DNA from: a virus
Taxonomy: Duplodnaviria; Caudoviricetes
Virus record (IMG/VR): IMGVR_UViG_3300010366_000029
Span: 1 to 36,375 of that record
Strand: one strand, 5' to 3'
DNA: 36,375 nucleotides
Shown here: positions 1-36,375 of the stretch, one piece after another
How the letters are laid out: each line of letters begins with the position of its first letter
Position numbering within the stretch: the first letter of the stretch is position 1
Program-made: the position numbers and the translations under genes
Notes under the pieces: generated by a model
What the model was told of the DNA's origin: nothing
The model's database searches: none
What the model saw: the letters and a program-made list of their open reading frames with translations, nothing else

Positions 1-265
1 CCACCTGGCACGTATCATTGGGCAAGATCTGCGTACACATGGTGGCTTCGGCCAGCGTGTACGCCATCGCCATCAGCGCCAGGCGGGTCATAATGCCAAA
101 AGGTTCATTGCCACGAGAGGAGACGCTGGTGACCTCGACACGATCCAGGGTATGGGTGTTGAGCCAGTGCTGGAAGGCCAATGCCGCTTCGGGTTCATAG
201 TAGCGTTGGATCGTCGCGGTGCCGTTCACCACAGGGTCATCGCTGGTAATTGGGCGCGTAGACAT
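1..265 (-). CDS. hypothetical protein, partial (runs off window start)
   Basis: ATG at 265 (MSTRPITSDDPVVNG...), open to position 1, overlaps the end of the 1735-aa gene; absent from the ORF track because it has no stop. Confidence 0.6.
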   Translation of the reverse strand, partial: MSTRPITSDDPVVNGTATIQRYYEPEAALAFQHWLNTHTLDRVEVTSVSSRGNEPFGIMTRLALMAMAYTLAEATMCTQILPNDTCQV

Positions 266-3200
266 GCAGTTCCACCGAGTAAAACGTGTCAATATTTCTG
301 ACATCAAACGCCAGTAACAGTTGCTTTGGCCGCGCTGGCAACCCTAGGGGCCACTCGTGATAGACTCGACTCCCCGCCGTGAGTGTGGGCAACACCTTCG
401 CCCCTTTGTCAGTAATGATGGTCGGGGTGACTGGTGTCCCAGCCGCATTGATGTCGAGCGTCAGCCGTTTGAGCACCGTCATCTGTGTTGAGCCTAAGCC
501 ATAAAAAAGTTGCTCGGGAATCTCAAAATAGATGCCGTCCCCAGGCACGAGCATGCGTGCCGGAATCCGTTCGTTGGTGAATTTATCCTCGATCATGACC
601 GACAGGTACACCGCCCGCATCTCGATTTCCACCCGTCTGAGGAGCACAGACTGCGTAAAATCGCCTTGCAGGGTCAACCCGACCAGATGACCCAGCCGAT
701 GCGGGATGTCTAAAAAGAGACGCCTTCCTGGCCCTGCAAACCCCGGTAACGTATGGGTGCCATGGAGATACTCCAGCACTGGGGTAATGCTCGAGGCCTG
801 GATATCGGCGTCGATGGTCACCCGTTCCGTCTGCAGCAAGATCTCATAGGGCTCTTGATAGCGCTGCGCTTCTTGGACTTCAAAGGTCAGGTTCGATTCC
901 AGCGCCACGCTACGCCCCTGGAGCTGGAGGCTGGCGTTAAATTGCCTCGCATCCATATCCGTGGTCACCACCGTACACACCAGGGCGCGTAGCTCCAACT
1001 CGCCACGGTAGTAGAGGGTCTGGGTGAAGAAATCCCCCTGGAGCGTCAGGCCAAGGAAATGCCGTTGCCGGAGTATCATCGTCTGGTGCATGTGCCATGC
1101 GCCCATCGGTGTCGAGGGCAGCGGCAAATCGCCTTCCGTGGACCGGATGACGGGAGTGACGGTGCCCCCCTGACCCTCGATGAGAAAGCGGTTATGATGC
1201 ATCAATTGGTCGAAGGGCTCTGTATAGCGTTGTTGTTGGTTGAGTTCAAAGAGTATGTCTCGACGCACATCTTCCGAGCGGCCAATGAGTTTCACCGGCC
1301 CTTGCGCCGTGATGAGTTCAAAGGTGACGGGACGCAGTTCCAGTTCCGCCCTGAACCAGGTGGTGGCATTGAAATAATTGCCCTGGAAAATAATCCCTAA
1401 GAGGTGACCCATCTGGGTCAGTGCCACACGGTGCAGTTGTCTCGGGGTGCCGGACAACGGAGCAAAATCCCGTTCACCTTCCGTGAAAAACAGCTTCGGG
1501 GTGACTGGGCCACCCGCCGCGTCATAGACCAGATACCACACCAGCAGATCGGTATCGAAGGGCTCGGCAGTCCGCATCTGCTCGGTCACCTCAAAGAACA
1601 CCTGCGTGGTGACACTGTCAGACCGCCCGATGAGTTTGATGATGCCCGAGGAGGTCAGCAGCTCACATGTCACCGGACGCAACTCGAGTTCCGACCGCCA
1701 TAGCGTCACCAGATGAAAAAAATCCCCGGCCAGTCGTATCCCCAGGAAATGCCCCATCTGAATGGGATACTGGCGGTGGATAGCGCGTTGCCCCCCACCA
1801 ATATTGGGCAGGTTGATGGTGCCCTCGAGATAGGTAAGCGACGGCTGGATATTGCCCCCGGTAAAATCGAGGAGCAGTGTATACGTGAGGATATTCGTGT
1901 CAAACGGCTCAGCCGTCCGCTGTTGCTCCGTCAACTCAAACCAGCATTCGGTATCGACGCTATCTGAGCGGCCAATGAGTTTGATGGTGCCCTGACTCGT
2001 GGCCAGTTCCAGCGTCACCGGGCGGAGTTCCAGTTCGGCCCGGTAAAAGGTCGTCGCATTGAAGAAATTCCCGGTGAGATAGAGCGCGATAAAGTGCCCC
2101 ATCTGGATCGGGAGTTGCCGGTGAATGTGCCGCCCAGGACCAGGAAAGCTCACCGACGGCAGCGCGATCGTGCCTTCCAGATATGCCAGGGTGGGTTGCA
2201 GTGCGCCCCCCATCATATCCAGCAGCAGCGTATAGGTGAGCAAATTGACGTCAAAGGGCTCGACTTCGCGCTGTTGCTCGGGGAGTTCAAACCAGCACAG
2301 TTGCCGCACATCGGTGGAGCGGCCCATGAGTTTGAGCGCCTTTTCCCCCATGGTGATATCACACGTCACCTGCCGCAGTTCCAACTCCGTCCGAAACAGG
2401 TTCATCAGAAACAGATTGCCCTGCAGTTCCAACCCTAAGAAATGGCCCATCTGGCGCGGCGTAATGTAATGGAGTTGGCGGGGCGTGCCCGTGATGGCCT
2501 CAATCGTCACGAGGCCTTCGAGAAACCCCAGGACCGGGATGAAACTCCCGCCCTGCGTGTCCACATCGAGGAGGAGTCCATAGGTCAGCAAATTGACGTC
2601 AAACGGTTCAGCCACCCGCTGTTGTTCGGGGAGTTCAAAATAAATTGAGGTGGTCGTCGACGCCGATTTGCCTATCACCTGGACGACCCCCTGTGGGGTC
2701 GTCAACTCCATGGTCACGGGCCGCAGTTCCAACTCGGCCCGGTACAGGGTGATGGGCGTCAGAAAGTTGCCACGCAGATGCACACCCGCCAGATGCCCAG
2801 GCCGATAAATCCCTGCCTGATGGAGACTTCTGCCCGTCCCTGTAATTGCCGCCAGGGTGAGCGAGCCTTCATTCCAATCAATGACCGGCGTAATACTCGC
2901 CCCATTCCACGTCGCTTCGATGGTGAGCCGATACGTGAGGAGGTTCGTGTCGATCGGTTCAGCGGTGCGCTGGTCTGCCAGCACCTCGAAGTAGATTTCC
3001 TGGGTGAGATCGGAGGACCTCCCCTTGAGCGAAATAATGCCTTGCGGCGTAATGACTTCCAGTGTGCAGTCTCTGACTGCTGCTTCCACACCCCAAAGGG
3101 CATGGCCACTCGTATCACTGCCTTGCAGTTCCACCGCTAATTCCCGGCAGGGATACCCCACCTGGAGTTCCACCAGATGTCTGGCGGTGGAGGTCACAGG

Positions 3201-5444
3201 TGGTAGCAGGGTGTGCGCCACCGTGTCAAGAATCGCCTGGGTGGTCGCGATATTCATGTTGGTATCGAGGTAAATCTGGTCCACCCAGCCGACCGTAGAA
3301 TCAGGGAAGATATACGAGCCCGTGCGGATCTCAAAGGCACGGCTACTACTCCCCAGTGCCTGATCTTCAACAATGACAAGGTTGGCCGCATCACCGGCCA
3401 CCAGCTGCTTCGTATCCTCTTCCCAGAAAAACGCGCTATACCCTTTGCCAAGGTCACGAATGAGTCCGGTCGCAAAGTTGCAGCTAATGGTCTGCGTGCC
3501 ATCCGAGATGAAGTACTGGTCCCTGGCAAAGGCCGCATACGTGCCTTCAAAGGCATTGAGATTCTCGACGTTCTCGCCACGAAAGATGGAAGTTAGCCGG
3601 TCAGGATAGAGCAGGTCAGAGCTGGAACCATTAAACACCCTGAGACCATCCTTGGCTCGCCAGATGATGCCGTATGGGGTCGGCACGACCGTTCTGGCGT
3701 GTTGTTGCAAGACACCAGGAATGCTCTCGAACTTATACGGCACGTAGGGCTCAGTGCCGTCGATGCGATACCAGCCTGCCACACCAATGACGTACCTCGC
3801 CCGTTGCCATACCACGATGCGGTACAGCGGCTGGTCATCCGCGGTGACACGGATAAACCCTCGACGGGACTCTGGTCTCCCAGGGGGGGAATAAAAGACC
3901 AACCCTTTCTTGGTGTCCTCGCCAGAAATCCAAAAGATGGTGGCTTGATCGTAGATAAAATCACTATACGTTTCGTCGGGCTTGTTGTTATCGGTCTGGA
4001 GTTCAGGCAGCGTCAAAATAGCGGAGTTCGCATTACTCCACATGCCAATGAAGTCGGCCACACTCGACGTGTAGGTCGTCGTCAGATTATCAGGGACCGT
4101 GTATTCATGGAAGAATCGTGCGCCACCACCTAACGTGCGCCAGATACTCCGGCGATCCACCTGACTATCGGGAGACACCGGCAACGCCGTATAATACGGT
4201 TTCTGCCGAAATAACTGATTCACCCGCTGTTCGGTCGGATTGGAGTTCGACCGTGCACCCGTCACACTACAGTCATACGTCACGAGACTCTGATAATCCC
4301 CCAGCGTGCCACACCCACCACGCATCAGGCACGTATCAAAATAGGCAATAAGCCCACTCATCTGATTCGTTTTCACCATGAGTTGCATGGCGACCACATT
4401 GGCCCACGTGTTCGTGTTGATCCCTGAGCGCTGAAACTGGCTTTTGGTCAATTGGAGCTTCGTCCATGTCCCCGCTGAGGCCACAAACTCCGTGCCGCCC
4501 TGCGGTGCCCAGGAGTCCGAAATCGAGGGATTCTGCACAATGCGCTGGGTCTCATCCGTGCCACCGTTGTCACCCACGAATTGCGTCTCATCCCCAGAGG
4601 CCGCAGGGGTCGAACCCACCCCGTCAATCGCCGGGTTCACGGTGATCGACGTGGGCAGAAACTTAAACTGGTAATAGTCAGAGCCAAAGTTCCCTGAGCC
4701 CACGTCAAATCGCAGTGTGATGTACTCAATACTGCCGCTATTGCCGTCCACACGCACAAACAGGATGACGAAGTCTTCGCCGGAGGAATCACCCGACGAA
4801 CCAAACTGTCCCAGGTTGATGGTGAGTGGTTTGGTCAGGCTGACCACGGTATCGGCTGGCACCGTGACCTTGAGACTCGTCCCGGATTCGACGATCGCCC
4901 CTTCATTGGCCACGACCACGACCTGTCCCGTGGGCGTGCCCGTGCCATAGGTGGCGCTGATGGTCCAGTCACCTGAGTTATTAAAGTCCTCGATGGCTTT
5001 CTGGGCATACGGCTGGGCCGACATATTGAAGCCATCTGGCGGTGGCGCGATGCCCCAATTTTGCACGTTATGGGCGACGTCTGCCTTGCGAGCATTGCCC
5101 CCACCGACCCAGAACAGCCGATCGGGCTGGGAATTGCCTGGGGGCAAACGGCGAAACGTCAGAGGATTGCTGTTTGAATTGGCGAAGACAAAACCATAGG
5201 GATAGGCATAGATCGACGTGCCAGCCGCATAGATCCGCGTATCGGCAAACCGGGTAATCGAATGAATCCCCGTGGCCGCCGTGATGACCGTATCGCCAGG
5301 AGCAATGCGGTATTCATGGGTGCAGATCTCGTGGATGCCACGCGCACGTCTGAGGAGCTGTGGTGGCGTCCCAGACGCCGGGCCATTGAGCGAGAGCCCT
5401 TGTGGGCTGGCCATATCGAGCAGTGACTGTCGCCTACTGGGCAC
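237..5444 (-). CDS. large virion tail protein (P22 gp10/tail-nozzle-like N-terminal half) with tandem C-terminal repeats
   Basis: 1735 aa; beta-rich propeller-like middle (VFYSPPGRPES, TVVPTPYGIIWRAKDGLRVFNG) resembling short-tail nozzle proteins; GAGGGG RBS before GTG; follows adaptor and fibre genes. Confidence 0.65.
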   Translation of the reverse strand: MPSRRQSLLDMASPQGLSLNGPASGTPPQLLRRARGIHEICTHEYRIAPGDTVITAATGIHSITRFADTRIYAAGTSIYAYPYGFVFANSNSNPLTFRRLPPGNSQPDRLFWVGGGNARKADVAHNVQNWGIAPPPDGFNMSAQPYAQKAIEDFNNSGDWTISATYGTGTPTGQVVVVANEGAIVESGTSLKVTVPADTVVSLTKPLTINLGQFGSSGDSSGEDFVILFVRVDGNSGSIEYITLRFDVGSGNFGSDYYQFKFLPTSITVNPAIDGVGSTPAASGDETQFVGDNGGTDETQRIVQNPSISDSWAPQGGTEFVASAGTWTKLQLTKSQFQRSGINTNTWANVVAMQLMVKTNQMSGLIAYFDTCLMRGGCGTLGDYQSLVTYDCSVTGARSNSNPTEQRVNQLFRQKPYYTALPVSPDSQVDRRSIWRTLGGGARFFHEYTVPDNLTTTYTSSVADFIGMWSNANSAILTLPELQTDNNKPDETYSDFIYDQATIFWISGEDTKKGLVFYSPPGRPESRRGFIRVTADDQPLYRIVVWQRARYVIGVAGWYRIDGTEPYVPYKFESIPGVLQQHARTVVPTPYGIIWRAKDGLRVFNGSSSDLLYPDRLTSIFRGENVENLNAFEGTYAAFARDQYFISDGTQTISCNFATGLIRDLGKGYSAFFWEEDTKQLVAGDAANLVIVEDQALGSSSRAFEIRTGSYIFPDSTVGWVDQIYLDTNMNIATTQAILDTVAHTLLPPVTSTARHLVELQVGYPCRELAVELQGSDTSGHALWGVEAAVRDCTLEVITPQGIISLKGRSSDLTQEIYFEVLADQRTAEPIDTNLLTYRLTIEATWNGASITPVIDWNEGSLTLAAITGTGRSLHQAGIYRPGHLAGVHLRGNFLTPITLYRAELELRPVTMELTTPQGVVQVIGKSASTTTSIYFELPEQQRVAEPFDVNLLTYGLLLDVDTQGGSFIPVLGFLEGLVTIEAITGTPRQLHYITPRQMGHFLGLELQGNLFLMNLFRTELELRQVTCDITMGEKALKLMGRSTDVRQLCWFELPEQQREVEPFDVNLLTYTLLLDMMGGALQPTLAYLEGTIALPSVSFPGPGRHIHRQLPIQMGHFIALYLTGNFFNATTFYRAELELRPVTLELATSQGTIKLIGRSDSVDTECWFELTEQQRTAEPFDTNILTYTLLLDFTGGNIQPSLTYLEGTINLPNIGGGQRAIHRQYPIQMGHFLGIRLAGDFFHLVTLWRSELELRPVTCELLTSSGIIKLIGRSDSVTTQVFFEVTEQMRTAEPFDTDLLVWYLVYDAAGGPVTPKLFFTEGERDFAPLSGTPRQLHRVALTQMGHLLGIIFQGNYFNATTWFRAELELRPVTFELITAQGPVKLIGRSEDVRRDILFELNQQQRYTEPFDQLMHHNRFLIEGQGGTVTPVIRSTEGDLPLPSTPMGAWHMHQTMILRQRHFLGLTLQGDFFTQTLYYRGELELRALVCTVVTTDMDARQFNASLQLQGRSVALESNLTFEVQEAQRYQEPYEILLQTERVTIDADIQASSITPVLEYLHGTHTLPGFAGPGRRLFLDIPHRLGHLVGLTLQGDFTQSVLLRRVEIEMRAVYLSVMIEDKFTNERIPARMLVPGDGIYFEIPEQLFYGLGSTQMTVLKRLTLDINAAGTPVTPTIITDKGAKVLPTLTAGSRVYHEWPLGLPARPKQLLLAFDVRNIDTFYSVELHVYAPNYQR
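240..3100 (-). repeat. intragenic tandem repeat, about 345-370 bp (115-123 aa), 7 clear units plus 1 degenerate
   Basis: Recurring ELELRxVT...LIGRS...FExxEQQRxxEPFD...QMGHFLG...GxF; ELELR codons near 2730, 2380, 2030, 1685, 1340, 995 and EIEMR near 625. Confidence 0.92.
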
Positions 5445-5688
5445 CAGGTGTCCCCTCTAAGGCTTCCAGATCACTCAGAAACATCTGAATTTTCTCGACC
5501 TGGGCTTGCATGGTGGTGAGCAGTTCACGGACCTGATCCAGTGTAATGGATTGAATCTCTGGCGGGATTTTCTCCCCGGTCTGGTGATCAAACCGCGTTA
5601 ATGCAACCGCATAGGCATCCCCCACTTTAATAAGTTGTACCAACCCTTTCGCTTTGAGTACATCATAGGTTGCAATCGGCAAGTCCAC
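5434..5688 (-). CDS. small protein downstream of tail fibre, possible fibre chaperone
   Basis: GTG start after GGGGGTG RBS; C-terminal coiled coil; function inferred from position only. Confidence 0.55.
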   Translation of the reverse strand: MDLPIATYDVLKAKGLVQLIKVGDAYAVALTRFDHQTGEKIPPEIQSITLDQVRELLTTMQAQVEKIQMFLSDLEALEGTPGAQ

Positions 5689-5696
5689 GACACCCC

Positions 5697-6923
5697 CTAG
5701 AACGTTGTCAACGCGATCCGTCGCCACGAATTGGTCGCCACCGCCACATAGAGAAAACTGGCATCCCAGGCGATATCACCCTGGTTGCCCGCCGCCGCAG
5801 ACGTGGCCGGGGTAAACGCCGTGCGGATACGCACCCGATTGTCATTAATGTCCAACTTGCTCGTGGGCGTGAAATTATTAAACAGGCCGATATTGCCACC
5901 CTGGAGTGCCGTCAAGGCCGTGGCCGTCGCACTCGTTAAATCCATCCGGCCCGCTGCCGAGTCCTCCCGCATATACCAATAGGCCGTGCCCGCCGCCGTG
6001 GTTTGCCAGAGACAATACGGATTCAGCGCATTCAAATACAGTAACGTGTCCTGGCCTGACAGCCCCAGGCGATACCCCGTATCTGCGCCAGGGCCAATAC
6101 TCACATGGCCATTCCGAAACGCTGAGAAGACTTCCAGAGCATCCGTGGCATCATAGAGCCGCATCCGCCCGTCTGCAGCCATCAGTTGCCAGAGCCAATC
6201 CAGCGGCGTCCCTGCTGGGCCCGTATGCCAGTTCAGCGCCGTATCCAGCGTGGAAGAGAGCCGCAAAATATTTGCCCCCGCTGCCGTCCCCCCGGCAATG
6301 TCAAGCTGGTAGACCGGCACCGCCCGGTTCAGGCCAATGCGCCCATCGGTCGTGGCGCGCAACGCCTCGTTGGACCCATTATTCCCCGTCACAATCCGCA
6401 CATAATCGGTGGTACCCACCGCTTCGGTCGATTTCAGGGTTAACGAGGAGGAAGGCGTGACGCCACCAATGATGAGGGGACACACCAGATCCGTGAGGAA
6501 CGTCTTCCGGGCCGTAATGGTCTGCGGGGTATGGAGCGTGACGAAACCAGACCCTGACACGCCGAGAAATTGCTGGAGTTGTGCCAGGGTGACCGATTCC
6601 CCAGGGTCTTGTGCCGGCAGATGGGCAATCCGTTTCTTCGTCTCGAAACGGTCCCCCTCGGTATACAGGGTCGCAGGCGATTTCAGGAATGCCAGGGACA
6701 CGGCATCGGTATCCGTGGCAGGTTGCACCGGTAAGCCATACACCCGATTGCCCTGGGCGTTGAGATCGCCACTCAAGGTGGAGGTATACCCTGCCTGGCC
6801 TTCCTGTTTGAGTTGGGCCTGCTCCTGTTCCGCCAGGATCAGGTTCTCATCGTGGATGGTGCGCTCGAGGCAATGCATGGCCGTTTCGCCAGGCATCGGC
6901 GGGGTGAGATACCATTTCGCCAT
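5697..6923 (-). CDS. tail fibre protein
   Basis: GxIGL/GxVSIG beta repeats, QTITARKTF, and C-terminal TPATSAAAGNQGDIAWDASFLYVAVATNSWRR motif common in phage fibres. Confidence 0.75.
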   Translation of the reverse strand: MAKWYLTPPMPGETAMHCLERTIHDENLILAEQEQAQLKQEGQAGYTSTLSGDLNAQGNRVYGLPVQPATDTDAVSLAFLKSPATLYTEGDRFETKKRIAHLPAQDPGESVTLAQLQQFLGVSGSGFVTLHTPQTITARKTFLTDLVCPLIIGGVTPSSSLTLKSTEAVGTTDYVRIVTGNNGSNEALRATTDGRIGLNRAVPVYQLDIAGGTAAGANILRLSSTLDTALNWHTGPAGTPLDWLWQLMAADGRMRLYDATDALEVFSAFRNGHVSIGPGADTGYRLGLSGQDTLLYLNALNPYCLWQTTAAGTAYWYMREDSAAGRMDLTSATATALTALQGGNIGLFNNFTPTSKLDINDNRVRIRTAFTPATSAAAGNQGDIAWDASFLYVAVATNSWRRIALTTF

Positions 6924-6926
6924 GAG

Positions 6927-7526
6927 TCACTCGATATCCGGGAGTTTCAGCATATCCATGAGCAGCGCCGAGACCTGTTGACACGCCGCCGCATACACCG
7001 GGTCACGATGCGGGCTTTCCCGCCCATATTCACGGGCGAGGAGTTGATAGGCAATGGGTAACTCCATCCACACCGGGAGATCCACCTGATGCGCCGTCGC
7101 CAGCATGGACACATGATACAACGGGTAGTGTTCGCCCCATTGCAGACTCTGGGGAAACAGGGGCGGCGCACTCGGCATATCCGGCACGGGATACACCTGA
7201 AAGGCAAGCAGGTCCAGCGAATCGGTGGTATAGGCCACGGGATAGCCCCGGTGATCTTGCCAATTGGGATGCATCGCGTCCAGTTGTGGTTGCGCCATTT
7301 GATCCAGATGCCTGGCGTCATACCACAGGTCCAACAGCTCGATCGCCCCATCGGGATAGTCGAATCGGCCCTGCTGGAGGTCCACAGGGACTTGATACGG
7401 CTGCACCAGGTACGGCACACTCCCCAGCGCATAGATGGCGTCGTCGTAATACTGGGCAAACGTGTCAGCCGACAGTTGTCCCAAGGTGAGAGCGCTACAG
7501 AGATCCAGCACCGCCTGCCTGGTCAT
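6927..7526 (-). CDS. head-tail adaptor-like virion protein
   Basis: Likely start MTRQAV with ATGA overlap; LDAMHPNWQ..GYPVAY..FQVYPVPD pattern of podovirus-type adaptors. Confidence 0.65.
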   Translation of the reverse strand: MTRQAVLDLCSALTLGQLSADTFAQYYDDAIYALGSVPYLVQPYQVPVDLQQGRFDYPDGAIELLDLWYDARHLDQMAQPQLDAMHPNWQDHRGYPVAYTTDSLDLLAFQVYPVPDMPSAPPLFPQSLQWGEHYPLYHVSMLATAHQVDLPVWMELPIAYQLLAREYGRESPHRDPVYAAACQQVSALLMDMLKLPDIE

Positions 7527-7690
7527 TTCTTCCCCCGTGGCTTCGCTGGTGCCTTGCCATTGCCATAGCGTCCAGGGCGTTGTGGCGGCTTGCCATTGCC
7601 CACGTCGAAGTCGGTATCGTCCTTGTGGGCTTGCTTGGCTTGTTCCAGGGACCAACGTTCCGGCCTGGGCTTTTTCATTGGTGGCGGCAT
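7523..7690 (-). CDS. small basic protein (55 aa)
   Basis: AGGAG RBS, MPPPMKKPRP...KPRGKK, stop overlaps next start; below ORF-track cutoff. Confidence 0.65.
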   Translation of the reverse strand: MPPPMKKPRPERWSLEQAKQAHKDDTDFDVGNGKPPQRPGRYGNGKAPAKPRGKK

Positions 7691-7699
7691 GGTATTCTC

Positions 7700-8329
7700 C
7701 TAGGCCACTTCACGGGCTTGCGCCTGTGAGGCCGTGTCTACATAGTCTGGGGCCTTGCCCCTGGGGGCAATCTGCGCCATGAGATGCCCAAAACTCAACA
7801 TATCCCGTTGCCTGAGCAGTAACACGACCTCGAGCAACTGCATCACTATGCCCGTGGACACCGCAGGGATAGTGAGCGTGCCACCGGGAGGACTCGTGGT
7901 CAGATCGGCGGTGAGTTCGGCACTGGTGATCGTCACGGTATCGGGATAATGCAGTGCTGGCCAGAGCAGCAACCACGTATAGCCGATCTGCATAAAACAC
8001 TCGAAGCGGTTGCCGATGGCACGTGGCCAGCGGGCATCCATAGCGCGCAGCGTCGTCAAACTGCACCGCTCTAAGAACCTGTTGCCGTGTGCGACCTGCA
8101 AGATCTGTGTGCCCTCTGGCACGGATTCTGGAAGTCCATAGAGCTGTAAATCGGGCATCGTGGCAATGATCGTCTGGTTCGTGACAACATGCCTGGCGGT
8201 GTTATAGAGCCGCTCTAAACGGGTGAGCAGATCCTGACACAGCGGGATCGAGTGGACCGCACCATCAGGATCACGCACCCTCGCTAATACCGTGTTAATA
8301 ACGTCTTGCCAGGTGTCTTCGGCCACCAC
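7700..8329 (-). CDS. head-tail adaptor-like virion protein
   Basis: TWQDVINTVLARVRDP start; LRAMDARW...LLLWPA pattern similar to 6927-7526. Confidence 0.6.
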   Translation of the reverse strand: MVAEDTWQDVINTVLARVRDPDGAVHSIPLCQDLLTRLERLYNTARHVVTNQTIIATMPDLQLYGLPESVPEGTQILQVAHGNRFLERCSLTTLRAMDARWPRAIGNRFECFMQIGYTWLLLWPALHYPDTVTITSAELTADLTTSPPGGTLTIPAVSTGIVMQLLEVVLLLRQRDMLSFGHLMAQIAPRGKAPDYVDTASQAQAREVA

Positions 8330-9091
8330 TTATTCCTCACGGAGAAACCCTTGCAGGAGCGCATCATGGGCTCTGGGAGTAAATTGATACATCCCTTCTC
8401 CGGCAGGTTCCACATAATCCGCTTTCATGAGTGCCTCGATCGGGGGCGCTTCTGGCAACCCCCCATAATGCTGATAGGCTTTCGACAGATACTCACCCGT
8501 GGCTGGAACGTTATACGTCGAATCCAGATACGACCGCAGATGCAACGGTCCCGATTGGGGATTCCGTTCCATATACGCATCCATCTGCCAGGGCTCCAAC
8601 ACGGACCCCGCCAACGCTTCGCCATGTTCAGGGGACAAACCCCACCGCTGCACGACGGGCTCCCACGCTTTCACCCGCTCTGGCGACACCCGCAGCGCCT
8701 GGGTCGCACGAATCATCTCTGCCTGGGACAACCCGCGCATAGCCTGGCCGGTCTGCGCAAATTCCTGGGCCGTGCGTGGAGATGCCACCGCTCGCCCTGC
8801 ACCAGATTCCACACCACCACGTTCCATAAAAAGACGCTTGAATCCGGCTAAGCTGCCTTCGCCTTCTGGCCCTTTCAGTGTGGCCAGTGCACCTAACGCA
8901 ATCGGCGCTAGCATGGCGAGTTGCCCCCACGTGGACTGCGGAGGAGCCTGGGGCGTCATGGATAACGCCGCTCCTGTCGCACCCGTGGGAGACAAGGCTG
9001 GGAGTAGCGACGTCAGTACCCGTGCCCATTCGGGCACATCCTGAGCGGGCTGTAACGACTGCTGCACTGTTGGCTGAAGCTGTAAAGGCAT
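8330..9091 (-). CDS. hypothetical protein (253 aa)
   Basis: Tiles the operon without gaps; no recognised motif. Confidence 0.6.
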   Translation of the reverse strand: MPLQLQPTVQQSLQPAQDVPEWARVLTSLLPALSPTGATGAALSMTPQAPPQSTWGQLAMLAPIALGALATLKGPEGEGSLAGFKRLFMERGGVESGAGRAVASPRTAQEFAQTGQAMRGLSQAEMIRATQALRVSPERVKAWEPVVQRWGLSPEHGEALAGSVLEPWQMDAYMERNPQSGPLHLRSYLDSTYNVPATGEYLSKAYQHYGGLPEAPPIEALMKADYVEPAGEGMYQFTPRAHDALLQGFLREE

Positions 9092-9094
9092 GTC

Positions 9095-9676
9095 TCACCC
9101 CGCACACACGGCACACGAGATCATCTCCCGGCGCCGCATAATGCCCCGGAAGGAACCGACGTACTCGATGCTACAGTCCATAGCCTGCCCATCGGGCTCA
9201 TTGCGCACCCAGACAATGACCACATCGTACTGGGTGATACAGCGGGTCTGATTCCAGACCATATGGATCGCTGGTTCTCCCACGTCTCCACGGCTGGAAT
9301 GCTGGACCTCTGGTGCCACGAGATGCTCGGGAAAACGCACCCACGTATAGGCAACGACGGACGGACTGCGCTGATACCGTAGGAGTGCATCACCCGTCCC
9401 GCAGAGCGTCACGCCGATTTCTACCTGATCATCGACCATAATCGTGTACACCGGCTTGACCCGTAAACACCCCAGATTCCGCTCCCAGAGCACCTTCTGG
9501 TCTTCGTAGATCTGTAACCGGCTTGTTTCCACGCCTAAACGCCAAGCACGATATTCATGCCACAACGCTGGGACTGCCGTCCCAATGCCACCACCAAAGA
9601 GCACCAGCAGTGCTGGAGTAAGTAGAACAGTCTTCCACCACGGCATGGCAGGTGAGGGCGCAGCCTCCTCACTCAC
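9095..9676 (-). CDS. membrane-anchored Cys-rich hypothetical protein
   Basis: N-terminal hydrophobic segment VLLTPALLVLFGGGIGTAV, several Cys; exact start uncertain. Confidence 0.55.
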   Translation of the reverse strand: MSEEAAPSPAMPWWKTVLLTPALLVLFGGGIGTAVPALWHEYRAWRLGVETSRLQIYEDQKVLWERNLGCLRVKPVYTIMVDDQVEIGVTLCGTGDALLRYQRSPSVVAYTWVRFPEHLVAPEVQHSSRGDVGEPAIHMVWNQTRCITQYDVVIVWVRNEPDGQAMDCSIEYVGSFRGIMRRREMISCAVCAG

Positions 9677-10653
9677 GGCCTTGACCAGACCTCGGACCAC
9701 GCATCACGGATCCCACGGGTCGGCCGGTGGGTACGGCTCGCAGGCCCTAGTAGTACGAATCCCACCATGCGATTCGTCTGGAGCCGCAGCAGTCCGGCCT
9801 CTTTGGCACGTTCCCAACGGGTCAGGCTGCGCGCCTTTTCATTCAGTGCCAGGTTCTTCTGATCCGCTGGAAGTGTAGGCTGTGATGCCGCCCAGGAATA
9901 AAAGTCTGCCAGCACGCCAGGGATGAGATGCTGGACCTCAAGACCAAGAGGCAGTTGATCGCTATAGGTAAAATCCCCACGCATCGTATAAGCCGCGTAG
10001 GTGAGCATCTCGGACTGTGACGGATACGGGTAGACCTCGATCTGCCGGATATCGCCTGGTCCAGGTTCCACCTCTGCCACCATCCGAGGGATCGAGATCC
10101 CACCCGTGAAGAGCCCCCAACGATGGGGGTAGTTCAGCGTCAATTCGGTTTCAGAGAGAAATGACAAGGGAAGCCCAATGCGTGCCAGCACAAACGAGCC
10201 CTCGTCCAATTGATACACGTCAGGCGGGAGCTGGTGATAGCGTTCCACGAGAGTATAGGAGCGGTTGGAGACGGAGTTTTCGGCGAAAGGGGATTCCAGA
10301 ATAATACTGTGATGGGTGCGGGAGGCAATACGATACCACGCCGCCTGCACACGGATGAACCAGCCTTGTGGGAAGATGGCAGGCAACGTTTCCCACGCGG
10401 CTTGCGCGGTCGTATCCCCAGCCACGACCGTGGAGCCCCGTGTGGCACTGACCAGCCCTGCAGGCGGCGTGGCAACACCCTGACCAATAGGTGCAGGAAT
10501 CGACAGTTCACAGTTGCGCTTGAGAATAGCCACACGACGTTGCCCGAGCAGTTCATGTACGCGGTCATTGCACCACTGCACGGCCAGGGGCATAGGGACC
10601 GGCAGCGACGTTAACCCTTGGGCACGTCTGGCGACATCCTCAAACGTTGGCAT
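9673..10653 (-). CDS. head-tail adaptor-like virion protein with inserted beta domain
   Basis: MPTFEDVARRA start, YHQLPPD, IEVYPYPS motifs; AGGAG RBS. Confidence 0.65.
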   Translation of the reverse strand: MPTFEDVARRAQGLTSLPVPMPLAVQWCNDRVHELLGQRRVAILKRNCELSIPAPIGQGVATPPAGLVSATRGSTVVAGDTTAQAAWETLPAIFPQGWFIRVQAAWYRIASRTHHSIILESPFAENSVSNRSYTLVERYHQLPPDVYQLDEGSFVLARIGLPLSFLSETELTLNYPHRWGLFTGGISIPRMVAEVEPGPGDIRQIEVYPYPSQSEMLTYAAYTMRGDFTYSDQLPLGLEVQHLIPGVLADFYSWAASQPTLPADQKNLALNEKARSLTRWERAKEAGLLRLQTNRMVGFVLLGPASRTHRPTRGIRDAWSEVWSRP

Positions 10654-10662
10654 GTCTGTCTC

Positions 10663-10779
10663 CTAGCGCCAGGAGCGACGTTCCGTGTCTTTGGTACGCA
10701 GTGCTTGCGAGGCATACACAATCATCACGAGGATGCCACTGAGCATCCCCAACAGATACCACAACAAAGCCCGCCACAT
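10663..10779 (-). CDS. 38-aa single-pass membrane peptide
   Basis: MWRALLWYLLGMLSGILVMIVYASQALRTKDTERRSWR; TAATG coupling to the upstream stop. Confidence 0.55.
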   Translation of the reverse strand: MWRALLWYLLGMLSGILVMIVYASQALRTKDTERRSWR

Positions 10780-10949
10780 TAGCTACGCACCTTTTTCAGT
10801 CGGGGATTCGCCCGCTTCGCGGCTTTGGAGGCCTTGCGGGTACTACTCGCCAGGATGGCTCCAGCACGGGCTTCAGAGATTCCTTGCTTTTTTGCGATGG
10901 ACGCCTGGGCCTTTTTAAACCCAGGGTGACTCTTCCCCTTCGTCGCCAT
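10779..10949 (-). CDS. small highly basic phage protein
   Basis: GGAGGAG RBS; HPGFKKAQASIAKKQG...ANPRLKKV. Confidence 0.75.
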   Translation of the reverse strand: MATKGKSHPGFKKAQASIAKKQGISEARAGAILASSTRKASKAAKRANPRLKKVRS

Positions 10950-11106
10950 CGTCATCTCCTCCACAGAGATGCCATACGATAATCGCGTTCAGCATGTCGA
11001 TGGTCAGCGTGTCGCCCCACTGGAGTTGGGTCACCGCAGCGGCCCTCCGCCAGACCTGTTCCCGATACGCATACGCCTCGTCTTCCAGGTCCAGGGCGTC
11101 GCTCAC
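10915..11106 (-). CDS. small acidic hypothetical protein
   Basis: GTG start overlapping the upstream stop. Confidence 0.5.
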   Translation of the reverse strand: MSDALDLEDEAYAYREQVWRRAAAVTQLQWGDTLTIDMLNAIIVWHLCGGDDDGDEGEESPWV

Positions 11107-11261
11107 GGTTTCTTCTCATCGTAGACGGGGCGGATTCTTTGCCGATTCAATTCGTCTGCAATCTTGGGCGAGCGTTGCTGATCCCACTGCTTCTTGGGGA
11201 GTTTGCCTTCGTCTTTGGTTGACGACAAGACCTCAGACGGTGGCAGATTTCTTTTTGCCAT
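11103..11261 (-). CDS. small hypothetical protein (52 aa)
   Basis: MAKRNLPPSE...DEKKP; fills the gap between neighbours. Confidence 0.5.
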   Translation of the reverse strand: MAKRNLPPSEVLSSTKDEGKLPKKQWDQQRSPKIADELNRQRIRPVYDEKKP

Positions 11262-11415
11262 TCTTCTTTACCTTCTCAGGGAGCCCTTTGCGTGGCGTAC
11301 TGGCAAAGTCAACCAATTGTTCTTCAGACATGCCAGTACGGGTCTTCTTCCCGGCTCGCGCTCTGGCTAAGTCAGCCCCCATCATCTGTTGTTGAGCCTT
11401 AGACTTAGAAGGCAT
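11233..11415 (-). CDS. DUF3008-like small basic protein
   Basis: MPSKSKAQQ...MSEEQLVDFASTPRKGLPEKV resembles the DUF3008 pattern; GAGGAG RBS. Confidence 0.7.
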   Translation of the reverse strand: MPSKSKAQQQMMGADLARARAGKKTRTGMSEEQLVDFASTPRKGLPEKVKKNGKKKSATV

Positions 11416-11419
11416 AGCA

Positions 11420-11635
11420 CTACTCCTCGCGTTCATACCCAGGCGGGATGGCGATCAGCGGGTTGGCGTCCTGGTAGGCTTTCGCCTCGGCCATGACCCG
11501 CTGCACGATCAGATCCTTCTGGGCGTCCTCCAGCACATCAAAAATATACACGATCCACTGATCGGTCGGTGCCACGAGCTGCATCCCATCGGCCAGGCGT
11601 ATCCCGGTTAACCGGGGCATCTGCTGGGGCATCAT
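11420..11635 (-). CDS. hypothetical protein
   Basis: AGGAG RBS, tiles the operon. Confidence 0.6.
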   Translation of the reverse strand: MMPQQMPRLTGIRLADGMQLVAPTDQWIVYIFDVLEDAQKDLIVQRVMAEAKAYQDANPLIAIPPGYEREE

Positions 11636-11636
11636 G

Positions 11637-12410
11637 CTACAACTCCTGGGCAATCACCACCCAATCCAGGGTGAGTGTCATCGAGGCCCCCAGAATGCCG
11701 ATGAGAAATTGCATGGCATCCCCAGCCGCAATCGGCAGGTTGGCATCGCCAGCCTGCACAAAGCCGGTCGAGAGTTCCACGTTATCTTGATACACATGAA
11801 TATTGCCCGTGGGATCGACACGGAAGGCAATGATCGTGTACGTATTATCCGCCAGGACGGAGGTCACTTGTGCCCGTGCCGTGCCTGTCCCATCTTTCCT
11901 GGCCTGGAAACTCAGCCTGGGATCTGTCGAAGCCTTATAGAAAAACAGCCCATCAGCCGGATAGGTGCCTGTGACTGTTGGGCTGGTATCTGCCGTCCCA
12001 AACCCGAAGAACAATTCGGTCGTCAAAACCGTACCAAGTTTCACCCGTCCCGCACACCAGAGCTGTTTCCCAGCCACGTAGCGGATATTCTGCCCCGCAA
12101 TCGCCGAGCCCAGCGCCAGCGTGGGGTTACAGCTCGCCGTGGCATCGGCGGTCAGCACGATCTCGCCATTCCTGGCGTCGGAAATCCCGATGGATGCCAC
12201 ACCCGTGGTACCGCTGAGCGTCCAGCCCCCGGCAGAGCCTTCCGCCAGTGGTCCTTCCCATTGCAGGAAATGATTCGCATAGGACTGAATACCGAGGAGC
12301 CCATTGGGGCCGAGTTGGCCAATAATGCCGAGAGGCAAGCCGGTGAATTGTGCGCCCATGCCATCAGAATTAGGCGCAAAGACGATGGAATCTGAGAGGG
12401 CAGTGGGCAT
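11637..12410 (-). CDS. virion structural protein, beta-sandwich-like (possible capsid fibre or decoration)
   Basis: 257 aa, G/T/A-rich, GAGGAGG RBS, downstream of the capsid gene. Confidence 0.6.
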   Translation of the reverse strand: MPTALSDSIVFAPNSDGMGAQFTGLPLGIIGQLGPNGLLGIQSYANHFLQWEGPLAEGSAGGWTLSGTTGVASIGISDARNGEIVLTADATASCNPTLALGSAIAGQNIRYVAGKQLWCAGRVKLGTVLTTELFFGFGTADTSPTVTGTYPADGLFFYKASTDPRLSFQARKDGTGTARAQVTSVLADNTYTIIAFRVDPTGNIHVYQDNVELSTGFVQAGDANLPIAAGDAMQFLIGILGASMTLTLDWVVIAQEL

Positions 12411-12412
12411 AG

Positions 12413-12667
12413 CTAGTCCTCCTCGACGAGCGTCTCAACGCTCCCCACCTGGGCCAATGCAATTGCACGACGTAAGGCACGCACCCGTGCCCACACTTTG
12501 TCACGCGCCTGGAGTAGACGACTTATCTGTGTCTTACACTCATGGACCGCGAGCAGGTGCGGTTCCATCTGTACCGCCAGCACTTCATGCTCCATGTCGA
12601 AGCGCGATAACTCCTGCTCTGCCGTCGCCAGTTCAAGACGTTGCAACTCGATATCATCGTCAGCCAT
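12413..12667 (-). CDS. small coiled-coil protein
   Basis: GGAGG RBS; heptad-rich. Confidence 0.6.
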   Translation of the reverse strand: MADDDIELQRLELATAEQELSRFDMEHEVLAVQMEPHLLAVHECKTQISRLLQARDKVWARVRALRRAIALAQVGSVETLVEED

Positions 12668-12888
12668 CACGCCTCCCTCCCTAACGGTGCCACACAATAC
12701 GCTTCCAGTTCCTGGGCAAACTCAATAAGTTGTGCCGCCGTGACCGTATGCACCGCCTGCTTCGTGAGCACCTCTCCCGCGAGGCACAACAGGGACTCAC
12801 GAAGCAGACTGCGGCCCTCGGACAACTCAGCCGTGGACAAGGCGTCCTGCCTGGGAGGGATGGACCGAGGGGGCCGAGGGTGCGCCAT
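12667..12888 (-). CDS. hypothetical protein
   Basis: TAAGGA RBS just after the capsid stop. Confidence 0.55.
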   Translation of the reverse strand: MAHPRPPRSIPPRQDALSTAELSEGRSLLRESLLCLAGEVLTKQAVHTVTAAQLIEFAQELEAYCVAPLGREA

Positions 12889-12898
12889 AACTTAATCC

Positions 12899-15153
12899 TT
12901 ATCCAGTACTACCATAAACGCCTCTCCATTCATCCGCCTGTGAAGGTTCGTGTGATTGGTAGACTACATAAACGCAATTCCAAGTACGTGGCGGTTGTAT
13001 TAGCACCAGGGCTCTTTATCCCTGATTTCTGTACCTCTCGGCACAGCCTAGACCATATCACCATCCCAGAGGGATGCCGGGCACTCGTGGATGTTTCACC
13101 ATGGCGATACCGCTGTAGGCTACTCCATCTGGTCGTTGAACCTTCACCCTGTTTCCAGGGCGCTTGGCTGCTGATTGCCCATTGCTGATTGCGTGACAGC
13201 ATCCGTATGCTTTTTAAAACCCTCAAGGCTGTCATTACTGACTCCTTTGTGGTGCCTACGGCTTTAGGGTATTCCAGCAATTCACCCGGTTCTCACCTGA
13301 CGCTTACGCTGCCAGGGGGACTGTACTACTAATAGTACCATCGTCAAAGTAGTCAAAAACAGGACGCAATTGTTATCGCCCAAACTCTTTATTTTAGGCA
13401 TCTTACGGTCACCCGCAAGGTCAGACCATATCATAACCCTTATACAAGGGTTCCGGGCGCTCGTGGGCGGGTTATTCTTGGGAGTCACCGCCTGGTCGTT
13501 AGAGGTTCTGGAGAACCGTAGCCCTCTCCAGCTTCCTACGGGATTGTCTTGAAAGTGTTTGACGATCACTTGAAGATGTTCCCCGTTTCACCCGGTTTGC
13601 ACATGAGGCTTACGCCGCCATGGGGACCGTCTCTTGATCCATTATGGAAAAATTGAGATCATGTTCCCCCTTCTCCGCCATCGCGAACCAGGCCGTCTGG
13701 CTGGTGAGGTAATGGCTCAGGGAGTACGTGATGTCTTCCTGCATCAGCGCATTGATCTCGTTATTGGCCGTGAAAGGCTTACTCTCACTGCCTAACGTCT
13801 CACGCACTGTGGCCCAAAAGTTATAGTGACACATCACATGCCCCATGCTTTGCAGCACCGGGATGTTGCGCTCGTTGGTTTGCCCATGGAAATTGGTAAT
13901 CGCGGCTTGTATGCCGGTCAACCCAATCTGCGCCGAGGCTGAGTTAATGTTGCTTCTTGCGACACCATCGAGACCTACGTGGTTGGATGATACAAGAGCA
14001 GCACCATCAAATGTGGTATAAGCAGATGTCGAGAACGCGAAATTCAAAACATTATGTGCATCAACCTCTAACCTGTAATTCGATACTCTCCTTAGCTCGC
14101 TGGCTAGCATATCCATCACGCCATATAACTCGTCTGATTAGTCCTATAACTTTCGTTACAGGTCGGACTTTATCTTCGCTAAAGGCACGTACCGACCGTT
14201 GCTATCTTTCGGTCGCCCAATAACGTCAGGCTTAAAGTCTCTGAGGCGTTCCGTTACAATGTCGTGAAGTTCTTGATCACGGGCACCATGGTTATGCAGC
14301 AAACGACATTGGCTAAACAACCAAAGTTCGCGCTTTGTATATGGAGCATTTGCTGCTACCGAGAGCCGACTTTCACAGAACTCACGTGTCATAGATGCCT
14401 GGGGACGCTTGGTCACAAGATAAGGCTCGATCACATCAAGCAAGGCCTTCACACGCTTACAACCTTCCCACACATTCCTGTATGAAGCAGCCCATGTTGA
14501 TCGCCGCGACTTAAGCGATTGCTTATAACCAGGAGACGTGTAGCGCGAAGCAATATTCCTGGCATGATCAATGAAAATTTCATTGGTATTTGATAGCGTA
14601 ATAACAGGCTTAATACCAATTTTGCAAACATTACGCCTGTCCGCGTCAATCCCTCGACGCCGGAAGCCAGGAATACTAATTGAGCCTTCACCTTCAATCG
14701 CCGCCACGAGCCACCCCAGGTCAAATGCTTCTTGAAACGTTACTGCCTGCGGATTGTCCAATACAAAGGATTCTTGCATCATGAGCACCTTTGTCTCTCA
14801 GGATATCCCCGCATATTGCCCGATCCAGCGCCACGAGTTTGAACTATACTAGTTCAATTTGGACGCCACATTTCGTATGTGACCTCGAACCCGGAGCCAT
14901 AGGCAACTGCTGTATGCGTCTTGGCATTGCCCAAAATGGGGGAATCCATCGGGAACGCATTCCCCTCCGGTTTCATCCCCATCGGACCAAGACCGCTGAT
15001 CTGCCTATTATTATAGGCTTGCCATGGCATGTCTATCACATTCACCCATTGCGGAAATTCCAGTGGACGCCTCCGTCCGGTCTCCATGTACACCCGGTAA
15101 ATCCCAGGTGCCAGCAGTGCCGAGTAGGAGTTGGTACGGATCGGAATGGGCAT
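12899..15153 (-). CDS. major capsid protein (Mu gpT-like), spliced: exons 15153-14863, 14134-13637, 13366-13340, 12991-12899; 302 aa
   Basis: Joined exons read in frame: ...YGSGFEVTYEMWR|DELYGVMDML...HDLNFSIMD|RPVFDYFDD|PRTWNCVYVVYQSH...EWRGVYGSTG*; family motifs SGLG, KPEG, FDGAALVSSNH, YLTSQTAWF, WRGVYGS; AGGAGG RBS. Confidence 0.92.
12992..13339 (-). ncRNA. group I intron 3 (348 nt, ORF-less, IA-like)
   Basis: 5' exon ends GAU pairing GUC (U-G wobble); P AAUUGCUGGAA, Q AAUCAGCAG, R UCAACGACCAG, S UGAUAUGGUCU; P9 GAGA tetraloop; terminal G. Confidence 0.92.
13367..13636 (-). ncRNA. group I intron 2 (270 nt, ORF-less, IA-like)
   Basis: P1 GGAU/GUCC with U-G; P10 CGUC/GACG; P4 ACGGG/CCCGU; P7 GACCA/UGGUC; P3 CCGGGUG/CGCCCGG; P9 GUGA tetraloop; terminal G. 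Confidence 0.93.
14135..14862 (-). ncRNA. group I intron 1 (728 nt) carrying a homing endonuclease
   Basis: P 14817-14806, Q AAUCCGCAG 14755-14747, R UCAGAGACUUU 14244-14234, S AAGAUAAAGUCC 14176-14165; P1 GGCGU/GCGCU, P10 ACGAGUU/AACUCGU, P9 GAAA tetraloop; both boundaries could shift together by 1 nt. Confidence 0.92.
14156..14788 (-). CDS. intron-encoded single-motif LAGLIDADG homing endonuclease
   Basis: LGWLVAAIEGEGSISI motif, ITLSNTN, LLDVIEPYLVTKRPQA; start may be ATG 14782 or 14779. Confidence 0.88.
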   Translation of the reverse strand: MLMMQESFVLDNPQAVTFQEAFDLGWLVAAIEGEGSISIPGFRRRGIDADRRNVCKIGIKPVITLSNTNEIFIDHARNIASRYTSPGYKQSLKSRRSTWAASYRNVWEGCKRVKALLDVIEPYLVTKRPQASMTREFCESRLSVAANAPYTKRELWLFSQCRLLHNHGARDQELHDIVTERLRDFKPDVIGRPKDSNGRYVPLAKIKSDL

Positions 15154-15169
15154 ACGCTATGTCCTCCTG

Positions 15170-15643
15170 TTAGAGCGCGTTATCCAGTTGCAGCCAGGTA
15201 AAGGCCACGCGCCCTTGCACCGTACCGGCTGGATCAATCAACGATTCGACTCTGAGCCGCACCGCCGTGGTCTCGGCCAGGTCGATATACCACAGACCAC
15301 TCGTGCCATCCTTCGCTATCCCGTATCTCGTGCCACGCTGGGCCACGGCTGACGTACCCGTGCCAAACGAACCCGAGTTATCGACACAGCCTACCCACTG
15401 ATCTGGCGTGTCAATCCGGCTCATATAACAGTCCGTCGAGCCATAGCCCGCTGTGGCCATGTCCGACTGGGCAATCCCCAGGATGGTGTTGAGCGCCGGG
15501 TCCGCCGCCGCTTCCACAGCCAGACCAGCCGTGGCAATGACGGGCGAACCCACCCGGAAGCTCGTGGCTGCGGCCTTGGGCATATAGGCCGTCACGACGC
15601 CCAGACCATTGGGGCGATACGGTTGAATCGGAGTCAGGGCCAT
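15170..15643 (-). CDS. capsid decoration/cement-like protein
   Basis: 157 aa A/G/T-rich, immediately upstream of the capsid gene, AGGAGG RBS. Confidence 0.65.
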   Translation of the reverse strand: MALTPIQPYRPNGLGVVTAYMPKAAATSFRVGSPVIATAGLAVEAAADPALNTILGIAQSDMATAGYGSTDCYMSRIDTPDQWVGCVDNSGSFGTGTSAVAQRGTRYGIAKDGTSGLWYIDLAETTAVRLRVESLIDPAGTVQGRVAFTWLQLDNAL

Positions 15644-15652
15644 AGATGCCTC

Positions 15653-16438
15653 CTAAAGCATGCTGCGCCGTTGATTGCCATAGTTGAGATGGGCGGTGCC
15701 ATCACGGAGTTGCCGGTCGATGCGTTGATACGCCTTCTCGCGCTCACGGTTCTGAATGGCGAACCGTTGATACGCCATCTGCTGGGCTTCGGGGGAAAGC
15801 TGGTTCCAGTTGCCGATCACATTGACTTTGACGCCATGGCTCTGGGCAATTTCCAAGAGCCGATCGCCATTGTTCATATCACCGCGTTGACGCAAGGCTA
15901 AGGCGTGTTCATCACTGCGAATATCGATCCAGCGCTCGATCGGACACCACATGAGGACTGCCGTGCCTAAACGCCGATGCCCCGAAGGGTTCCTGGGCAC
16001 ATCAGGACATTCGGGATCATCGGCGTCCACAAACCGAAACCCCTCCATCTGCTTGCGATGGACGTGGCTGGTTTGCGTATCACGAATCCCACATTCCACC
16101 CAGCAGTAATGCCGATCGGCCTTGGCATTCGTAATGTCGGTCATCTCGTGCGCGCCTGCCGCGATCTCGTTGTCAGGCTGGAGGACGCGGGGATCAAGCA
16201 GACCAAACGCTTTGGCTTCGGCCTTTTTCTCGATGAGTTCCTGCAATTGATCGTTGCGCATGCGCAGGACTTCATCACGGCCATGACCAGGGGGCGGCAA
16301 CGCATCGGTGCCAGGAGATTCGTTGGGCACGTCACGCTTGCGGGTTTCAATGACCGGGGCAGCTGCTGCCCGTTGGATATCGTCTTTCGTCGCCACAGAG
16401 CTGCTCCTACCGTTGCGTCCGGCAGTGACACCGCCCAT
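15653..16438 (-). CDS. head-module hypothetical protein
   Basis: RHYCWV...EGFRFV...RRLGTAVLMWCP, a pattern typical of genes between scaffold and capsid; start uncertain. Confidence 0.6.
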   Translation of the reverse strand: MGGVTAGRNGRSSSVATKDDIQRAAAAPVIETRKRDVPNESPGTDALPPPGHGRDEVLRMRNDQLQELIEKKAEAKAFGLLDPRVLQPDNEIAAGAHEMTDITNAKADRHYCWVECGIRDTQTSHVHRKQMEGFRFVDADDPECPDVPRNPSGHRRLGTAVLMWCPIERWIDIRSDEHALALRQRGDMNNGDRLLEIAQSHGVKVNVIGNWNQLSPEAQQMAYQRFAIQNREREKAYQRIDRQLRDGTAHLNYGNQRRSML

Positions 16439-17300
16439 TGATAATCGGCCCGAAACACGTCTCACAGTTGCTTAAGTTGTGGATATTGGTCGAATAGGCC
16501 GAGGCTTCTTGCAGGTTATTCACTTTATAGTAGTTCTTGGCCCACTCATCAGGACTGCGTTTGCCCCAGAGAGCCGCACCACCACGCCAGGTCGCATCCG
16601 ACTTCAAAATGTCATTCCCGAACACGTTTTCCGGCGTCGGACCATCACTCGGCGTGCTCCTCCCAGGGGCACCCATGGCGTTGCGGTCGCGCTCAATCCT
16701 GACGGATTCTGCGGCGTCATGCGCCTTCACCTTGTCGATATTCCCACCGACGACGCTGCGATAGATGAGTTGCCGCATCTCCTGCGTGCGTTGATGCACG
16801 GGAATTTGCTGCATCGCCTGGTCAATGTCCTGCTTGAACAACTGGTAATAGGGCATCTCGTTGAGTGCCCGCTGGCCGACTTCGCCGCTGAGCTGGTCAT
16901 AGATCTGCAGCCCCTGCGTCTCGATGGTACGGAACCGGGGTTCCACCTCGTGTCGGACTTGGCGGGCCGCACGTTCAGCCACCGCCTGCATACGCTTCGA
17001 CACCTTGACGGCATCGCCCTGAAGGAGTGCCTGTTGATACTCTTCTTCGCTGATGTCGTCGATGGGCGGCTCGTAGGCAGACGGTGGCATAGACTGCTGT
17101 TGGTTGCCTTGCAGACCACTCGTCATCATGCCAGTGAACATCCCGGCCATCTGGTCAAGCTTGGAGTTGAGGGCTTTCACTTCGTCCAGCGCCCCATTGA
17201 AACGCGATTCGTCCACATAGCGCGGGGTGTCTGCTGGCGTGGCAGGCTCACCACCAGGCAAATACGGCCCAGGATCACGGTTGCGACTCCAGAACGGCAT
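16407..17300 (-). CDS. putative scaffolding protein with C-terminal Cys cluster
   Basis: Helical Q/E-rich protein between portal and capsid; GGAGGA RBS; ends CETC...CHC. Confidence 0.6.
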   Translation of the reverse strand: MPFWSRNRDPGPYLPGGEPATPADTPRYVDESRFNGALDEVKALNSKLDQMAGMFTGMMTSGLQGNQQQSMPPSAYEPPIDDISEEEYQQALLQGDAVKVSKRMQAVAERAARQVRHEVEPRFRTIETQGLQIYDQLSGEVGQRALNEMPYYQLFKQDIDQAMQQIPVHQRTQEMRQLIYRSVVGGNIDKVKAHDAAESVRIERDRNAMGAPGRSTPSDGPTPENVFGNDILKSDATWRGGAALWGKRSPDEWAKNYYKVNNLQEASAYSTNIHNLSNCETCFGPIINGRCHCRTQR

Positions 17301-17524
17301 TACGCTCGTCCTCCAGGTTGTGAGCGCTCATGGGCGCGTTTGTTATTCAAGGCAAAGGCTAAAATCTCGCGGTACGCCTCGCGTTTGCCTTTGAGCACCG
17401 GGATCTGGTCCAGCGCCACGTCAAGCGCCACCTGCGTACACAACGCCTCCTGGCTTTTGACCCACTGCACAAAGGCGTCATACGCCCGTGGCTGGGCCAC
17501 CAGGAGTGAGAGCCATTCTTCCAT
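17300..17524 (-). CDS. small protein following portal
   Basis: 74 aa helical, LKGKREAY; coupled to both neighbours. Confidence 0.65.
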   Translation of the reverse strand: MEEWLSLLVAQPRAYDAFVQWVKSQEALCTQVALDVALDQIPVLKGKREAYREILAFALNNKRAHERSQPGGRA

Positions 17525-19407
17525 CAGGGGCTCCCTGACGCACCAGGCAGGCCATTCTTGCCATTTTGCCCTGGGACACCGCCAAAGACCTGGGCCAGTT
17601 GCGAAATGGGATTGGCACTCTGCTGGGCCTGCATCTGCTCGATTTCCGGCAACGGGTCCACGAGATAATGCCGTGGGTCACTCACGTCGCTAAACGTGCG
17701 CAGGACACGCTCCATAAACTCATTCGTGGCGGCAATGGCTTTTTCGAGCACCGTCCGCAAGGCCGGGGAGACCTGGGGTTGACTGGCCATCATGCTGGCC
17801 TGCACCATCTCTTGCATGTACTGGCGGTAGATATTGCCCAGGAGCATGGCGTTTTGCTGTTCGACCTGCTTGTTCATCTGGGCACTGGTGACGGTCAGTT
17901 CAATCTGGATACTGTTGTCAAAGTCCTCGTTGAGGAGCGTATCCATGTAGAGCTGCGCGTTCTCTGGGCCTAAGGCCTGCATGAGATACCGCGGCAGACG
18001 GGTGTCGCCACGCATCAGCCGCTCCTGCTCCCGGTACAGGCATTCCCTGACCAGACAGGCCGCCGCACTGCGGAAGGACGTGAAAAATGGCGTGTGACGC
18101 TGGTTCACCTGGGAGAGCATCTGCATGGTGGTCGTGGCTGGCGTGCGACCGGGGATCTGTTCAGGACGTGCCGTACTTAAGTCGTTAATCCCGGTCATGC
18201 GCTCCGCAAAGCCAATCGCCACCTGAAGCAGCCCATTCATGCCGGGGTAGACTTCGCTCATCTTCAGTTCTTGAATGCGATCAGGGTCGGTACTGCCCAG
18301 GTAGAGCCCTGGATAGGCCAGCACGGTATCACCCTCGATGGCCCCAATGGGCCCTTTGTACATCCGGCAATTGGCCAAAAACTCGTTATCAATCCAATGG
18401 TTGAGCGCATCAGTGGCAATCGTCGTCGCACTGGCAATAATCCGTGGCACGCCACGCCCGTAAAACTTAAATTCCTCGATGTCGAAGTGGGCAATGACGA
18501 TGTTGCGATGGTCATACGGGAACCAGTCAACGGCAAGAATCTGCCTGCCGGTATGATTGAACCACACCAGCAAGTCTTCGTTTTCGCCATCGCCATCGAG
18601 ATCAAAGCAGCACGAGACTTTGAAAATATCGTAGATGTCGGTGCGGCTAGCGTTGCCATATTGTCTGGCGAACCGCTCACGTTCCTGGGTTTCCCGTGAC
18701 ACGCCGCCCTGTGCGCGTGCCATGTCCACATCCCAACCCTGCCGCACGGCTTCTTCGGTGAGCTTCTCCGGTCCCCATTCGTAGCGAATGGCAATCCACG
18801 GCAGATCATGAATGTCATAACTGGCACCTCCAGGCACGAAGATACTCTCGAGGGGCAACGGCTCGATACGTGCCCCGGCGCGCTCGACGCGCAGATAGCG
18901 GCCTTTCAGCGCCTGCTCGGTCCAGTTCACCTGCCAGACGCCCGTGCCGAGTTTCACCACGTCTTTCCCAGCATGATAGAGCGATGGCAGGAAATTCCAG
19001 CCTAACCCGCCATAGGTGGCTTCGGCTTCCGAGTTCAGCTCGTGATCGATACGGACCTGCACGGCTTTGGCGCGATCACCCCAGAGGTCCGAGGCTGCAC
19101 GCACCGTGATAATCGGACTGGCTTCTGTGGTGATCGCAAACACCGTCGCAAAGATGGCATCACTGGCGATCGAGGCAAGGGGAGCAACGCGGTTGGAGGC
19201 ATTCAGATAGGGGACATCGCGGGTCGTGTCGGTGGGTTCGCCGTAGTAATGCCTGCGGGCTTCCGACCAGGTGCGCTCGAGGCTGAACCGATCGGCCATG
19301 GCGTTTTCAATTTCCGTGTACAGCCACCCCGTGAGCGCTTCACGACGGTCCCGCGTCAGACGCGGCGACGTGTCGAGTGGCTGGGGATCACGGCTGACAA
19401 ATCTCAC
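17524..19407 (-). CDS. portal protein (627 aa)
   Basis: KLGTGVWQV, FYGRGV, AERMTGI, RTPATTT motifs and Q-rich C-terminus; GTG start at 19407 with AAGGGG RBS. Confidence 0.88.
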   Translation of the reverse strand: MRFVSRDPQPLDTSPRLTRDRREALTGWLYTEIENAMADRFSLERTWSEARRHYYGEPTDTTRDVPYLNASNRVAPLASIASDAIFATVFAITTEASPIITVRAASDLWGDRAKAVQVRIDHELNSEAEATYGGLGWNFLPSLYHAGKDVVKLGTGVWQVNWTEQALKGRYLRVERAGARIEPLPLESIFVPGGASYDIHDLPWIAIRYEWGPEKLTEEAVRQGWDVDMARAQGGVSRETQERERFARQYGNASRTDIYDIFKVSCCFDLDGDGENEDLLVWFNHTGRQILAVDWFPYDHRNIVIAHFDIEEFKFYGRGVPRIIASATTIATDALNHWIDNEFLANCRMYKGPIGAIEGDTVLAYPGLYLGSTDPDRIQELKMSEVYPGMNGLLQVAIGFAERMTGINDLSTARPEQIPGRTPATTTMQMLSQVNQRHTPFFTSFRSAAACLVRECLYREQERLMRGDTRLPRYLMQALGPENAQLYMDTLLNEDFDNSIQIELTVTSAQMNKQVEQQNAMLLGNIYRQYMQEMVQASMMASQPQVSPALRTVLEKAIAATNEFMERVLRTFSDVSDPRHYLVDPLPEIEQMQAQQSANPISQLAQVFGGVPGQNGKNGLPGASGSP

Positions 19408-19571
19408 GCATTCCCCTTTGCCTGCCGGGAGAGCAGCGTCCACTCGAGGTACGCCTCGACGGCACGAAACAGATCCAGGTCCGCATCCACAGGGGTCTCT
19501 AACCGGAGCAGCTCCGTCACCACCTGAGCACACAACCGGTACAACTCATGCGGCACATCAGACTCAGCCAT
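19404..19571 (-). CDS. small hypothetical protein (55 aa)
   Basis: AAGGA RBS; MAESDVPHEL...; stop overlaps the portal GTG. Confidence 0.55.
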   Translation of the reverse strand: MAESDVPHELYRLCAQVVTELLRLETPVDADLDLFRAVEAYLEWTLLSRQAKGNA

Positions 19572-19580
19572 AGCGGTCCT

Positions 19581-19754
19581 TTAGGATGGCGGACTTGACG
19601 GCGCGGACCCTTGCGGCGGCGCACTGGAGGGCTGATAGACAGCGGGCAGTGTCGCCAGTCGAAACGCCTCCTGCAACTCAGCCTCTGACTTCGGCAAATC
19701 ACCAGGGATAACCACGGAACCCATCCACACTGGCGAGGGCATAAACGTACTCAT
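19581..19754 (-). CDS. small Pro-rich hypothetical protein
   Basis: GGAGG RBS, ATGA overlap. Confidence 0.5.
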   Translation of the reverse strand: MSTFMPSPVWMGSVVIPGDLPKSEAELQEAFRLATLPAVYQPSSAPPQGSAPSSPPS

Positions 19755-20089
19755 GCGGCGATTCCTCCCGCTTGATCGAGGTCTTCCGGTATCGCCTGGA
19801 ACACCGTCAGCGATGACGGAGACGCATTCCACAGCAGCAACATCCCGCCAGGCATCATGTCCACATCACCCAACGTCACGGTTTGCCGCTCCTCACCTTC
19901 TAAAATGACCATCTGGATCGCCTGGAGCGTATCAATCGGCAGCGTGATCTGGCCCGTATCGCCAGGCACCATGGCGTGAAATAAGGCCGACGAATCACAC
20001 TGCAAGCGCCTGGTCCAGGCCTGCATGCCAGGCACCAGTTGGCCGTTCTTACGGAGCGTAATGGCTATCTCGAACGTATCTTGCCTCAT
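19751..20089 (-). CDS. hypothetical virion-associated protein
   Basis: 112 aa beta-rich, tiles the operon. Confidence 0.55.
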   Translation of the reverse strand: MRQDTFEIAITLRKNGQLVPGMQAWTRRLQCDSSALFHAMVPGDTGQITLPIDTLQAIQMVILEGEERQTVTLGDVDMMPGGMLLLWNASPSSLTVFQAIPEDLDQAGGIAA

Positions 20090-20090
20090 G

Positions 20091-20462
20091 TCATACCCCT
20101 ACACGATGCCAACCAATGGTGCCGATCACCGTCGCCCCACCAGGCACCCGGTAAAAGTACGTGCGTCCCTCGTGCTTGACACCAATCCGGTACATCCGAT
20201 TATCCACGCCACGGAGCAGAAATCCCGGCGACACCACATGCCCAGTACCCGAGGGCTGCGTGGGCGTGGTGCGGAGTTGTCCCGTATACCACGCCTGGAT
20301 ATAGCGGATCGTCCCCTGCGCGTCGGCACAGGTCCAGTAATCAAACGGCGGCGGTCTCGGAAAGGGCGGCACATCGGTCAGTTCGATTTGCGGGGTCTCC
20401 CCAATCGAGATGTACCACACGTGCCCCTGGGTGTCCCTGAGTGCCCCTGAGGTGCGGCTCAT
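20091..20462 (-). CDS. small protein with three fibre-type beta-hairpin repeats
   Basis: LRDTQGHVWYISI / CADAQGTIRYIQA / LRGVDNRMYRIGV. Confidence 0.6.
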   Translation of the reverse strand: MSRTSGALRDTQGHVWYISIGETPQIELTDVPPFPRPPPFDYWTCADAQGTIRYIQAWYTGQLRTTPTQPSGTGHVVSPGFLLRGVDNRMYRIGVKHEGRTYFYRVPGGATVIGTIGWHRVGV

Positions 20463-22387
20463 GAGGCCACCGGACCAAACACGGCGGCTTCCAGGTTGTG
20501 GACCCGTCCTTCTAACTGTTCGATGTACAGATACGCTTCTTCGAGACTCGCCAGCATGGCATCCCCACCATCAAACACGCCCAGATGCCCATTGCCCCTC
20601 GCCCTGGCTTCGGCAATGCGGGGCAACTGGTAATGCGTTTTGGCGTAGGTCATGATCTCTGCGAGCGGCTGCAGTCCGTGGTACTCCGCCGCGCCATCTT
20701 TGTCGGCATGCTGCACAATCGTGCCGGTGGCGGCATGCTCGAAGACATAATCGGGATGGTTGTATATCGACCCATTCAGATAGATATTCCCCCCCGTATT
20801 GATCGTCCCCGGCCCCATGATCGTATCACCCACCGAGGCCACCGAGAGCCCGCCATGGAGACTCCAGTTGCCTCCCGACCCATCCAGAATGCCCCATTTG
20901 ACCGTGGGCACTGGCGGCGGAGAGCCGGGCGTTGACGGCAAATTGCCGATGTAGAGACCAATCGCATTGGCCACCGTCCCCGCGTTGGTCGTCACATCGC
21001 AGTAAAACGCCGCCCACGTATCGGTGGCCGAGTTCGCATCGGACACCATGACCGACGACACCCCGCGTAAGGTCTGCATATGCCCACCGCCAGACAGGGC
21101 ATTGCGCGACTGCACCACCAGGTTGCGCGACACCAGATGCGACACGCCGGAATTGGCTTCCAGACGATATTTCAGCAACGCGCCACCATGATTCAAATCC
21201 AGGGTATCGGGTAACCTATCGACCACATCGGTGAGCACCATGCCATTGGTCTGCACCGCAAACGGTTCAGCTCCATGAATGACGGAATCGGCAGGTTTGG
21301 ACTGACGCAGCGACAGAAACCGTGCCGCACCCGCCGAGTCATCCATGTCGATATACGCCTGGTAGGCGGCAATCTGAATCGACATCGGCGCGACGGTGTT
21401 GGCAATGCCATACTGCATGCGTGCCCCGGAGTAGTGCAGCATGGTCACGAACGACGCCACATCACGGGCCAGAGGACTCGGACCCACCACGCACTGCACG
21501 CATGTGGACTGCCCAGGGGTGGCATACGTGGATGGCGCGATCTGCGCGGCCACGGCCACACAGGCCCCCGTCTGGGTGGCAACATTTTCCCCGAACGCCG
21601 CAATATGCGCCGCTTTCGTCGCCCCAGCCCCCGCATTTGACGTCGAGAGCACCGTGGCATACACCGCCCCGTAGGCCCCGGACGCCGCATCCATCCGCAT
21701 GACCGAGGAGATGCCCGAGACCGTGCCGTAGTCGCCGACCACGAAGTTGCTATAATCGTTGGTCGCTTGCGAAATGGAGACCATCGCAACATGGGCATAG
21801 CCCGCCACCACGTGCGCCAGCGGTGAGCCCGACAGGGCGCCTGGGGCGAGCGCCACCACCTGCCCCAACGCCGTTGGCCCGGCAAGATCGTAGCTGGGGG
21901 TGACCTGCCACACATGCTTGCCGGTCCACGTCGGCGTAATCGCCTGGCTCAGGGCTGGTGCTGCATCACTGCGCATGGCGGTCGATGCCGTGCCATTGAT
22001 GGCGGTAAGGCCAATCTGCTGTGTCGGGTTCCCTACCGCCGTCTGTGGTTGCCCATCATAAATCCACCGGGTGACCGTCAGCGTGCCCGTGCCCGTATAC
22101 CAGCCCGTCCGCAGCGTGGCCATGAGGAGACCAATGGTCAGCGTCCCAGCACCACCAATGGTGCAGCCATCTGGCACCCACAGCATAATGTTCGGCGGGA
22201 TCACGAGGGTCGCGGAGACCGTCCAGGCGGAGGGAGGCAGGTAGAGCGTGGCTTGTCTGGAGCCGAGATCGTTCAGTTGGGCTTGAATGGCATTCTGGGT
22301 GAACACGTCCACAAATTCGGGATGGTTGGCCCACACGTGGGTTAAGCCAATGTCCTCTTCATTCAGCTGCGTACGCGAAAATACCAT
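20459..22387 (-). CDS. tail fibre/spike protein with C-terminal intramolecular chaperone (peptidase S74-like)
   Basis: 642 aa; AIQAQLN..LYLPPSAW N-terminus; C-terminal PDYVFE...LQPLAEI..Y....YQLP...LEEAYLYIEQLEGRV. Confidence 0.78.
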   Translation of the reverse strand: MVFSRTQLNEEDIGLTHVWANHPEFVDVFTQNAIQAQLNDLGSRQATLYLPPSAWTVSATLVIPPNIMLWVPDGCTIGGAGTLTIGLLMATLRTGWYTGTGTLTVTRWIYDGQPQTAVGNPTQQIGLTAINGTASTAMRSDAAPALSQAITPTWTGKHVWQVTPSYDLAGPTALGQVVALAPGALSGSPLAHVVAGYAHVAMVSISQATNDYSNFVVGDYGTVSGISSVMRMDAASGAYGAVYATVLSTSNAGAGATKAAHIAAFGENVATQTGACVAVAAQIAPSTYATPGQSTCVQCVVGPSPLARDVASFVTMLHYSGARMQYGIANTVAPMSIQIAAYQAYIDMDDSAGAARFLSLRQSKPADSVIHGAEPFAVQTNGMVLTDVVDRLPDTLDLNHGGALLKYRLEANSGVSHLVSRNLVVQSRNALSGGGHMQTLRGVSSVMVSDANSATDTWAAFYCDVTTNAGTVANAIGLYIGNLPSTPGSPPPVPTVKWGILDGSGGNWSLHGGLSVASVGDTIMGPGTINTGGNIYLNGSIYNHPDYVFEHAATGTIVQHADKDGAAEYHGLQPLAEIMTYAKTHYQLPRIAEARARGNGHLGVFDGGDAMLASLEEAYLYIEQLEGRVHNLEAAVFGPVAS

Positions 22388-22522
22388 ATATCACAAAGCC
22401 CCATATTGTATAGGGGACGATATGTCAGCTACACTTGTGACTGAGACTGTGGCTCCATTGAAGCAGCCGCACCCAGATCAACGAAGACGATCTCGGCCTT
22501 GTTTTCCACGGTCTCACACACC

Positions 22523-22825
22523 TCACGCACCTCCTGGGGGCGCATTGCCGAGCGCAATGGTGACGAGCCCCCCACCAATCGCTGGCAACTTAAAGCCGCT
22601 TCTCCACCAGCGCTCGATAATCGCGTGTTCATTGACCTGTGCGGCCAGGGCGACACTACTCCACAACACTTCGTTCGCGGCATCGGTAATCTGTACCGCG
22701 CTGGTCCCGGCCGTTAAACCAGTCCCCGTCCACCTGATATATTTGACATACGCCTGCTCAGTGCTGACAAACCCAGCCGCAACCGTATCCAATAACCACC
22801 GATCGGCCACGAAATGGTTCGCCAT
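22523..22825 (-). CDS. hypothetical virion-associated protein
   Basis: 100 aa, TAATG coupling. Confidence 0.6.
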   Translation of the reverse strand: MANHFVADRWLLDTVAAGFVSTEQAYVKYIRWTGTGLTAGTSAVQITDAANEVLWSSVALAAQVNEHAIIERWWRSGFKLPAIGGGLVTIALGNAPPGGA

Positions 22826-22986
22826 TAGGACACCGTGATGCGCTTACTGTTCACTTTGTCTTTGCCGCCCGTGTTGTGCTTGCGGCTCCACGACCCCTGA
22901 ATCCGCGGCGAACCCGGACCCGTATTCCCCGGCTGATTGTCATTCCCCTGCGACTTATCCCGCTGCTCACCTGTCCCCGTTGCCAT
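22825..22986 (-). CDS. small hydrophilic protein (53 aa)
   Basis: GGGAGG RBS; MATGTGEQRD...RITVS. Confidence 0.6.
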   Translation of the reverse strand: MATGTGEQRDKSQGNDNQPGNTGPGSPRIQGSWSRKHNTGGKDKVNSKRITVS

Positions 22987-23078
22987 AGACTGGCCTCCCA
23001 CAGCTTGAGGCCCCTGAGTGTTCCCTCTCAGGAGCCCAAGACCTGCATATGCTTCATGTTACGGAACCGTAGAGCTTT

Positions 23079-23107
23079 ATGGTAATAAGCACCATTTATC
23101 AAGTCAA
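23079..23107 (-). promoter_or_regulatory. sigma70-type promoter for the virion operon
   Basis: TTGACT-17 bp-TACCAT with AT-rich upstream tract, in an intergenic gap. Confidence 0.7.
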
Positions 23108-23185
23108 TAGATAAAGTAAAAAAATTACTGCGTGCGAGAATACGGGGGGGATGTCAGTGGGACATCGGTGGCCAGAAGTGGGAAA

Positions 23186-23794
23186 CTAGCGCCAGCGGTC
23201 TTTGACGTGCTCAGGGGCTCTGGCCCGGTCGAGGTAGGTGAGAATCGCACCCCGCGTGTCATTCACGTGGTGAATCGTCTGGGGACGTGGCATGAGGGAG
23301 AGACATCCCGCCAGAGCATCCAAGAGGTCCATCGTGGCGCCACTGGGGAAATCGGTGAGTTCGTTCGTGAGAGCACGCATATGACTCATCACACACAGAC
23401 GTCCCTGCGCGATGAGTGGCTGAATCGCTTCCCTGATCCTGGCATCCTTCGCGTCATCGGTGTACTGCGTGCCTTCGGTCAGGGGCAGACGTATGCCACG
23501 CCGGGTCGCTTCATCCATCACATGCGAATAGAGCAGATACTGCTGGCCAGCCGTCTCTATGGCCATCTGCACCGGATGATACGTGGCGTACACCTGAAAG
23601 AGTTGGTCCGTCAGCTCGGTCGTCGAGGCCCTCTCAGCCCAGGCATATCGCACGTGGATATACGCCGGGGGCGCATGACAGGCCACGATCAAGGCCGAAC
23701 GGGCTCGCCCTCGTCTCGATTGCTTGCGCCCTGACGCAGGATCGAGATATCCGTAGCATGGCCCCCGGAGTTCGAGCTTCCCTTCAGGCACCAT
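23186..23794 (-). CDS. terminase large subunit, RNase H-fold nuclease domain (separate gene)
   Basis: YLDPAS, SALIV, MAIETAGQQ, KDARI, ELTDFPSGATMDLLDALA; own AGGAG RBS. Confidence 0.88.
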   Translation of the reverse strand: MVPEGKLELRGPCYGYLDPASGRKQSRRGRARSALIVACHAPPAYIHVRYAWAERASTTELTDQLFQVYATYHPVQMAIETAGQQYLLYSHVMDEATRRGIRLPLTEGTQYTDDAKDARIREAIQPLIAQGRLCVMSHMRALTNELTDFPSGATMDLLDALAGCLSLMPRPQTIHHVNDTRGAILTYLDRARAPEHVKDRWR

Positions 23795-25097
23795 ATCTCT
23801 CCTGATACTCGTGTTTCATCCACACCCCTCGCAGTCCTTCCTTGAGGTCCGGACGATGCCGTTCGTAGGTGTCGGGAGTCAGCCTGGTGCCAACCGGGTA
23901 GACTTTCGGCAGCGGTCTGCCACGGCCAAAGTCCTCCCCTAAAATATGATCCCGTGGATCATCCTCCATCACCCACATGTCCTCCGTCTCCCGGTAATAC
24001 CGCAACGCCCCCACGTCAAATGCCACCAGTGTGGCGTGTCTGGGGTTGTTTAAATAGTTGAGCGCATACAGGTCCGGCTTGCCCTTCCTGGCCAGGTCGG
24101 CTTCGATGTCACTCAGCACATCCAGCGGATACACCTCCGGCCATAACGCCGTGCCATCCTCCTTCACGGCACTGTATCGCTGCACCTCGAGCCTGGCATC
24201 TTCCCGTTCCATCCGCACGTAAATGTCATTGTTCGACCAGTGTGTCCCCAGGAACCACTCGAGCGCATTCCGCTCCCGGTCATCAAAGAGGGCAGGCACC
24301 GCCGCGATCCAGTTATAAATCCGGTCCATGACCACCGCACTGAAGCGATCTTCTTCACCAATCAAGTCATCATAAATCGCACAGTTGTAATGATTCCCCG
24401 TGACCTTCGCATCCACACCCGTGGTCTCGATCGTGGCTTCCTTGAAGATCTCGTTGCGAGGGAAAAACAACCGGTCATTATTCCATGCCGTGGCCTGCCT
24501 CGACGGCTGCTCCCAAAAACACTGTGGCCAAAAGGCTCGGAGCAGACTGCTGGTTTCCACCTGCGTTCTGAGTTCTATGAGCTTCATCTGACTCAGTTTC
24601 GCGCCCTGAGAGGCCAGGAGTAACCGTGTGGATCTGCCCTCATTATGGCTCAAGTACCCAATCCGGTCCCGAAAGTACACATTACTCCCCTGGGGCTGAA
24701 TGAGCAGGTGTAAACATAACCCCTTGGTGAGGGTCGTCTTGAGACTGCCTCGCGGCGCCAGCAACAGTTTGCGTTTGGCACTGGGGCTCTGGAGAAACGT
24801 GCAATACTCCCCTTGCACATGCGGTTGCATTAACGTCGAGCCATTCATGAACACCAGGTTGAAGTAGTAGAGCGACCGTTCAGCGGTCTCCCGAATCGAC
24901 TGCACGACCACCGATTCCCCTTCCCCTACCGTCCCTGCCTGCCTCGGCTTCGGGGTCTCGGTGTCCCAACGATCGACGACCACCTCACGCTTCAGGCGTT
25001 CCGTGGCTTGTGCCATGACCTGCGCACGTTCCATCGGATGTAAATACGCCGCCTCAGTGCGCTTCCGTCTCCAACCCTTGGGTGGTGCCATTCGCAT
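23784..25097 (-). CDS. terL: terminase large subunit, ATPase domain
   Basis: Walker A LLLAPRGSLKTT, TGNHY, Walker B AIYDDLI, coupling motif GTHW, LWPE, YLNNP. Confidence 0.92.
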   Translation of the reverse strand: MRMAPPKGWRRKRTEAAYLHPMERAQVMAQATERLKREVVVDRWDTETPKPRQAGTVGEGESVVVQSIRETAERSLYYFNLVFMNGSTLMQPHVQGEYCTFLQSPSAKRKLLLAPRGSLKTTLTKGLCLHLLIQPQGSNVYFRDRIGYLSHNEGRSTRLLLASQGAKLSQMKLIELRTQVETSSLLRAFWPQCFWEQPSRQATAWNNDRLFFPRNEIFKEATIETTGVDAKVTGNHYNCAIYDDLIGEEDRFSAVVMDRIYNWIAAVPALFDDRERNALEWFLGTHWSNNDIYVRMEREDARLEVQRYSAVKEDGTALWPEVYPLDVLSDIEADLARKGKPDLYALNYLNNPRHATLVAFDVGALRYYRETEDMWVMEDDPRDHILGEDFGRGRPLPKVYPVGTRLTPDTYERHRPDLKEGLRGVWMKHEYQERYGA

Positions 25098-25548
25098 GCT
25101 CCGGTATGGCCCGAAAGGCCGCCATCACTCCCACTTCCCCCGCATTCACCGCCGACTTCAACATGACTTCCAGCGTGGCTTTATCCAGGGACAGGGCCAC
25201 ACCTCCCGGCGGCGTCTCCTTCTTCTCACCCAACGGCCCCTTGTCTAAGATCGCCTCCGCCGCATGTAACTGCACACTCTCACTCTCGGCATTGAGGAGC
25301 CTCCCCATACGCTCCAGGGCTGGCTCCTGTAAGGCTTCCATCCTGGCCACTAAGCGCTCCTCTAAGGTCTTGAACGCCCGGTCCCTACTCTCCTGCACTT
25401 CTCCCTGAAAGAGTGGCTCATGCTGCCATTTCTTCACGACCGCTAATGACACATTCGCATACTTCCCCGCCTCGGATTCGATATAGCCCAGCGCCAGATA
25501 CTGCGCCACCAGCTTCTGCTTCGTTGTTAAGCCTCGCTCCATCGCCAT
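25054..25548 (-). CDS. terS: terminase small subunit
   Basis: N-terminal HTH (LTTKQKLVAQYLALG...VVKKW), SESVQLHAAEAILDK; directly upstream of terL. Confidence 0.75.
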   Translation of the reverse strand: MAMERGLTTKQKLVAQYLALGYIESEAGKYANVSLAVVKKWQHEPLFQGEVQESRDRAFKTLEERLVARMEALQEPALERMGRLLNAESESVQLHAAEAILDKGPLGEKKETPPGGVALSLDKATLEVMLKSAVNAGEVGVMAAFRAIPEHANGTTQGLETEAH

Positions 25549-25599
25549 CCCTCCACCGCGCCATAACCTCATGCGACATATACACATAGCATAGACCAC

Positions 25600-26220
25600 G
25601 GCGCAATGCTACTGTGAGGCTATCATACGGCTAAATGGTCTATAAGGGTGGGAGGTGAGGTATCTATGGACGACAGGGACAGCATATGATGGCAAGCGCC
25701 TGGGGTGCCCCCCCCACCATGGCACAGAATATCGTAGAATGGCTATCCATCTTAACTAGTTGATATGGTTGAAGTTAGTGAGAAAGAATCGATAACCATG
25801 GTTTATGGCATAAATCTTGCAATATATTTATAGAGATATATATAATCTATCTATCTATCTTTAAGAGAGAGAGGAGGAGAAAGACAGACTGATACGGAAA
25901 TCACGCTTAGCGTAGCAGATGAGCAACGACGCCCTGTTCTCGATGCTCCCTGGCTGCTCCCAGAGTTTATGTCCCCTCAACATGATGTACACCTGAGGTA
26001 TACCTGCATCCGTTTATCGTATTACTGGTAATATAAGGCAGGTATACCCAGGGTATACCCCATGTATACGTGCATCCGTTAATGTATTACCCGTATTATA
26101 CATTACAAGTCTATTTGTATACGCGTTACGCGTGCACACGTGTTATGTGGCGTAGATACTGAGGTTTAGTGATAGAATTATTGCATTTATAACCTAGTAT
26201 GTGTAAAAAATACGCTAACA
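25600..26220. other. AT-rich non-coding region, candidate packaging/terminus and promoter region
   Basis: No ORF of 60 aa or more; (ATCT)n and (GA)n runs; repeated GGTATACC; sits upstream of terS at the strand switch. Confidence 0.5.
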
Positions 26221-26224
26221 AAAT

Positions 26225-26623
26225 GTGTGTAAGAGCATTATTATTCAACCGGATTCATCGTCACAAACAATCATATCCATTGTTAGGCATGACGTGTTTA
26301 ACTCACACACAGCATTGGTACGGTATCAGAGGATCATTGAATTAGCGATGCAGGGATGGGAGCAAAGAAGGATAGCGCGGGCATTAGGACTGCACTACAA
26401 CACAGTGTATGGGGCATTAAAGCGTAGCGATGTCCGCGCAGAGATCGCACGTCTCCAGCATGAAGCAGAGGAACGGATGCTGACCCAATGGCTGAGTCAT
26501 GTCGAGGGCATCCGAGAGCGGCGTGAGAACAAGTGGCAAGCAGTGGAAGATAAACGTGCGGAGAAGAAGCGGGAGTATAGTAGACGTGCGAAGCTCAAGA
26601 AGAAACGTGGGAGTACAGGATAG
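26225..26623 (+). CDS. helix-turn-helix DNA-binding protein
   Basis: GWEQRRIARALGLHYNTVYGAL; basic C-terminus; start uncertain. Confidence 0.7.
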   Translation: MCKSIIIQPDSSSQTIISIVRHDVFNSHTALVRYQRIIELAMQGWEQRRIARALGLHYNTVYGALKRSDVRAEIARLQHEAEERMLTQWLSHVEGIRERRENKWQAVEDKRAEKKREYSRRAKLKKKRGSTG

Positions 26624-26645
26624 GACTCCCACGGGCTGATGGTGG

Positions 26646-26858
26646 TCAAGGGACAGCCTTGTGGACATGTCGGAACACATCAAGACTAATGCCCAAGGCC
26701 GTAGCAATCCGTTGCACAATGCTAAATCGAGGGTCGACCTTATCGGATTCAATCTCAGAGAGGTATTTCTGAGACAGGCCAGCCGCTTGCCATAACTCTT
26801 TTTGTTTCCAGCCCTTATCGATACGTGCCTTGCGTATTTCCCTACCAAGTGTACTCAT
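26646..26858 (-). CDS. XRE-family transcriptional regulator
   Basis: IRKARIDKGWKQKEL..AAGLSQKYLSEIE..KVDP; GAGGAGG RBS. Confidence 0.9.
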   Translation of the reverse strand: MSTLGREIRKARIDKGWKQKELWQAAGLSQKYLSEIESDKVDPRFSIVQRIATALGISLDVFRHVHKAVP

Positions 26859-26926
26859 ATTTATCCCTCCTCTAGCAACAATGATACCGTAGCAGAAAAA
26901 AAATTGCCACACAGCCATAATTACCC

Positions 26927-26955
26927 TTGCGTATATCACTGAAGGGTTATATACT
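26927..26955 (+). promoter_or_regulatory. sigma70-type early promoter with overlapping inverted repeat
   Basis: TTGCGT-17 bp-TATACT; ACCCTT-N13-AAGGGT at 26923-26947. Confidence 0.7.
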
Positions 26956-27216
26956 GTATCTCAGATGCAGTAAATGAGCTGCAAGGATCATAGACAACAG
27001 ACCAACGGTAGGCAGGCTTATAGGCCAGTCTGGCGCCCCGTAGTGGATAGGCGAGGCTACGGATCATGGGTAAGGCCAGGGCATGGTGGGATGAGTCGAG
27101 AAGCCAAGAGGTATATCAGGGAAGTGTGCGAGTGAGACATGGTCGTGTCTCACTGCCTGAGAGAACAGGGTAGCGTGGTGCTACGGCATAGCCTGAGAGC
27201 AACAAGGAGCACGGCC

Positions 27217-27438
27217 ATGGAGAGGAAAGAGTCAGACGTATTGTTTCAACAAGCCGACGCGCTGTATAGCCAGATATTTCGGATACGCACCGCGAGCTTT
27301 GTGCCCTCGCATATCGGGTTAGGGACGTGGGGCAAGTACGTGCCTATGGACGACCAGACGGCACGTATCCAGACCTTGACCAAGGAACGAACCAGGATTT
27401 ACAGCAAGGCGAAGCGCTTACAGAAGCAGGGCAAGTGA
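27217..27438 (+). CDS. hypothetical protein
   Basis: AAGGAG RBS before MERKE. Confidence 0.6.
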   Translation: MERKESDVLFQQADALYSQIFRIRTASFVPSHIGLGTWGKYVPMDDQTARIQTLTKERTRIYSKAKRLQKQGK

Positions 27439-27517
27439 GGCAGGCATCGCAGGGTCAGGTATCGCAACGACCTGACCCTGTCCATTCACCCCATTCTACA
27501 GACAAGGACAGTATACC

Positions 27518-27739
27518 ATGTGTGATGTCGCGAGAGACGTGTATAGCCGTGGCCAGTACAAACGCTTTACCCATAGCAATCTGGTGCAGTGGGAGCCCCA
27601 CTTCACATGTGACTGGTGCGGCAACAGACCAAACCGGATCTATGGCTACGTGTGGTACTGTGATAGCCAGCGTACACCCACAGTGGATAACGGCCGCTGG
27701 TTTTGTGATCTCGATTGCTTGAGGGCATATCACAGTTAG
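27518..27739 (+). CDS. small zinc-finger-like protein
   Basis: CDWCG...FCDLDC; AAGGA RBS. Confidence 0.65.
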   Translation: MCDVARDVYSRGQYKRFTHSNLVQWEPHFTCDWCGNRPNRIYGYVWYCDSQRTPTVDNGRWFCDLDCLRAYHS

Positions 27740-27808
27740 GCAGGGAGGGCGAGTATCTGGAACATACCCGCCAGCGTACAGGCTCGAACCATAGGAAAGG
27801 CAAAGGAC

Positions 27809-28186
27809 ATGACACCAGCGACGTTAGAGACGGCGACCGTACAGAGCATTCTGGAGACGATACAACGGCAGTATCCTACACCCATGTCCGAGCACAAACT
27901 GGGCACCTGGATACACGACACTGAATACTGTGTCGGTGGGGCATGCGACTTATGGCTGGCACAGCACGGCGTGACCCATCATCCAATACCATTCCCGTCA
28001 GAAGACGGTCTGGCGGAGATCCTTCTCGACTTGTGGTCCTATGTGCGTGACGAGAGCTCTCACGCGGCCATGCGGGACATCATCCGAGCCAGAGCGAGGG
28101 CGTATGCGGCCATGGTGGTCATCCATAATGACGCTGAACGCTTCCATGAAGCGTGGGAGAAAGTGGCAGAGTTTTTGACCTACTAA
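27809..28186 (+). CDS. hypothetical protein
   Basis: 125 aa, purine-rich RBS. Confidence 0.65.
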   Translation: MTPATLETATVQSILETIQRQYPTPMSEHKLGTWIHDTEYCVGGACDLWLAQHGVTHHPIPFPSEDGLAEILLDLWSYVRDESSHAAMRDIIRARARAYAAMVVIHNDAERFHEAWEKVAEFLTY

Positions 28187-28253
28187 CGACACAACGGCTC
28201 GAGATGTGACTGCATCTCGAGCCGCCTGCAACCCATGAAAGAGAGATACGACG

Positions 28254-28877
28254 ATGACCACAACAGTACCTCCCATGATCCCAGCCGGTCAAGTCACGTA
28301 TCCCGAAATGCTCTGCAGTGTCAACCTCCGCTTCAAAGTTGACGGCTACCCTGACTACGCGCAAGCGACAGGACGCGGCGAGACTCCCGAGCAAGCCACT
28401 GCCAACCTTACCGCCACCATTGCCGCGACCACAGCCGCTCTGGCCCCACAGCCGGCCACGCCACGCACACCGGTCCAGATCATCGCTGGACTGGTCACGT
28501 GTGGCATGGAAAAGGCAGTATCCAGGGGCGATATGGGCCGTGTGGAACGCTTAGCCAAAGCGGCGGCGCTGGTGTTAGGGGGCAGGATTGAGACCACTGA
28601 GCATGACGAGGTGTACCGGGTGCACAGCCTCACCAGTGACCAGCATTATCTGGTGGTCGCGAATGCGCTGACGTGTACCTGTCCCGATGCCCGGAGGCAG
28701 AGTACAGACGAGAAACCCTGGCTCTGCAAGCATGTGATCGCCGCGTTAATGGCACAACGTATCGCCAAAGAGTGTCCACCAGCACCTGCAGAGCAGGAGA
28801 CATGGGAAACGGTAGCTGACCCAGGCCAGTATGAGGGTTCGTATGGCAATGGCAGAACGCTTGTGAACGGCAAATGA
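28254..28877 (+). CDS. SWIM zinc-finger protein
   Basis: YRVHS...YLV...CTCPD...CKHVIAA. Confidence 0.85.
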   Translation: MTTTVPPMIPAGQVTYPEMLCSVNLRFKVDGYPDYAQATGRGETPEQATANLTATIAATTAALAPQPATPRTPVQIIAGLVTCGMEKAVSRGDMGRVERLAKAAALVLGGRIETTEHDEVYRVHSLTSDQHYLVVANALTCTCPDARRQSTDEKPWLCKHVIAALMAQRIAKECPPAPAEQETWETVADPGQYEGSYGNGRTLVNGK

Positions 28878-28928
28878 CTCGACAGGGGCAGGCTCCCCCT
28901 GCCCCACCACCCTGGAAGGAGACTCACG

Positions 28929-29120
28929 ATGTCTGAAGAGCGTGACCGTCTGGACGATCATGACACCCGGATTACCCGGCTTGAGCGGATGATGGTAACG
29001 CAAGGGGAGCTGATCATGCGCCTGACCGTGGTGGTCGAACGCCTGGAAGCGTCCTATGCGCGCCTGGAAACCATCTTAACGGCGATCAAGGAGTTGTTAG
29101 AACGTGGCAACGGCCACTAA
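28929..29120 (+). CDS. small coiled-coil protein
   Basis: AAGGAG RBS; heptad repeats. Confidence 0.7.
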   Translation: MSEERDRLDDHDTRITRLERMMVTQGELIMRLTVVVERLEASYARLETILTAIKELLERGNGH

Positions 29121-29148
29121 TCACCACCGGGGGGAGAGGAGGACGCCT

Positions 29149-29352
29149 ATGCCCGTGATGCTGTCCGCGCTGTATGATGCCCTGCTTGAAGCTGGCGCGT
29201 CGAATGACAAGGCCCGGCGTGCCGCTGAGGAGGCCGCATCCTATGAGCAACGTTTCCATGCCGTCGAGCGCAAGCTGGATGTGCTGACCTGGATGGTGAC
29301 GTTTGACCTTGTGCTGACCGCTGGCGTACTCTGGCGTGTGCTGAGCCATTAA
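29149..29352 (+). CDS. small coiled-coil protein with C-terminal TM helix
   Basis: LYDALLEAGA..KARRAAE...VLTWMV; AGGAGG RBS. Confidence 0.75.
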   Translation: MPVMLSALYDALLEAGASNDKARRAAEEAASYEQRFHAVERKLDVLTWMVTFDLVLTAGVLWRVLSH

Positions 29353-29363
29353 AGGAGAGGACG

Positions 29364-29576
29364 ATGGACCACGCCCTGATGCAGACCTTACAACAACTCA
29401 CCACCACGCTCGAACGCCTGACCACCACCCTCGAACGCCTGGACGCCACCATGGTGCGTCTGGTCAATGATATGGGGTGGATGCTGACCCTGAACATTGG
29501 TCTCACGTGTGCCACGCTGCTGACCACCATCGGGCTGTGGTGGCATGGCATGCGCACCACACGCCATACCCCCTGA
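29364..29576 (+). CDS. small coiled-coil protein with C-terminal TM helix
   Basis: (LTTTLER)x2 and WMLTLNIGL; AAGGAG RBS. Confidence 0.7.
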   Translation: MDHALMQTLQQLTTTLERLTTTLERLDATMVRLVNDMGWMLTLNIGLTCATLLTTIGLWWHGMRTTRHTP

Positions 29577-29580
29577 AACC

Positions 29581-29610
29581 GCCCCAGGATGCCCCAGGAT
29601 GCCCCAGGAT
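29581..29610. repeat. tandem 10-mer GCCCCAGGAT x3
   Basis: Exact repeats between convergent genes. Confidence 0.9.
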
Positions 29611-29653
29611 GCCACGATGCATGTCATGCATACCTGGGGTATGGGTTGTGGCA

Positions 29654-30058
29654 CTAATCCGCGTTAAAGCCCCGTGAGGTGGCTTTGTCGTTGACCTGTG
29701 TGGATTCCTTGATGGTGTCCACGATGGTTTGGAGTTGTGTGGGATCAGGGACGCCAAAGAAGACGACGCTATGATCCCAGGCACACATGAGGGGATTGCC
29801 CGCCACCGTATTGGTGGTGCTACGTCCTAACCCCAGCATCTCATCCAACGACACGCCAAACGCCTCGACCAACTGTAAGAGCAGGTCAAGAGACGGTTTG
29901 CCCTTGCCTTGTTCGATACGACCAATATGCTGCCCACTCTCCGCCCCTAAGCGTTGGGCAAAGTCTTTTTGACTTAACTGCTCGCGTTTCCGTAACTGCT
30001 GCAACCGTTGACCAAACAGTTTGAGCCGGGCTTCCCTCTCCGAGGGTGGTGCGGACAT
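29654..30058 (-). CDS. XRE-family repressor (CI-like orientation)
   Basis: FGQRLQQLRKREQLSQKDFAQRLG...IEQGKGKPSL. Confidence 0.88.
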   Translation of the reverse strand: MSAPPSEREARLKLFGQRLQQLRKREQLSQKDFAQRLGAESGQHIGRIEQGKGKPSLDLLLQLVEAFGVSLDEMLGLGRSTTNTVAGNPLMCAWDHSVVFFGVPDPTQLQTIVDTIKESTQVNDKATSRGFNAD

Positions 30059-30159
30059 ACTGCCCCCTTTGTTTGTGACATAACGCCTCGGTCACGCCCA
30101 TCCGAATTTTCTATACCTCCCATAACTCTTTCTTATTGCTACGGGAACAGTATAACTTG

Positions 30160-30176
30160 TGAACCTACTAGGTTCA
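30160..30176. promoter_or_regulatory. candidate operator palindrome
   Basis: TGAACCTA-C-TAGGTTCA between divergent XRE genes. Confidence 0.6.
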
Positions 30177-30298
30177 AGTATAGACACTACAAGGTTTTTT
30201 TGGTTGTAGTGTCGTGATCATTACGGTAATGTGTGGCAACTAAACAAGTTCATATGGGTGGTCATACATCATGTCAAGGGCTGGAGGAGGGGGCAGGC

Positions 30299-30532
30299 AT
30301 GTTGGGGACACTATTACGTACCACACGTCACGGGTTACATCTGTCGTTAGCGGAAGCCGCCGCACACATTGGCATTAGCCAGCAATATCTGGGTCGCCTG
30401 GAAAATGGGCGTCAATCACCCTCGCTCAAGCTGCTCTGTCGTCTCCGGAGGGTCTACAAACTGCCGGACCCGTTGCTCGATACGGTCGATCCCGAGGCCG
30501 ACCACGATCCCGCGTGCGCTGTCTGTCCCTAG
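30299..30532 (+). CDS. XRE-family regulator (Cro-like orientation)
   Basis: LSLAEAAAHIGISQQYLGRLENGRQSPS; GGAGG RBS. Confidence 0.85.
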   Translation: MLGTLLRTTRHGLHLSLAEAAAHIGISQQYLGRLENGRQSPSLKLLCRLRRVYKLPDPLLDTVDPEADHDPACAVCP

Positions 30533-30801
30533 TACCGCCCATAGCCCCCGTTGAGTGGTTGGGTGGGCTGGAGGCCGTGACGTGGTGGTGGTGTGACTGG
30601 CGCTGCATCGGACTGCGAAGTCCTCACCATCTCGTGCTCGTGCTCGTGCTCACTGATGCCGTGGCGGATGAGCCGGACAATTTTTCCTGAGACGCTGAGA
30701 TCTTCGGCATGCGCCGCCGCCTTCACGGCTTCAAACAATTCGGGCGTCAAACGAATGAGCAATTTGTGATACGTCCCACGCTGTGGTTGCCGTTCTGCCA
30801 T
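30529..30801 (-). CDS. Arc-like ribbon-helix-helix regulator
   Basis: KLLIRLTPELFEAVKAAAHAEDLSVSGKIVRLI. Confidence 0.78.
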   Translation of the reverse strand: MAERQPQRGTYHKLLIRLTPELFEAVKAAAHAEDLSVSGKIVRLIRHGISEHEHEHEMVRTSQSDAAPVTPPPRHGLQPTQPLNGGYGRY

Positions 30802-30881
30802 GGTGCCCACACCCTTTATGGTATATACTAAAGATATCTTTATGAGACTATCATAGCACTACACAGAGGATAGCACATGAC

Positions 30882-32753
30882 ATGGAAGAGACGCCAGCAT
30901 CTGATGACGGGAGCAGGTTAGAAGCGAAGTACGCAGCATCCGTGAACGGTCAGCACCTGGAAGACATCGTGAAGAGTAACGGCACGCATATGCCCGAGGA
31001 GGATGATACGGGGTTCTGGTTCCGGTGGCGGGAGATGAGCATTGCTGGGAAGGTGATGTGCATCTGGGAGTTGCCAGCGGTGGACTGGTATGAGCCCGAG
31101 TGTTTAAACCTGCTGGCCGTAATCCGTGAGAATGATCCGGTCTTATGGGGCAAGACGACGGCCCGGTGGACCTCGCAGTTGTATCAAAAGATGTCGAGGT
31201 TAGAGGGGGCGATCAATGAACAACTCAAGATTGTCGAAGGGGAGAGGGCGATCAGTGAGGCAGAATCACTGATCGCCAGACCACCGGACATCTCCGCCCC
31301 AGCGGTAGTGACGTCAAAGCCAATTATACCTTTCCTTCCACAAGGTGCAGTGCTTGATCCAGAGGCACACTTGGGCGCAGCGCCATGGCTTGAGAGTTAT
31401 ATAGCCCATTCAAAGTACTGGTCCCCACTCGCTGCAGCAGGATTTCATGAGGCATGTGGTCTGTGGGTCTTATCGACTGTCGCCGCAAGGCGTATCTCCG
31501 TATACCTGACGAGGCCTTATTATCCGGCGCTGTTTATGGCGCTCGTTGCTCCGTCAAGTCTCTATGCCAAAACCACGACGGCGTATATTGCGCAAACGGC
31601 GATCCAAGACGTGGGGTTGTCATGCCTTCTTGCCCCTGACCGTGCGACACCACAAGCCTTACATCGTTTTATGTCGGGGATCGTCCCCGCCATATATGAC
31701 GACCTCGACGACGACGACAAGACGCGCATCAAAGCCCGCCTCCGATTTGCCGCACAAGTAGGCTGGTATTACGAAGAATGGGGCTCGATGCTGCACCAGA
31801 TGAACCGCCGTGATAGTCCCATGGCAGAGTTTCATGGCAACTTACGGGCCTTAGATGATGGCAAGGACGAATGGCGTAGCACGACCATCCAGCGTGGAGA
31901 AGAAAAAACCGTCGGCGCCTCTATGGCCCTGCTCGCCTCAGCCACGCCTGCGGACCTGGCGCAGTTCATGAAGCCTGGGAGTCCCTGGTGGCGCGATGGG
32001 TTTTTCCCCCGTTTTTCTTTTGTGGTGCCATTGCCGGAGGAACCACGAAGCCCAGTGCCGTTTCCGAAAGGCTTACAAAAACTTCACAGCTCTCTCATCG
32101 TCGATTTAATGGACTGGCACGCTCGCCTGGGCATTCCCACCATCGAGATTGCACCACACGACGGGAAGACAGGCAAAACGAGCCCTGCCTGGTCTGTCAC
32201 GAGAAGTCCTCTCCCCTTGCAGGAAATTACTTTCGACGCGAAAGCCGACCACGCCCAGGAAGCCTACCAGATGGCCATCTTTACAATGATTGCCGATACG
32301 ACACAAGTATCTGAAGACCTGGGGGCCTCCTATATCCGCTTACATGCCAAGGCGATCCGCATTGCCATGTTGCTCGCCTCCGTGGAAGGCAAAACCGTGA
32401 TTGGTCTCCAGCATTGGGCGTATGCGCAAGCGATCACGGAACGCTGGCGGAGGATGATGCATCAGGTGATTGAGATGGCCGCAGACAGTCAACCACTCAC
32501 GCGGGACATCCTCCTCCAAGAAAAAGTGGAATCGCTCCTCGCACGCCATCATCCCCTCTCGTTACGGGGTATGCACCAACACTTACGCCGCATCGCCTCA
32601 ATGCGAGAACTGCGCGCCGTAGTCAAAGATATGGTTGATTTTCAAGCGGTTATTGAACAACAGCATGGTAAAACAACGATGTATATGTTGCCAATGAACA
32701 CGTATAAGACATCTGATGAAGGGCACAATAAAGAAGAAAAAATCGAGTGGTGA
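30882..32753 (+). CDS. DUF3987/YfjI-like replication ATPase with C-terminal winged helix
   Basis: LFMALVAPSSLYAKTT, YYEEW, LLASATP, DGFFPRFSF; followed by an iteron array. Confidence 0.75.
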   Translation: MEETPASDDGSRLEAKYAASVNGQHLEDIVKSNGTHMPEEDDTGFWFRWREMSIAGKVMCIWELPAVDWYEPECLNLLAVIRENDPVLWGKTTARWTSQLYQKMSRLEGAINEQLKIVEGERAISEAESLIARPPDISAPAVVTSKPIIPFLPQGAVLDPEAHLGAAPWLESYIAHSKYWSPLAAAGFHEACGLWVLSTVAARRISVYLTRPYYPALFMALVAPSSLYAKTTTAYIAQTAIQDVGLSCLLAPDRATPQALHRFMSGIVPAIYDDLDDDDKTRIKARLRFAAQVGWYYEEWGSMLHQMNRRDSPMAEFHGNLRALDDGKDEWRSTTIQRGEEKTVGASMALLASATPADLAQFMKPGSPWWRDGFFPRFSFVVPLPEEPRSPVPFPKGLQKLHSSLIVDLMDWHARLGIPTIEIAPHDGKTGKTSPAWSVTRSPLPLQEITFDAKADHAQEAYQMAIFTMIADTTQVSEDLGASYIRLHAKAIRIAMLLASVEGKTVIGLQHWAYAQAITERWRRMMHQVIEMAADSQPLTRDILLQEKVESLLARHHPLSLRGMHQHLRRIASMRELRAVVKDMVDFQAVIEQQHGKTTMYMLPMNTYKTSDEGHNKEEKIEW

Positions 32754-32755
32754 AC

Positions 32756-32950
32756 TGTGTACATTGTGTACGTGTGTACCTGTGTACCAAGCGTGAAAAT
32801 CGTACACAGTTGCCAAAAAATGCCCAATTTTCCCCGTACACAACGTACACACGTACACAGCGTACACACGTACACAGTTGATCGTTTCATCTAGTAACGA
32901 CGTAAAAACATGGTCTCATGAACTGTGTACAACTGTGTACAACTGTGTAC
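32756..32950. repeat. iteron array, candidate replication origin
   Basis: 13 copies of TGTGTAC/GTACACA arranged 4 forward, 6 reverse, 3 forward with AT-rich spacers. Confidence 0.8.
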
Positions 32951-33002
32951 GCAGGACTAATAGATATGTACCCTCAATATATTTTGATCCCTCTTTGGTT
33001 GT

Positions 33003-33179
33003 TCACGCCGTGGGGTCTTTGACTTTAACCTTTAACGCTCTGGAGAGGAGGAGGATGGCATCAGTGTTAAACGGTCGGCGCGCACTCGCGGCATGCTGTT
33101 GTAACGCCTCATACAGCTCGGGAGGCAACCGTAACGTCACCCGTTTGTACGTCGCCGCGATCGTTTTCGGTTTCGACAT
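33003..33179 (-). CDS. Arc-like ribbon-helix-helix regulator
   Basis: RVTLRLPPELYEALQQHAASARRPFNTDAILLL. Confidence 0.8.
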   Translation of the reverse strand: MSKPKTIAATYKRVTLRLPPELYEALQQHAASARRPFNTDAILLLSRALKVKVKDPTA

Positions 33180-33194
33180 GGCGTATCCCCATGA

Positions 33195-33252
33195 TGATGT
33201 CACTTGACGTCAGATGACATTAGATATACACTTAGACAGTAAATGACGTCAA
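33195..33252 (+). promoter_or_regulatory. promoter with TGACGTCA-type operator boxes
   Basis: TTGACG-17 bp-TACACT (33204-33232); boxes at 33195, 33205, 33215, 33244. Confidence 0.7.
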
Positions 33253-33289
33253 CTATACCACATTGCACACTGCACAAAGGAGATTGCAC

Positions 33290-34042
33290 ATGTCCACCAC
33301 TCGGCCTCTGCAACTTGATACCGTCGCCATTGAGACGCTCAGCGTGGCAATACGCTGCATGCGGGTGGGCCGTAAACAGATGACCCAGAGCATTTTTCGG
33401 CAACTCCCTAGGGAAACACTCGTGAATGGGGAAGGCGCCTGCCTCGGCACCCCCTGGGGCTTTGTCAATTACTTCTGGGACTGCGGCGTTGACGAGGAAC
33501 ACCTGCACGCGGTCTGGCAGCATGGCACGCGCCTCTGTCGTGATTGCCTGCCAGCAGACGCCGAAGACAGCGCCATCGGAAAGGCGTTCACACGGCGCGT
33601 GCAGCACCAACGCGATGATCTCTGGCGGCTGGCGGTGATCGCCCATATCCTGCATATCGAACAGGGCGCGCCCTATGCCAAACATGCCATGGTGTCCTGG
33701 CCATGCGACGTCATGATAGAGGTGGCGCTCGACGATCCCCGCGTGAACGGGTGGATTGCCCCCTTCTGGATGAACGTCCTCCGTCTCAAAGACATGAGAA
33801 ACACCTATGATCCGACCGCCTATACCACGAGCAGAACCTCGTTTATCACCCGCGCCATCCCTGACGAGCAGGAACGCACCGCCCTGCTGGCTGACCCCAC
33901 GCTGACACAGGTCGCCGTGCACGCCGAAAGGCACGCACGCGCCTATCGCTATGCCCTCGACGCGTTGACGCGCTATCACACCGGCTACGACGAAGCCCTG
34001 GAAATGATCGAACAGGCCGGGCAACTGTTTATCGCTGTGTAA
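33290..34042 (+). CDS. hypothetical phage protein
   Basis: AAGGAG RBS; VGRKQMTQSIFRQL...PWGFVNY...QLFIAV. Confidence 0.7.
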   Translation: MSTTRPLQLDTVAIETLSVAIRCMRVGRKQMTQSIFRQLPRETLVNGEGACLGTPWGFVNYFWDCGVDEEHLHAVWQHGTRLCRDCLPADAEDSAIGKAFTRRVQHQRDDLWRLAVIAHILHIEQGAPYAKHAMVSWPCDVMIEVALDDPRVNGWIAPFWMNVLRLKDMRNTYDPTAYTTSRTSFITRAIPDEQERTALLADPTLTQVAVHAERHARAYRYALDALTRYHTGYDEALEMIEQAGQLFIAV

Positions 34043-34075
34043 CACCGCCACGCACTGCGCAAAGGAGCACTGCAC

Positions 34076-34612
34076 ATGCCTTTCAAAGAGAAACAGAAAG
34101 ATAGCGATTGGAGAAAAACACGCTACGCCACTGATCCTATCTATAGATCAAAAGTTATTGCTCGCAACCTACGATGGCTACAGACACATCGGGAAAACGC
34201 CAGAAACGCCACACGTCGTTGGCAAGAAAATCATCCTGATGCATACCTTAAAACATCTAAGCGTTATCAAATAACGCATGCAGATGCTATTAAAGAACAA
34301 CAAAAAAAATGGAGAAAAGAAAATAGAGAAAAACTATCTATTAAAAATGCAAGACGCCGAGCAACACAGTCTAACTCACCAATAAATGATTTAACATTAA
34401 AACAATGGGAATTAATAAAATCACATTATAAGAAAACCTGTGTATATTGTGGAAAAAAGCCTAAACAACTAACAAAAGACCATATTATTCCATTATCAAT
34501 TGGAGGAGAACATACTTTTACCAATATAGTTCCTGCTTGTAGTTCATGTAATTCAAAGAAAGGAGTAGGAAAAGTACTCATCCCTATACAGCCATTATTG
34601 TTGACATACTAA
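34076..34612 (+). CDS. free-standing HNH endonuclease
   Basis: CVYCG...[31 protein letters not shown]; basic helical N-terminus; visibly AT-rich. Confidence 0.92.
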
Positions 34613-34675
34613 AATGCATAAGCTGCATTGCTTCAATGCACAATGCGCCATGCACATTTAACAAGGGAATACCCA

Positions 34676-35308
34676 ATGTCTCCGTTCATGATGTATCAGC
34701 CACGCACCATTAATGATCACAGCCAGTTAGACGAAGGCTGGCATCCGGCGGCTCTGGTCGCTATCGATGAGGAAGACGCCAATCCCCTGTGGGATTCGGT
34801 GCAAAAGTATCAGGCCGACAACCATACCGATGCCGTGCCACGCATGTGGCGGTGGAAATTCGCCTTATGGGATACCGTCGCGGACCTGTCCAGCAGTGTC
34901 CCCGAGATGGCGTCCAAGGTCACCAGTAAAAAATTCAGTCCTGGGGGGCGGTATCAAGCGTCAACCGCCTATGTCTGGACCAAAAACTTGTTGAATCGTC
35001 CTCCGCAACCAGGCGAAGCGATTGACCTGTGGGCCATGCTGCCGCTGGCCTGTATGGTGAAGGTCGGGCGCACCAATAAGGACGGCGAGCTGATCGAGTA
35101 TGCCAATATTGAAAATGTGCGTGCCTGGCCAGAAGGCCAGCAGCACTTTCCCCAGGCCATGAAAGACCGTTTAGCGAACTGGTATGCCATGAAGAATGCC
35201 CAGGTGTATCAGCCACCCTCGACCCCGATGACCCAGACACCCATGGCAGAGCCTCCACTGGCACCAGCACCACCACAACCCGTCTCCACCACAGCGCCAA
35301 GCTGGTAA
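34676..35308 (+). CDS. hypothetical protein, possible ssDNA-binding OB-fold
   Basis: LDEGWHPAALVAI...RWKF...CMVKVG...YANIENV with Pro-rich tail ending in W; inference only. Confidence 0.5.
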   Translation: MSPFMMYQPRTINDHSQLDEGWHPAALVAIDEEDANPLWDSVQKYQADNHTDAVPRMWRWKFALWDTVADLSSSVPEMASKVTSKKFSPGGRYQASTAYVWTKNLLNRPPQPGEAIDLWAMLPLACMVKVGRTNKDGELIEYANIENVRAWPEGQQHFPQAMKDRLANWYAMKNAQVYQPPSTPMTQTPMAEPPLAPAPPQPVSTTAPSW

Positions 35309-35357
35309 CCCCATGACTGACGGGTGAGGTCTGGAGCCTCACCCGCCTGGAGAACAT

Positions 35358-35927
35358 ATGGCGTTAGCGAAAACTCGGCACGTGGGTCCAGTCTCATCCC
35401 CGATGATGGTTATGGATGTGCCACGTGACCCTGATCCCTTGGAAGACGATATCCCTGATGTCGTGGTGCCAGCCGCTGTCCTGGCGGACTTGCCCATCAC
35501 CACGCCAGAGGCCCCCCCGGTGGTCCAGACTGTCGAAGCGGTGCAGGCCCTGGAAGCCATGGGCGCAGCAGCCCGGAATGCCACCACGGACGTGCAAGAC
35601 TGCGCCAAGGCCACCTTGCGCACCATGGATGCCGTGATGCGTTCGGTCACCAGGCTGTGTGACAACATCGAGCATGGTCCCTCGTCCATGACGGCGGGTG
35701 TCGCCGCATTGATCGAGACCTTAGGGACGCAGCATCTGGGGCTCGACGTGCATAGCGCTCATCCGTATGCAGCCACGGTGCAGGCCGTCTCTGCGGAAGG
35801 CTATGCCGTGACCATTACGGTGCAAAAGGCCAATGCCGGGGAATTAACCCAGGCCTTAGCGGCACTCATGCCCTGGCTCAAAGGAGCTGGCTATGTGGCC
35901 CCTGAGAGTGTGGCGGGAGTGCTCTGA
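35358..35927 (+). CDS. hypothetical protein
   Basis: GGAG RBS; 189 aa. Confidence 0.65.
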   Translation: MALAKTRHVGPVSSPMMVMDVPRDPDPLEDDIPDVVVPAAVLADLPITTPEAPPVVQTVEAVQALEAMGAAARNATTDVQDCAKATLRTMDAVMRSVTRLCDNIEHGPSSMTAGVAALIETLGTQHLGLDVHSAHPYAATVQAVSAEGYAVTITVQKANAGELTQALAALMPWLKGAGYVAPESVAGVL

Positions 35928-36157
35928 TGACCCCGCAGACCGTACACCTGCTGGAGGCCCTCGAAGCCATCAACGCGGGCACATCGCTCACCCTCACGCC
36001 CTGGGAACACGAGTTCCTCGGCTCCGTGCTGCCACGCCTGCGGGCGGGTGGCACGCTGAGCCCGAAACAACTGGCGGTGGTGTACGCCATGACGGACAAA
36101 TATTTGCCCAGCACCATGGGGGCAGAACTCCGTGGACAAGAGAGGTTGTTTGCATGA
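35927..36157 (+). CDS. hypothetical protein
   Basis: TGATG coupling; LTPWEHEFLGSV...LSPKQ. Confidence 0.7.
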   Translation: MTPQTVHLLEALEAINAGTSLTLTPWEHEFLGSVLPRLRAGGTLSPKQLAVVYAMTDKYLPSTMGAELRGQERLFA

Positions 36158-36375
36158 CAACGACGACACCACACGACACCCCCGTGTCGTTGCACGACCA
36201 GTGGCAAGAAGCCGTGCGGGAATTAGCGATGCGCCGCCGCGTCTATCCACGGTGGGTCAGGCAAGATCACCTCATGCCTGACCGTGCCGCGTATCAACTC
36301 CGGGTGCAGGAAGCCATTGTGGCCACCCTCAAGCGCCTGCTCGACCACGACGACGCACACAGCGGGCAATATCAA
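36154..36375 (+). CDS. hypothetical phage protein, partial
   Basis: ATGA overlap; RELAMRRRVYPRWV; open to window end. Confidence 0.65.
   Translation, partial: MTTTTPHDTPVSLHDQWQEAVRELAMRRRVYPRWVRQDHLMPDRAAYQLRVQEAIVATLKRLLDHDDAHSGQYQ

Follow-up and report, generated by a model that had tools for sequence, protein, structure and literature searches.

The capsid locus and its genome setting

The window, which is the whole stretch of viral DNA analysed here (a contig of 36,375 nt), carries a phage head module with the gene order small terminase, large terminase, portal and three unnamed genes, followed by a capsid locus on the same, minus strand. The capsid gene is divided into four exons.

15168-15163, minus strand: purine-rich ribosome site in the sequence upstream of the capsid gene
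15153-14863, minus strand: exon 1, residues 1-97, ending in WR; 84 of 97 residues identical to the homologue P0001
14134-13637, minus strand: exon 2, residues 98-263, beginning with DE and ending in MD; 139 of 166 identical to P0001
13366-13340, minus strand: exon 3, a micro-exon of 27 nt, residues 264-272; 8 of 9 identical to each of P0001-P0005
12991-12899, minus strand: exon 4, residues 273-302 and the stop codon TAA (12901-12899); 25 of 30 identical to P0001

The joined exons form an open frame of 302 amino acids, and the junctions WR/DE, MD/RP and DD/PR all fall between codons. An initial annotation had obtained a frame of this length by removing 14862-14135, 13636-13367 and 13339-12992, which the open joined frame confirms, and its estimate that about 60% of the locus is intron agrees with the count of 1346 of 2255 nt (59.7%). 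The best homologue, P0001, is identical to the joined protein in 256 of 302 residues (85%) without any gap. Exon 2 was the query for the homologue set, which consists of 94 uninterrupted proteins of 297-317 amino acids from a search restricted to proteins of at least 292 amino acids. None of the 94 has an insertion or deletion within 5 amino acids of a junction and all are collinear with the joined protein at the three junctions, so the collinearity test proposed in the annotation comes out in favour of the split gene. Residues F267, D268, D271 and D272 in the micro-exon are retained in 90-93 of the 94 homologues.

The gene belongs to the family of HK97-fold major capsid proteins (PF25209/PF10124). 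PF25209 was above its cut-off in all three homologues tested, with 40 bits against a cut-off of 27 for the intronless P0001, while PF10124 (Mu gpT-like) passed in one of the three, the more distant P0017. The structure model of P0001 (pLDDT 88) matched phage capsids including HK97 in Foldseek, with E values from 1e-13 to 1e-9. Comparison by profile and structure, as the annotation had suggested, thus gives the expected family; the capsid identity that it read from Mu gpT-like motifs stands, although PF25209 is a nearer match to the family than Mu gpT proper. The exon pieces alone match neither Pfam nor PHROGs, and the locus is a base-resolved example of a capsid gene overlooked by ORF callers and family scans.

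Only one sequencing run contains the locus, and its label is soil metagenome. Capsid relatives are spread over assemblies of unrelated phyla, and the portal of the window was matched at 79 of the 94 capsid-gene loci. The window probably covers only part of a genome, because the contigs that carry the nearest capsid relatives reach about 52 kb and another assembly with the same exon 2 measures 48.7 kb. Promoter and terminator counts are no higher than the shuffle level. The G+C content is 47-53% in the introns and 41-55% in the exons, and does not set the introns apart. With E values up to 1 allowed, Rfam matched nothing in the window besides the three introns of the capsid gene.

Some further observations concern the surrounding genes. 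The large terminase is found as two ORFs (25097-23784 and 23794-23186, minus strand), which lie in different frames with an overlap of 11 nt and correspond to neighbouring stretches of a single profile, phrog_38 (220-541 and 550-712). No intron motif was seen at this place, and the two ORFs may represent a split gene, a programmed frameshift or an assembly error. Between terminase and portal there is an ORF of 642 amino acids (22387-20459, minus strand) without a family match. A free-standing HNH endonuclease gene (34076-34612, plus strand) lies in an A+T-richer stretch downstream of the primase, and the segment 25600-27200, where the structural arm gives way to the replication arm, is likewise A+T-richer and has few ORFs.

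The introns and their boundaries

14862-14135, minus strand: intron 1, 728 nt, P2 and P7.1/P7.2 absent; final base A14135, a predicted omega-A
13636-13367, minus strand: intron 2, 270 nt, without ORF, with a P7.1-type insertion; last base G
13339-12992, minus strand: intron 3, 348 nt, with a P7.1/P7.2-type insertion; last base G

In helices drawn by hand, every intron shows complete pairing of P1, P3, P4, P7, P8 and P9; P6 was placed for intron 1 only, and pairing is incomplete in the P5 arms and in P2 of intron 2. The guanosine-binding pair (G264-C311 type) is present throughout, as G14239-C14166, G13497-C13424 and G13134-C13051. P1 contains the U.G pair and comprises 6, 4 and 3 pairs in introns 1, 2 and 3, so that intron 3 pairs with its own exon by only 3. 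P9.0 and P10 have 2 and 4 pairs in intron 2, and 2 and 5 in intron 3, where the exon strand is offset by 3 bases. Subgroup IA-type phage introns are marked by additional helices (P7.1/P7.2) between P7 and P3; the insertion at this place is 31 nt in intron 2 and 44 nt in intron 3, and is absent in intron 1. A motif-order shuffle (0 of 20000) used a pattern derived from the intron itself and carries no evidential weight.

Frame, homologues and helices agree with the central claim of the initial annotation, a major capsid gene split into four exons by three group I introns. Its core elements and U-G pair in P1 are found in all three, but the GNRA-capped P9 it gave to each does not hold for intron 2, which has a P9 loop of 5 nt. 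The outcome of the covariance-model search that it proposed is likewise divided. Against RF00028, intron 3 scores 68.2 bits and exceeds the curated cut-off of 50, whereas intron 2 (42.7 bits, E 5.9e-9) and intron 1 fall below it. Only the 3' part of intron 1 is matched, with 19.9 bits in one scan and 23.2 bits (E 2.5e-4) in a scan of a 151-nt stretch, and its 5' part gave no group I match in Rfam; the match is limited to the 3' end because the predicted LAGLIDADG ORF described below traverses the core.

Judged by sequence, introns 2 and 3 are related to each other. From guide to P4 they match in 48 of 63 columns, with a score of 63 against a maximum of 32 in 200 shuffles, and the same alignment test found no such similarity of intron 1 to either of them. 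An endonuclease ORF was not seen in intron 3. In cultured phages, short core matches occur in 74 records for intron 3 and in 6 for intron 2, with no match for intron 1 or its ORF. A scan for the intron 2/3 signature rendered at least 119 loci, and among the matches listed only L191 aligned, weakly, to intron 2. The distal P9 hairpins of these two introns (13400-13377 and 13024-13007, minus strand) adjoin the 3' splice site and have the same 8-base loop motif, possibly a tertiary contact; a collection scan for the motif gave mostly chance matches.

The 3' end of intron 1 depends on the following elements.

14839-14826, minus strand: internal guide; 14831-14826 forms P1 with the last bases of exon 1 (U14863.G14831)
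14839-14833, minus strand: P10 strand, joined to bases +2 to +8 of exon 2 by 7 Watson-Crick pairs
14241-14234 with 14171-14165, minus strand: P7, with the guanosine-binding pair G14239-C14166 intact
14164-14163 with 14137-14136, minus strand: P9.0, two pairs
14162-14143, minus strand: P9, helix drawn by hand

Intron 1 very probably ends in A14135 and not in the usual G, because the reading frame, P9.0 and the P10 register agree. Among junction pairs within 9 nt there is no U...G pair that retains the conserved peptide, while for introns 2 and 3 the U...G pair given above has the top score in the same test. Of 12 candidate ends, A14135 alone gives two Watson-Crick P9.0 pairs together with a 7-pair P10 from +2, the register of the Tetrahymena intron. 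A 7-base P10 run was found in 177 of 20000 random 10-mers. A junction one base upstream (G...C ends) leaves the same peptide as the A-ending boundary, but without the U.G pair. A conventional end at G14134, with the 5' site one base later, after C14862, would give WRHE instead of WRDE. This boundary is improbable, even though it retains the frame and the near-universal terminal G, its P10 starts at +1 without mismatch and C14862 is able to pair with the guide as C-G. Position 98 is D in 88 of the homologues, R in 6 and H in none of the 94, the profile score is 29.4 compared with 36.8, P9.0 is unable to form and the U.G pair at the 5' site is lost.

Introns 2 and 3 have the terminal G of group I introns and intron 1, under the best-supported boundary, does not; it is likely a group I variant, with a precedent described in PMC6545197. 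The terminal A is known from one phage, since no second intron was found at any of the three sites. A second assembly, probably from the same sample, is identical over 12969-15400 at a word depth of 8.7. Neither the terminal A nor the ORF of intron 1 was remarked upon in the initial annotation.

Insertion sites and the predicted endonuclease of intron 1

In relatives with 78-85% identity the capsid gene is uninterrupted. All 81 viral and all 13 genome loci gave a single uninterrupted match, five being cut by contig ends, but these counts are biased against split genes because the best 80 of 191 loci were kept and the homologue search covered only proteins of at least 292 amino acids. Three pattern scans of viral contigs for introns at the same sites gave 12, 0 and 1 matches, none of them in a capsid gene or an intron. 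Among proteins the size of exon 2 there were four matches, one being the window's own and three continuing across junctions 2 and 3, and none of 33 short homologue fragments halts at junction 1 with a foreign tail. The match at one locus, L001, ended at residue 272, where the sequence continues without an intron.

When local conservation is ranked among the 302 positions, site 1 is 2nd and site 3 is 10th, with site 2 middling at 103rd. In this lineage the three introns have the look of optional elements gained recently. They are likely selfish mobile elements and not a control switch, because sites 1 and 3 are highly conserved and close relatives are intronless. Intron 1 would have spread by means of a LAGLIDADG homodimer that cuts intronless alleles near WR/DE, and introns 2 and 3 would be related elements without ORF whose nuclease was lost or is borrowed.

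14788-14156, minus strand: intron-1 ORF, 210 amino acids from GTG or 207-208 from the ATGs at 14782/14779; predicted single-motif LAGLIDADG

The ORF spans P4, P6, P7, P3 and P8, has its stop codon in P9, and is predicted to encode a single-motif LAGLIDADG homing endonuclease. The motif occupies residues 24-37, and E34, N67 and K127, invariant in 5 of 5 aligned sequences, presumably correspond to the catalytic residues of I-CreI. The structure model (pLDDT 83) matches I-CvuI, I-CreI and I-MsoI with E values of about 1e-7 to 1e-6, the TM score by target being 0.71-0.77 for I-CvuI/I-CreI, and the Atlas structure rows are PF14528/PF00961, LAGLIDADG clusters. There was no match to Pfam. The sole PHROG match, phrog_5046, would label the ORF as HNH, and this label was rejected since fold and motif are those of LAGLIDADG.

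A single-sequence scan for relatives of the ORF gave no loci. The scan with an alignment gave three metagenome loci, one of which (L094) is the window's own record, and four viral loci. Three close relatives (50-64%) are located on contigs of 0.9-1.4 kb. Homologues begin about 7-9 codons later than the intron-1 ORF, at the P4 strand. A hexamer resembling a ribosome site (14791-14786, minus strand) shares bases with the 5' arm of a P5-extension hairpin (14794-14763) predicted to have 7 pairs, and because of this overlap translation of the ORF and folding of the ribozyme may compete.

A more distant relative of the endonuclease (about 30%) is located at 2910-3560 of both L095 and L098, inside a group I-like intron that matches the 3' part of RF00028 with 22 bits. 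The gene interrupted by this intron is a different, unnamed one of about 360 codons and has no PHROG match; as read from the frames, the intron terminates in G. L097 is the same record as L095, and L099 and L100 match like L098.

Likely splicing of the capsid transcript and comparison with known systems

The most probable reading, at about three chances in four, is that an HK97-fold capsid gene carries three selfish group I introns that likely self-splice from the late transcript, the first of them likely ending in A. Splicing of all three is likely on the features of the sequence. In each intron the guide would pair with the exon end (U.G), a free guanosine would enter the intact P7 site and the exons would be joined. 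Introns 2 and 3 would follow the standard two-step reaction, whereas in the second step of intron 1 the terminal A would occupy the G site, held by the 7-pair P10 and the 2-pair P9.0, and would probably react more slowly. Retained introns reach a stop after 2, 8 or 11 codons. Early in-frame stops are known for group I introns in coding genes (PMC3984707), and would here free the ribosome so that the intron is able to fold.

There is no second copy of the capsid gene in the 36-kb contig, and full-length capsid protein would therefore require all three excisions, as the initial annotation had claimed. It had gone on to suggest that splicing could be a rate-limiting checkpoint for head assembly, an idea that finds no support here: relatives with 78-85% identity lack all three introns, intron 1 has a predicted endonuclease of its own, and the placement of the introns, with sites 1 and 3 so highly conserved, fits homing. 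A regulatory checkpoint, in which capsid output would be gated by the GTP level or the translation state over three consecutive reactions and slowed chiefly at the terminal A, is quite unlikely. It agrees with the need for all three excisions, with the 'molecular on-switch' proposed for phage introns in PMC11878797, and with the A-ending ND5-717 intron being less efficient in splicing than its neighbour (PMC6545197). However, a checkpoint requires a signal and a benefit, neither of which is in evidence, and Rfam found no aptamer or regulatory family in the window. If the introns are selfish, any limit that they set on capsid production would be a cost that the phage tolerates and not a designed checkpoint; intron 1, if slow, could impose a real one.

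In another reading the gene is a dead end: intron 1 would have lost its terminal G by mutation, or the record would contain an error, and this phage, or defective prophage, would produce hardly any capsid, if any. In its favour, only one genome is known, the terminase is likewise in two ORFs and the supporting contig has a word depth of 8.7. Such a dead end is very unlikely: no damage is seen in the exons, the helices or the endonuclease ORF, the registers of P9.0 and P10 fit A exactly and two assemblies agree. A further reading makes the three ribozymes a gate, with a slow, A-ending intron 1 dependent on its own LAGLIDADG protein as maturase and with skipping of exon 3 yielding a 293-aa subunit that could poison or modify the shell. 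Exons 2 and 3 share the terminal triplet GAT, the guide of intron 2 resembles that of intron 3, and the guide duplex of intron 3 is -3.3 kcal/mol with the end of exon 2 versus -0.3 with its own exon; a local 5-pair P1 extension favours the proper site. Skipping of exon 3 is predicted from the sequence, and would leave an open frame of 293 amino acids without the four residues that 90-93 of the 94 homologues keep. The gate as a whole is quite unlikely; if it were true, the buried ribosome site would set synthesis of the nuclease against folding of intron 1.

Features of the locus have parallels in several known systems. The initial annotation had listed nucleotide metabolism, polymerase, terminase and lysin genes as the usual places of phage group I introns, and reviews do stress genes of nucleotide and DNA metabolism (PMC12350094, PMC11878797), but capsid genes do not fall outside the known range. 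PMC7886860 describes group I introns in capsid genes of Delta-group crAss-like phages and, in the Zeta-group cMAG OLRF01000054, a capsid ORF in five fragments. The likeness is that of a phage capsid ORF fragmented by group I introns. The crAss-like case, with its five fragments, belongs to an intron-rich group of gut phages of 145-192 kb (PMC7886860), whereas here the phage is small, introns were detected only in the capsid gene and the junctions are mapped to the base against intronless relatives with 85% identity. Outside phages, the capsid gene of Faustovirus E12 has 13 exons with RNA-seq support (PMC6247863). It is also a major capsid gene that needs multiple splicing events, five group I introns being involved there, in a eukaryotic giant virus and not in a phage.

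Three group I introns in one phage structural gene are described for the tail protein gene orf142 of phage Twort, together with exon skipping, and 47% exon skipping is given for the DNA polymerase of SIOphi (both from PMC11878797). As in these phages, related adjacent introns flank a short exon. The differences are that the host gene here encodes a capsid protein, one intron has a LAGLIDADG ORF and likely an A end, and splicing is deduced from sequence.

Among the ORFs of phage introns the LAGLIDADG type is the less common one (PMC3984707), and the Bastillevirinae table in PMC11878797 has one such case. The arrangement in intron 1 resembles that of L1917 in Synechococcus sp. C9 (PMC1995217), where a single-motif LAGLIDADG ORF runs through P7, P3 and P8 with its stop in P9 and P2 is missing. 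The host of L1917 is the LSU rRNA rather than an mRNA, and the ORF in the capsid gene starts farther upstream, in the P5 region ahead of P6.

A search of open-access text found no publication on an A-ending phage intron. Coxiella Cbu.L1917 ends in A. PMC4990558 names this intron without mention of the terminal A, and passages of bioRxiv 2020.01.27.920355 gave no case of an A-ending intron. In the hexacoral mitochondrial intron ND5-717, a terminal A replaces the conserved G (PMC6545197); intron 1 shares this feature, but is a phage mRNA intron with an endonuclease of its own. With three introns in one transcript, one of them A-ending, and proteins of 85% identity encoded without introns as controls, the locus may serve as a test case for a relaxed terminal-G rule. 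The multi-intron capsid gene, the three introns in one structural gene and the terminal A each have a precedent, so the system is mostly precedented, and the A-ending, LAGLIDADG-bearing intron 1 is a variant of what is known.

What the first reader, a model, noticed from the sequence alone, without database searches (positions are those of the whole stretch)
14125..14180. Intron 1 appears to end in omega-A instead of the near-universal omega-G
Seen: the 3' end reads ...AAAGUCC GA CCUGUAAC GAAA GUUAUAGG ACUAAUC A|GAC GAG UUA. Three clues put the splice before the G: the P1 U-G wobble falls after UGG CGU; CGU|GAC restores W-R-D-E-L-Y with the acidic residue expected in this capsid family; and P9.0 (GA after P7 pairing with UC) normally abuts omega, which here is A. 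The P7 G-binding G-C pair is intact. The alternative, CGUC|AC, keeps omega-G but needs a C-G pair at the 5' site and gives His. Either reading is non-canonical. From recall, omega-A is a rare exception described in some coral mitochondrial introns. Inference: the second step may be slow or protein-assisted, with the LAGLIDADG protein a candidate maturase.
Basis: partly seen in the sequence, partly recalled or inferred. Interest (0 to 1): 0.82.

Follow-up and report, generated by a model that had tools for sequence, protein, structure and literature searches.

The report
Phage capsid intron ending in A
A self-splicing-type (group I) intron splits the capsid gene of a soil phage and has an A where these introns almost always have a final G; it likely still splices right after that A, which would mean the ribozyme picks its cut site by base-pairing geometry and passes over a G one base further on, but no RNA was available to show this.

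Summary
A 728-nt group I intron (14862-14135, minus strand) interrupts a phage major capsid gene. It has every core helix and a canonical G-binding pair. A14135 is reproduced by a second assembly, probably of the same sample. Joining CGU|GAC gives a stop-free 302-aa capsid, the length of its nearest intronless relatives; 74 of 80 relatives have Asp here, none His. P9.0 abuts the A and P10 covers exon bases 2-8, the geometry seen in G-ending comparators.

It keeps both canonical signals but frameshifts. No same-site intron and no RNA run were found, so a private, damaging G-to-A change is not excluded.

Odds: exact splicing at A about 0.62, crippled allele 0.2, His junction 0.12. The LAGLIDADG protein looks like an ordinary homing endonuclease; the maturase idea has no support here. 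Omega-A is published for hexacoral mitochondria. This scan noted it before in other phages (unchecked notes).

The parts
14863..15153 (-). Capsid exon 1 (97 codons, ends UGG CGU; U14863 is the -1 base)
14135..14862 (-). Intron 1, group I, 728 nt, no P2, endonuclease ORF looped out of P6a, short 3' tail with a single P9
   Evidence: (weak RF00028 hit on the S/P9 part, E 0.041)
14826..14839 (-). Internal guide: 14831-14826 pairs with exon 1 (P1, G14831 wobble with U14863); 14839-14833 pairs with exon 2 bases +2..+8 (P10)
14747..14823 (-). P3 5' strand, P4, P5 and P5a; J4/5 GAUA/CAAU
14156..14782 (-). Single-motif LAGLIDADG ORF (208 aa from the first ATG), overlapping the ribozyme core at both ends; predicted homing endonuclease
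14165..14246 (-). P6 3' strand, J6/7, P7 (G-binding pair G14239-C14166, bulged A14240), P3 3' strand, P8, J8/7
14136..14164 (-). P9.0 (GA 14164-14163 with UC 14137-14136) enclosing P9 (14162-14143, GAAA loop)
14135..14135 (-). A at the omega position
13637..14134 (-). Capsid exon 2 (166 codons, begins GAC GAG UUA); its first base G14134 is the decoy omega-G of both rival junctions
13367..13636 (-). Intron 2, group I, 270 nt, ends in G; P9.0 abuts it
13340..13366 (-). Capsid exon 3 (9 codons)
12992..13339 (-). Intron 3, group I, 348 nt, ends in G
12899..12991 (-). Capsid exon 4 (30 codons and stop)

Best explanation
This is a group I intron in a phage major capsid gene whose last base is most likely A14135, and it likely splices exactly there to give CGU|GAC and a normal Arg-Asp capsid. 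Shown by sequence: complete core, canonical G-binding pair, U.G at the 5' site, P9.0 directly before the A, a 7-bp P10 on exon bases 2-8. Inferred: step 1 is ordinary (free guanosine attacks after U14863); in step 2, P9.0 and P10 clamp the phosphate between A14135 and G14134 in the active site, so position replaces recognition of a terminal G. The guide strand for P10 is almost free before step 1 (one P1-extension pair, one base shared with the P1 loop hairpin), so exon 2 could dock early. The second step is probably slower than with G and may leak to the neighbouring G. The LAGLIDADG protein most likely only spreads the intron.
For: Asp 74 of 80, His 0 of 80 in intronless relatives; the nine closest (65-84% identity) all WR-DELYG. 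Four stop-free exons sum to 302 aa, the length of 8 of those nine. P9.0: 2 of 2 pairs abut the A; in 16 hand-bounded comparators a full P9.0 abuts omega in 8 and lies only one base back in 0. P10 in register in 15 of 16 comparators; a review places natural P10 on exon bases 2-8 (PMC6155759, passage). All core helices pair and the endonuclease ORF is open. Precedent: hexacoral ND5-717 ends in A (PMC8146996, passages and Discussion) and a related one lacking omega-G gives exactly ligated exons in vivo (PMC6545197, passages).
Against: No RNA seen. One genome only: no same-site intron found in viral, metagenome or genome collections (80/84), so conservation of the A is untested. The G-site is unmodified, and G14134 lies one base away. 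The His-register duplex is computed as more stable (-22.9 against -20.0 kcal/mol). One comparator (L208) uses a P10 shifted by one base, the geometry the frameshift junction needs. A 7-bp P10 is not special to this intron (L140 and L171 have it with G). In mushroom corals more than 70% of ND5 precursors stay unspliced (PMC6545197), a poor fit for an abundant capsid mRNA. A divergent repressor pair suggests a temperate phage, where a damaged capsid gene can persist.
Confidence: 0.62

Rival explanations
1. A recent private change (omega-G to A, or loss of one G from G|G) has crippled the intron: it stalls after step 1 or joins U14863 to A14133 using G14134 as omega, giving a frameshifted 102-aa fragment. 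The phage persists as a prophage or with help from a relative.
For: This junction keeps both canonical signals; the G-site is canonical; 4 of 16 comparators have an exon starting with G and all 4 were assigned omega-G (L189, L171, L173, L149); a one-base-shifted P10 occurs in L208; cI/cro-like regulators at 29657-30529; no second copy found.
Against: P9.0 would lie one base back from omega (0 of 16 comparators); this register has the weakest duplex (-16.5 kcal/mol); no sign of decay in the four exons, three intron cores or the endonuclease ORF; the split terminase is a family trait (5 of 5 relatives), not decay.
Confidence: 0.2
2. Both splice sites shift one base: cleavage after C14862 at a C-G pair and ligation after G14134, giving CGUC|AC and a His capsid.
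For: Keeps omega-G and the frame; forms an unbroken helix, the most stable of the three (-22.9 kcal/mol). The site tolerates Arg in 6 of 80 relatives. A paper title reports two natural introns with C.G at the 5' site (Hur and Waring 1995, PMC307405; title only, from a reference list).
Against: His in 0 of 80 and 0 of 8 relatives, so no intronless allele for it is known; a U.G pair sits one step away with the J4/5 adenosines present (role of J4/5 recalled); P9.0 would not abut omega; it breaks two norms instead of one.
Confidence: 0.12
3. The A is a sequencing or assembly error.
For: Raw reads were not seen; depth is modest.
Against: Two separate assemblies agree over 2,432 bases (also the JGI record).
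Confidence: 0.03
4. Splicing at the A needs the intron's own LAGLIDADG protein as a maturase (an add-on to the best explanation, not an alternative junction).
For: A bacterial LAGLIDADG with maturase-like activity is reported for Thermotoga neapolitana (PMC3984707, passage).
Against: Fold and motif match DNA-cutting homodimers I-CreI, I-MsoI, I-CvuI; the same protein family sits in 11 comparator introns assigned omega-G, so it does not track with omega-A.
Confidence: 0.1

Closest known systems
Hexacoral mitochondrial ND5-717 group I intron (PMC8146996, PMC6545197)
   Same: A in place of omega-G; exact exon ligation is required for an essential protein.
   Different: ND5-717 is an obligatory, vertically inherited mitochondrial intron with genes in P8, with RNA evidence. 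This one is 728 nt, in a phage capsid gene, optional (80 intronless relatives), carries an intact endonuclease, has a G as first exon base, and has no RNA evidence.
Phage capsid-gene group I introns with a LAGLIDADG ORF in P6 (L135, L140, L154, L156, L168, L171, L173, L178, L189, L143, L149 here; published capsid introns in LittleE and Tuc2009, PMC3706429 passages)
   Same: Host-gene class; for the loci here also the U-A variant of P7, the ORF overlapping the core, and the protein family.
   Different: All 11 loci were assigned a final G (hand-set); LittleE's intron ends in G. Different capsid families and sites.
Group I introns with C.G at the 5' splice site (Hur and Waring 1995, title only)
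   Same: Precedent for the His junction.
   Different: Here C-G use would create a residue absent from all relatives examined.

Membership tests
Group I intron (RF00028) | Core helices P3, P4, P6, P7, P8, P9 | tested here: met
   Rfam matches only the S/P9 part at 19.9 bits, below the cut-off of 50
Group I intron (RF00028) | G-binding G-C pair in P7 after a bulged base | tested here: met
   G14239-C14166, bulged A14240
Group I intron (RF00028) | U.G wobble at the 5' splice site in P1 | tested here: met
   U14863.G14831 closing a 6-bp P1
Group I intron (RF00028) | Terminal omega-G | tested here: not met
   A14135 in the only in-frame, full-length U.G register
Group I intron (RF00028) | Self-splicing with guanosine addition and exon ligation | not testable with these tools
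   no RNA run listed
Hexacoral ND5-717 omega-A introns | Omega-A | tested here: met
   by sequence geometry only
Hexacoral ND5-717 omega-A introns | Mitochondrial ND5 site 717 with genes inserted in P8 | tested here: not met
   host is a phage capsid gene (PF25209); P8 is short
Single-motif LAGLIDADG homing endonucleases (I-CreI family) | One LAGLIDADG helix with acidic residue and I-CreI-like fold | tested here: met
   E31/G32 conserved in 100 sequences; model pLDDT 88.6; top Foldseek hits I-CvuI, I-MsoI, I-CreI; no Pfam hit for the protein itself
Single-motif LAGLIDADG homing endonucleases (I-CreI family) | Cleaves a pseudo-palindromic intronless site | tested here: inconclusive
   no clear symmetry in 15 frames of 22 nt round the junction, at most 4 of 11; cleavage not testable
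Group I maturases | Binds its own intron RNA and speeds splicing | not testable with these tools
   none

The most novel reading that the evidence does not exclude
A compact, still-mobile phage ribozyme with an unmodified G-binding site ligates exactly at an A while ignoring a G one base away, using only P9.0 and P10; leak to that G (truncated or His capsid) acts as a built-in throttle on capsid output.
Probability: 0.18. Interest if true: 0.68.

Novelty: new variant of a known kind. Interest (0 to 1): 0.45.

Why it matters
Omega-G is taught as essential for the second step of group I splicing. The published natural exceptions I found are large mitochondrial introns of hexacorals, which are hard to study in vitro. 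This intron is short (under 300 nt once the ORF loop is trimmed) and sets three junctions against each other within two bases: A with correct geometry, G with a C-G 5' site, and G with a frameshift. One transcription reaction and amplicon sequencing would measure how much P9.0/P10 geometry and G identity each contribute to 3' splice-site choice in a natural ribozyme. It also matters for annotation (tools that demand a final G would call His or a frameshift) and for intron-based RNA circularisation, where the terminal G drives side reactions. If it turns out to be a broken allele, it is of little interest.

Tried and rejected
Same-site or sister introns: exon-2 and endonuclease protein scans of viral contigs found none, nor the endonuclease alignment in genome contigs. 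Junction patterns gave 30, 18, 6 and 24 stretches; none encoded this capsid family except the window's own record. Patterns assumed the S element GATAWAGTC and a tail of about 20-81 bases, so other forms could be missed. blastn of the intron against INPHARED phages gave one 30-base chance hit. The exon-1 fragment search returned no candidates. Three sister endonucleases (50-64% identity) lie on contigs whose DNA I could not read; their ORFs stop before the intron end, so their omega base is unknown. No RNA holder listed. A blind P1/P10/frame search ranked U14863 with A14135|G first for this intron, but did not recover sensible G-ending boundaries for most of the other 81 intron ends, so I give it little weight. 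All 55 codon contexts read from fetched intronless loci had Asp, but the fetch patterns required Asp or Arg, so this is not counted. In-frame junctions with omega-G within about 12 bases that keep a 5' U all delete or add residues. Whole-region folding z-scores were unremarkable (-0.90, -1.81), as expected for a pseudoknotted core. Literature searches for omega-A in phage or bacterial introns found no such paper; the library lacks most subscription and older papers, and I read no supplements.

Full report
Setting. The window is a linear IMG/VR phage record, estimated 30% complete, held by one soil metagenome run. Portal, terminase and adaptor genes lie on the minus strand round the finding. 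The gene at 15153-12899 is a major capsid protein: 80 full-length intronless relatives carry PF25209 (79 of 80 rows; Phage_capsid_4). It is split by three group I introns, 14862-14135, 13636-13367 and 13339-12992. The four exons are stop-free and sum to 97+166+9+30 = 302 residues, the length of 8 of the 9 closest relatives.

The observation. A14135 and G14134 are as quoted. A Logan contig of run X1 matches 12969-15400 with no difference at depth 8.73; it may be the same sample. Intron 1 has all core helices: P1 6 pairs, P3 6, P4 6, P5/P5a, P6/P6a, P7 with G14239-C14166 and bulged A14240, P8, P9 8 pairs, P9.0 2 pairs. Rfam scores introns 3 and 2 at 68.2 and 42.7 bits and only the 3' part of intron 1 (19.9 bits), as expected with an ORF in the core.

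Three junctions. One search compared them. A: U14863 joined to G14134, omega A, U.G wobble, W-R-D-E-L-Y, guide duplex -20.0 kcal/mol. B: C14862 joined to A14133, omega G, C-G pair, W-R-H-E-L-Y, -22.9. C: U14863 joined to A14133, omega G and U.G both canonical, frameshift with a stop at codon 103, -16.5.

Protein evidence. At this residue 74 of 80 relatives have Asp, 6 Arg, none His; 8 of 8 further members of the nearest cluster read WRDELYG. So the allele the intron invaded read CGU GAC, and only A restores it. This shows what selection wants, not what the ribozyme does.

RNA geometry. I collected 92 viral loci with the same P7 variant (about 80 distinct intron ends) and fixed boundaries by hand for 16: 11 of the 12 phage introns with the related endonuclease that I examined (L166 dropped, 5' end not located) and 5 of 8 bounded by protein homology (L160, L185, L195 dropped as ambiguous). 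I used a final G as one guide, so 'all 16 end in G' is partly circular; the geometry counts are less so. A full 2-pair P9.0 abuts omega in 8 of 16 and lies only one base back in 0 of 16; P10 is in register in 15 of 16, shifted by one in L208. L171 has the same GA/UC P9.0 followed by G and then an exon G. Introns 2 and 3 of this gene end in G with 2 and 1 abutting pairs. For intron 1, P9.0 abuts A14135 (2 of 2) and would be one base back for G14134. P10 covers exon bases +2..+8 in register A, the range a review gives for natural introns (PMC6155759, passage); such a 7-pair Watson-Crick match occurs at 2 of 36,365 window positions. Register A breaks one norm (omega-G); B breaks two and makes an unseen residue; C breaks the frame and both geometries.

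What is missing. No same-site intron was found in any collection and no RNA run. The G-site shows no compensating change, P10 is no longer than in G-ending L140 and L171, and 4 comparators whose exon starts with G keep omega-G. A divergent pair of repressor-like genes at 29657-30529 suggests a temperate phage (no integrase seen in this fragment), in which a fresh damaging change could survive. Against decay: exons, three intron cores and the endonuclease ORF are intact, and the two-part terminase is shared by 5 of 5 relatives.

The ORF. It is a single-motif LAGLIDADG: profile hits to I-MsoI, I-CreI, I-CvuI, confident model, Foldseek top hits the same homodimers, E31 and G32 conserved. Homing is the default role (established knowledge). 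A bacterial LAGLIDADG maturase is reported (PMC3984707, passage), but the family also sits in 11 G-ending comparators.

Mechanism. Most likely (0.62): ordinary first step, then P9.0 and P10 position the A14135-G14134 phosphate for attack by U14863, with reduced rate and perhaps some leak to G14134. Rivals: crippled allele 0.2, His junction 0.12, sequence error 0.03.

Literature seen. PMC8146996: passages and the Discussion; omega-A in sea anemone ND5-717, proposed to prevent 3' hydrolysis and circles. PMC6545197: passages; exact ligation without omega-G, over 70% of precursor unspliced, no circles. PMC3706429: passages; capsid introns in LittleE (ends in G) and Tuc2009. PMC11878797: passages; no hit for 'terminal' or 'P9.0'. 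PMC2532722 and PMC2588497: passages; P9.0 and P10 aid omega binding. Hur and Waring 1995: title in a reference list only. No paper on omega-A in phage turned up; supplements were not read and older biochemistry is mostly outside the library. Tetrahymena-style naming of P9.0, J4/5 and the G-site is recalled.

Earlier notes of this scan. Twelve findings in at least 11 other genomes describe A-ending phage introns, one claiming RNA support. They are unchecked, were not tested here and are not counted as evidence; none matches this sequence or genome.

Verdict. Real feature, best read as an omega-A group I intron, a variant with a published precedent in hexacoral mitochondria. Worth a simple splicing assay because three junctions compete within two bases, but it rests on one genome without RNA. 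Interest 0.45.

Noticed in passing
L154 (minus strand, about 2400-1790): A phage group I intron with no P9 hairpin: only five bases (AAUAG) follow P7 before the exon. Boundaries rest on a 6-pair P1, an in-register P10 and an open frame T-T-F-D-A-V-L-K.
   Followed up: partly
window 14134-13940 and 12991-12899: Third-position GC drops in the first 65 codons of exon 2 (28 of 65, against 72 of 101 in the rest; window chosen after looking) and in exon 4 (9 of 31), while other genes run 0.63-0.73. Possibly co-conversion tracts brought in with introns 1 and 3.
   Followed up: partly
window 25097-23186: Terminase large subunit is in two overlapping ORFs (437 and 202 aa); 5 of 5 related phages also have it in two parts.
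   Followed up: partly
window 13366-13340: A 27-nt capsid exon between introns 2 and 3; exon skipping would keep the frame.
   Followed up: no
window 29657-30810: Divergent HTH repressor-like pair and an Arc-like gene, suggesting a lysis-lysogeny switch.
   Followed up: no
L144, L152, L162, L190, L192, L210, L221: Group I introns that appear to interrupt ubiquitin-like genes of giant-virus-type records (recognised from recalled motifs).
   Followed up: no
L166, 324-1900: A distant PF25209-like capsid gene with an intron at another site, apparently holding two endonuclease ORFs.
   Followed up: no
window 34076-34612: Free-standing HNH / endonuclease VII-like gene.
   Followed up: no
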